Below, one piece after another: positions 1-64,000 of a DNA stretch of 64,000 nt (positions are counted from its first letter, which is position 1; every line of letters starts with the position of its first letter). The notes beneath the pieces were generated by a model. The model made no database searches, was not told the DNA's origin, and was given only the letters and a program-made list of their open reading frames with translations. Source of the stretch: Podarcis muralis (Eukaryota); assembly GCF_964188315.1 (NCBI RefSeq), contig NC_135666.1:1674001-1738000 (forward strand), written 5' to 3'. The position numbers were made by a program, and so were the translations under genes.

Positions 1-287
1 TTCCCTGCAACCCTTGCAAAGCGGAGCGCCCCGATCTCAGCCCCCCCATCTCGAAATGATGAATGGGGAGCAGCCCCGCCCTTTGCACCCGCCCAGAGAG
101 GTTTTATGGAGTGTGCGCAGTGCGCTGCTTTCCTCCTGGAGTCTTGCTCTGCAGAGAGACGAGAAAAGAGGAGTGAGCTCGGTGCGCTCGGCTTGCCAAG
201 GGTTAAAAGCAACGGGGCTGGATTCCTAGAGAGGAGAGGAGGTGAAAGAGGGGAGAAGTCCTCCAGTGCAAAAGCCCCTCCCTCCCC
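1..287 (+). repeat. Near-identical direct copy of 13016-13302 (ZNF promoter/non-coding first-exon module), cut by the window edge
   Basis: Matches 13016-13302 almost base for base (offset 13015); ORF 14..229 equals the C-terminal part of ORF 12948..13244. Confidence 0.85.
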
Positions 288-385
288 ACCCGCCCAGAGA
301 GGTTTCTATTGCGGGGGGGGGGGGCAGAAGTTGGCAGAGGACAAGGGGTCCCTTCCCATCCCTTGGAGGCTTCCTGAGAGCCCAG

Positions 386-481
386 ATGGATGAGCAAGAC
401 TCGGCTGGCCCTGGAGGGAAGAGGCCACGCCACCAACACGGGGAGCAGGGGCGGATTTTGGGGAAGCACCATCCTGACTAG
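386..481 (+). pseudogene. Frameshifted 5' fragment of a SCAN exon
   Basis: ggcttcctgagagcccagATGGATGAGCAAGACTCGGCTGGCCCT start shared with the intact SCAN exons; frame is lost after MDEQDSAGP and stops at 481. Confidence 0.75.
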
Positions 482-2538
482 GCGTTTGGCCAGGAAATGT
501 GGACTGTTGCCTGTGAACTCTGCTCTCTCCTGTCTCCCCCTTTTCTGGTTTTGATTAAACTAATTCATGAACCAAGAACTCGTACACTAATAATGATCCC
601 GGGGTTGTAGACATTCCCATGAACTTACTGTGCGGTTTTTGTGATGCACAGATGACAAGAGAACACTCGGTCTATTTATTTGTATCCTTTCTTCCTCCTG
701 TGAGCCTTGTTTATAAAACCCAATAAACCAGAATTCCAAAAAGGAAGGAAAAAGACAACACACACGCCCAGATCCCCACCTGCTCTGCATCTGCAAAGCA
801 GGATCAACCCACTTTAGATTCCTAAGAATCCTGGGATCTGTACTTTCTTATGGATGCTGAGAGCTACTAGGAGCCACTCCCCAAGTGAGCTTTAACAATC
901 TGTCCTTTTTGCCAGGGACCTTGGGGAATTACAGCTGGTGGGAAGAGGGTCTCTCAGCACTGGGGGGGGGGGGCTGCCTCTTTCACCCCCATCCCTCCCA
1001 AGGTTCCCTCCCTTCCCAGCAGGGCTTGGATTCCTTGGGTGGGGAGACCTCTGGTGGTTCAGGGCTTCCTGGTCGGTCTCAGAAGATCATTTGGACACCT
1101 CAGAGGCTGCATGTCTGAATGGGTGTACATGTCTCAAAGTCTGGAGAAGACCCTGTCGGATGAAGGAGTGGTGGAAGGAGTGAGGAAAACTTTCCTTCTA
1201 ACTGAAGAACAACGGAGGGTTGGAACTCAGCATCACAACAGAAGACGATGGCTGTAGCCTGAGTTATTGGCGCCACCCTGACAGAGCCAAGTGGGGCAGC
1301 CTGCCCACCGGCACAGCCATCGCCCCACAAGTGAGCCACGACAGAACGAGCTCCATTGGCCCCACGTCCTCAAGGCCCCGTTCCTCCTCCCTGGGGGTCC
1401 CTGAGGACTGGCTGCATGTAGAGAGACATAAAAATACGCAAAAAGTGAAAACGGAAACCTGACTCACGCAATAAATAAACAAGGAAAATGGAGGACCGAG
1501 AAAAGAAAAGGCTTCTTCTGCAGTGCAGAGTTAGACCTGGTTAGGGCGAGGAAACAAGCTGGGAGATGGCTGGAGGGGAGGAAAATTATGGTCGAACGCA
1601 AGCAAGGCTGGTGAGGGTTCCTCATGGAGCCTTCCTGGTGGCCGGGAGGGAAGCAAGGAAGCAGACTTTGCCGTCTCAATAATGCTCCACTTTAACTGCC
1701 ATTAACCTTTTAGAATGTATTAGGCACGGTTTCTGAGTGTTCTGCATTTGTGAATCTCCCCTCTCTTACGCTGCATTGCATCTCTCCTTACCTGACCCTG
1801 AAAGTGGAACAAATGGCAGGATGTTTTAGCAGCAGAGTGTAAATCAGCTCTCCGTGAAGCTATCTGAGACCCAGGAAGAGGATTTGGGCATGCTCTTTCT
1901 CACCGAAGGCGAGGTTGCCAGGGCAATGCTGGACACCTGAGACCTGAAATGGTCTAATGGCCTGGGCACATGGGGCCACTCCAAGGTGATGGGGGCTCTT
2001 TCCTGGGGTAGGAGGGAGAGCAGCTCTTGAGGACCCCAGGGTTAGAAACCCCCCCTCCCCAGCCTGGTGTGAAAATTGTACTCAGTCAACCACAGTTCTA
2101 AATACCTTCCTTGACCAAAAGCACCAAAAGGCAGGAGCAAACAGGCAGATTCATCTCACAGAAATCCCTCAGTTGCCATCACATTTGGCGGGGTCACTTC
2201 CCTTCCCTGCTGCTGCACCGTGAGTGTGGGGGAAGGCCTCTCCCTTCTCAGGCTAATTCCACCTGGCCTAGGGGGCGGGGCCCAGGCTCACCTCTGTGAC
2301 AGCTTTAAGGACACTGGTGCTGCTGCAGCAAATGTTAAAGATGTTTTTATATATTTTAAGGTGTTTTAAAGGTGTTTTTACTGTTTACTCTGTTGTACCA
2401 CCGTGAATGGTGGTTTTTATCAATGTATTTTTGTTTTGTTCCGTTTTGTTTTGGTTTGGGGTTGGATATTGAGTGGGGTGGGGATTGGTTTTGTTTGGGT
2501 ATAATTGTTTTTGGTTGTTTTGTTTTTCTATTTTGTAA

Positions 2539-5523
2539 ATGGAGGCAAGTATGAGGCTTGGGATTGCTACCGTGGAGGGGCGAGGGAGGTATGGCGGTGG
2601 GGGCAGATGTTATAGGCGAAGGGGATCGAGATATGGATATGCTCGTACCCCTTCCAATCTGCGCTCCATCCCGAGGGACGAGGGTAGGGTGAGCAAGGAT
2701 TACTCACCTCCGTCACTGGTGTTGTGCAATGCCAGGTCTATAGGCAACAAAACCGCCACCCTGCGAGATTTCTTTACCTCGCAGGGGGTCGATCTGGCTT
2801 GTGTGACGGAGACCTGGGTGCGCGAAGGGGAAACTGTTACCTTACGAGAGATGGCGCCCCCGGGTTTCTCCGTCCTCCACCAGTCGCGGACTGTGGGCCG
2901 GGGGGGAGGGGTGGCATTGTTAATCCGGGAAGATTGTTCTTTCAGGGCTCTACCATCGCCATTGATCCCCGGCATTGAATGTGTTGGCCTAGTGTGGGGC
3001 TCTGAGGTGAGCTTGGCTGTCTGGCTGGTGTACCGGCCACCTAGCGCACCAGCAGCCACCCTGTCAGGCCTGCTGGAGGTGGTGGCTGGCTGGGCCTTGG
3101 AGTTCCCTAACCTATTGGTATTGGGGGACTTCAACATCCATGCTGATGCCACTCCCTCCTCACAGGCTCTGGACCTGGTGTCTTCCATGGCGACACTAGG
3201 GCTCTCCCAGTTTGTTTCGGGCCCCACACATCAAGCAGGCCACACGCTGGATTTGATCTTTGGCGCCGGTATAGATGTGATCATGTCTCCTTTGATGAAG
3301 GTGCCATGGTCTGATCACTACGCTCTGAAAGCCAGGATTGACTTTCCACCCCCACCCTGCTTAGGTGGCGAGCCGATTTGGGCTCACCCGCAGAGGCTGA
3401 TGGACCCTGATAGATTCCGTCAAGCCTTGCGGGACCTTGCTCCCCCTGGCGACTCATTGACTGAGCTTGTTGAGGGCTGGAATACGCAGCTCCCGGCAGC
3501 CATAGATGAGATCGCACCTAAGCGCCCTCTGCGACCCCGCAGAAACCGGGCTCCCTGGTTTACCGAGGAGCTTCGGAAAATGAAGCGGGATCTCAGACGG
3601 CTAGAGCGAGTATGGCGGGGTGCCCGTGACGGAACCTCAAGAACATCTTATAGGGTTTTTATGAAAACCTATGAGATGGCAGTGAAGGCCGCTAAGAAGT
3701 CTTACTTCTCGGCCTCCATTGCATCCGCTAGCTCTCGCCCGGCGCAATTATTTAGTATAATTAGGTCTTTAACGTCCCTTGAAGGACAGCCGAATTTAAA
3801 TAACAATCTGACACACAGCTGTGAGGCATTTGCGAGCTTTTTTGCGGAGAAGGTCCTGTTGCTCCGCCATGACCTTCCTGCCAATTTGGATACAATAAAT
3901 GAACTGGAGGCCCCTCGACTGTCCTCGGGTCCAGTATTGGACCACTTTGACCGGATATCTCCAGCCGATGTGGACAGACTCCTCCAAGCTGGAAAGCCCA
4001 CCACCTGTACTCTTGACCCGTGCCTGTCATGGCTGATTAGAGCATGTCCAGACGAGGTGCGGGCCCCCCTGGGAGATATCATCAATTTGTCCCTTGGCAC
4101 CGGGATATTCCCAGGGGAACTGAAGGAGGCAGTGGTGCGTCCGCTCTTAAAGAAAACATCATTAGATCCCTTAGATCTATCCAATTACCGCCCGGTTTTG
4201 AATCTTCCATTCCTGGGTAAGGTGATTGAGAGAGCGGTTGCTGAACAGCTTGGCAGGTTTCTGGATGAAACATCGGCTCTTGATCCATTCCAGTCCGGCT
4301 TCCGCGCTGGTCATGGGACCAAGACGGCTCTGGTCGCCCTAACAGATGATCTCCGCAGGCAGCTGGATCGAGGCGGGTCGGGGCTGCTGATTCTTCTAGA
4401 CCTGTCAGCAGCCTTCGACATGGTCGATCACGAACTCCTAGACTACCGCCTTGCCGACGTGGCGATCCAGGGCACAGTCCTCCAATGGCTGCGCTTGTTT
4501 CTCTCTGGTCAGGGACAGAGGGTGGCGCTTGGGGGGGAATTGTCATCGCGCCACTCCTTGGTGTGTGGAGTGCCTCAGGGTGCGATTCTCTCCCCGATGC
4601 TTTTTAACATCTTTATGTGCCCCCTCGCCCAGCTTGTCCGGAGTTTTGGGCTGGGTTGCCATCAGTATGCTGATGACACCCAACTCTATCTGTTGATGGA
4701 TGGCCATCCTGACTCGGCCCCAGACACACTGACCAGATGTCTGGAAGCTGTGGCTGGATGGTTACGTGGGAGCCGGCTGAAGTTAAATCCTTCGAAGACA
4801 GAGGTCCTCTGGCTGGGGCGGGACGATATGGGATCGAGGGGGCAACTCCCATCTCTTGCGGGGGTGCAATTAGTGCCAGCACCGTCCGTTAAGAGTTTGG
4901 GTGTAATCTTCGATACCTCCCTCTCTATGGAGGCGCAGATTACAGCTATAACAAAGGCGGCATTTTTTCATCTCCGCCAAGCTAAGCAGTTGGCCCCTTA
5001 CCTCTCTCGCCCTGACCTAGCCACTGTGATCCATGCGACGGTCACCTCCAGGCTTGATTATTGTAACTCGCTCTATGTGGGGCTGCCCTTGAGACTGACC
5101 CAGAAACTCCAGCGGGTGCAGAATGCCGCGGCGAGACTCCTTACGGGGTCGTCGCTGCGAGACCACATTCATCCGGTACTATACCAGCTGCACTGGCTCC
5201 CGGTGGAGTACAGGATCAGGTTTAAGGTGCTGGTTTTAACCTTTAAAGCCCTATACGGCCTAGGACCCTCGTACCTACGGGACCGCCTCTCCTGGTATGC
5301 CCCACAGAGAAACCTACGGTCTGCAAATAAAAACATCCTGAAGGTCCCAGGCCTCAGAGAGGTTAGGCTGGCCTCAACTAGAGCCAGGGCCTTCTCGGCT
5401 GTGGCAGCAATCTGGTGGAATGCTCTGTCACAAGAGACTAGGGCCCTGCGGGACCTGACATCTTTCCGCAGGGCCTCCAAGACAGAGTTGTTCCACCAGG
5501 CCTTTGGTCAGGGCACAGCCTGA
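2539..5523 (+). CDS. L2 LINE ORF2, APE endonuclease plus reverse transcriptase (994 aa, uninterrupted)
   Basis: EN motifs LCNARS, CVTETW, VYRPP, GDFNIH, GHTLDL, SDH; RT motifs NYRPV, DPFQSGFR, LDLSAAFD, GVPQGAILSP, QYADDTQLY. Confidence 0.93.
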   Translation: MEASMRLGIATVEGRGRYGGGGRCYRRRGSRYGYARTPSNLRSIPRDEGRVSKDYSPPSLVLCNARSIGNKTATLRDFFTSQGVDLACVTETWVREGETVTLREMAPPGFSVLHQSRTVGRGGGVALLIREDCSFRALPSPLIPGIECVGLVWGSEVSLAVWLVYRPPSAPAATLSGLLEVVAGWALEFPNLLVLGDFNIHADATPSSQALDLVSSMATLGLSQFVSGPTHQAGHTLDLIFGAGIDVIMSPLMKVPWSDHYALKARIDFPPPPCLGGEPIWAHPQRLMDPDRFRQALRDLAPPGDSLTELVEGWNTQLPAAIDEIAPKRPLRPRRNRAPWFTEELRKMKRDLRRLERVWRGARDGTSRTSYRVFMKTYEMAVKAAKKSYFSASIASASSRPAQLFSIIRSLTSLEGQPNLNNNLTHSCEAFASFFAEKVLLLRHDLPANLDTINELEAPRLSSGPVLDHFDRISPADVDRLLQAGKPTTCTLDPCLSWLIRACPDEVRAPLGDIINLSLGTGIFPGELKEAVVRPLLKKTSLDPLDLSNYRPVLNLPFLGKVIERAVAEQLGRFLDETSALDPFQSGFRAGHGTKTALVALTDDLRRQLDRGGSGLLILLDLSAAFDMVDHELLDYRLADVAIQGTVLQWLRLFLSGQGQRVALGGELSSRHSLVCGVPQGAILSPMLFNIFMCPLAQLVRSFGLGCHQYADDTQLYLLMDGHPDSAPDTLTRCLEAVAGWLRGSRLKLNPSKTEVLWLGRDDMGSRGQLPSLAGVQLVPAPSVKSLGVIFDTSLSMEAQITAITKAAFFHLRQAKQLAPYLSRPDLATVIHATVTSRLDYCNSLYVGLPLRLTQKLQRVQNAAARLLTGSSLRDHIHPVLYQLHWLPVEYRIRFKVLVLTFKALYGLGPSYLRDRLSWYAPQRNLRSANKNILKVPGLREVRLASTRARAFSAVAAIWWNALSQETRALRDLTSFRRASKTELFHQAFGQGTA

Positions 5524-5642
5524 CTCCCTCCTCTGGCAACCTGCACAGAATTTTGCGTAATGGTTGCCATCAACTTGATTTTAATTAATTTCTATAATGA
5601 AATATTTTTAGAATGTTGGATTATTTGATTGTTGTTAGCCGC

Positions 5643-6466
5643 TGTCAGGGGCTCAGGAGCAGAGGCACAGGGGAGAGAGGAAATGGAGAGCGAAGGGGAA
5701 GAATCTGAGGGCAGCGTAGGGGAGTATGACAGTGACCCGAGAGATTCCATGAGCTTCTCCAGCGAATCAGAAGATTCCCAGAAGGAGGCGCCGATGGTCA
5801 GGGCAAGGGGGGTCCCAGGGGGGACGCACCAGAAACAAGGGGCCAGCGGGGACTCCCAAAGCAGCAGCGGGAGATCAGGACCAGCTTCCCCACCAGAGCG
5901 TAGTGGGGGGGAAGAGTCCCATGTGTCAGGGCCAGCGTCTCCTCCAGCAGGGAGAGAAGATGAGTCAGGGCTGACCACGCCTCTATCGGAGAGTGGGGGA
6001 ACGGAGGGGAGGTCAGGTCCAGCTAGCCTCCCCGAAGGGGGAAGCAGTGGCAGGAGCAGTGTAACGGTCAGGAGGAAGGTTGCCGGCTGGGCGCGCGCGC
6101 CAAGTTCGAATGTACAGGCGCGCGGGACAGCAGAAAACCCGGATTGGGAACCAGGTCCTAAAGCCCACCGGAGGCAGGGGGAAGACTCAGGGGACTCAGC
6201 GTCAGAAGAGTCTAGGAAGGGCAAGACCCCAGCGGACAGGCGGAACCAGAGCAGGAAAGAGCAAAGGAAGAGGTGGAGCAAGGCTAGAGTCTTAAACTGG
6301 TGTCTGGGGGGAGGAGATTCAGACGGAGCTTCAGCGGTCTAGAGTTTGAGACGTAGAGCTGCGCGCCGCGGCTGTGAAAGCGAAACTGAGCTTCAATAAG
6401 ACTGTTTTATATAACAACGAACTGGCGTTGGTCCTTTGTGAGCTGGGACCTCGGGCAGCTCTGACA
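5643..6466 (+). mobile_element. Solo LTR (824 bp) inserted in the L2 3' UTR
   Basis: TGTCAG...CTGACA inverted termini, 5-bp TSD GCCGC (5638-5642 and 6467-6471); removing it restores the L2 3' end tgttagccgccctgagcc. Confidence 0.85.
5683..6342 (+). CDS. Putative LTR-encoded ORF (219 aa; acidic Ser/Glu/Gly-rich region, basic C-terminus), function unknown
   Basis: ATG in gaaATGg context, in frame with ORF 5629..6342 and entirely inside the LTR; purine-rich composition may partly explain the lack of stops. Confidence 0.35.
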   Translation: MESEGEESEGSVGEYDSDPRDSMSFSSESEDSQKEAPMVRARGVPGGTHQKQGASGDSQSSSGRSGPASPPERSGGEESHVSGPASPPAGREDESGLTTPLSESGGTEGRSGPASLPEGGSSGRSSVTVRRKVAGWARAPSSNVQARGTAENPDWEPGPKAHRRQGEDSGDSASEESRKGKTPADRRNQSRKEQRKRWSKARVLNWCLGGGDSDGASAV

Positions 6467-6513
6467 GCCGCCCTGAGCCTGGCTTCGGCTGGGGAGGGCG
6501 GGATATAAATAAA

Positions 6514-6572
<59 letters not shown>

Positions 6573-6599
6573 TAGGAGGGCTAGACACGGTGGGGGGAA

Positions 6600-6725
6600 T
6601 CACACCCCCCCCACTCCTCCCAGTTTGGATGGCATGGCCTCTTCCTGCTTCTGGGCCAGCTGAGTCTGGCTCCTCCCCCTGGGCTCTCAGGAAGCCTCCA
6701 AGATATCAGAAGGAAGGAATCCCTT
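6600..6725 (-). pseudogene. SCAN-exon 5' remnant with the ATG lost (paralogous copy at ~59745-59860, +)
   Basis: Revcomp reads ggaggcttcctgagagcccagggggaggagccagactcagctggcccagaagcaggaagaggccatgccatcc, matching the SCAN exon start without the ATG. Confidence 0.7.
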
Positions 6726-7120
6726 TTGTCTTCTGCCCAGTTCTGGCTGTCCTGAGTAGAGGGACCTCTACTTATTACAGTGCTTATGACCTATTTTGAC
6801 GGGCATTAATGATCCTGGCCCAACTGAACTGGCTGCCAATTAGCTTCCACACCCAATTCAAAGTGCCAGTTTTGACCTATAAAGCCATTACCATTATTGT
6901 TATTATTTTTAACGATTCATGAAACCACAGTAAAACTAACAAACATTAAAAACTTCCCTATCTTAAAGTCAGATAGTTGTTTATTTTCTTAACACTATCA
7001 AAAAGGCTCCATGTTCCATGTAACCTCACTTCCCACAATCAGGGAACTGGCAGAAGGCCTTCAGAAGTGGAACTCAGGATCCAGGTTGAACATATTAATC
7101 AAAGTCTCTGAAAAGTAAAT

Positions 7121-10100
7121 TCATATACAGCCATTGTCTGGTTTCTCCCCACTGTGCCATCTTTGATGGCCTATGAGACTGGTCTTCTGACCGAAGCGCT
7201 GTCCACATTCCAAGCATTGATATGGTTTCTCTCCTGTATGAATTCTTTCATGGACTATGAGATAGAACTTCCGGGTGAACCTCTTTCCACATTCCAAGCA
7301 CTGATAGGGTTTCTCCCCTGTATGAATTCTTTGATGGGAAGTGAGACTTTCCTTCCGGTTGAAGCTCTTTCCACATTCCAAGCACTGATATGGTTTCTCC
7401 CCTGTATGAATCCTTTGATGGGAAGTGAGACCTTCCTTCCAGGTGAAACTCTGTTCACATTCCATGCACTGATATGGTTTCTCTCCTGTATGAATTCTTT
7501 CATGGACTATGAGATAGAACTTCCGGGTGAACCTCTTTCCACATTCCAAGCACTGATACGGTTTCTCTCCTGTATGAATTCTTTGATGTGAAGTGAGACT
7601 TTCCTTCCGGTTGAAGCTCTTTCCACATTCCAAGCACTGATACGGTTTCTCCCCTGTATGAATTCTTTGATGGGAAGTGAGACTTTCCTTCCGGTTGAAG
7701 CTCTTTCCACATTCCAAGCACTGATATGGTTTCTCCCCTGTATGAATCCTTTGATGGGAAGTGAGACCTTCCTTCCAGGTGAAACTCTGTTCACATTCCA
7801 TGCACTGATATGGTTTCTCTCCTGTATGAATTCTTTCATGGACTATGAGATAGAACTTCCGGGTGAACCTCTTTCCACATTCCAAGCACTGATACGGTTT
7901 CTCTCCTGTATGAATTCTTTGATGTGAAGTGAGACTTTCCTTCCGGTTGAAGCTCTTTCCACATTCCAAGCACTGATACGGTTTCTCCCCTGTATGAATC
8001 CTTTGATGGGAAGTGAGACCTTCCTTCCAGGTGAAACTCTGTCCACATTCCAAGCATTGATATGGTTTCTCTCCTGTATGAATTCTTTCATGGACTGTGA
8101 GATTGAACTTCCGACTGAAGCTCTTCCCACATTCCAAGCACTGATAAGGTTTCTCCCCTGTATGAATTCTCTGATGGGAAGTGAGACTCTCTTTCCGACT
8201 GAAGCTCTTCGCACATTCCAAGCATTGATAGGATTTCTTCCCCAATGGATTTATTCGGAGGGAAGCGGAATGGGAGCTTTGACTGAAGTTCTCTCTACAC
8301 TCAGAATATCTACATTGCTTCTCCATGGTGTAGACATGGTCATGGTCTCCCTGGTTCTTAATCTCTGATTCATCACCAACTGCAACAAAGAAAGAAACGG
8401 ATCAGAACTGTTAGAACCTAAGACTAAAGTACTTTCAAAAATGTATAATTTGCTGCTGAAATGGAACACACAAGACGAAATGGTTAAATCGGCAATGATA
8501 AAGTGGGCACAGGATATTGGGCATAATATTATGTTTGAAGATTGGGAAAGGTTGTGGACCACTGGGCTGAACTTCACTGCATGTAATGCTCTGAAGGAAA
8601 ATGTAATGAAAATGATATATAGATGGTACAGGACCCCAGTTAAATTGGCTAAGATATACCATTCGTCTGATAATAAATGTTGGAAATGTAAGGAAAATGA
8701 AGGAACATTCTTTCACCTCTGGTGGACTTGCCCTAGAGTGAAGGCCTTCTGGGAGATGATATATAACGAGTTAAAAAAGGTGTTTAAGTATACCTTTACC
8801 AAAAAACCAGAGGCCTTCCTCTTGGGCATTGTTGGCCAGAATGTGTTAAAGAAGGATAGAACATTTTTTATGTATGCAACAACGGCAGCAAGGATACTGA
8901 TCGCCAAGAATTGGAAAACTCAAGATCTACCCACTCTGGAAGAATGGCAGATGCAGCTGATGGACTATATGCAACTAGCTGAGATGACCGGCAGAATTCG
9001 AGACCTGGGAGAAGAGAGAGTTGAAGAAGACTGGAAGAAATTTAAGACTTATTTACAAAAATACTGTAATTTGGCTGAATGTTGACAGGGATGCCAGAGC
9101 AGAAATAATTGTCTATCACTAAACTAGATTTAAGTTCAACTATATTTTAATGACTGAATCTAAAGACTATGAACAAAATGATAATTTGCCTGGAAATAAT
9201 TTCATAACGAAGTGTGTGCGGGAGGTGTGAGGGAGTTCAAAGTAATGATGAAAAGATGCTAAATAACCAACGTTGTTTTATTAAATATGCCTTTGTATTG
9301 AAAAACCTTAATAAAAATATATTAAAAAAAAAACAAAGAAAGAAAGAAACGGATCACAGCCTCAGGGAGAAACGCAGCCCTCGGTTATTGAACTTTGCTA
9401 ATTAATGCTTGGGACACAGGAAGAACTGAAGGGAATTAAAAGTAAGGCCTTACAACAGGCTTCACTGCTTTTGTTGACAGGCATTAATGAACGTATGTAT
9501 GGGAACCTGAGTGTCAAGAGTGGGGCAGCAATAAATCACAAGGAGTAAGTGAAGTTAACTCCTTATGAGAAGCAACAGGCTGCTCAGAAGTGTCAGGCCT
9601 AGTGAGGACAGCAATACTTCCCTCTGGGTCTGGCCCCTATGATCCAGTTGTGGGGACTGAAGGCCCTGCCTTCCCACAACTGACTAAGTCTCCTCCTCTC
9701 CCAGATTCTTCCAAAGGGATCTTAAATTCCGAAACAGACATCATGATCCAACAGGGAGCCTTACTGAGAGAGATCATGATCCCACCATTCTCCTCCATGA
9801 CTTCTTTATGCAGAGCTCTCTGGTCAGGATCCAGCAACGCCCACTCCTCGTCTGTGAAACGAACAGCTATATCTTCAAAGCATACTAGGCCCTAAAAGAA
9901 GAAGAGAAAAGTCTTGCTCTCAGACAGCAGAAAGATCATCTTCTACACATTGTGCTGCTGTTTTGTGTCTGTTTGTTGCCCTATGGTTTTAATGGGATTG
10001 TTTGGCTGTACATTTTAATTATGGATGTCCGTTTTAACCTCTTAATGGAATTGTTTTATTGTGTATTTTAATGATGGGTATTCATCTTTGTGAAAATGGA

Positions 10101-11797
10101 TGGAACTCCACCTGGTGTTCTTCAGATCCTTCTCTGCTGAACATTCCCCCTTCCTCTCCCCCCCTACTGTTCTGGAGGGGGAAACCTTCGCCATGCCCTA
10201 CAGCCAACTTCAGGGGTGCAGGGGGTCACAGGGAGGGGAAGGAGAGGGAAACCCTATAGTGTAACTGATGGGACTCGTGAGGTGAATTCTGGCCACTCTT
10301 TTTTATGGCTTGTCAGCTGTTTACAAGCCTATCTTAGTATTAAATGTTGAAATGGTAAATAAAACTGAAGCTACTGAAAGATAATACTAGCATCATCCAG
10401 AAGGCTAGTGAATGTGAGGTGATTGTTAATCATTCTCTGCACATAAACCTTCTGGAATGGCCTTTATAGTCTTTGTTAAGGACGATGTTGACAGAAGTCA
10501 AGAGCAGGAGCCTCTTTGCCTGCAATGCTCCTTCTCCCTACCTGATCTGGTTCCAGACCTGATGTTTCTCCTCTGCCTCCATGCAAAGATGGATTAAGGG
10601 GTCTTGGCAGCATCATTCTGTCACCTGTGAGAGGCAAAGGGAAGTGGCCATTAGCACATGCTTTTCTTCGAGGTGAAGCAATGCACCTCTAACTACAGAT
10701 GGGGCGCTCTATGCGCGGCTACCTTTGAAGGGGACTCAGAAACTAATCCAGAAGGAGGCTACCAGGCTGGTGACTGGGAGCAGCTGCTGGGACCATATAT
10801 CACTGGCCCTGAAAGACCTACACTGGCTCCTACTACGTTTCCAAGCACAATTCAACATGTTGGTACTGACCTTTGAATCCCTAAACAGCCTTGGCCATGT
10901 AGACCTGAAGGAGCGTCTCCACACCAATCGTTCAGCCCGGACACTGAGGTCCAGCTCCAAGGGCCTTCTGGCAGTTCCCTCACTGCAAGGAGTAAAGCTA
11001 CAGAGAACCAGGCAGAGGGACTTCTCTTGGCCCCAAGAGTCTTCCCCCAAAAGGTGAAAGGAACCCACAGATTAGTTCCTAAATCCATAAAATGCAACCA
11101 AAGGGAGAAAAAGCTCTGTCCTCCTTACCCAGCGGCCTCTCTCTCCTGACCAACGGAGTCTTCTCTGCCTCAGAGGAATCCAGGCCCATTTCTGTAAAGA
11201 TAATCTTTCCCTGAAAGAGCAACAAGGATTCAGAACAGAGGATGGGGAGAAATATTAGAAAAGGAATGGCAAAGGGAAAACCATTTGGGGATGCTTTCTG
11301 GAAGCTTAGTAGAGGATTTCAGGATACTCTCCCTCCTGTTCAGAGCCCCTTTGGAATATCCAGAGGAAAGTCTCTCTCACCTGCTTTCTCCCTGCCTGCT
11401 TCCTCTCCTCTGCCTGACTCAGGAGGAAACCTTCGGCCAGGGCCACCGCCTGGGAACTGGTCTCCGCTCCACATTCCCTCACCCAGCTCTCCATCTCCGG
11501 TGGAAGGACAGCCAGGAACTGCTCCAAGATCACCAGGTCCAGCATCTCAGCTTTCGTATGCTTTTCTGGGTTCAGCCACTGATGGCAAAGGTGGTGGAGT
11601 TGGCTGCAAACTTCTCGGGGTCCTTTGGTCTCCTGGTAGCAGAACTGCCTGAACTGCTGGCTCTTCATATCAGAGTGGAGGGTGTCCTCCTCACCCAGGA
11701 TCTTCTTCACGGAGCTTTCCCAGAATCCCTCACTGCTCCCAGTGTTGATGGCATGGCCCCTTCCTGCTTCTGGGCCAGCTGAGTCTTGCTCATCCAT
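7121..11797 (-). CDS. Gene A: SCAN-KRAB-C2H2 zinc-finger protein (ZKSCAN-like), predicted 655 aa, 13 fingers; exons 11797-11381 (SCAN), 11210-11129, 10624-10542, 9891-9765 (KRAB-A), 8379-7121 (ZNF)
   Basis: All junctions are GT-AG with compatible phases (417+82+83+127+1259=1968 nt); [22 protein letters not shown]; 127-nt KRAB-A exon [30 protein letters not shown]; TGEKP-linked fingers. Confidence 0.88.
8405..9338 (+). mobile_element. 5'-truncated L1 (ORF2 C-terminus 8441-9085, 3' UTR, A-rich tail), antisense in the last intron of gene A
   Basis: L1 C-terminal zinc motif [18 protein letters not shown]; 18-bp TSD aaagaaagaaacggatca (8387-8404 and 9339-9356); absent from the paralog at ~58280-58305. 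Confidence 0.9.
10690..11030 (+). mobile_element. Old L2 ORF2 3' fragment in intron 2 of gene A (paralog at ~53750-53910 plus 56197-56380)
   Basis: Translates as [14 protein letters not shown]...[19 protein letters not shown], similar to the C-terminus of the intact L2 ORF2. Confidence 0.75.
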
Positions 11798-12100
11798 CTG
11801 TGTTCTCAGGAAGCCTCCAAGATATCGGAAGGAACCACTTGGCCTTCTGCTAAGTTCTGTCTGTCCTTATTAAAGCGGCTAGCAAATCCTACAAAGGAAT
11901 ACGTCTTTCTGTTATAAAATTCATATTATTATTATTATTATTTTATTAAAATCCTATAATTCAAAGTTCAAGGTGTTTTTTAAAAAATAATATTGACAGC
12001 ATCATCAAGTACCTTTTCTAATGAGTATGGCATCTTTTTTAGGGCCGGACGATGCCTGGTTTTCAACATCGTAAAACAGTATATCACCAGCATCCCAATA

Positions 12101-12316
12101 CAGTGGTACCTCGGGTTAAGTACTTAATTCCTTCCGGACCTCCTGAAACTGTTCTTAACCTGAAGCACCACTTTAGCTAATGGGGCCTCCCAGTACTGCC
12201 GCACCGCCGGAGCATGATTTCTGTTCTGATCCTGAAGAAAAGTTCTTAACCCGAGGTAATATTTCTGGGTTAGTGGAGTCTGTAACCTGAAGAGTATGTA
12301 ACCCGAGGTTGCACTG
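12101..12316. mobile_element. Tc1/mariner (Tigger/pogo-like) MITE
   Basis: TIR cagtggtacctcgggtta...taacccgaggttgcactg with TA on the left; related copies at 43341-43558 and 52422-52637. Confidence 0.8.
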
Positions 12317-12369
12317 TGTTCCGGTTTTAAAAGAGCTGCATTCGTTGTCCATTCTATTGAAGGGGCTAA

Positions 12370-13480
12370 CATGAGGGTTCACTTAGACCCCCACAAATCT
12401 GAAGAAGCGCCTCCTTCCCTACAGTCCCTCTGGCGTGGGGAGGCTGGCAGAGGGGGGGGTCCTCTTGTGATTGGGGGGCAGAGCAGTCCCAGAAAGGGCA
12501 TCCTGGTGGGAGTTCCTGGGCTGGGGCACACCCTCCCCACAGAGCCCCCCCCCCGGCACCTGCCCCTCTTTCCCAAGGCCTCTGACCCCACAGACAGGTG
12601 TTTCCAGGACCCCGAAGTCTGGGAAGGGGAGCTGCTCAGAATGTTTCCCCCTGGCTGCCATCTCTGCCCATCTTTCCCTAACCTGAAAGGGGCTTCTTTG
12701 CCTGCCTTTCCTCAGCATCCCAAGGGAGACCACCCTGGCAAGCTCGCCCCCTCCCGGGCTGTGCAGAGGAAGGAGGGGGGCAGGACCCTACTCTCCCGGA
12801 CCCCCCCCCCATGCACCCTCCCGCTGCAGCCCTGGGACCCCTTTCTCCCGGGGGGGGGGAGAGAGGAGGCTCACCGCATCCCGGGAGGCGAAACCTCCCC
12901 CCGCTTCCCACGCTTGCAGGAAATGACGGGAGGGAGGGGAGGGGCCTTTGCTGGGGGGGGGGACCTGGTCCCACCCCCTCCTTCCTTTCCTCTACTCTCT
13001 AGGAGTCCAGCTCAGTTCCCTGCGACCCTTGCAAAGCGGAGCGCCCCGATCTCAGCCCCCCCATCTCGAAATGATGAATGGGGAGCAGCCCCGCCCTTTG
13101 CACCCGCCCAGAGAGGTTTTATGGAGTGTGCGCAGTGCGCTGCTTTCCTCCTGGAGTCTTGCTCTGCAGAGAGACGAGAAAAGAGGAGTGAGCTCGGTGC
13201 GCTCGGCTTGCCAAGGGTTAAAAGCAACGGGGCTGGATTCCTAGAGAGGAGAGGAGGTGAAAGAGGGGAGAAGTCCTCCAGTGCAAAAGCCCCTCCCTCC
13301 CCAGTGCCTCCCTGCGAGGGAAGAGGGGGGGCATATTTTGACAGCCCCTTCTGCCTGGGTGGCGCCTCCTGGGACCTGGTGAGTCTCCTCTCTCTCCGCA
13401 CTTAGGGTGCACTGGGGAGAAGGGGGTCCCAGGGCTGCAGGGGAGGGTGCATGGGACGGGGGCTGTTCAGCTTATGCATG
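12370..13480. promoter_or_regulatory. GC-rich head-to-head promoter region for genes A (-) and B (+), with non-coding first exons; putative donors after 12875 (-) and after 13378 (+)
   Basis: Lies between two divergent SCAN exons; homologous donor motifs gcctcccgggatgcg|GTGAG (-) and ggcgcctcctgggacctg|GTGAGT (+); the module recurs upstream of genes E, G and H. Confidence 0.6.
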
Positions 13481-14657
13481 GGGGACCCCCCCCCCCAGTG
13501 AGGCTGCAATGGGGAGACGGCGAAGGGCAAACACTCTGTCTTTTTGTGTGAATGAAATGCCCACCTACAGGGCACTGCAATAATCCCATCTGAGCCCGGC
13601 ATCTCTGTCCTACTGTGGCTGCTCAGCTGGCCGGAACTGGAACTGGTCACTCCTAGTCACTGAGGCCACCTGAGCCTCAAGTGCCCATGTTGGACCCCAG
13701 AGGAACCCCAAGCATATCTGGCTGTGGGGGGGTTAAGTCATGTAACATCGTCATCATTAATTACCTGCCCTTCACCCTAGATTCCCAGGGCAGAAAACCA
13801 CATTAAAACACAGTACCAAAAACAGGTTAAAACAACTTGCAGAAAGGAGGTGAGTCCTACTTTACTCACTTTTCAGGGCTAATCTTTGGCATCACCCACT
13901 TGGCCCTTGGGGGGTTGGATCTGGCCCTAAGAACAAAGAAAAGGGCGTCCCGACCCTGTAGTTTTTCTTGAATACATTGTCGATTCCCAGTGCTAGAAAA
14001 TGGAGCAGGAAAGAAATGTGGACTGAAGTGGGGGAGGGAGAGAGAGCAGCCCTAGAGGACCCCAGGGTTAGGACCCCCACTCTGGCCTGGTGTGCAAATT
14101 ATACTCAGTCATGGGCCTGACTTGATTTGTTGACTGAAAACACACACAAAAACACGTAAATGTAATAGGCTGTGTAATAACAATTGTAAAGTTGTTTACT
14201 AGAAACTCTCAAAATTAGATACAACTTCTCATAACATCAAAGTCAACATCGTGATATTAAAATGTAGCTTACTCGGTTAACCACCAAGCCCAGTATGTAC
14301 AAAATGCAATTCCTGGATATTCCCCTGTTTCACCTATTACGTTTACATGTTTTTTCAAGTGATTTGTGTAATATAGGCATTCTAGTTGTTTTGATTTTGG
14401 ATTTTGCCATGGCTGATTATACGAAAAAATTTGGGTTCTACTCCTTCTTCCTTTCCAAAAAAAAAGGGGGGGGAGCATAGTGTCTGGGCTGTGGTGGAAT
14501 TTTTACCCTGGTTCCAAGCAAGACTCATCTGCACTTGCTCAGGGAACCTCTTTCTTTGCTTTGTAGAATTTGGTATCACTTCTGATTTGGACAGACAGAA
14601 CTTGGCAGAAGACCAAAGGATTCCTTCTGATCTCTTGGGGGATTCCTGAGAGCCCAG

Positions 14658-17600
14658 ATGGATGAGCAAGACTCATCTGGCCCTGAAGCAGGAAGAGGCC
14701 ATGCCATGGAAACTGAGAGCAGTGGGGGATTCTGGGAAAACTCTGTGAAGAAGATCCTGGGTGAGGAGGACACCCTCCACTCTGATATGAAGAGCCAGCA
14801 GTTCAGGCAGATGTGCTACCAGGAGACCAAAGGACCCCGAGAGATTTGCAACCAACTCTACCACCTTTGCCATCAGTGGCTGAATCCAGAAAAGCATACG
14901 AAAGCTCAGATGCTGGACCTGGTGATCTTGGAGCAGTTTCTGGCCGTCCTTCCGCCAGAGATGGAGATCTGGGTGAAGGAATGTGGAGCGGAGACCAGTT
15001 CCCAGGCGGTGGCCCTGGCCGAAGGTTTCCTCCTGAGTCAGGCAGAGGAGAGGAAGCAGGCAGAGCAGCAGGTGAGAGAGACTTGCCTCTGGATACTCCC
15101 AAGGGGCTCTGAAAAGGAGGGAGAGTATCCAAAATATCTCTATATTAATTTTTTTTTTAAGCTTCCAAGGAATTATCTCTGATGCCCTAAAAGGTTTTGC
15201 CTCTGCCATTCCACTTCTAGGCATTCTTCCCATTTCCTGTTTTAATCTTTGTTGCTATTTCAGGGAAACTATCCATTTGCAGAAATGAGCGCCAATCACT
15301 TTGAGGCGGAGAGGATTCCATTGATGACTGAAGAGAGGCCACTGAGTAAGAAGAAATTAGTTTTTCCATCTCTTTGATAACATTGTGTGTATTTTGTAAC
15401 TAATGTGTGTTTTTTCTCCATCTTTTTGGAGAGACACTTGGGGCCAAGAGCCCAAAGGAGGGGGGGTGTATTTTTACATAGCTAAAATATGAAATCTGTA
15501 CAGATGTGCAAATGCATGCACCATCTGCAGTTAGAGCTGCATCGCTTCACCTCTGACAGAAGCATGCGCTCATGGCTTCTTGTTTACCTTTGTCTCTTGC
15601 AGGTGTCAGAACGGTGCTGGAAAGATCTCCTCATCCATCTTTTAATGGTGGTGGAAGGGAAGCAGCAGCTATGGAATCAGATCAGGTAGCAGGAAGGAGC
15701 ATTGTGGGGAAAGAGGCTGAGGTGGGGCAGCCAGGAATCCTCTGGGGCTGAACGAATCTCCCTGAGAGTAATGAACAGCCACCTCCACTTAACTAGGCTT
15801 CTGAATGTTCCTAGCATTATTTATCAGTAAAGGTAAAGGGACCCCTGACCACTAGGTCCAGTCGTGACCGACTCTGGGGTTGCGGTGCTCATCTCGCTTT
15901 ATTGGCTGAGGGAGCCGGCGTACAGCTTCCGGGTCATGTGGCCAGCATGACTAAGCCGCTTCTGGCGAACCAGAGCAGCGCACGGAAACGCCGTTTACCT
16001 TCCTGCCGGAGCGGTACCTATTGATCTACTTGCACTTGGACATGTTTTTGAACTGCTAGGTTGGCAGGAGCTGGGATCGAGCAATGGGAGCTCACCCCAT
16101 CGCAGGGATTCGAACCACTGACCTTCTGATCGGCAAGTCCTAGGCTCTGTGGTTTAACCCACAGCGCCACCTGCGTCCCTATTTATCAGTAGTTGCAGTT
16201 TAATTTCTATATTGATTGTTAAATGCTAAAATAGGCTTCTAAGCAGTTGACAAAGTATCCAAAACATTGACCAGGGTTCACCTAAACAGCCCCAGCAGGT
16301 GCATGATGTGGTTTCCTTCCGATTAAGTGGTTAGAAGAAGAAGCCAAACACCCCCATAAAACAACACAGCCGTGCTGTCTAAGAAGAGGACGTTTCTCTT
16401 TATATTTTAGGGTCCAGTCTGCTTTGAAGATGTCACTGTCCATTTCACAGACGAGGAGTGGGCCATGCTGGATCCTGACCAGAGAGCTCTGCATAAAGAC
16501 GTAATGGAGGAGAATCGTGGGATTGTGGCCTCTCTTGGTAAGGCTCCCTGTCAGATCATATTATCTGTTTTGAAATTCAATCCATACCTCTATGTGATGA
16601 GCCTCCAATATTCTGATGGAGCTCAAGAGCGCAACCCCCAGCAGTGGCGATTTGGAAACCCCCCCCCCTCCAGTTTTGCTTTTTTAAACATTATAGAAGA
16701 TAGTAAGATTAAAATGATTGGGCTGGGCTGGTTAGGAAGGAGGTGGTAGTTTCTGTCAGATTATTATTATTATTATTATTATATTTTCCTTCTGTCCAAT
16801 TTCAGTTGACTAAAGAGATGACTGACATTGGAAATTGGTGTTGAATCCATGACTGGGCCAAGCAAAGTCCACTCCGGAAAAGAGCCAAGCTTTTCAAACC
16901 TCAGGTTCCCATAAATATGTTAGCTAATGCCTTTCAACAAATGTGGTGATCCCTGTAGTGAGACTTCCTAATTCCCTTCAGTTCTTCCTGTATCACAAGT
17001 GTTAATTAGCATTGTTCAATAATTTGAGCTCTATTTTTTCCTGTAATCTGGCTGTAATCCATTTCTCTATCCGTTCCAGGTGGTGATGAATTGGAAATTA
17101 AGAACTGGAAAGACCAAGACCTCAGGCTCTAATCTGTGTCTATTTTTGTTGCAGGTAGTGGTGAAATGGAAATTAAGAACAAGAGGGACCATGATAAAAT
17201 CTGCACAGTGCAGAAGCCATATAAACATTTGGAGCATGGAGAGAGCTTCAGTCACCACTTTATTTCCATTTCCCATCAAATAAATCCCTTTGGGGGGAAA
17301 CCCTATCAGTGCTTGGAATGTAGAAAGAACTTTAGTCGGAAGGATAGTCTGACTTCCCATCAAAGAATTCATAGAGGGGAGAAACCATATCTGTGCATGG
17401 AATGTGGAAAGAGCTTCACTCAGAGTGCCCATCTCACTTCCCACGAAAGAATTCATACAGGGGAGAAACCACATCAGTGCTCAGAATGTGGAAAGAGCTT
17501 TAGTGTGAAGTCAAATCTCACAGCCCATCAAAAAATTCATATCAGGGAGAAACCGTATCAGTGCAGGGAATGTGGAAAGAGCTTCACTCAGAGTGCCCAT

Positions 17601-18401
17601 CTCACATCCCATCAAAGAATTCATACAGGGGAGAAACCATATCAGTGCTCAGAATGTCGGAAGACCTTCAGTAAAAGGGCTCATCTCACTTCCCATCAAA
17701 TAATTCATATGGAGGGGAAACCCTATAAGTGTTTGGAATGTGGAAAGAGCTTCAGTCAGAGTGCCCATCTCACTTCCCATCAGAGAATTCATACAGAAGG
17801 GAAACCACATCAGTGCTTAGGATGGGGACAAAACTTCACATTGATGTCCAATTGCACAGCCCCTCAAAAAATTCATACAAAGGAGGAACTATTTTATTGC
17901 TTGGAATGTGGAAAGAGCTTCCGTCAAAGTGCCCATCTCACTTCCCATCAAAGAATTCATACAGGGGAGAAACCTTATCCCTGTTCCAAATGTGGAAAGA
18001 GCTTTAGTGACAGGGCCAATCTCACTTCGCATCAAAGAATTCATACGGGGGAGAAGCCATATCAGTGCTTGCAGTGCGGAAAGAGCTTCAGTCAGAGCAA
18101 CAATCTAGCTTCGCATCAAAGGATCCATACAGGAGAGAAACCATATGAGTGCTTGGAATGTGGAAAAACCTTCAGTCACAGCCACCATCTCCTTTCCCAT
18201 CAAAGAATCCATACAGGGGAGAAACCATATCCTTGCTTGGAATGCGGAAGGCGCTTTAGTGACAGGGCCAATCTCACTTCGCATCAAAGAATTCATACAG
18301 GGGAGAAACTATATCAGTGCTTGGAATGCGGAGACAGCTTCAGTCGTAAGAGAAGTCTCACTTCACATGAAAGGACTCATAGTAGGGAGGAACCATTTTA
18401 A
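14658..18401 (+). CDS. Gene B: SCAN-KRAB-C2H2 zinc-finger protein, predicted 650 aa, 12 intact plus 1 degenerate finger; exons 14658-15071, 15264-15345, 15603-15685, 16411-16537 (KRAB-A), 17155-18401
   Basis: GT-AG junctions in phase (414+82+83+127+1247=1953 nt); SCAN and KRAB-A ([30 protein letters not shown]) motifs; finger 7 is HQCLGWG...TAPQKIH. Confidence 0.88.
15830..16179 (-). mobile_element. Sauria SINE, full length
   Basis: Revcomp begins with a tRNA-like head (gggacgcaggtggcgctgtgggttaaacc...ggttcgaatccc) and ends ggtcccctttacct; 12-bp TSD tatttatcagta. Confidence 0.88.
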
Positions 18402-18630
18402 ATCCTTAGAACATGGAAACAGCTTCAATTCCAAGATGATTCTCACTTTCCATCAAAAAATTAGTACAGGGCAGAAACCGTATCACTAGTTGGAATGCAG
18501 AGAAAGCTTCAGTCTGAGTCCCCATCTCACTTCCAATCTAACAATTCATTCATGGGAGAAGCCACAACAGTGCTGAGAATGTGGAAATAAGTTCAATGAG
18601 AGGGCCAATCTCACAGTCCATCACAATCAA
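18402..18630 (+). pseudogene. About three decayed zinc-finger repeats in the 3' UTR of gene B
   Basis: 84-bp periodic cagtgc..gaatgtgga / ctcacttcc / gagaa motifs with stops and frameshifts after the TAA. Confidence 0.7.
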
Positions 18631-19599
18631 ACCTAAAGAAATTCTTGTGCACATGTGAGAAAAATGAATATTCTTTGTTGGCAGAGTTAAATAATTTTTC
18701 ATATTGTATAGATTTTGCTTTAGTTGTTTCATGCTTTTATGGGACTACGTATCAGTGTATCAATGAGTGATTTGATTCTTATGCTCCTACAGTTTGCAGA
18801 TCTCTCACGCCACACGTCTACACTGCATTCCATGCTGATCTGACCCTGGATTGTGGGAGGTGTATTTGCATTACTAGAAAGGCACAAATGCCCAGCCAAG
18901 GAGGGAGGTTTTGCATTAGTTCTGGAGTGCTAAGCAAGCGGCTCCTTGAAGTGTGCCAGGGACATGGAAGGGCGATTTGCCCCTTACTGAAGGCAACTGG
19001 AGGCCAAGTGCCAAAGCTGAAACCTAAGGGTTGGGGTTCCCCAAGATAAATGAGGGGAGCTGAAAACAGAGTCGAAGCAGAACTTTTACTCTCCTTTACC
19101 TGTGACCTCTTTTGATGTATGCAGTGATGTTTTGTGATGTATAGCAGCTATTTGTATAAAACCCTATAAAACCTTTGTTCACATGTTCCTTTGCGGACAG
19201 TCTTTTCTAGCTTGCAAAACTGCCCTATTGTCCCAATAGTTTTAATAAACCAAGTCCCAACAGGACATTTTTGTTTGCTCTCTTGGTTTCGTCGTTATTT
19301 AAAGGTTTGTTTCCTCACCTGGGCAAGGGCCAGTGGCATAGAGGTAAATTATTACCACAGTAGGATAAATCAAGTGCCATGGATCTATTAAACTCAATTC
19401 ATGTTTCCCTATTGTCCAACCTCACTAATTCTTTTTCTTTGTATTTCTATCTAGGTTAGGATAGGATAATATTTAATTAAAAGTCCCCTGCTATTATTAA
19501 CTCATCATAATTACAATCATTCAGGTGTCCAAAATAATCGGAAAACATTTATGGAGAGTCCATATTGGGACCATAAACATTACTGCAATGAGCTCTGAA

Positions 19600-19800
19600 T
19601 CAGGCTACCTTTTAAGGTGACTCAGAAACTACAACTAATCCAGAATGTGGCTGCCAGACTGGTGGCTGGGAGCGGCTGCTGGGACCATATAACACCGGTC
19701 CTGAAATACCTACACTGGCTCCCAGTAAGTTTCCAAGCACAATTCCAAGTGTTGGTGCTGATCTTTAAAGCCCTAAATGGCTTTGGCTCTGTATATGTCA
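19600..19800 (+). mobile_element. L2 ORF2 3' fragment
   Basis: TQKLQLIQNVAARLVAG...LHWLPVSFQAQFQVLVLIFKALNG. Confidence 0.75.
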
Positions 19801-20509
19801 AGGTGTATAGCCTTTTCAAAAAGAACAAAGTGTCATTCTAAGTTTGGAGCTTATTTATTTGGTGGAGCACTGAATCGCCATTATATAGTTCCTTTACAGG
19901 CCAACCAGAAGATTCACAAAAAGAGATTGAAATCTGGGTATCTCATCGTCAGGAGTTCCATTGGGATTGCACCAGCACAAGTCTACAGAGTCATTCTCAT
20001 GGACTTCTTTCAGGAATATTTGAACTGTTTGGCTTTGAGATAGTGTTATGTGGTTATTATTTTGGCATGATAGATATTATTTAAGATTCTATGTATTAGA
20101 AGGTGTTGAAATGTTGTGTATTATTATTTTTTTAATGCCATATACAGAGTTGTGTTGTTTGTGATTTCTCTCTCTGCATTCCTTGGGTGTGGTATTGAGC
20201 TTATTTCCGTGCCAGCAAAACCTTTATTTAATCTTACTTATGTGGGGCCATGGCTAAAAAGAGGCTAGTCAGGCCAAGGGGATAGCAAGGCTATTATATG
20301 GGTGCTGTGCTGATCACCTAACGAGCCAGGCTACCCAGATACATCCAGACCTTTTGGGGGGGTGCCATTTCCCGACCCCCAGGTTGCCTTCGCTCTCAGG
20401 CCCTTCTGCTGCCATACGAGAAACAGAGAACCTCCGAGAAACCTCTTACCTTGTAGGTTTTTAAGCAGAGGCTGGATGGCCATTTGCCACTGATTCTTTG
20501 CTTGACTCC

Positions 20510-20695
20510 TGCACTGCATGTGGCTGGACTAGATGTCACTCAGGGTCCCTTCCAACACTGTGGTCCTATGGCCGCAGAAGGTGGTGAACTCTCCTTCATG
20601 GAGATTTTGAAAGAGGTTGGGTGGCTACCTGTCAGGGGTTCTGGGCTAGATGACCCTGGGGTCCATTCCAACCCTAAAATTCCACGATTCTACTA
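20510..20695 (+). mobile_element. CR1 3'-end remnants
   Basis: Two copies of the CR1 terminal motif gg(c/g)(t)ggactagatg...ggtcc(c/a)ttccaac, ending ...gattcta. Confidence 0.55.
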
Positions 20696-20977
20696 AACAG
20701 CTAGTCCACCAGGTTAGTTGTCTCTTTTCAAAGAACTTTATTTCACATACCGCCATCACACCCACAGCTATATGGAGCAAACCCCCAGCGGCACGAAGCC
20801 TTTAAGCAGAATGTACAGCGCATCCAAGGAGCCACCAGCCCTCTTGTGACCCAGTATCAACACAGGGATGAGCCCCACACACATACAAAAAAGAAGGTGC
20901 TTTGTTCCTGCACTCCAAGTCTCCTTGAGTCCCCCACTCCCAAAGTCACAGTTACAGCAGAAGCGGGCAGGTCAAGT

Positions 20978-22957
20978 TCAGACGATCACAGGCTCCCGGA
21001 CGCTGTTCTGCCTCTTCACCACAAACAGCTTCTGACCAGATATGGTCACAAGGAAGGAGTGCTCCCCAAACACCACTGGGGGGACGAAAGAGAGAGAGAC
21101 CCCAGTAAGGGTGTTAGGAGAGACGAGACCCCCCAGCAGGGTGCTTGGGTGCATTTATGTACTTTTTCATATATTTATACACAGTCTGGTTATAATAAAA
21201 CCTCAAAGCAGTATATAATATTATCACTGAGGAAGATTAACAGCAGCAATTTTAAACTTTCAAAAAGTTAATATAGACTAAAAACTGATTTAAACTGGCA
21301 TCAATTCTGTGAACACCAGGGCGGGTTGTTTTGCATGTTTTTTAGCAGGCATCGAGAAGAGTGCAACTGAAGGCATCTGCCTAGCATCCATAGGCAGGGA
21401 GTTCCAGAGTTTAGGTGCTGCCACATTAAGTGATCAAGTTCATACAACTGCAGTATTATGTGGCACCTGTAGCCAGCCTAAGTGGTCAGGTTGGCACATG
21501 CGGGCTCAGGCGATCTCCCAGGTAAACCGGTCCCAAGTTGTTAAGGGCTTTACATTCTAATTGTGCCACCTTAAACTTGGCCTGGTAGGAAATGGGCAGC
21601 CAGTGCAGATCTCTGAGTACAAGTGTTATATGCTGACGAGGCCTCACTCCTGCATCCTGCACCGACAGCAGTTTCAAGGAAGCCCCACACAGAGCACACT
21701 GCAGAACAACCTCACTTGCTCCCCACTCCTTCACTGATGGGGCAGTCACCCCATTTCCTCCTCACATCCCTCTGAGGTAGGTCAGGCTCAGTGACAGGAA
21801 GGTGCTTCTCCCAAGGAAGACCATTCAGTCCATTGAGCCCAGTGCTGTCTTCACTGACTGGCCGTGAATCCACTATAGGGTCCTCCGCAGACATACCTGG
21901 AGTTGCCATTACGGAGCCCCCATGGGACCTTCTGCATGCAAGGCAGGTGCCATGGCTCAGGGGAGGGGTGCTGAGCCTTCCCTCCCCACCATCCTAGCTC
22001 TCCCCACCACCTGCCTGGCTCTCCTTTAGGGTTTGGTGAAAGGGGGCAAGAACAGGACGCATCAGGGAAGCTCCTAGTTCAGCTCTACACGGGGGAGGGA
22101 GAAGAGCAGACGCCAAGAGGGGCCAAGGCTCCCCTGAGGCTCCCCGACCTTCCCCACCAAAAGTGTGGGATGCAGCCCCTTTCCCCTTTGTATCCAGGGA
22201 GGCCCCACGGAGGAAGCCCGCCTGGCAAGTGCTGGGGGTGGTCCTGCCCCCTTCTCACCAGAGATACGCCTGAAGGGCACCTCGGGGCAGCGGGGCAGGC
22301 GGAAAGCGCAGGCCGTGTTCACCAGCTCTGAGATCACCCCAGCCGTCCGCTCGTCGTTCTCCAGGTCGCCCGAAGACTGGCAGGGAGAAAAAGAAGAGGA
22401 GTCCTTTGTCAGCAGGCATCTCGGGGCATCCCTGCCACCCGCCTCTTCTCCCTGCAAGGGGATCCTGAGGCGGCCCATGTGCTTTGCCGCCCGCATTTAA
22501 CTCTCCCCTGACAACAGCCCTGCGAGGTCGGCTAGGCTGAGAATAAATAATAATAATAATAATAATTTATTATTCATACCCCGCCCATCTGGCTGGGCGG
22601 CTCCTACTCGAATATTAAAAGCACAATAGAGGATTAAACATTACAAACTTCCCTAAATAGCCTGCCTCCCCCCCCCCCCAATATAAGGAGCTCTGCTTCC
22701 CAGGAGAGGGGGGAGCCCCGGCCTCTCCCCGCTCCTAGAGGGGCGTCTCCGTGTCCCAAGGCCCCTCCTCACCGCCAGCACCGCCCCGTCGCAGATGACC
22801 AGGTAGCCGGTCTGGTCGGGGACCCGCTCCAGCCCCTGAGTCAGCGCCGCCGTCGCCGCCTGAGGGAGGGAGAGAGAGAGAGAGAGTCAGGGGGCGGGGG
22901 GTCAGCGGGGGGGTCCCCTCCCCTTCCCCTCCCGCGGGGGGGGGAGCCGCCCACCAT
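20978..22957 (-). CDS. LAMTOR4: Ragulator complex protein LAMTOR4, 101 aa; exons 22957-22955 (ATG only), 22859-22773, 22376-22259, 21075-20978
   Basis: Spliced product [101 protein letters not shown] matches the vertebrate LAMTOR4 sequence as I recall it; GT-AG junctions; AATAAA on the minus strand at 20737-20742. Confidence 0.95.
21300..21700 (-). mobile_element. L2 3' fragment in LAMTOR4 intron 3
   Basis: Minus-strand [40 protein letters not shown]. Confidence 0.7.
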
Positions 22958-23250
22958 CGCCGCCGCCGCCGAAGCTCCGTCCCGTGACCGAGCCCTCCGG
23001 TGCCGCCTCGAACAACTTCCCCAACCTTGACTTCCGGCGGAAGCGGGCGGATAAAGGACGTCTCCGCTCTAGTCCTCGGGGCTCTCTTAGCGGATGGGAG
23101 GGAGCGCCGCTCTAGGACTTTGGAGCCTCTCCGTGGTGGAAGCCAGCTTAAGGCCGGTGCGGGGGGGGCTCCTCACTGCGCCTGCGCGAAGCCTCGCTGC
23201 CAAAATCTCCCGCTCGAAGCCCGCCTTTTCCCTTCCTTTTGAGGGGGGGG
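22740..23250 (-). promoter_or_regulatory. LAMTOR4 CpG-island promoter with a palindromic ETS/GABP-type site (23031-23043) and an NRF1-like site (23177-23188)
   Basis: CpG-dense sequence; cttccggcggaag and tgcgcctgcgcg lie just upstream of the ATG exon. Confidence 0.6.
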
Positions 23251-23819
23251 GGGGGGAAACCCGCCTTTTTCCTCTGACAGAAAAATAGCTGGAGCTGGAA
23301 AACGCGGGGAGGTGGGGGAGGAAGAGCCCTGAAAGGCGCAGGAAACAGTAATGGGAGTAAAATGTGTAAAAGGTCTAGGAAAGCCTCCAGCTCCTCGCAA
23401 TGGTCCCTATTGTGAATTAACTTTATTTGTTTGCCCCTGAAGGTCCCTGAAAGAGCAGCAGGATAAAGCAAGACGAATAGGAGCTCCTGATAACAGAGGC
23501 ACAATATAACCTCACAGGCAGGTTCACTGTCATCCTTTGTATCTGAAGATGAAGAGGGGTTCACAGCGCAAAAGGCGAAATAAACACAAAAGCACAAAAT
23601 ACGCAATTGGAACCAGAAGAAACCTGCAACTCCCTGGCCCCACACACGAGACACATTGAAACCTGGTGGGATGAGAGACCCATGGCTGGACTGTAGGGCT
23701 CTTCTTTCTCCCTTTCTACCCCATTGTTCCTGAGCATTTGGCCAGGAAGGGGGGACAACGCTTTCTTTGGCCCTTTGCTCCAAGTCGACAGGTATAACCA
23801 CTTCAAAGGGAAGACACCG

Positions 23820-24265
23820 AGCAGGAAGGCAGCAGCAGGAGGAGGAGCGTTCTCTGCAAAGGATGTGTAGGTACACCTGTGAAGAAATCCATGATCTGGA
23901 GCATGGAAAGGTCATGGAGAGTATAGGACAAATGTCAGGTTCTGCACTTAAGGCAGGAAGAAGCAGCTGCACAAATATAGGATGTGGGACACCTGGCTTA
24001 CGAGCAGCACATCTGAAAAGCATCTAGGGGTCTTGATGGAGCACAAGCTGGACACGAGTCCACTGTGCGATGCAGCAGCAAAAAAAGCAAATGCTATTCT
24101 AGGCTGCATCAACAAATGTCTAGTGTCCAGATCAAGGGAGGTCATGGTCCATCTCTATTCTGCCTTGGTCAGACCACACCTAGAATCCTGTGTTCAGTTC
24201 TGGGTACCACAATTTAAGAAGGATGTTGACAAGCTGGAAGGTGGGCAGAGGAGGGCAACCAAGAT
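23820..24265 (+). mobile_element. Decayed, internally deleted CR1 ORF2 fragment
   Basis: ggatgtgtag..acacctgtgaagaaatccatgatctggag (EN DVYTCEEI.DLE) joined to EKHLGVL...[12 protein letters not shown]...RPHLESCVQFW. Confidence 0.75.
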
Positions 24266-24269
24266 TGCC

Positions 24270-24485
24270 CAGCTGTGAGTCTTGAAGGCCGCTCCCTGCA
24301 AGGCCTTTTCCCACCTGGCCTAGGGGGCGAGAATCAGACTCACCCCGCTCTGCTTTAGACTCCTGGGAAGCTGGAGGGACATTGCCCAGCTATGCGTCTT
24401 GAAGAGCCCAGACTCACTGGAACAAACTCTAGGGTTGGGGCAAATGCTGAAAACGCTTTTAAATGTTTTAAAGGGGTTTTTGTGG
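24270..24485 (+). mobile_element. Fragment homologous to the 5' region of the L2 at 2206-2380
   Basis: Shared gtgagt...gaaggcc...ccacctggcctagggggcg and the downstream T-rich tract. Confidence 0.55.
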
Positions 24486-24672
24486 CGTTTCGAAATTTGG
24501 TTTAAGCAGCTTCTGCAGGTCGAGTTTCAACGCAGTGAGTTCCTGGAGCTTCTCCAGCTTTGGGCTGATCTTTTCGTTCTGCTGCTCCGGCACAATGATT
24601 CTTTCCAGCACCTGGGCCATTTGGCTGCTGCTTCCCTGAGGCTGCAGCTTAGTTTCTCATTTTCCTTCATGA

Positions 24673-25399
24673 TGTTACCGGAAAAATCCGAGGGCTCCCT
24701 TGGACAAAACAAAGACACCAACCAGGATAACTTGGAGCAAAACAGCAGCCTGTAGGCTTGGCCTTTATTGAACTGTTGCAACAGGGTGTTCCCCTCACTT
24801 GCAGGAGAGAGGAAAGACCCAGAAAGATGGTGTGCAAGACCTTATAAAAACTTTTGAAATTCCCCTCCTCTAGGTCAAGCCCACCCCCAGAAACATCATG
24901 CATACATTACAGAAAGGAGGGGTTGAGGGAGGAGTTGGTGGTGGTAACCTGAGTGTCCTGTCACCTGGCTGGTTCCTCCTTTCCCCCCTCCCCATGAGTC
25001 ACTTCCAGGAGACAAAGGGGAGTTGGCAGTTTCCTGCCCCCAGAGGGAAGATCTGATCATTGTCCTTTGTTTCAGTCCATGCTGAATCCACTCCCATATG
25101 CAAGTTCTTTGTGATCTTGATTGCCTTCTGTCTGGGATCATCAGGGTTGGCATAGCAACGGGGCAGGGCTCCTGTGGATGTGCTGGGATGGTGAAGTGAT
25201 TATGGCTGACCAGAACCAAGCCACCCCCCTTTGATAGTCCTTGTCATATGGAGTAAAATAAAATGGAACAGTGCAAATCCGATATGTGGTTGATTTTTTA
25301 TGAATTTATAACAGAAGGGTAGCGTATGTAGTGTGTGAGTGTGAGTGTGTGTGAAGTTTGTACAAACTGAATGATGGGTGGGGTGGGTTTCCTGCTACA
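24673..25399 (-). mobile_element. Solo LTR (727 bp) inside the KIF4 retrocopy
   Basis: TG...CA termini (minus strand tgtagc...gtaaca), 4-bp TSD ATGA (24669-24672 and 25400-25403), minus-strand AATAAA ~90 bp from the 3' end. Confidence 0.85.
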
Positions 25400-25575
25400 A
25401 TGAGGGAGTGATTTTTCTCCTTCAGAAATTGCACCTTTTCTGAGGACCCACAAACCATAGACACTGGAAGGGTCCCTCCATGAGGTCTGCAGCAGTAAGA
25501 CCTGCAGCTTTAGCCGGCTAATCTCTGCTGCCTGATGATCAGTGTCCACTATCGGCTTGTTCTTAATTTTCTGGC

Positions 25576-26221
25576 TGTTACGGAAGGGGGGGGCATGTCT
25601 TCTTCACTACAAATATTTGCTCAATTTCTCTAGGACTCCATCACCCCTGCTCAATTTCTCTAGGACTCCATCACCCCTCCCCTGTCCTCCATAATCTCTC
25701 AAGTAAGGTGTCAAGACCCTAATCCTGTCAAAATCACTCTGCCAAACCTTTCCTCCTGGCAATGCCAGGTGACAGACTACGCATACATGGACCATTGTCT
25801 TCTCAGGATGTGCTTATCTGCGCATATCTCCAGCTCTGCATATTCCCCCCTCCCTCCTCCATATCTCCAGCTCTCTGCATATTCCCCCCTCCCTCCTCCA
25901 TATGTTAATCCAGTGTAACCCAACCTCTCCTTAATGTATTCATGATGTAATCTGTGTAACCCAACCTTTCCTTAATGTATTCATGATGTAACTGGGATGC
26001 ATTTTGCACTGTATTCTGGGACATGGAGGGAGTTTCAAAAGTTCATGTCACCCCTTTTTCGCTGTTCAATCTCGTCTTGAACCTGTTGCGCAATAAACTT
26101 GGATCTTCTGCAGTTTGCTCCTGTCCGGCTGAGCTCATTTTCTTCCGCAGGGACCCGCGGACTTACTTAGTCCGACGAGCTGGGTGGCAGGGTAGCCCCG
26201 CACCCAGATTTAGCCGTAACA
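25576..26221 (+). repeat. 5' LTR
   Basis: TGTTACGG...CCGTAACA; AATAAA at 26092-26097; three tandem duplications in U3. Confidence 0.93.
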
Positions 26222-26223
26222 GT

Positions 26224-26242
26224 TGGCAGCCCAACGTGGGGC
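26224..26242 (+). promoter_or_regulatory. Primer-binding site, tRNA-Lys(1,2)-like
   Basis: tggcagcccaacgtggggc equals the canonical TGGCGCCCAACGTGGGGC with one extra A, 2 nt after the LTR end. Confidence 0.8.
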
Positions 26243-26434
26243 TGGCGGTTCTCCCGCGTTGCTGACCGGGCCCCCCGAAATCTTCAGCCGGCACCAGGCC
26301 ATTTTGCCTGGGAAGATCCTTTGGACCCCCGGCCATCTTCCGGGCGGTAATCGAAAGCCCCAGGAGTTCAGCCAGGGAGCAAAGAGGGATCCAGCCGGCT
26401 TATTCATCGATCCCGGGATCATCATAGAAGACAC

Positions 26435-26440
26435 GTGAGT
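26435..26440 (+). promoter_or_regulatory. Putative major splice donor in the element leader
   Basis: cac|GTGAGT ~190 nt after the PBS, the usual position for a retroviral leader donor. Confidence 0.5.
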
Positions 26441-29400
26441 ATAAGGAAAAGGAAAATCCAGTGCACTGGTGGGAAGGGGGTGGAAATCTCTTGGCAACTG
26501 AATTCTCTGCCCTCCTCTCTATCGATCCTTCTTACCTTTCTCTTGGTCCGGTTAGTGAGAGAGAATGTGGACCGCTGCTCGACCCAAAAGGGGGGTTCTG
26601 AGCTCTATCTCTTTCTCCTCTCAAACCCTCCAGTCAGCCGCACCAATTGAGAGTCCGAAAGTAAGACGGAGAGACCCGGCTTGGAAAGACAGCCGACTCT
26701 CCGCAACGGGCATCTCAGTTGAAAGCAAGGGGCTGGAGTTCTTCTTCCGAACTTCCCGAGCGCCCTTACGGAGGGGGCAGGAAGTGGTCTTGCTTTCTAT
26801 CCCAATCCCAGCCGCACTGGTCGGTGCCACGTAACACGTGTATCGTGCGTGAGCCCGCTTCCAAAAGCAAGGGGGATTTTCAGTTCAAAATTCTATCCAA
26901 GGATCACCCGATCTGGCACCGCATGGCACGGGCGTCCAGTAGGGCCCCTTTTCCTGAGATTGTGATGATAGGTAGGAGGTTGCCAGGAGGGATAGCCCAT
27001 GAGGAATTGGGCAGGATCGGCAGAGTGGAAAAGGACCCCAGGTTATTGAATAGGAAATAGGAAAGGAATAGAAAAAGGAACCGAGTGGGTGAGGCTCGTT
27101 AAATTGTTAAGAAGTTGCCAAGCAACAAGGAAAAGAAAAAACCCTAAATAGCCCCCTGTACAAGTTACCCAAATCCAAATCAACCCCTCTCTTTCTCCCT
27201 TCTCTATCCCAGAAAAAAAAGAAAAAACAACAACAAAAAAGCAACAACAATGCATGCATATATAAAGGGGTACCCAGTCAACTAAGCAGTGTGAGCCCTG
27301 CCAGTTTGGTTAACTGGTTGTGTCTGAAGAGGCAAGGAGGCTCTTAAAACCATGTGGGACCTTCCTACTAATTTCACTTAATGAAGCAAAAGGGAGCGGC
27401 CCAACTCCTTGCAATAACCAACTAATGAGAATATATATGTTTACATGTTGTCTGTTATGTGTGTTGTCTGTTAATACATATATGAAAATATGTATGTTTA
27501 CATGTTGTCTGTTACGTGTGTTGTCTGTTCCTTCTGTCTCTGACAGACTGCCTTTCTTAAGTGTGCATAGTTTAAACTGCAAGCTTGCTTCAAAAGTTAA
27601 ATCTAAGGAAGCCATGCTGGATCTTAGCAGTCCTGAATAAGACAAAATGAGAATGGAGGGTGCAAATGTTTGTTATTTGAGAGAGGCTCCGAAGAGTCTT
27701 TCTCCGAGTAGTTTAAGTGAGGAGGGTGATTTTAAGTCTAGTGGTAAATGATGTTTTGTTGTAACTTTTGAGTTTGTGAGTGTACATCCGTGTTCCAGTC
27801 TTTTGTTCCAGTATTTTGAAATGTGCTGTGAAAAAAACTAATGTTTCTGCTGCAAAAGCCTAGTTGAGCCAACTGCTCTCTCAAGCTAAAATGCAGTGTA
27901 TGTATTTCATTAAGCATATGCCTATGAAGGTATGGTGTTCTTTCTGAGAAAAATTGATATTAAATGTAGAGGCTTCAATGGCCAGCAAAATTGTCTATCT
28001 GAGTCCAGTCCTGATATCAGTCTCTATAAGACTTCCTGGCCTCTTTCCTTAGAAAATGCCCCCCTTGTTTCATTCTGTCTCTTTCAGTTTTTTCTCCCTC
28101 CTTACTTCTGTGCCAGGTAAATTTACTCCTGAGTAAGCTTCCTTTAAAGGAAACTGAAAATAGGGGGGAGCAATCTTTCCTAAGGTACCCTGCATCTCAC
28201 TTTCCTAAAAAATAATAATCTAAATTAGGCTTACTATTCCTCTGCAAGTTCAAGAAAAATTGTTCACTTTTGTATTCCTTTTAAATCAAATATATGGCTG
28301 TTTTAACTATACTTGCACTCTTTAGTCTAAGGAAGAAACTCATTATAAAGTTGGGTACTTTTATTTTCCTCTTCCTTAGTACATGATAGGCGCATGGCTT
28401 GTGATCGGTGCATGGCTTGTGGTCTCTTCCCCAGTAGTGCCTGTGTACATAAGTATGTGTGTGTCTCTTTGGTAGTACAAATCTTGCTGTGAAACCTTGC
28501 TGTGAACCCTATAATTCGGAGGGTTGGACTAGATGACCCCAGGGTCCCTTTCAGCTCTCCCAATTTGTGGCTGTGTGGAAGGACATGTGTCCACAGGCAC
28601 TGGAGGGTAATTCTTAAATTCTGGTGTGGTGATGGAGTTGAAATTCGGCCTAGCTTTGCTCTTTAGTTTAAAGGGTGAGAGGTAAAGCTGTGATGTTTTG
28701 AAGCACAACTGGTAATATCAAGCATTTGAATGATTACAGTGTTTATCATTTTGTCTACTATTTAAAAATCAGACTTAAACTCTGGCTATTTCCCCCATAT
28801 ATAAGGGCGTGGCATTGTTCCATGAATAGCCAGAGGGATATTAGCCCTTCCCTGTACATAAAGGAAGCAGTCCCTTTGCTTGGGCTGAAATTGCTAGTTT
28901 TGGTGAATACTTGAATTGCTGAGTTTCTCTTTTTTGTTTTAAAATCTAACCCTATTTTTTAAATCTACTCCTTACCCTTCATTACCTTTATTCAAATGGT
29001 AATTTAGCCAAAAGATGCAACATTTTCAATAGTATAAAAGGTTTGCTGAGACATGAACTCTGCACATGCACGGAGGCTAGATCAATCAAAAAAAAAAAAA
29101 GGAGAGAGAGAGAGAGAGGAAGGAGGGGGAACTGTAGGGGGGAGAGAGGAGGTTTGGAGGGTGTGTACTGCAGGGAGAAAACTTATCCAAATTTCCTTAT
29201 GTAAAACTTGGAACCATTGAGGGAAATCACCATTACTGTGTCTTGCTCCAGAGGCTACGTAAGACAAAAAAAAAAAAAGTTAAGTACTGGACCATCAAAA
29301 GTCAAGAGGTTGCCAAGTTTCAAATCTTAACATGCCAAATTCCTTTCACAGGTAAATATCAAAGCATTCCCCCTTCAATGGGATTTAAATCACAGACTTT

Positions 29401-29943
29401 GTTTGTGTGCATTTTAGGAACAGCATTCCTGACAGGCTTCTCACATGAAATAATTTTCCCTTTTAACAGGATATGTGAACCCCGATAACAAAGTGTTTGT
29501 CCCTTTTTTTTCCTCCCACAGCGACTTTCTTTCTATTCCGTGAAACAAGTCTGAATCCCTGTTATATTAGTGACTTCTATCTCTTTGTGGCTTTGACACT
29601 TTTAAAATTACAAATAATCTGTTTTCATTTATTTAATCCGTTTTTCCATGATGTCTATGAAGTTAATCGAAGCACAATCAAACATTGTTTGTGGAATGGT
29701 ATTTGTTTACCTTTTGCCTGAGCATTTCTTATTAATTCTGTCATTTTGGCTAGTTCAAGGTACTTGCACAACTTTAAATTGCCATTCATTTTTTCTTGGT
29801 ATTAAGTCATTTCCCAGTATTTTGCTATTAACATTCTAGCCGATGTTGTCACATTAAGAAACACTCTTTTATTTTCATTGTTACTTCAGATTTCTTAAAA
29901 CTGTGTGTCTTAGCATTTATTTATTTTTGGTTCCTCATAGGTC

Positions 29944-29945
<2 letters not shown>

Positions 29946-29986
<41 letters not shown>
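29946..29986. repeat. (TG)n microsatellite inside the LTR element
   Basis: Perfect TG run. Confidence 0.95.
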
Positions 29987-29989
<3 letters not shown>

Positions 29990-32055
29990 ATTGTTATTTT
30001 AACCATGTATTTTTTTTTTACAGTTCTCTTTCTCTACATATGGAGTAATTTTTTATTTAATAATATGGGAGGGAGAAGAAAAACCAAAGTGAAGGAAAGC
30101 AAACAAACTTAACAGATAATAACAGTAATTATATGGAAATGTGATAATAATATTGAAATGAATAAAATGCTTATTCCACTAAGATTTTGTTATTTGCAGC
30201 TTCCCCCAAACCCTGCCCCTTACAGGATATCACTTCTACAGATGTGCGATGATGAAAAAGCAGCAACAACCCCTCAACTCAGTTCTTCACCAACAGACAC
30301 CAGTTTTCAAAGTGCCCACAGCTATCTTCTTTCAAAGGATACAGACTGACGGGGGAGTGGGGCTGACAAAGGGGGGAGGAGTTGAATTGCAAAGACATTT
30401 TTTTCACTTTTGAGATACATACGTAAAGGATCACAATTGTCTCAATATGCAACTGATATTTAATTAGTTTGTTTTGTGTATTATGTGTTATTATGTAGGA
30501 ATGTTGAAGTGTGTCTGATTATGTGTTATCTCCACAAAGGGAAAAATTTCTGTATAATGTAACATACATAACTATGAACAGCAGAAGGATATGGCTTACA
30601 CCCCAAGTCTTCATGGAGGACTCCCATATATTACAATGCTTTCCAATAGAGCAGACTATACTTAGATTAAGTCAACTGATGATCATATTTCCTTGTCCCA
30701 CCTGGCACTCTGCAGAGTGCCAACCTTCCCTACCTATTTATTTATGTATTTAATGTTTTCCTATACATGAAGTTCCCAGATTTTTACTATTTCTTTCTTT
30801 CTGTTCCAGAAAACTATTTCAAATCTTTTCTATGACTTCTCTGCATCTCTTGCAGATTCAGTACTGTCTTCAAGTAGCAATTGTTCTGTATTTATTTACT
30901 TATTAATCTTGGTTTTCCCGTATAGCTGTGAAATTAATCTAACCACAACCAAGTATTATTATCGGAACCATATTTTATCAGGTAGATTTGAAGCAACGCT
31001 CCTTATTATTATTTGAGATGTTTTGATTAGGATGCCAGATGAAATTGGGTGTAGATCATGTCCCAAATTTTATTTATTTATTTGAGGACACGACTACCAT
31101 ATGTTATATTATTATTGATAACAAGAAACGTGTATATGCCTTGATGTAGCAAGAATGGTCCCTTATAGAGTTAAATTGACTCATTTGGACAAATGCCCCC
31201 TTAAAGAATGGCTTTGGTTTTAACATATTGGTTTTGAAAAGTTGAGAACCACGGGGCAAGATAAATTCAAATTGGACTCTACTGGAATTGGGCACGTGTA
31301 TCCAGGCTGCAACTAGCTTTTGGTCCTTTAAGAGCAAGTGGACAACTTTCCATGAGTGCGAGACCAGAGCCTGCAATAATGAAAAACCCCATAGAAAGAC
31401 CAAGGCGAAGACATATCTCTCATGATGTGTCCAAGCCTGTGCCAGCTATGGTGAGTGCCAGGCGACACGGTTAAATGAAAGCCCTGAGGGGATTCAACAG
31501 GATGTGTTACTGTACCACTATGCCGGTGTGAGACCACAGAAGAGCTAGCTTGGCACCTGAAAACACAAAAACGGTGGGGCTAAAAAGCAAACTGCATTTT
31601 TTTTCCCAGTCAGTAGTGGACCTTCCTGCTAAATGTAAAGCATACACCACTATTGAAAGTGTTTCTCCCAAGAGCTAGGGTGCCACAAGTAATTTAGTAA
31701 CAAAATACAACAGATTTTTTTTAATATAATACCCTATACGCAGCTACCTGCACTGCTATACTTGCAAATGACCGTAAGAGGCATGGCTTGCAAGTCCCTT
31801 TCAGCTTTGCATAAACCCACACATCTGGTACGGTAGATACCAAGTTATTATTTAGCGCATATATATAACACGCATGTACATTGTATTCGTCCGTGTTGCT
31901 CCCTCTTTTGCTGCCCTGCTCAACCCACCTCCTTTTCCATTAGAGCCTATTCCCACCCACAGGGCACCCCTACATTCACCAAGATTTAGGGTGCGGAGAA
32001 AAGATTTGCAAGTTCTTACAGAACTTTAATGCAAATCTATCTCCGAATGGGGGAC

Positions 32056-32701
32056 TGTTACGGAAGGGGGGGGCATGTCTTCTTCACTACAAATATTTGC
32101 TCAATTTCTCTAGGACTCCATCACCCCTGCTCAATTTCTCTAGGACTCCATCACCCCTCCCCTGTCCTCCATAATCTCTCAAGTAAGGTGTCAAGACCCT
32201 AATCCTGTCAAAATCACTCTGCCAAACCTTTCCTCCTGGCAATGCCAGGTGACAGACTACGCATACATGGACCATTGTCTTCTCAGGATGTGCTTATCTG
32301 CGCATATCTCCAGCTCTGCATATTCCCCCCTCCCTCCTCCATATCTCCAGCTCTCTGCATATTCCCCCCTCCCTCCTCCATATGTTAATCCAGTGTAACC
32401 CAACCTCTCCTTAATGTATTCATGATGTAATCTGTGTAACCCAACCTTTCCTTAATGTATTCATGATGTAACTGGGATGCATTTTGCACTGTATTCTGGG
32501 ACATGGAGGGAGTTTCAAAAGTTCATGTCACCCCTTTTTCGCTGTTCAATCTCGTCTTGAACCTGTTGCGCAATAAACTTGGATCTTCTGCAGTTTGCTC
32601 CTGTCTGGCTGAGCTCATTTTCTTCCGCAGGGACCCGCGGACTTACTTAGTCCGACGAGCTGGGTGGCAGAGTAGCCCCGCACCCAGATTTAGCCGTAAC
32701 A
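32056..32701 (+). repeat. 3' LTR
   Basis: Identical to the 5' LTR by eye except at 26126/32606 (C/T) and 26191/32671 (G/A); preceded by gaatgggggac. Confidence 0.93.
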
Positions 32702-33129
32702 CTGGCCCTATCAGCATAGCATAGTCTCTTCAAGGTTGGAATCTCCTGGGCTCACACAGGCAACCATCAAGCTGTGGCTATTGCTTCCCAAGGAATCTTG
32801 CAAAAGGTGTGTTAACTTGGAGTCCTTATAAGGGACAAAATTGCCCTTTTTGGTTTCCTCCCCAAGGGTGCTGATGGCATTCCCCAGACAGAGCAGAGGA
32901 GTCCTTTGTTGATGTTGATCCCTTCCCACAGTCGATCACCTTCTACTTTGGCCTCCTTTTGCCTTTCTGAACCAGCAAGTTCTGCGGGGTGCAGCTTGGC
33001 ATGAAAACTGGTGTTCCTGACACTTGCTTTTCTGCTCAATGGTCATGGTGAACGTGGCGTGAGAGTGAGATGACTGGGTGCTCATTGCCCTGGCAGCCAC
33101 CCTTTGGGAGGATCAGATTGTTACTATTG

Positions 33130-33216
33130 ATGTTTGATGTTTGATTATGTTTTTATGTGTTGGAAGCCGCCCAGAGTTTCTGGGGCAGCCCAGCCAGGTG
33201 GGTGGCGTATAAATAA

Positions 33217-33264
<48 letters not shown>

Positions 33265-33280
33265 TATTATTATTATTCCT
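33130..33280 (+). mobile_element. L2-type 3' end with (TTA)n tail
   Basis: tgttggaagccgcccagag...ggcgtataaataaa(tta)n. Confidence 0.7.
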
Positions 33281-33661
33281 TTGACATTTTATGATGTCAT
33301 ATTTGGCCTTTCTCCTCCTCCTACCCTGCCCATCTTCCCTCGACTCACAACATTCCCACACTCTATGTGATTCTATGATTCTCTAAGGGCTTTCCTGCTT
33401 TGCAGATCCCTTTCCACCTCCTCCTGTTTCTGGACAAAGGAGGAAGCAGCTCAGAACCCAGCCAGGAGGGTCCCGTCCCCCCCTACCCCCCCCCCCCAGC
33501 AAAACCCCATGAATCATTGTGTCTGGCAATTAACCAGAAAGTTGGCGCTTCGAGCTGACCCAGGAACGGCTGCGAGCGCAATTCCTGCATTGCAGGGGGT
33601 TGGACTAGAGGACCCTTGGGTCCCTTTCCAGAGAGTACAGCATAGTATGCAGAGAGGGATG

Positions 33662-33850
33662 AAAAATTCCTTCCAGTAGCACCTTAAAGACCAACTAAGT
33701 TAGTTCTTGGTATGAGCTTTCGTGTGCATGCACACTTCTCAGATACACGCATGCACACGAAAGCTCATACCAAGAACTAACTTAGTTGGTCTTTAAGGTG
33801 CTACTGGAAGGAATTTTTTGACTATGGCAGACCAACACGGCTACCTATCT
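33662..33850. mobile_element. Penelope-like element remnant forming a perfect 70-bp inverted repeat (33662-33731 and 33749-33818, 17-nt loop)
   Basis: The arms are exact reverse complements; the gtagcaccttaaagaccaac...gagctttcgtg motif resembles sauropsid Penelope-like termini (family assignment from memory). Confidence 0.65.
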
Positions 33851-33859
33851 GTAACAGAG

Positions 33860-34140
33860 AGGGATGGTTTTGTTCCCTCGGCTTTGCAAGGGTTAAAAGG
33901 AACCGAGCTGGATTCCTAGAGAGGAGAGGAAATGAAGGCGGGAGGAGTGTCCTCCAGAGCAAGAACCCCTCTCTTCCTGCAAGGGGCGGGGTGTGGAGAG
34001 GTGGTCCTTTTCGTGCGCAAGCGCTGTGTCGGGGGCGCCTCCTGGGACCTGGTGAGTCTCCTCTCTCTCCCCCCTTAGGGTGCAGTGGGGAGAAGGGGGA
34101 CCCAGGGCTGCAGGGGAGAGGGGGCGTCTGCCCCCTTCCT
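33860..34140 (+). promoter_or_regulatory. Promoter/non-coding exon 1 module of gene E (donor GT at 34052)
   Basis: Homologous to ~13200-13450, including ggcgcctcctgggacctg|gtgagtctcc. Confidence 0.6.
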
Positions 34141-35139
34141 CTCTGCAAAGCCAGATGGAGAGTTCTGCTGTGGGTCCGCTGCAACTCTCCTCTCTTTGTA
34201 CGCTGCCTGCCACTTGGGGGAAGGGTCTTTGGGTCAGAGAAAGAGAGCATGCAAATAAACCCCATGAAATGGGGATGAAAAAGTCGCATTTATTAACAGA
34301 GGTCGTAGCCGACTTGAACATTCAGACAACACATACGACAAAAACAAAAAAACCCCCTGCCAAAACTGACCTATGCAATGAATGAATGAATGTACTGCTT
34401 GCAATACAGATCCACCTTTAATACCCAGTTATAAGTGTATTTGCAAATATGTCAGGCAAAACTGATTACGGTGGAATTATAGAGTGATTGGGTGATGCTA
34501 AGTTATATCTGACTTAGCAATGTTTTGAAATGTTTAAGATTTTTTTTTTGTTAACTTTGTGTTAAATATGTATACTGTAGTTGACCTTCTCCTTTGTAAT
34601 GTTTTCTTTTGAAATCTTTTAAGATAATATTTTATCTTCCTGTTAATTATGTTGCTTTGACTGTATACTTCATATCTGACTTTCTTAAAAAATGTTTGAT
34701 TCTGGATTGTTTTATTGATGTTTAATATGCTGTAAACGGCTTTGAGATTTTTCTGAAAAATATAAAGCGGTATAGAAGTGAAATGAATAATAACAATAAT
34801 AATAATGTTGAACATTGGAAGACGGAGGGCAAAGAAAAGAAAGTGCTTCTTTATGCAGTGCAGAGTTAAACCTGGTACACTCCAGTGCTTGGGGCAAAGA
34901 AAGAAGCTGGGAGATGGCTCATATGGGAGTGGAGGAAAAACCTGGTTGAATGCAACCGGACACTGGTGAGGGCTCATCATGGACTCTGCCTAGTGGCAGG
35001 GAAGGCAGCACAGAAGCTTCCATTGCACGCTCATGGACAGCAGAGCTGTTCCAGGTAGTGTGGAATCCTTTACAGTCGGCAGCAGCTCACTGCGGCTTTT
35101 TTGCAAATCCTTTTGAGGATAAAATCACTTGAATCCACC

Positions 35140-35870
35140 AAGACCTTGAGTTTGCTGTAATAGCAGATGAATCTCATGGTTTGTCCAGAGCCCTTACTGA
35201 TCCTGTTGTGTTGGATGAGTTTCAGTTAGTGAGACTCGCGGATGTGGACAAGTTCCCAGATCAGTCAGTGCAACCACTTGCAGTCTGGACCTTTGTCCTT
35301 CTTCGATGAGAAGAAATAGCACTGAGGTCCAGCTCTGAGGGCCTTCTGGTGGTTCCCTCACTGCGAGAAGTGAGGTTACAGGGAACCAGGCAGAGGGCCT
35401 TCTTGGTGGTGGCGCCCGCCCTGTAGAACGCCCTCCCAGCAGATGTCAAGGCAATAAAAAACTATTTTACTTTTAAAAGACAACTGAAGGTGGTCCTGTT
35501 TAGGGAAGTTTTTAATGTCTGATGCTGTATTGTTTTTAATATTCGGTTGGAAGTCGCCCAGAGTGGCTGGGGGAAACCAGCCAGATATTATTATTATTAT
35601 TATGGCAGGGAGGAGACAGCTAGCTGGGCCAGGGAGATGGTCATTGCCTCCCTGCATAAGTGGGTGGTCCTTTCCTGCCTGAAGGAGGCGGGGGCAGAAC
35701 CAACCACTTCTCAAGAAACCCTCCCTGCATTTGGAAAATCTAAGTAACTGCAGGCCAGTTGCCAGTCTCCCCTTATTGGGCAAGGTTCTTGAGAGGTTCA
35801 TAACGGACCAGATCCAGGCGTTCCTGGAGGAAATTGATTTCCTAGATCTGTTTCAACCGGGGTTAGGTCC
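35140..35870 (+). mobile_element. Cluster of decayed L2 fragments in intron 1 of gene E
   Basis: L2 3' end (35325-35570) and an RT piece NCRPVASLPLLGKVLERFITDQIQAFLEEIDFLDLFQ. Confidence 0.65.
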
Positions 35871-36319
35871 ACTTTTGAACACATACGTATCTGGGCCTCA
35901 GAACAAAGACAAAAGGACCTCACCAAAGTAGTATGAGAACGTTGCAGATTTCAAGTGCTAGAAAAAGTGACCGAAGCAGGAAAGAAATGTGCACTGGAGT
36001 GGGAGGGAGAGCAACTCTTATGGACCCCAGGGTTAGCACCCCAAGTCTAGCTCAGTGTCCAAATTACACTCGGTACAAATGACTCTTCAATCGCAGTTCT
36101 AATGGCATACGTTCACTGCAAACACTGAAAGGTGGAAGAAACCAGGCCTTTCATCTCACAAGACTCAGCCATGCTTAATTCAGGGAACATTTTTATTCTC
36201 CTGACCGTGTATCAGTTTTATAATGGAACAATCTATTTGCTTTGTAGAAGTTGCTAGCCCCTGTTGGCAGAAGACCAAGGGGTTCGTTCCGATCTCTTGG
36301 AAGCTTCCTGAGAGCCCAG

Positions 36320-39694
<3,375 letters not shown>

Positions 39695-39718
<24 letters not shown>

Positions 39719-41400
39719 TGCAGCCTAGAATAGCATTAGCTCTCTTTTTGGCTGCTGCTGCATCACTGTTCACACATGTAGAGCTTGCAGTCCACTAAGA
39801 CCCCTAGATCCTTTTCACATGTACTATTGGCAAGCCAGGTGTCTCCCATCGTATATTTATGCCAAAGTGTGGAACCTGACATTCGTCCCTATTGAATTTC
39901 ATTTTGTTAGTTTGTTCCCAGTTCTCCAATTCTGTGTTCTGGGGCATTAGCTACCCCTCCCAGTTTGGTGCCATCTGCAAATTTGATGAGCATCCGCTCA
40001 GTTCCTTCATCTAAATTGTTTATAAAGATGTTGAACAACAACGGGCCCAGGACAGATCCCTGTGGCACCCCACTTGTCACTTTTTTCCTGGATGATGAGT
40101 GTCAGGGAACTGACATCAGAGACTAGCGGAGAGAGAAGTCGCCCCAATGATGCAGGGGAGGGAACTAGCAAGGAGAGAGAGAGAGTTTCCGCGGGGGAAG
40201 GGAATCAAGGTGACACCAGGAAGAAAGGGGAGGCTGAGAGTACTTTGGAGGGAAGGCTCAGGGACTCTTCCAGTTTGATCAGCGGGGAGAGTGCAGGACC
40301 TCCGCTTGGCACGACCACTCTGCGCAGAAGGCTTCCACGCAGAGAAGCTAGGCGGAGACTTGCTGTCAAGGAATTCTTATGTTGGAAGAAGTTCAGGAAA
40401 CGCCCACTGACGGATTCTGCCAGCGATTGAGGCAACCGCGCATAAGGGCTGTCCAGCCAGGGAAAGGTTTAACCACCCAAGCAGCTTGGAGCAGTCTGTG
40501 GCTTACACAGAAGCAACCCCAATTCCCATTACAATGAGGAACTGTTAATGAGTCCTCTTTGGGGTCAGTCAGTCAGCCAGCTACAAATTCACCTAACAGT
40601 TACCTCGTTCAGCCCACATTTTACCAGCTTCCTCGTGAGAATATCACGGGGGACTTAGTCAAAAGCCTTACTGAAATCAAGATACACTATGTCCACAGGA
40701 ATTCCCCTGATTGACCAACTTGTTACTCCATCAAAAAAAGAAATTATATTGGTCTGGCATGACTTATTTCTGAGAAACCCATGCTGGGTTTTAGTAATCT
40801 AAGTGCTCTCAGACAGACACCTGAATTATATGTTCTAGGACTTTTCCTGGTATTGATGTCAAGCTCACCGGTCAGTAGTCACCTGGGTCTCCCTCCCCCC
40901 TTTTGAAGGTGGGGACATTTGCATGCTTCCAGGCTGCAGGGACCTCACCTGTTCTCCAAGAATTCTCAAAGATTATAGAAAGAGGCTCTGAGTTTACATC
41001 TGCAAGCTCCTTTAATACCCTTGAGTGCAGCTCATCAGGCTCTGGAGATCTGAATTCATTTATTCCCTTACTACCTCTTTTCCTATCTTGGGCTGCAGCT
41101 GTCTCCTTGCACCATTGATTCTGTTATCAGCTTGGGCACTGCTTTCTTTTGGGGGAAGACGGACGCAGAGTAGGTGCTGAGTGGTTCAGTCTTCTCTCAG
41201 TCACCCAACAGCGTTTCTCTGTCCTTTCCACGCAGAGAACCTTCCACTGGCTTGTTCTTCCTCTTGCTTTGAACACAGCTGAATAAAACTTTTAAAATTA
41301 TTTTCAATCTCTCTTCCAAGCCTGAGCTCATTCAGAGCGTTGGCCTGCCCAGACCTCCCTGCAACTGTTGGCTACTCGTGTATACTCCTTTGTGATTTCT
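39695..41400 (-). mobile_element. Old CR1 ORF2 fragment, antisense, interrupting the ZNF exon of gene E
   Basis: Colinear with the RT region of the CR1 at ~45120-46400 (ttgatgcagcc, catctgcaaatttgat, ctttgcatgcttcc-like and ccaagcctgagctcatt segments); right boundary approximate. Confidence 0.8.
40100..40533 (+). mobile_element. Solo LTR (434 bp) nested in the CR1 fragment, with an open U3 frame (40101-40430)
   Basis: TGTCAGGG...TTACA termini, 5-bp TSD ATGAG (40095-40099 and 40534-40538); the CR1 sequence resumes in register after removal. Confidence 0.8.
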
Positions 41401-41824
41401 CCTTTCTTCCATTTGCTATACGTTGCCATAGCAGTGAGACCAGTGGGAATTTCATTCCTCGTGTTGCAGATGCGTGATTGTTGCTGTCACGCGTCTGTTT
41501 ACATTCCACAGTGTTGGATGTCATGGGAACGGAAGTTCCGATACGCTGTTTCCGTGATAATGCTTTTGCTTTTCCCTTCTCTTGCTGATGAAGAAAGTAA
41601 GAGGAGCCATGTTTTCCTTTGTCCTGTAAATAATAAACATAGTGCTTCGTATCCATGCCTCAAGCCTCACTTTCACTGTCTGTTGATACTGTGTGCAGAT
41701 GTTTACGGATATCTGTTGCACTGGTGGCTCGGGAGGAAGATCAATCACCCGAGTGGCACTTCGAAGAGAGTAACACACCAGCCGTGGTGTTGATTTCCCA
41801 ATATATCAGTACCATATCAGATAA

Positions 41825-41945
41825 ACTATATCAGTGCTTGGAATGTGGAAAGGGCTTCAGTCAGAGGGTCAATCTCAATGGCCCTTCAAAGAACTCATGG
41901 CAGGGAGAAACCATATAAATGGCTGTGTGTGAATTTAATTTGAGG
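41825..41945 (+). pseudogene. Orphan terminal zinc finger of gene E, stranded behind the inserted elements
   Basis: [16 protein letters not shown] followed by gagaaaccatataaatggctgtgtgtgaattt, resembling the terminal gagaaaccaaacaatggccgtatatgaattt of gene H. Confidence 0.7.
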
Positions 41946-42999
41946 ACACTTTATGAATGTGCAGGTGAGGATTGCAACAGTGTTCTTCTCATTTGGCAAT
42001 CCAGCAAAAAATTGTCATTGTCTCTCAAAACCATGGAGTGCACACACCCTCAGTGCCCAACATCTCTTCCTAGCCAGATCTGTGAGGTGCAAGTCACTGG
42101 GCAAGGGGTTGAATACCTGCTTCATGTCATGTCTGCAATTTGCCAGCAATTCATGTACTTCAGGAGCCTCCAATTTACTAATATGTGGTGCTCCTGAACG
42201 CCACTGCCATCCTCGGCACGTCCAGGATGGTGGTCGTGTCCCCTTGAAGCTCTTTCTGGTTTCTGTTCAACACACACACACACACACACACACCTTCCAG
42301 AAAAGCCACAAGTTTCAGGCTTCCCTCTGTGAGAAGCATAAGCTGAGGATTCCCTTCCTGCTGTCCTCCTTCGATTATTCTAAGTACATTCAGAGCAGAT
42401 GCAAGGAGCAAAGGATTGTATCCAGGATGAAGAAAGAGCTTTCTGTTTGCTGTACTTCAGAGGTGATTGGGAGCAATGGCAAGCAGTCCAGACCCCACTT
42501 TCCCAAGCCAGGTGGAAAAGGCCTGCAAGGCAAGGAGCAGGTCTCTCAAGATGGTCCCTGGCCTCTCCAGCAACCTCTTCAGTGGAGACAGAGTGTGAGA
42601 GTAGTGGTTGTTGTCAAGCTCGACTAGTAGTAGAGAAACAGCATTGTAACACCTATTGTAATCAGGTGACAAAAAGAGGAGCAGGAACATTTGAAATCAT
42701 AAGTTTATGTACCCAACATTATTTGAAACCCTTGTGTTTGTTTTAATAAATCAGTTGCATTCCACCACACATCTCCCCCTTTGGTAGGTTAGGAGTGAAG
42801 GTCCTCTCTCCCCAAGGTGGCAGCGGGAATAAAGCGGTGCTCTGATGAAAGACCCAGTCAAGACCCAGCTCATAGCTGTGCATCTGGAATAAAATGGGGA
42901 GGGGGCACAAGGGTGGGTGGGCGGTGCCAGAGCACCTAGGAGCGAAGGCAGTGCAGTGTGTGGGGCTTGTTGTTGACTCCTGCTTTCAAGAGAGAAACC

Positions 43000-43300
43000 A
43001 CAGAGGGAGAGAGGGGTGAGCCACATGCGTTCGGCTTTGCAAGGGTTCAAAGGAACTGAGCTGGATTCCTAGCAGGGCAGGAAATAAAAGCAGGGGAAGG
43101 GTCCTCCAGTGCAAAAGCACCTTTCTGCAAGGGGAGGCAGGTGGCTGTTGCATCTCTGCTTCTCCAAAGCTGCCTCTGTGGAGCCTCCTGGAACCTGGTG
43201 AGTCTCCTTTCTGCCTTAGGGTGCAGTGGGGAGAAGGGAGGAGAGGGGGGCCCAGGGCTGCAGGGGGAGGAGTGCTAATGCATGGAGAAGACCCCCAAGT
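43000..43300 (+). promoter_or_regulatory. Promoter/non-coding exon 1 module upstream of SCAN remnant G (donor GT at 43198)
   Basis: Homologous to 33860-34140 and 13200-13450. Confidence 0.55.
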
Positions 43301-43340
43301 CTGGGAGAAGAGGGCCAGGGTGGCCATGAGTTTGCAACTA

Positions 43341-43558
43341 CAGTGGTACCTTGGGTTAAGTACTTAATTCGTTCCGGAGGTCCGTACTTAACCTGAAACT
43401 GTTCTTAACCTGAAGCACCGCTTTAGCTAATGGGGCCTCCTGCTGCTGCTGCGCCGCCGGAGCACGATTTCTTAACCTGAAGCACTATTTCTGGGTTAGC
43501 GGAGTCTGTAACCTGAAGCATATGTAACCTGAAGCGTATTTAACCCGAGGTACCACTG
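43341..43558. mobile_element. Tc1/mariner-type MITE
   Basis: TA-cagtggtaccttgggtta...taacccgaggtaccactg-TA. Confidence 0.85.
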
Positions 43559-44506
43559 TAGTCTTCCTTTAGATCCATACACTGCTTGCCACTTCTGCGG
43601 TGTGTGTGTGTCTTCAGGTCAGGAAAGATTTCATGCAAATAAACCCCATTCAGATTGATGAATACGTCACATTTATTAACAGGAGTTGTGGGCAGATGGA
43701 AACATTTGTGTAGGAATAACAGAGGACGAGGGGAGGTTGGATGCTGGTGAGCTGTGCAGAGGCTCCTTTTATTAACAGGAGTTGTGGGCAGATGGAAACA
43801 TTTGGACGTAGAATATGCACAAAATACAAAGACAAAAACCTGACCTGTGCAGTAAGGACTGTTGGAAGATGGAGGGCAGAGAGAAGAAAGTGCTTCTTCA
43901 TAGATGCCCACCAAGCTAGATGGCTTTTAAAAAGGCACATGACCAATGTGTGGAACTGTGGGCGGCTCCTTGCCCTTTGGGCTGTGCTCTGCAGTGCTTC
44001 CAAATCCCAGATGCCGGGCACCACAGGTGGAAAGTGTTGCCCTTGCGCTCCAGTCCTGCTGGGGGGCTTCCCAGAGGAGGCCCCTGGTTGGCCCTTGTGA
44101 GAACAGGAGCGGGGGCTCCATGGGGGAAAGTTCACAGGGCTCTCAAAGGCAGATCTTGATCCTTGTCTCTCAGAGAAGCAGGTAGGCCCTCCCAGCTCTC
44201 ACCTGGGAGCTGCCCTTTCTTCTCCCAGCCCATGGGCATAGCCAAGGGGCAGCAAGGAGGGACAGCTGCCAACCCCCAATTTTAAAAAAAATCAGAAGTA
44301 CATAGCTAAGGAGGTTCTCCCCCCCCAAAAAAAATATCCTGGCTAACCCCAAAAGCTTCCCTCCCTCCCTTGCCTCTCACACAGGGTCCTTTGCCAGCCA
44401 GCCATCATCTTCCAGTGGGTGCCCCCATTAACCCCTTCAGTTGCCTGCATATTTTGAGTGGTCACTGTCCCTCTAGGAGGGATAGAGGTTTACTTCAGCT
44501 TCTTCC

Positions 44507-44563
44507 TGTTAACGGAGAAATCTGAGGGCTCGCTTGGACAAAAAACAAGGACACCAGCCAGGA
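44507..44563 (-). mobile_element. Terminal piece of a split LTR (family of 24673-25399); remainder starts at 50659
   Basis: tgttaacggagaaatctgagggctcgcttggacaaaaaacaaggacaccagccagga aligns with 24673-24727. Confidence 0.7.
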
Positions 44564-44892
44564 ATAGAATCATAGAATCATAGAGTTGGAATAGACCACA
44601 AGGGCCATCGAGTCCAACCCCCTGCCAAGCAGGAAACACCATCAGAGCACTCCTGACATATGGTTGTCAAGCCTCTGCTTAAAGACCTCCAAAGAAGGAG
44701 ACTCCACCACACTCCTTGGCAGCAAATTCCACTGTCGAACAGCTCAGGAAGTTCTTCCTAATGTTTAGGTGGAATCTTCTTTCTTGTAGTTTGGATCCAT
44801 TGCTCCATGTCCGCTTCTCTGGAGCAGCAGAAAACAACCTTTCTCCCTCCTCTATGTGACATCCTTTTATATATTTGAACATGGCTATCATA

Positions 44893-47537
44893 TCACCCCT
44901 TAACCTCCTCTTCTCCAAGGCTAAACATGCCCAGCTCCCTTAGCCGTTCCTCATAAGGCATCGTTTCTAGGCCTTTGACCATTTTGGTTGCCCTCCTCTG
45001 GACACGTTCCAGTTTGTCAGTGTCCTTCTTGAACTGTGGTGCCCAGAACTGGACACAGTACTCCAGGTGAGGTCTGACCAGAGCAGAATACAGTGGCACT
45101 ATTACTTCCCTTGATCTAGATGCTATACTCCTATTGATGCAGCCCAGAATTGCATTGGCTTTTTTAGCTGCCGCGTCACACTGTTGGCTCATGTCAAGTT
45201 TGTGGTCAACCAAGACTCCTAGATCCTTTTCACATGTACTGCTCTCAAGCCAGGTGTCCCCCATCTTGTATTTGTGCCTCTCATTTTTTTTGCCCAAGTG
45301 CAATACTTTACATTTCTCCCTGTTAAAGTTCATCTTGTTTGTTTTGGCCCAGTTCTCTAATCTGTCAAGGTCGTTTTGAAGTGTGATCCTGTCCTCTGGG
45401 GTGTTAGCCACCCCTCCCAGTTTGGTGTCATCTGCAAATTTGATCAGGATGCCCTTGAGTCCATCATCCAAGTCGTTGATAAAGATGTTGAATAAGACCG
45501 GGCCCAAGACAGAACCCTGTGGCACCCCACTAGTCACTCTTCTCCAGGATGAAGAGGAACCATTGATGAGCACCCTTTGGGTTCGGTCAGTCAGCCAGTT
45601 ACAAATCCACTGAGTGGTAGCATAGTCAAGGCCGCATTTTACCAGCTTCTTTACAAGAATATCATGGGGCACCTTGTCAAATGCCTTGCTGAAATCAAGG
45701 TAGGCTACATCCACTGCGTTCCCTTCATCTACCAGGCTTGTAATTCTGTCAAAAAATGAGATCAGGTTAGTCAGAAATCCATGCTGACTATTGGTGATCA
45801 CAGCATTCCTTTCTAGGTGCTCACAGACTGTTTGCTTAATGATCTGCTCCAGAATCTTCCCTGGTATTGATGTCAGACTGACTGGGCGGTAATTATTTGG
45901 GTCCTCTCTTTTCCCCTTTTTGAAAATAGGGACAACATTTGCCCTCCTCCAGTCTGCCGGGACTTCGCCTGTTTTCCAGGAATTCTCAAAGATGACTGCC
46001 AGTGGTTCTGAAATCACATCTGCCAGTTCTTTTAATACTCTTGGATGCAGTTCATCTGGCCCTGGAGACTTTAATACATCTAGACTAGCCAAGTATTCTT
46101 GTACTATCTCCTTAGTTATTCTGGGCTGTGTTTCCTCTGCTGAATCATTTGCTCCAAATTCTTCAGGTCGGGCATTGTTTTCTTTATCGGAGAAGACTGA
46201 GGCAAAGAAGGCATTGAGGAGTTCAGCCCTTTCTGTGTCCCCTGTTTGCATTTCACCATCTTCTCCTCTGAGTGACCCCACGGTTTCTTTGTTCTTCCTT
46301 TTGCTACGAACATACCCATAAAAGCCTTTTTTGTTGCTTTTAACCTCTCTAGCAAGCCTGAGTTCATTTTGTGCTTTAGCTTTTCTGACTTTGTATCTAC
46401 ACGTGCTGGCTATTTGTTTGAATTCCTCTTTGGTGGCTTCCCCCCCTTTCCATTTTTTGTACACATCCTTTTTTAATCTTAACTCAGTTAAAAGTTCTTT
46501 AGATAGCCACCCTGGCTTCTTTAGGCACCTTCCATGTTTCCGTCTCATTGGTATTGCCTGAAGTTGTGCTTTTACTATCTCCCTCTTAACAAACTCCCAG
46601 CCATCATGAACTCCCTTCCTTTTAGTATTACTGTCCATGGGATCTCACCCAGCACTTCCCTAAGTTTTATGAAGTTGGCTTTCTTAAAGTCAATAAATTG
46701 AGTCCTAGTATGTTTGGCTGCTCCTTTCCGCTGTATAGTAAACTTCAGAAGAGCATGATCACTCGCGCCTAATGATCCTTCCACTTCTACCCCACTAACC
46801 AGGTCATGAACATTGGTTAGGACCAGATCTAAAATGGCTGTTCCTCTTGTTGCTTCTCCCACTTTCTGGACAATGAAGTTGTCTGCAAGGCCAGTGAGGA
46901 ATCTGTTTGACCTTATGCTCTTGGCTGAGTTTGACATCCAACAAATATCCGGGTAATTGAAGTCCCCCATTACTACTATCTCCCTTCCTTTTGCATGCTT
47001 GGCCATCTGTTCCAGGAAGGCATCATCTATGTCCTCCGTTTGGCTTGGGGATCTATAGTAAACTCCCACAATGAGGTCACTGTTATTCTTCTCTCCCTTA
47101 ATTTTGACCCAAATGCTCTCACTTCGGCTTTGAGGTTCTAAATCTTGGATCTCTTCACAGGTATACACATCCCTGACATATAACGCCACTCCTCCTCCTT
47201 TCTTGTCTGGTCTGTTTCTCTGAAATAGATTGTATCCCTCCATTATTACATTCCAATCGTGGGACTTATCCCACCAGGTTTCAGTGATGCCTATTATGTC
47301 ATATTTAGTTTGCTGTACGAAGAGCTCAAGCTCATCTTGTTTATTTCCCATGCTTTGCACATTAGTGTACAGACATTGAAGTCCATTAATCATTCCTCCG
47401 TGTCCCTTATTTAAGGATTTTTTCCTCCCACCACTAGGTCTGTGTGCTGTTTGCTCCATTTGGTCTATGACATTTGGATGATCATCTTCATCAATTGATA
47501 GACTCCTACCTTCAGGAGCACTGTCTCCCTCCCCCAC
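44893..47537 (-). pseudogene. CR1 ORF2 (EN 46575-47537 plus RT 44893-46638), frameshifted
   Basis: EN motifs GITETWW, GVYYRSP, GDFNYPD, ILDLVL, SDH; RT motifs [18 protein letters not shown]; frameshift near 46600, a second one near the C-terminus, and an apparent short in-frame deletion at [13 protein letters not shown]. Confidence 0.88.
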
Positions 47538-47542
47538 ATTAG

Positions 47543-48616
47543 TCAGTTTAAAGCCCTCCTGATGAGGTTTCTGAGATTTTTGGCAAAAACATTCCTCCCA
47601 ACCGTTGTGAGGTGCAGCCCATTGCTTGCCAGAAGTCCATCTTTAATAAACTGCAGTCTGTGATCTAAGTATCCAAACCGTTCCTGTTTACACCATTTGC
47701 GAAGCCAGTTGTTCACTTCCACTATTTTTCCCTCTCTCCCTGGGCCACGTTGTTCAACTGGGAGGACAGATGAGATGACAATTTGTGCATTTGATTGCTT
47801 CAATTTCCTGTCCAGAGCCTCGTAGTCTCTTTTGATCTTCTGGAGGCTATTGCTTGCAGTGTCATTGGTTCCCACATGAACCAAGAGGAAGGGGTATTTG
47901 TCAGTGGGTTTTATGATTCCTTGCAGTCGTTCAGTTACATCTTGGATCTTAGCCCCGGGGAGACAGCACACTTCCCAAGACATCTTGTCAGGCCCACAGA
48001 TCACTGCTTCTGTTCCCCTCAGTAGGGAATCCCCTATCACCACTACACGCCTCCTCTTAGGTCTGGTCGGGGTTCTTCCGTGAGCTGTCTGTTCCAAGGT
48101 CGCCTGCACATTCCCTGAGGACTGACTTTGCTGCTCGTCTTCATATACCTGATCGACTGTAATGAGGGAGAGATCCTCAAATGGAGTCTGCTCTTCTTCT
48201 TCCATGCTAGGGGAGAGGACCTCAAAGCGATTGTGTATTTCTAAACAATCAGAGCGAACCCTGGGCCTCCTACTTCTTTGAGTCACGTTTCTCCATATAT
48301 GTGGCTCCTGTGTTGGTGAACTAGCCTCCTTCTCAGGGGAGTCCCCTGTCTCTTCCTTGGTGGAGACGGTGTGCTCTGTTGCTTCCAAGAAGAGCTCCAG
48401 CTCTCTAATTCTTTGGAGCGTAGCTACACGTTCCTCCAGTTGCTGGACTTTGTCTTGTAAGAGGGCAATCAACATGCAATTGCTGCAAGTAAAGCTGCCT
48501 GCAACCTTTGGCAAGATGGCAAACATTGCGCAGGAACTGCAGGCGACTGCAGCTGTTCCCTCACCCTCCATCTTGAGAACATATCGTTGGGGGTGACTAC
48601 AGCGGTCCTCCATCAT
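47543..48616 (-). CDS. CR1 ORF1 (zinc finger, coiled coil, SGNH/GDSL esterase-like domain), 357 aa
   Basis: CSSC...CSNC, coiled-coil VQQLEERV, RRVVVIGDSLLRG, HVGTND, GLHL. Confidence 0.88.
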   Translation of the reverse strand: MMEDRCSHPQRYVLKMEGEGTAAVACSSCAMFAILPKVAGSFTCSNCMLIALLQDKVQQLEERVATLQRIRELELFLEATEHTVSTKEETGDSPEKEASSPTQEPHIWRNVTQRSRRPRVRSDCLEIHNRFEVLSPSMEEEEQTPFEDLSLITVDQVYEDEQQSQSSGNVQATLEQTAHGRTPTRPKRRRVVVIGDSLLRGTEAVICGPDKMSWEVCCLPGAKIQDVTERLQGIIKPTDKYPFLLVHVGTNDTASNSLQKIKRDYEALDRKLKQSNAQIVISSVLPVEQRGPGREGKIVEVNNWLRKWCKQERFGYLDHRLQFIKDGLLASNGLHLTTVGRNVFAKNLRNLIRRALN

Positions 48617-49938
48617 AAAAAGCGTGAAGACAGGACAAATAACTCCCCCCCCCCAAAAAAAACCTAGGTCTCCGCCAACAAATGTGTGAGACTAGCTCCC
48701 CTAAATCTAAAAGATGGATCAAACTGCGCACGCCGCTGCCCTGCAAACTCTGATAAGCTCCTCCCACAGCTAATCACCTACCTCAACAGAAGCCCTGCCC
48801 CCTCTGACCTTTGCACAGAGAGAGCAGCTAATCAGCCACAAGTAACACACACAAGAAAACCCTTTTTTGCACCTTCTTCAGCTGCTGCCCTGCAAGCTCT
48901 CAGTGCAACCACTTGCAGTCTGGACCTTTGTCGCTCTTGGATGAAAATAAATAGCAGGGAGGAGGCAGCTGGCTGAGCCAGGGAGGTGGTCAGTGCCTCC
49001 CTGCATGAGTGGGTGGTCCCTTCCTGCTTGGAGGAGGCAGGGTTAGAATCAACCACTTCTCAAGAAACCCTCCCTGCATTTGGGAAATCTAAGTAACTGC
49101 AGGCAACTTGCCAGCCTCCCCTTATTGGGCAAGGTTCTTGAGAGGTTCATAACGGACCACCAGATCCAGGCGTTCCTGGAGGAAATTGATTTCCTAGATC
49201 TGGTTTAGGCCCAGTTTTGAACATGTGTATCTGGGCCTCAGAACAAAGACAAAGTAGTATGCCTTGAGAACGTTGCAGATTTCAAGTTCTAGAAAAAGTG
49301 ACTGAAGCAGGAAAGAAATGTGCACTGGAGTGGGAGGGAGAGCAACTCTTGAGGACCCCAGGGTTAGCACCCCAAGTCTAGCCCAGTGTCCAAATTACAC
49401 TCGGTACAAATGAGTCCTCAATCGCAGTTCCAATGGCATACATTCACTGAAAACACTGAAAGGCAGAAGAAACCAGGCCTTTCATCTCACAGAAATCCCT
49501 TCAACTGCCTGCAAATCTTGCATGATCACATTCCTCTTGGCAGGTCTAGAACAAGCATCCCCAAACTCTGCCTTCCAGATATTTTGGGACTACAATTTCC
49601 GTCATCCCTGACCACTGGTCCAGTTAACTAGGGGTGATGGGAGTTGTAGTCCCAAAACATCTGGAGGGCCGAGTTTGGGGATGCCTGGTCTACAGGCTTG
49701 CTTCTCCTCCTTCCTTTTTTTGTTAAAGAAAGTCCAGAGTCTGTGCTGTGGTACAGTCCAGTCCTGGTTCGTAGCAAGACTCAGCCATGCTTAATTCAGG
49801 GAACATTTTTATTCTCCTGACTGTGGAGAATAAATTTTATAATGGAACAATCTGTTTGCTTTGTAGAAGTTGCTAGCCCCTGTTGGCAGAAGACCAAGGG
49901 ATTCGTTCCGATCTCTTGGAAGCTTCCTGAGAGCCCAG

Positions 49939-50728
49939 ATGGATGAGCAAGACTCAGCTGGCCCAGAAGCAGGAAGAGGTTATGCTATCCAAACTAGGAG
50001 CAGCGGGGGATTCTGGGAAAACACTGTGAAGAAGATCCTGGGTGAGGAGGACACCCTCCACTCAGATGTGCAGAGCCAGCAGTTGAGGCAGTTCTGCTTC
50101 CAGGAGGCCAAAGGACCCCAAGAAGTTTGCAGCCGACTCCACCACCTTTACCGTCAGTGGCTGAAGCCAGAAAGGCACACGAAAGCTGAAATGCTGGACC
50201 TGGTGATCTTGGAGCAGTTCTTGGCTGTCCTTCCGCCAGAGATGGAGATTTGGGTGCGGGAATGTGGAGCGGAGACCAGTTCCCAGGCGGTGGCCCTGGC
50301 CGAAGGATTCCTCCTGAGTCAGGCAGAGGAGAGGAGGCAGGTGAGAGAGACTGGATATTCCCAAGGGGCTCCAAACAGGAGGGAGAGTTCCCCCAAACTC
50401 TCTTCTAATGGCCCATCTATTTTTGGAAAGCATTAAGTGAATGGTATTAGATACCCCTAAAGCTTCCCCCTCAGCCATTCCTTTTCCAGTCCTTCTTCCC
50501 GTTCTCTGTTTTGAATCCCTGTTTCTCTTTCAGGGAAAGGATCTGTTTGCAAATTTGATCAGGATGCACTTGAGTCCATCATCCAAGTCGTTGATAAAGA
50601 TGTTGAATAAGACCGGGCCCAAGACAGAACCCTGTGGCACCCCACTAGTCACTCTTCTTACCAGAGCAAAACAGCAGCCAGTAGGCTTGGTCTTTATTGC
50701 AACAGGACTCCCACCTGCCACCAGGTGA
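49939..50728 (+). pseudogene. SCAN-only remnant G: intact SCAN exon 49939-50340; exon 2 (from 50534) fused to CR1 and LTR sequence; no KRAB or ZNF exons
   Basis: Complete SCAN domain and donor at 50341; exon 2 start GKDLFA runs into a CR1 piece at ~50548 and stays open to TGA at 50728. Confidence 0.75.
50548..50658 (-). mobile_element. 111-bp CR1 RT fragment, near-identical to 45433-45543
   Basis: One mismatch seen (gatgccctt vs gatgcactt); joined to exon 2 through TGCA microhomology. Confidence 0.85.
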
Positions 50729-51157
50729 AACAAGATGGAAACCCCGAACAAAAGAGAACCCAAACTTTTATTAGATGCTAATCCCCCATGCTACACCCCT
50801 AAGACTACATCACTCATACATCATGGTTACATCATGAAAGGGGAGGTCTGGTGGCAGGAATCTGAGCATCCTGGACCCTGCCCCATGGTTCCCCCTGCCC
50901 TCCACCAAACACCTGTCAAGTGTAACAAAAAAGATATTTACATTTCCCTGTTTCCCAGCCAAGTTCATCCCACCCTTTTGTCTTAATCTGGGTTTATTTC
51001 TGGAAGGGCTACCTGCCTGGCACTCAGGTATCAGGATGCCAGGGATTATCACTCAGGCAGAGGGGCTGCTGAGGAGCTGAGCTCACAGGTCTAGATGAAT
51101 TTCTGAAGTTTTCCCAGTGAGCCAGTTCATAGAAACATTTATCAGCGAATTGTTACA
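50659..51157 (-). mobile_element. Remainder of the split LTR (right end uncertain)
   Basis: gagcaaaacagcagccagtaggcttggtctttattg aligns with 24735-24770; the right end is placed tentatively at tgttaca and no TSD was found. Confidence 0.55.
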
Positions 51158-51419
51158 TTTGGTATCCTGCAGCAAAGGCCCTTTGAAGAGACAGGAAAAA
51201 ACTGTGATGACATGTTTTGTGGGGACAAATCACAAATGTCACAAAAGTGATTGTGCTGATTTTGGTAGTGGGCTGCATGTGCCTGATATCTGCTGGAGGG
51301 GCAACACCCCCCCCCCCAACCTATACAATATTCCTTCTGCAATATTCCTTCTGTACTTAAAGAAAGCTCAGAATCCGGACTGTGGTGGAGTCCAGGCTTG
51401 GTTCCTAGCAAGACTCCAA

Positions 51420-51560
51420 GAGCCGGTTGCAAGCTTCTCATGGTCCTTTGGCCTCCAGGTAGCAGAACTGCCTGAGCTGCAGGATCTTCATATCTGAGCT
51501 GCAGGTGTTTATCCCTTGGAAGCCTCCATAAGACCGGAGGAAGCCCTTCTGTCCTCTGCC
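51420..51560 (-). pseudogene. Internally deleted SCAN fragment
   Basis: SDMKILQLRQFCYLEAKGP* corresponds to [20 protein letters not shown]. Confidence 0.7.
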
Positions 51561-51589
51561 AACTTCTGTCCCCCTCCCGCAAAAGAAAA

Positions 51590-52400
51590 CCTCTCTGGGC
51601 GGGTGCAAAGGGCGGGGCTCCTCCCCATTCATCATTTCTAGAGGGGGGGCTGAGCTCGGGGCGCTCCGCTTTGCAAGGGTCGCAGGGAACTGAGCTGGAC
51701 TCCCAGAGAGTAGAGGAAAGGAAGGAGGGGGTGGGACCAGGTCCCCCCGCCCAGCAAAGGCCCCTCCCCCTCCCTCCCGTCATTTCCTGCAAGCGTGGGA
51801 AGCGGGGGGAGGTTTCGCCCGCCTCTCGCCCCGTGTAAGGGGCGCCTCCCGGGATGCGGTGAGCCTCCTCTCTCCCCCCCCCCCCGGGAGAAAGGGGTCC
51901 CAGGGCTGCAGCGGGAGGGTGCATGGAGGGGGGGTCCGGGAGAGGAGGGTCCTGCCCCCCTCCTTCCTCTGCACAGCCCGGGAGGGGGCGAGCTTGCCAG
52001 GGTGGTCTCCCTTGGGATGCTGAGGAAAGGCAGGCAAAGAAGCCCCTTTCAGGTTAGGGAAAGATGGGCAGAGATGGCAGCCAGGGGGAAACATTCTGAG
52101 CAGCTCCCCTTCCCAGACTTCTGGGTCCTGGAAACACCTGTCTGTGGGGTCAGAGGCCTTGGGAAAGAGGGGCGGGTGCCGGGGGGGGGGGCCTGTGGGG
52201 AGGGTATGCCCCAGCCCAGGAACTCCCACCAGGATGCCCTTTCTGGGGCCACCCTGCTCCCCCAAATACAAGAGGACCCCCCCCCTCTGCCAGCCTCCCC
52301 ACCCCAGAGGGACTGTAGGGAAGGAGGCGCTTCTTCAGATATGTCGGGGGTCTAAGTGAACCCTCAGGGGAGACCCTTCAATAGAATGGACAACCATTGC
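51590..52400 (+). promoter_or_regulatory. GC-rich promoter/non-coding exon 1 of gene H (donor GT at 51859)
   Basis: Inverted paralog of ~12370-13110; ggcgcctcccgggatgcg|gtgagcc. Confidence 0.6.
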
Positions 52401-52421
52401 AGCTCTTTTAAAACCGGAATA

Positions 52422-52637
52422 CAGTGGTACCTCAGGTTACATACGCTTCAGGTTACAGACTCCACTAACCCAGAAATAATACCTCAGGTTAAGAACTTTT
52501 CTTCAGGATCAGAACAGAAATCATGCTCCGGCGGTGCGGCAGCAGCAGGAGGCCCCATTGGCTAAAGTGGTGCTTCAGGTTAAGAACAGTTTCAGGAGGT
52601 CCGGAACGAATTAAGTACTTAACCCAAGGTACCACTG
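52422..52637. mobile_element. Tc1/mariner-type MITE (duplicated with the arm; paralog of 12101-12316)
   Basis: TA-cagtggtacctcaggtta...taacccaaggtaccactg-TA. Confidence 0.85.
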
Positions 52638-52979
52638 TATTGGGATGTGATATACTGTATTATGATGTTTACACAGTATAATATACATCATAATATACTG
52701 TATTCTGATGTTGAAAAGCAGGCATCGTCCAGCCCTAAAAAAGATGCCAGACTCATTAGAAAAGGTACTTGTTGATGCCGTCAATATTATTTTTTTAAAA
52801 ACACCTTGAACTTTGAATTATAGGATTTTAATAAAATAATAATGATAACAATATAAATTTTATACAAAAAAGACGTATTCCTTTGTAGGATTTGCTAGCC
52901 GCTTTAATAAGGACAGACAGAACTTAGCAGAAGGCCAAGGGGTTCCTTCTGATATCTTGGAGGCTTCCTGAGAACACAG

Positions 52980-55900
52980 ATGGATGAGCAAGACTCAGCT
53001 GGCCCAGAAGCAGGAAGGGGCCATGCCATCAACACTGGGAGCAGTGAGGGATTCTGGGAAAGCTCTGTGAAGAAGATCCTGGGTGAGGAGGACACCCTCC
53101 ACTCTGATATGAAGAGCCAGCAGTTCAGGCAGTTCTGCTACCAGGAGGCCAAAGGACCCCGAGAAGTTTGCAGCCAACTCCACCACCTTTGCCATCAGTG
53201 GCTGAAGCCAGAAAGGCACACGAAAGCTGAGATGCTGGACCTGGTGATCTTGGAGCAGTTCCTGGCTGTCCTTCCACTGGAGATGGAGAGCTGGGTGAGG
53301 GAATGTGGAGCGGAGACCAGTTCCCAGGCGGTGGCCCTGGCCGAAGGATTCCTCCTCAGTCAGGCAGAGGAGAGGAAGCAGGCAGAGCAGCAGGTGAGAG
53401 AGACTGTCCTCTGGATATTCCCAAGGGGCTCTGAACAGGAGGGAGAGTATCCTGAAATCCTCTACTAAGCTTTTGGAAAGCATCCCCAAATGGTTTTCCC
53501 TTTGCCATTCCTTTTCTAATATTTCTCTCCATCCTCTGTTCTGAATCCTTGTTGCTCTTTCAGGGAAAGATTATCTTTGCAGAAATGGGCCTGGATTCCT
53601 CTGAGGCAGAGAAGACTCTGTTGGTCAGGAAAGACAGGCCAATAGGTAAGGAGGAAGGAGCATTTTCTCCCTTTGGTTGCATTTTATGGATTTAGGAACT
53701 CATCTGTGGGTTCTTTTCATCTTTTGAGGGAAGACACTTGGGGCCAAGAGAAGGCCCTCTGCCTGGTTCTCTGTAGCTTTACTCCTCGCAGTGAGGGAAC
53801 TGTCAGAAGGCCCTTGGAGCTGGACCTCAGTGTCCGGGCTGAACAATTGGTGTGGAGACGCTCCTTCAGGTCTACAGGGCTGAGGCTGTTTAGGGCTTCA
53901 AAGGTCAATACAGTGGTACCCCGCAAGACGAATGCCTCGCAAGACGGAAAACCCGCAAGACGAAAGGGTTTTCTGTTTCGGAGGCGCTTCGCAAGACGAA
54001 TTTCCCTATGGGCTTGCTTCGCAAGACGAAAGCCCATAGGGAAATCTCCGGGGACCTGTTTTAAATTGCTGGCGGTCGGGAGCAAAGACTTTCGCCCACA
54101 GCCGGCCTTCAGAAGAGGTCCTGGACCTCTTCTGAAGGCCGGCGGGGGGCAAAAGTCTTTGCTCCCCCCCGCCTGCCTTCCCAGGACAGCGGAGACTTCT
54201 CCGCTGCCCCGGGCGATCTTAAAATGCTGGCGGGCGGGAGCGAAGCGTTCGCTGCCGACCCCCAGCATTTTAAAATCTCCCCGGGACAGCAGAGAAGTCC
54301 CACCCCGCTCTGGATGCCAGCGCAGAGCTGTCTGCCGTCCCGGGATCAGCGCAGCTCTGCGCGGCCATCGGGAGCCGGGGCGAAGCCCGCCCCGCTCCAG
54401 ATGGCCGCGCAAAGCTGCCTGCAGTCCCGGGACTGCAGGCAGATCTGCGCCACCATCCCGAGCGGGGCGCTAAGTCCCGCCCCGCTCGGGATGGCGGCGC
54501 AGAGCTGTCTGCCATCCCGGGACTGCAGGCAGATGTGTGCCGCCATCCCGAGCGGGGCGCTAAGTCCCGCCCCGCTCTGGATGCCGGCGCAGAGCTGTCT
54601 GCCATCCCGGGACTGCAGGCAGATGTGTGCCGCCATCCCGAGCGGGGCGCTAAGTCCCGCCCCGCTCTGGATGCCGGCGCAGAGCTGTCTGCCATCCCGG
54701 GACTGCAGGCAGATGTGTGCCGCCATCCCGAGCGGGGCGCTAAGCCCCGCCCCGCTCTGGATGCCGGCGCAGAGCTGTCTGCCATCCCGGGACTGCAGGC
54801 AGATGTGTGCCGCCATCCCGAGCGGGGCGCTAAGTCCCGCCCCGCTCGGGATGGCGGCGCAGAGCTGTCTGCCATCCCGGGACTGCAGGCAGATCTGCGC
54901 CACCATCCCGAGCGGGGCACTAAGTCCCGCCCCGCTCGGGATGGCGGCGCAGAGCTGTCTGCCATCCCGGGACTGCAGGCAGATCTGCGCCATCATCCCG
55001 AGCGGGGCGCTAAGTCCCGCCCCGCTCGGGATGGCGGCGCAGAGCTGTCTGCCATCCCGGGATCAGCGCAGCTCTGCGCGGCCATCGGGAGCCGGGGGCG
55101 AAGCCCGCCCCGCTACAGATGGCCGCGCAAAGCTGCCTGCAGTCCCGGGACTGCAGGCAGATGTGTGCCGCCATCCCGAGCGGGGCGCTAAGTCCCGCCC
55201 CGCTCTGGATGCCGGCGCAGAGCTGTCTGCCATCCCGGGACTGCAGGCAGATGTGTGCCGCCATCCCGAGCGGGGCGCTAAGTCCCGCCCCGCTCTGGAT
55301 GCCGGCGCAGAGCTGTCTGCCATCCCGGGACTGCAGGCAGATGTGTGCCGCCACCCCGAGCGGGGCGCTAAGTCCCGCCCCGCTCTGGATGCCGGCGCAG
55401 AGCTGTCTGCCATCCCGGGACTGCAGGCAGATGTGTGCCGCCATCCCGAGCGGGGCGCTAAGTCCCGCCCCGCTCGGGATGGCGGCGCAGAGCTGTCTGC
55501 CATCCCGGGACTGCAGGCAGATCTGCGCCACCATCCCGAGCGGGGCGCTAAGTCCCGCCCCGCTCGGGATGGCGGCGCAGAGCTGTCTGCCATCCCGGGA
55601 CTGCAGGCAGATCTGTGCCGCCATCCCGAGCGGGGCGCTAAGTCCCGCCCCGCTCTGGATGCCAGCGCAGAGCTGTCTGCCGTCCCGGGACTGCAGGCAG
55701 ATCTGTGCCGCCATCCCGAGCGGGGCGCCAAGTCCCGCCCCGCTCTGGATGCCGGCGCAGAGCTGTCTGCCATCCCGGGACTGCAGGCAGACGTGTGCCG
55801 CCATCCCGAGCGGGGCGCTAAGTCCCGCCCCGCTCTGGATGGCGGTGCAGATCTGCCTGCCGTCCCGGGATCAGCGAAGCGTTCGCTGCTGACCCCCAGC

Positions 55901-58900
55901 ATTTTAAAATCTCCCCGTGTCCCGGTGAGATTTTAAAATGCTGGGGGTCGGCAGCGAAGCCCTTGTTCCCCCCCAGCCCCCCCAGCCTTCAGAAGCCCTT
56001 GTTCCCCCCCCCCCCAGCCTTCAGAAGAGGTCGGGGGACAGACTGTCCCCGGACCTGGTCTGAAGGCGGTTTCCCTAGGAACGCATTAATTGATTTTCAA
56101 TGCATTCCTATGGGAAACCGTGCTTCGCAAGACGAAAAACTCGCAAGAAGAAAAAACTTGCGGAACGAATTAATTTCGTCTTGCGAGGCACCACTGTACC
56201 AACATGTTGAATTGTTCTCGGAAACATACTAGGAGCCAGTGTAGGTCTTTCAGGACCAGTGTTATATGGTCCCAGCAGCTGCTCCCAGTCACCAGCCTGG
56301 TAGCCTCCTTCTGGCTTAGTTTCTGAGTCCCCTTCAAAGGTAGCCGCGCATAGAGTGCCCCATCTGTAGTTAGAGGTGCATTGCTTCACCTCGAAGAAAA
56401 GCATGTGCTAATGGCCACTTCCCTTTGCCTCTCACAGGTGACAGAATGATGCTGCCAAGACTTCTTCTTCCATCTTTGCATGAAGGCAGAGGAGAAGCAG
56501 CAGCTCTGGAACCAGATCAGGTAGGGAGACGGAGCATAGCGGGCAAAGAGGCTCCTGCTCTTGACTTTGTAGGATATGAAACCCAAGAGCAGTCAAGTAC
56601 ACGATTCCTAGAGTGAACATGTTTACACATGGGGAGGAATGTTTGTCCAGCCAGCAGGTAAACTTCCTGTTTCCTTCTGAGCTGGGACAGACTTCCTCTG
56701 CATGTGACTAGAGGTGGGCGTGGCCTCACCTGTGCAGGTAATGACAAAAGCACAGGGCAGGGCAGCCATCTCTCTCTCTTTGACTACCTGCATCGAAGAA
56801 ACAACGTCTTCTTAGCCAAAGATGCTCTCTTGGCAAGAGAGGACAGAGGGATTGTCTCCTTATGAGATAGTTTCCAGGTATATGTTACTTTTCTAAGCTA
56901 AGTCTGCCTTCTGGGATCTGAATGTGAGCAAACTCTTTTTTATACTTTTGTAGAAGACTGTGTCATGTCTTATCTTTTATGAGGGAATAAGGGGAAAATA
57001 CCAGAACAGTTATTATAGAGGCTTTAGCGAGCCTGAGCAAAACGGGTCCTCTGCAAAGTTTAAAAATAAGGGAAATGTTAACACAAGTTAGATAAGGATA
57101 TAATCAGACAATATATCCTTTCCTGCATCCCTGAACAGACTTCTGTCAAAATTGTCCTTAACAAAGGCTGTAAAGGCTACTCCAGAAGGTTAAGTTCAGA
57201 GAATGATTAACAACCACCTCATGTTCACTAGCCTTCTGAATGATGCTAGTATTATCTATCAGTAGCTTCAGTTTTATATACCAATTTAACATTTAATACT
57301 AAGATAGGCTTCTCAACAGCTGACAAACCATAAAAAAGAGGGGCCAGAATTCACCTCATGAGTCCCATCAGTTACACTATAGGGCTTTCCCCCTCCTTCC
57401 CCTCCCTGTGACCCCCTGCACCCCTGAAGTTGGCTGTAGGACATGGCGAAGGTTTCCCCCTCCAGAACAGTAGACGGGGAGAGGAAAGGGGGGAATGTTG
57501 AGCAGAGAGAATGATCTGAAAAACACCAGGTGGAGTTCCACCCATTTACACAAAGATGAATACCCATCAATAAAATACACAATAAAACAATTCCATTAAG
57601 AGGTTAAAACGTACACCCATAATTAAAATGTACAGCCAAACAATCCCATTAAAACCATAGGGCAACAAACAGACACAAAACAACAAAACAATGTGTAGAA
57701 GATTATATTTCTGCTGTCTGAGAGCAAGACTTTTCTTCTTTTAGGGCCTAGTATGCTTTGAAGATATAGCTGTTCATTTCACAGACGAGGAGTGGGCATT
57801 GCTGGATCCTGACCAGAGAGCTCTGCATAAGGAAGTCATGGAGGAGAATGGTGGGATCATGAACTCTCTCAGTAAGGCTCCCTGTTGGATCATGATATCT
57901 CTTTCGGAATTTAAGATCCCTTGGGAAGAATCTGGGAGAGGAGGAGACTTAGTCAGTTGTGGGAAGGCAGGGCCTTCAGTCCCCACAACTGGCTCATAGG
58001 GGCCAGACCCAGAGGGAAGTATTGCTGTGCTCACTAGGCCTGACACTTCTGAGCAGACACTTCTGTTGCTTCTCATAAAGAGTTAACTTCACTTACTCCT
58101 TGTGATTTATTGCTGCCCCACTCCTGACACTCAGGTTCCCATACATATGTTCATTGATGCCTGTCAACAAAAGCAGTGAAGCCTGTTGTAAGGCCTTACT
58201 TTTAATTCCCTTCAGTTCTTCCTGTGTCCCAAGCATTAATTAGCAAAGTTCAATAACTGAGGGCTGCGTTTCTCCCTGAGGCTGTCATCCGTTTCTTTCT
58301 TTGTTGCAGATGGTGATGAATTGGAGATTAAGAACCAGGGAGACCATGACCATGTCTACACCATGGAGAAGCAATGTAAATATTCTGAGTGTAGAGAGAA
58401 CTTCAGTCAAAGCTCCCTCCGAAGAAATCCATTGGGGAAGAAATCCTATCAATGCCTGAAATGTGGGAAGAGCTTCACCTGGAAAAAAGATCTCACTTCC
58501 CATCAAAGAATTCATACAGGGGAGAAACCATATCAGTGCTTGGAATGTGGGAAGAGTTTCACCTGGAAGGAAAGTCTCACTTCCCATCAAATAATTCATA
58601 CAGGGAAGAAACCATATCAGTGCTTGGAATGTGGGAAGAGTTTCACCTGGAAGGAAAGTCTCACTTCCCATCAAATAATTCATACAGGGGAGAAACCATA
58701 TCAGTGTATGGAATGTGGGAAGAACTTCGCCTGGAAGAAAAGTTTCACAGCCCATCAACAGATTCATACAGGGGAGAAGCCATATCAGTGCATGGAATGT
58801 GGGAAGAGCTTTACCCAGAAAAAAAGTTTGAAAGCTCATCAAAGAATTCATACAGGGGAGAAACCATATCAGTGTTTGGAATGTGGACAGAGCTTCGCCT

Positions 58901-59304
58901 GGAAGAAAAGTTTAATAGACCATCAATGGATTCATACAGGGGAGAAGCCATATCAGTGTTTGGAATGTGGGAAGAGTTTCAGTTGGAAAGATGGTCTCAC
59001 TTCCCATGAAAGAATTCATACAGTGGAAAAATCATATACGTGTTTAGAATGTGGGAAGAGTTTCAGTCAGAAAAAGAGTCTCATGGCCCATCAAAGAATT
59101 CATACAGGGGAGAAACCATATCAGTGCTTGGAATGTGGGAAGAGCTTCAATCGGAAGTTCAATCTCACAGTCCATGAAAGAATTCATACAGGAGAGAAAC
59201 CATATCAATGCTTGGAATGTGGACAGAGCTTCAGTCAGAAGACCAGTCTCATAGGCCATCAAAGACGTCACAGTGGGGAGAAACCAAACAATGGCCGTAT
59301 ATGA
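52980..59304 (+). CDS. Gene H: SCAN-KRAB-C2H2 zinc-finger protein, predicted 566 aa, 10 fingers; exons 52980-53393, 53564-53645, 56438-56520, 57745-57871 (KRAB-A), 58310-59304
   Basis: GT-AG junctions in phase (414+82+83+127+995=1701 nt); closest paralog of gene A. Confidence 0.88.
53911..56196. mobile_element. Large non-autonomous Tc1/mariner-type element (2286 bp) with an internal minisatellite
   Basis: TIRs cagtggtaccccgcaagacgaa...ttcgtcttgcgaggcaccactg, TA duplication; the empty site aaaggtcag-TA-ccaacatg is present in the gene A arm (~10860-10880). Confidence 0.88.
54295..55870. repeat. CpG-rich 90-bp minisatellite: 15 canonical units (7+8) plus variant units, each with an internal ~21-bp stem
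   Basis: gggactgcagg recurs at 54429+90n (7 times) and 55147+90n (8 times); gccgccatcccgagcggggcg / cgccccgctcgggatggcggc are reverse complements. Confidence 0.92.
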
Positions 59305-61175
59305 ATTTACTTTTCAGAGACTTTGATTAATATGTTCCACCTGGATCCTGAGTTCCACTTCTGAAGGCCTTCTGCCAGTTCCCTGATTGTGGGAAGTGAG
59401 GTTACATGGAACAAGGCTAGGGGCCTTTTTGATAGTGTCACCCGCCTTGTGGAACTCCCTCTTGTTAGATGTTAAGAAAATAAATAACTATCTGACTTTT
59501 AGATCAGGAAGTTTTTAATGTTTGTTAGTTTTACTGTGGTTTCACGAATTGTTAGAAATAATAATAATAATTTATAGGCTTTATAGGTCAAAACCAGCAC
59601 TTTGAATTGGGTGTGGATGCTAATTGGCAGCCAGTTCAGTTGGGCCAGGATCATTAATGCCCATCAAAATAGGTCGTAAGCACTGTAATAAGTAGAGGTC
59701 TGTCTACTCAGGACAGCCAGAACTGGGCAGAAGACTAAAGGGATTCCTTCCTTCTGATATCTTGGAGGCTTCCTGAGAGCCCAGGGGGAGGAGCCAGACT
59801 CAGCTGGCCCAGAAGCAGGAAGAGGCCATGCCATCCAAACTGGGAGCAGTGGGGGGTTGATTCCAGGCCGTGTCTAGCCCTCCTAGAAGGGAAGTGACCC
59901 CGCCAAATGTGATGGCAACTGAGGGATTTCTGTGAGATGAATCTCCCTGTTTGCTCCTGCCTTTTGGTGCTTTTGGTCAAGGAATTAATTTAGAACTGTG
60001 TTTGACTGAGTACAATTTTCACACCAGGCTGGGGGGGGGGTTGGGTTTCTAACCCTGGGGTTCTCAAGAGCTGCTCTCCCTCCTACCCCAGGAAAGAGCC
60101 CCCATCACCTTGGAGTGGCCCCATGTGCCCAGGCCATTAGACCATTTCAGGTCTCAGGTGTCCAGCATTGCCCTGGCAGCCTCGCCTTCAGTGAGGAAGA
60201 GCATGCCCAAATCCTCTTCCTGGGTCTCAGATAGCTTCACGGAGAGCTGATTTACACTCTGCTGCTAAAACATCCTGCCATTTGTTCCACTTTCAGGGTC
60301 AGGTAAGGAGAGATGCAATGCAGCGTAAGAGAGGGGAGATTCACAAATGCAGAACACTCAGAAACCGTGCCTAATACATTCTAAAAGGTTAATGGCAGTT
60401 AAAGTGGAGCATTATTGAGACGGCAAAGTCTGCTTCCTTGCTTCCCTCCCGGCCACCAGGAAGGCTCCATGAGGAACCCTCACCAGCCTTGGTTGCATTG
60501 GACCATAATTTTCCTCCCCTCCAGCCGTCTCCCAGCTTGTTTCCTCGCCCTAACCAGGTCTAACTCTGCGCTGCAGAAGAAGCCTTTTCTTTTCTCGGTC
60601 CTCCATTTTCCTTGTTTATTTATTGCATGAGTCAGGTTTCCGTTTTCACTTTTTGCGTATTTTTATGTCTGTCTACATGCAGCCAGTCCTCAGGGCACCC
60701 CCAGGGAGGAGGAACGGGGCCTTGAGGGCATGGGGCCAATGGAGCTCGTTCTGTCGGGGCTCACTTGTGGGGCGATGGCTGTGCCAGTGGGCAGGCTGCC
60801 CCACTTGGCTCTGTCGGAGTGGGCGCCAATAACTCAGGCTACACTGCTGTCCTGACCCAGAGGTCCCCTCCCCAAAGTGGATGAAAGGAAACTTACCTTG
60901 AACCTTTCCTGGCTTTGCAGAGAGGAAGGGGGCAAGACCCTCTGCTCCCTGACTTCAGGGTCCCCCCATGCATGGGCAAAACACATACACCCCAACATCT
61001 CACTGATTCAAATAGGGATCCTGTGCCCTAGCCACTCTAGGCAGCTTCCAACATATATGAAAACATTATAAAACGTTAAGCAAAAACGCTTCCCTATGCA
61101 GGATTTGGGGGTTGGATAGCTCCATCTCCCTCCGACACATCTCCAATGAAAATAGGGACGTCCTAAAGGAAAATG

Positions 61176-61419
61176 GCTCCTGCCAGCCTAGCAGTTCAAA
61201 AGCACGTCAAAGTGCAAGTAGATCAACTGGTACCGCTCTGGCGGGAAGGTAAACGGCGTTTCTGTGCGCTGCTCTGGTTCGCCAGATGCAGCTTAGTCCT
61301 GCTGGCCACGCGACCTGGAAGCTGTATGCTGGCTCCCTCGGCCAATAAAGCAAGATGAGCGCCGAAACCCCAGAGGTGGCCACGACTGGACCTAATGGTC
61401 AGGGGTCCCTTTACCTTTT
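61176..61419 (+). mobile_element. 5'-truncated Sauria SINE
   Basis: Matches the 3' two-thirds of the SINE at 63402-63749. Confidence 0.8.
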
Positions 61420-61572
61420 AATGATCCCTTTTAAGGGAAAAGGGGGCATTCCAGGATAAAATCAGAAACCAGGACAGCTTCTCTAAATCAGGGACAACCC
61501 TGGAACATAGGGGCACTTGGAAGGTGTGTGAACAGGCCCTGCATGCACATACCCCTATTACCCTGGGACTCC

Positions 61573-61703
61573 NNNNNNNNNNNNNNNNNNNNNNNNNNNN
61601 NNNNNNNNNNNNNNNNNNNNNNNNNNNNNNNNNNNNNNNNNNNNNNNNNNNNNNNNNNNNNNNNNNNNNNNNNNNNNNNNNNNNNNNNNNNNNNNNNNNN
61701 NNN
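61573..61703. other. Assembly gap (131 N)
   Basis: Run of N. Confidence 1.
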
Positions 61704-62170
61704 TCTCTTCCGCTGGAAAGCAGGAGTTCCAGAGGAGCCCAGTGCATCGCGCACAGCCAGAGATGCTTTATTTTGAGGGACCCTCCTGGCTGGCCTCTGA
61801 GCTGCTCCCTTCCTTGGTCAGGAACAGGAGGAGGAGCAAGCAGGGGAAAAGGCTCTGCAAGAAGTAGGCAACCCCATCCTAGAGGGAGAGGGTTGGAAGA
61901 GGAGTGTGTGTGTGTGGGGGAATCCTCTTTGGCATTAAGAATAGCCATAGGACAAAAGCTCTGGTGCAGAGCATTCATCTCTTCCATCTCTTCCCAGGCA
62001 GAAGGTTCTAGGGGTTGCGCCAACCTTGTGGGGTAGGACTATTGTGGAGCTGGAAAACCTTTGGTGAGCATCTGATACCTGGCTATGAAACCTCACCTGT
62101 CTCCTCAGGGGAACCTCCAAGGAAGCAAAATCCACCACCATCTTACCACCAGAAAGTTCTTCCTGGTAAG

Positions 62171-62345
62171 AAAATTCCTTCCAGTAGCACCTTAAGAGAG
62201 CAACTACGTTTGTTATTGGTATGAGCTTTCGTGTCTATCTGAAGAAGTCCATGCACATGAAAGCTCATACCAATAACAAACTTAGTTGCTCTCTAAGGTG
62301 CTACTGGAAGCAATTTTAAAATTTTGTTTTGACTACGACAGACCA
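62171..62345. mobile_element. Second Penelope-like inverted-repeat remnant (imperfect)
   Basis: Same family as 33662-33850, with mismatched arms. Confidence 0.6.
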
Positions 62346-63319
62346 ACACGGCAGACCAACTTCTTCCTGATATTTAGTCACAATCTCCTTTCTTGTAACT
62401 TGAGGCCATGGGTTCGTGTCCTACCCTGCGGAGCAGCAGAAAACAAGCTTGCTCCATCTTCCATGAGGCAGCCCTTGAGATATTGGGAGGTGGCGTTCGC
62501 ATATTTCATTCTGGCAGATCTCAGTGAGGAGTAAGAAGACAAATAGTTCCTGCTTTTTTGTCAATGAAGATGGGGGACGCTACATCTATCCCAGTAAATA
62601 TTCATATTGATTTTTAGTTGTATTTTAGTTCCTTCTCTTATCCAGCATATTATATTGCATTGCACTTTGAATTTTGTGGAATATGAAAAACTGCAATGTG
62701 TAAGATATAAAAGGAGCAATAAAAAAAATACAATTAAATATCATGCAGCCTCTAGCAGAGAACATTGGCCAGGGCCTGGGGCTGATAACATTGAGGTCGT
62801 GGTTTCTGGGACAGCTGCATATTCCTGCATTGCAGGGGGTTGGACTAAATGATCTTCAGAGCCCCTTCCCACTCTACAATTCTGGGATCCTGCCACAAAA
62901 GCTACAATAAACTGAATGAAATCATTAAGTGGCCAGAAATTTCCAAGTGGCTTCTGGTGGTGGGAGTTTGGAAAACCCTGCCGTAAGCTGTGCTGAGCAC
63001 TTGGGCTGAGAAGCAGCATGCGCACCACCTCAAGGTATCCTTACACTTCTGTCCAGTTGTGGGCCAGCGTGGTCAGTATGAGTCCAATGGGCACCTGGAG
63101 AGGAGGTCGCTCCAAGGAGACACCAGCCAGGTCCCAGAGGAGAGGGGGGAGACTCCACCAGGCAAGGCCTCCTTCCACCTGCCTTGCTCCACCCTCTGGT
63201 TTCTGCTTCTCAATTTGCATTGTATTATTTTATATACTGTGGCTTGCCATTGTTTTATTGATTATAGTTTAGAAATTAGTGTAAGTGTTGAGTGGATTTC
63301 TGTTTAACTTTTATATGTT

Positions 63320-63321
63320 GA

Positions 63322-63376
<55 letters not shown>
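63320..63376. repeat. (TTA)n microsatellite
   Basis: Perfect TTA run. Confidence 0.95.
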
Positions 63377-63401
63377 TTATACTATTCTAATGATCGTTGA
63401 A

Positions 63402-63749
63402 GGGATGTGGGTGGTGCTGTGGGTTAAACCACAGAGCCTAGGACTTGCCGATCAGAAGGACGGCGGTTCGAATCCCCGTGACGGGGTGATCTCCCGTTGC
63501 TCGGTCCCCGCTCCTGCCAACCTAGCAGTTCGAAAGCATGAAGTGCAAGTAGATCAATAGGTACCGCTCTGGCGGGAGGGTAAACAGCATTTCCGTGCGC
63601 TGCTCTGGTTCGCCAGAAGCGGTTCAGTCCTGCTGGCCATATGACCCGGAAGCTGTACGCCGGCTCCCTTGGCCAAGAAAGCGAGATGAGCACCACAACC
63701 ACAGAGTCGTCTACAGCTGGACCTAATGGTCAGGGGTCCCTTTACCTTT
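63402..63749 (+). mobile_element. Sauria SINE, full length
   Basis: tRNA-like head with ggttcgaatccc B-box; 14-bp TSD taatgatcgttgaa (63388-63401 and 63750-63763). Confidence 0.9.
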
Positions 63750-64000
63750 TAATGATCGTTGAATGTTCTTTTTTGATGTAGGTTGCTTGTTTTAAAGTTT
63801 TGTTTTATTATCACCTTTTTACCTTGCATTAGATTGTTATAAGATGTACATTTTTTGTTTCTTCAGGTTGTAAGCCACCTTGAGTACTGTAAGATAGAAA
63901 GACAGTATACAAATTAAAGATGAGGATGAGGATGATGCTGAAGGTGCCCTCCTTGCGGAAGCTCAGCAGGTCGATGGTGACAGTTTGCAAACTGGTGTTC

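Follow-up and report, generated by a model that had tools for sequence, protein, structure and literature searches.

A gene-less class I endogenous retrovirus family in the lizard Podarcis muralis that shares its ends with a coding candidate helper

Almost all known helper-parasite pairs of endogenous retroviruses (ERVs) come from mammals (ETn/MusD, VL30/MLV, mysTR, and recKoRV). ETn elements have LTRs and no coding capacity and are mobilized by MusD (PMC6466679); they measure 5.5 to 6 kb, and ETnI departs from MusD in the LTR and the 5' interior (PMC2265474). VL30 elements are non-autonomous, of class I, with 4-bp target site duplications (TSDs), LTRs of 436 to 681 bp, and several primer-binding site (PBS) types (PMC4859993), and they are co-packaged with MLV (PMC6466679). 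In recKoRV, a viral LTR-leader and env tail-LTR are joined to the non-coding interior of PhER (PMC6112702), and in mysTR-related subfamilies of the deer mouse, the interior was replaced by non-homologous sequence (PMC10089650). A Repbase review describes recombination between ERV families as frequent (PMC5753468).

Here, we describe family A, a multi-copy, gene-less class I ERV family of the lizard Podarcis muralis that copied itself while non-coding. One copy lies in our window (the whole 64,000-nucleotide stretch of DNA that was analyzed), at positions 25576 to 32701 of the + strand, as are all its features given below. In architecture, it comes closest to koala recKoRV/PhER as described in that report, where a foreign non-coding interior gains a helper by taking viral ends.

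The window element has two 646-bp LTRs (5' LTR, 25576 to 26221, with 8-bp inverted termini; 3' LTR, 32056 to 32701) around a 5,834-bp interior and is flanked by the TSD CTGGC on the left (25571 to 25575) and right (32702 to 32706). Both LTRs start with TGTTACGG and end with CCGTAACA, and their U3 contains short tandem duplications. They differ at 2 of 646 positions (0.31%), namely, LTR position 551 (C/T, at a CpG) and LTR position 616 (G/A). AATAAA is found at 26092 to 26097 in the 5' LTR. The PBS (26224 to 26242) is of the tRNA-Lys(CTT) type and pairs with the 3' end plus CCA of the tRNA-Lys(CTT) encoded by the genome's own genes, with one base inserted after the fourth position; the tRNA gene pattern used for this assignment missed tRNA-Lys(TTT) genes.

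The leader (26222 to 27213) is homologous to that of the coding family described below (82 to 88%) and stops just before the start of its gag. Within it lie a splice donor (GT at 26435) and hairpins that are conserved, and we consider it a candidate packaging region. Its folding value was -183.8, versus -161.7 ± 6.4 for column shuffles (21 sequences), with only 3 two-sided changes; since these are so few, support for a packaging structure is weak despite a stability above that of the shuffles. The leader is followed by an A-rich junction and a non-coding segment seen in family A only (27214 to 27700). Then comes a non-coding core in two parts, both common to a second parasite family, family B: part 1 (27709 to 30541; 74 to 92% in blocks) contains microsatellites and a short host-repeat tail around 28508 to 28560, which we take to be CR1-like, and part 2 (31127 to 31854) is 75 to 80% alike. 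Between them lies a non-coding segment (30542 to 31126) present in most family A copies and undetected in the family B bins. The interior ends with a remnant of the helper env C terminus (31876 to 31977; 34 codons, ∼100 nt; 65% at the amino acid level, E 4e-7) and a 3' untranslated end with the polypurine tract (PPT) (31990 to 32055), these last 66 nt being 95 to 98% identical to the helper family. The purine tract upstream of 32056 is short and interrupted.

The longest stop-to-stop frame of the interior has 131 aa, and the longest ATG frames have 89 aa (sense) and 101 aa (antisense). Neither gag nor pol was found in the interior by tblastn, for which 17 helper frames and 87 homologues were used, or by profiles with stops read as X, and Gypsy-type pol gave no match in the family interiors. 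Rfam gave no match to the window element at threshold, and we take its two sub-threshold matches as chance. A strong match of P0047 to the first 210 nt was set aside, as this gene model is a translation of the leader and not evidence of coding. An earlier note on this DNA, made from its letters, had listed 646-bp LTRs with two differences, a perfect 5-bp TSD, a tRNA-Lys-like PBS, a leader splice donor, and a purine tract, and all of these stand. Its upper limit of 113 aa for any ORF was too low for stop-to-stop frames. Its failure to recognize any gag, pol, or env motif was borne out for gag and pol, but it had missed the 34-codon env tail; the decayed gag-pol-env interior that it had allowed for is absent, as only the ∼100-nt tail matches.

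In bulk RNA run X23 (∼12% of which was read, with reads placed at 92% likeness), 634 reads were placed, only 28 of them at 99% or more, and most fell in the LTR; the depth in the interior reached at most about 6 and was mostly sense. Seven molecules end at 26112, 15 nt past AATAAA, and from these RNA 3' ends (family-level reads) the R/U5 border of the LTR is likely at this position. Single-cell run X21 gave a similarly low depth on both strands. No joint from the donor at 26435 was among the splice joints listed, at this low depth and in a list that left out 16 joints. Collectively, the data show low transcription at the level of the family and a used poly(A) site, the reads not being assignable to the window locus. 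In independent DNA runs, the summed depth of the interior was far above that of the flanks.

The element lies in a zinc-finger gene cluster and splits an intronless KIF4 retro-pseudogene that was already broken; the 5' part of the pseudogene occupies 32707 to 33020 on the - strand, and the rest extends from 25575 to about 24500. The best solved-structure match of the split pseudogene is KIF4, and the parent gene of the pseudogene, on C13, has introns. Inside the same pseudogene, we found a 727-bp solo LTR of family B (24673 to 25399, - strand; TSD TCAT). A 439-nt contig from run X1 matches 25389 to 25575 apart from 4 differences, and its alignment breaks off exactly at the TSD, short of the LTR; run X7 had no coverage of this flank. 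Because paralogues are only 82 to 90% alike, this one contig from one run suggests, as its best reading, an empty allele in another individual.

We evaluated the distribution of family A across the genome. The window LTR retrieved 904 candidates (40 scored), and the two halves of the interior retrieved 403 and 365 (40 scored each). An exact-pattern search gave 64 LTR-PBS junctions, of which one chance match was dropped, and 90 PPT-LTR junctions; 50 of the 63 remaining LTR-PBS junctions have a partner PPT junction less than 30 kb away, and in 43 the spacing is 5.0 to 6.5 kb. Among 32 copies fetched, 27 could be resolved, and these are independent insertions of a non-coding interior: their TSDs are all different (4 bp in 22/27 and 5 bp in 5/27, so that the 5-bp TSD of the window copy is atypical), and nearest-neighbor interiors reach 99.94% identity without similarity of the flanks. 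Apart from one nested insertion, their longest ATG ORF has 143 aa. The interior was already non-coding when copied, given that copies with their own TSDs carry near-identical, ORF-less interiors at unlinked sites, and a non-autonomous spread of family A is, in our view, almost certain. LTR length varies with the subtype, from 519 to 944 bp. Over 3.9 kb, the window copy matches L032 at 98% identity, and elsewhere it is a mosaic. An extra kilobase in L036 was rejected as env; it is an insertion that resembles a DNA transposon and has terminal inverted repeats. On C10 and C20, some copies sit in duplicated blocks with identical flanks. One-base PBS insertions of four different kinds occur at 38/63 junctions, versus 1/11 helper PBSs.

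At most 2 LTR substitutions are found in 21/27 resolved copies, and many sister copies have identical LTRs, so the window copy is not the youngest. At vertebrate substitution rates, its age would be on the order of a million years or less, with a wide error. The earlier view of a very young insertion whose interior was non-coding before integration agrees with these data, with the qualification that the sister copies with identical LTRs are younger; full-length copies with distinct TSDs, which it had suggested looking for, number 27 among those resolved.

PPT junctions without a partner led us to a coding family with open gag, pol, and env in 19 of 28 loci, and this is our candidate helper. 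The frames (gag, 613 to 673 aa; pol, ∼1,300 aa; env, ∼695 to 730 aa) contain Gag_p30, protease, RT, RNase H, integrase, MLVIN_C, and TLV_coat domains, with in-frame gag-pol readthrough. A genome search with the helper RT gave 28 matches that are at least 89% identical and lack stops. In 10 loci, the paired LTRs measure 1,136 to 1,174 bp and are 99.1 to 99.9% identical, and the TSDs have 4 bp in 6 loci and 5 bp in 3 and are unmatched in 1; the age of the family thus overlaps with that of the parasites. An autonomous element with matching cis signals, as the earlier note had proposed to seek, therefore exists. The window element and the helper have in common the leader, splice donor, Lys-type PBS, env tail, PPT, and LTR ends. 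We found the splice-donor motif in 10/10 helpers and 27/27 family A parasites. In comparison with the gamma-like ERVs and a second coding family, the proposed helper alone has the U5 end of family A. LTRs of 882 and 921 bp, carried by sister subfamilies, are 85 to 90% identical to the helper LTR, and a hybrid PBS form occurs both in helper L081 and in parasites. Mosaic copies and the exchange of LTRs and PBSs were also seen, as indirect signs of trans-mobilization.

Some observations weigh against this helper. The 3' part of the window LTR is only 71 to 80% identical to present helper LTRs, the U3 end of this subtype has a different third base from that of the helper, and the PBS of the window copy has a bulge. 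In a leader tree, the parasites are not nested inside today's helpers. L166, an older, broken coding copy, is 83% identical to the window LTR, closer than present helpers, so the helper of the window copy may be a lost or unsampled lineage. From these comparisons, the window LTR subtype probably descends from an earlier branch. Other families were considered as helpers of family A and rejected: 13 loci of gamma-like ERVs gave no match to the element beyond a microsatellite, and 10 loci of the second coding family gave little beyond weak patches of 61 to 69%.

The helper is a class I ERV, as judged by Gag_p30, gag-pol readthrough, an MLV-like RT (MLV RT being its best solved-structure match), the integrase C terminus, a TLV-type env, and mostly 4-bp TSDs. 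This settles the retroviral class, which the PBS and TSD had left open. The named relatives of the helper pol are from Podarcis and Zootoca, and the helper RT makes up a lacertid clade (100/99) that is placed outside the one (96/99) with marmoset, bat, snake, and own-genome gamma-like RTs; we rejected an assignment to gammaretroviruses proper because of this position. The nearest non-lacertid RTs, from turtles, fish, opossum, and pigeon, are ∼50% identical, and in this tree with an unresolved backbone and without named epsilonretroviruses, "epsilon-like" is only a lead. Gypsy/LARD membership was also rejected, since the ends are common to a retrovirus-type family and Gypsy-type pol has no match in the interiors.

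A pattern for the PPT-LTR junction of family B matched 37 sites in the genome. Paired LTRs occur in 27/37 (22 of these with at most 2 substitutions), the TSD has 4 bp in 20/26, and no ATG frame exceeds 120 aa. Its LTR-leader, PBS types, and 3' end match the second coding family (65 to 76%) and not the first, and the solo LTR in the window resembles, in its 3' part, the LTR of that coding family at ∼68%. The coding status of this second family rests on pol and env: its RT, 69 to 73% identical to that of the first helper, has 30 matches, 24 with pol frames of more than 1,260 aa, and env is open in 9/10 loci. The core (27709 to 30541 plus 31127 to 31854, ∼3.5 kb) is present in 35/36 newly fetched family B loci, 34 with more than 2 kb of it, and is 74 to 92% alike between the two families, whose leaders do not align. 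As the core is far more alike than the ends, transfer is favored over co-divergence. Blocks of L214 are 97 to 98% identical to family A copies, and a core-block tree places L039, a family A copy, inside a clade of family B (SH 98), which indicates an exchange of blocks between the families. Among the fetched loci outside families A and B, the core gave only short repeat matches.

We propose that the identified coding family, or a close ancestor, moves family A in trans, with a probability of about 0.82. The LTR would drive a full-length RNA, the leader would package it into helper particles, tRNA-Lys would prime reverse transcription, and the helper integrase would insert the element, making the 4- to 5-bp TSD. 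Family A may have arisen when a pre-existing non-coding core replaced nearly all of the gag-pol-env of a helper-family ancestor by recombination, with ∼1 kb of leader and ∼180 nt of the 3' end presumably kept from it. The exchange of blocks between families A and B would likely reflect template switching in co-packaged RNAs. We tentatively add, with considerable doubt, that the core itself may be the selfish unit, an RNA body that is helper-agnostic and under selection for some cis function (in export, packaging efficiency, size, or silencing escape). It would take up the ends of different retroviral lineages and be spreading at present on two coding ERV families at once in a wild lizard, its Lys-primed branch repeatedly gaining one-base PBS insertions and perhaps evading PBS-directed silencing.

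A different helper (gamma-like ERVs, the second coding family, or an exogenous virus) seems unlikely to us. The shared ends would then reflect ancestry only, in the manner of VL30 co-packaged by MLV. Gamma-like gag indeed has 150 scored matches in the genome, most with open frames of more than 600 aa, the exchange of core blocks implies some cross-family co-packaging, and the window LTR subtype is only ∼75% like today's helper. On the other hand, the PPT region and the U5 end match only the proposed helper, the sister subfamilies gained helper-type LTRs, the hybrid PBS links L081 to parasites, and the gamma-like and second families have other ends. A real payload of the interior, in the form of a small accessory protein made by splicing or of a functional RNA, is a good deal less probable still: a splice donor is kept, acceptor-like sites lie near 30199 to 30225, some subfamilies have ORFs of 129 to 143 aa, and the core is kept in two families, but those ORFs vary between subfamilies and are broken in the window copy, the core is rich in indels and microsatellites, and neither Rfam at threshold nor the splice joints listed, at low depth, lend it support.

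Because the interior was non-coding when copied, neither decay in place nor gene conversion nor segmental duplication can serve as a general explanation. A coding provirus that decayed where it stands would account for the env remnant, yet an LTR divergence of ∼0.3% cannot erase gag and pol beyond detection, and both this and a homogenization of the LTRs by gene conversion, which the earlier note had raised as a one-off event, are refuted by many near-identical, ORF-less interiors at unlinked sites with different TSDs and flanks; we give them hardly any credence. Segmental duplication or assembly artifacts are the least credible source of the copies. Duplication fits the C10 and C20 blocks and is refuted for the dispersed copies by the nearest neighbors without flank match among the 27 resolved, and the depth in the independent DNA runs speaks against an artifact.

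Mobilization by the candidate helper would place family A beside the mammalian pairs. Like ETn relative to MusD, it is a non-coding LTR element with an LTR and internal ends common to a coding family, and it outnumbers its candidate helper and is apparently insertionally polymorphic (PMC6466679, PMC10089650, PMC2265474). ETnI diverges from the helper LTR and ETnII matches it, which may be compared with the short-LTR and the 882/921-bp lizard subtypes. However, ETn/MusD is class II (betaretrovirus-like) as described, and MusD lacks env, whereas the lizard helper is class I with an open env; because ETn is class II, we do not count the lizard element as an ETn member. Trans-mobilization has been demonstrated for ETn and is inferred for the lizard element, and we draw the likeness from architecture, with no claim of sequence homology. 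As in the account of VL30, family A is class I, non-autonomous, and without coding capacity, with a 4-bp TSD, variable LTR length, and several PBS types. VL30 is described as keeping stop-riddled gag and pol regions and using Gly, Pro, or Gln primers, whereas the lizard element has neither region and a Lys primer; unlike VL30 in that account, its leader and PPT are clearly homologous to those of its candidate helper.

In recKoRV, one partner is a recent invader, and no reciprocal recombinants were reported (PMC6112702); in contrast, the lizard core sits on two end-sets from two related coding families, at similar copy number and age, and blocks have passed between them. We saw no third, "native" chassis for the core. 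The mysTR-related subfamilies are likewise abundant and ORF-less and keep homology to a coding family near the 3' LTR (PMC10089650), but in that description they are class II, with an env-less helper and a rodent host. LARDs are plant large retrotransposon derivatives with a long non-coding interior between intact LTRs, and the lizard helper differs from such plant LTR retrotransposons in being retrovirus-type with an env. Since the coding family with the shared ends is a class I ERV, the element is rightly compared with VL30/ETn and not with LARDs; of the helper-dependent "LARD/VL30-like" family proposed earlier, only the VL30 half survives.

We found no description of a parasite/helper ERV pair in lizards in the literature searched (most subscription journals and supplements lay outside it, and Dfam/Repbase were not compared). 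Helper-dependent ERVs are a known kind of element; what is new is that the host is a reptile, that a candidate helper has been identified, and that one core occurs on two retroviral end-sets. In this lizard, both the parasite and its candidate helper are young and seem to be polymorphic, and two parallel pairs are joined by one core. ERV surveys based on pol are blind to such parasites, which here outnumber the helpers. Population and RNA data could address helper switching and the possible roles of non-viral interiors.

We found that the window copy of family A, a gene-less class I ERV family, lies 176 bp from a solo LTR (727 bp; positions 24673 to 25399, minus strand) of family B, a second gene-less family, and that both are located within one KIF4 retro-pseudogene. 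The noncoding core common to the two families came to light because this solo LTR was traced; the family B LTR has 2,582 candidates across the genome. The KIF4 copy (24500 to 33020, minus strand), examined with loci L153 to L155, is intronless and broken. The parent gene, with introns, is on contig C13 and shows 86 to 90% identity per exon, and a further KIF4 copy is present on C8 (82%). Elsewhere in the window, zinc-finger genes of the SCAN and C2H2 types are clustered at positions 7100 to 59300, where LINE insertions also occur (domain names were assigned by eye). Positions 54000 to 56000 are occupied by a tandem array of high GC content (about 70%), in which both strands carry long open frames.

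We also compared the primer-binding sites (PBSs) of the gene-less parasites with those of the candidate helper, a coding class I ERV family that shares ends with family A. The PBS classes of the family A LTR-PBS junctions and of the helper were tallied by eye. A perfect Lys(CTT) PBS was seen in 22 of the 63 parasite junctions, a Lys3-type PBS in 2/63, and a substitution in 1/63. The other 38/63 carried a one-base insertion, of which there were four different kinds (16, 10, 7, and 5 copies), counts that do not equal independent events because the copies are related, whereas only 1/11 helper PBSs had an insertion. We also observed a helper-family copy nested in opposite orientation within a family A copy (L168 to L169, contig C10) and a beta-like ERV nested within family A copies duplicated on C20 (L043).

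Family B parasites keep a broken gag N terminus of 90 codons (loci such as L229), which is absent from family A. In the helper, all 21 gag frames listed (loci such as L071 to L104) terminate at a TGA codon, after which comes CAATTA, and pol lies in the same frame; this hexamer resembles a plant-virus readthrough signal. In contrast, the gag-pol junction of gamma-like ERVs was TAG followed by G (5/5 loci checked). Genome-wide, young ERVs with open frames are numerous and include three gamma-like groups as well as two related non-gamma class I families.
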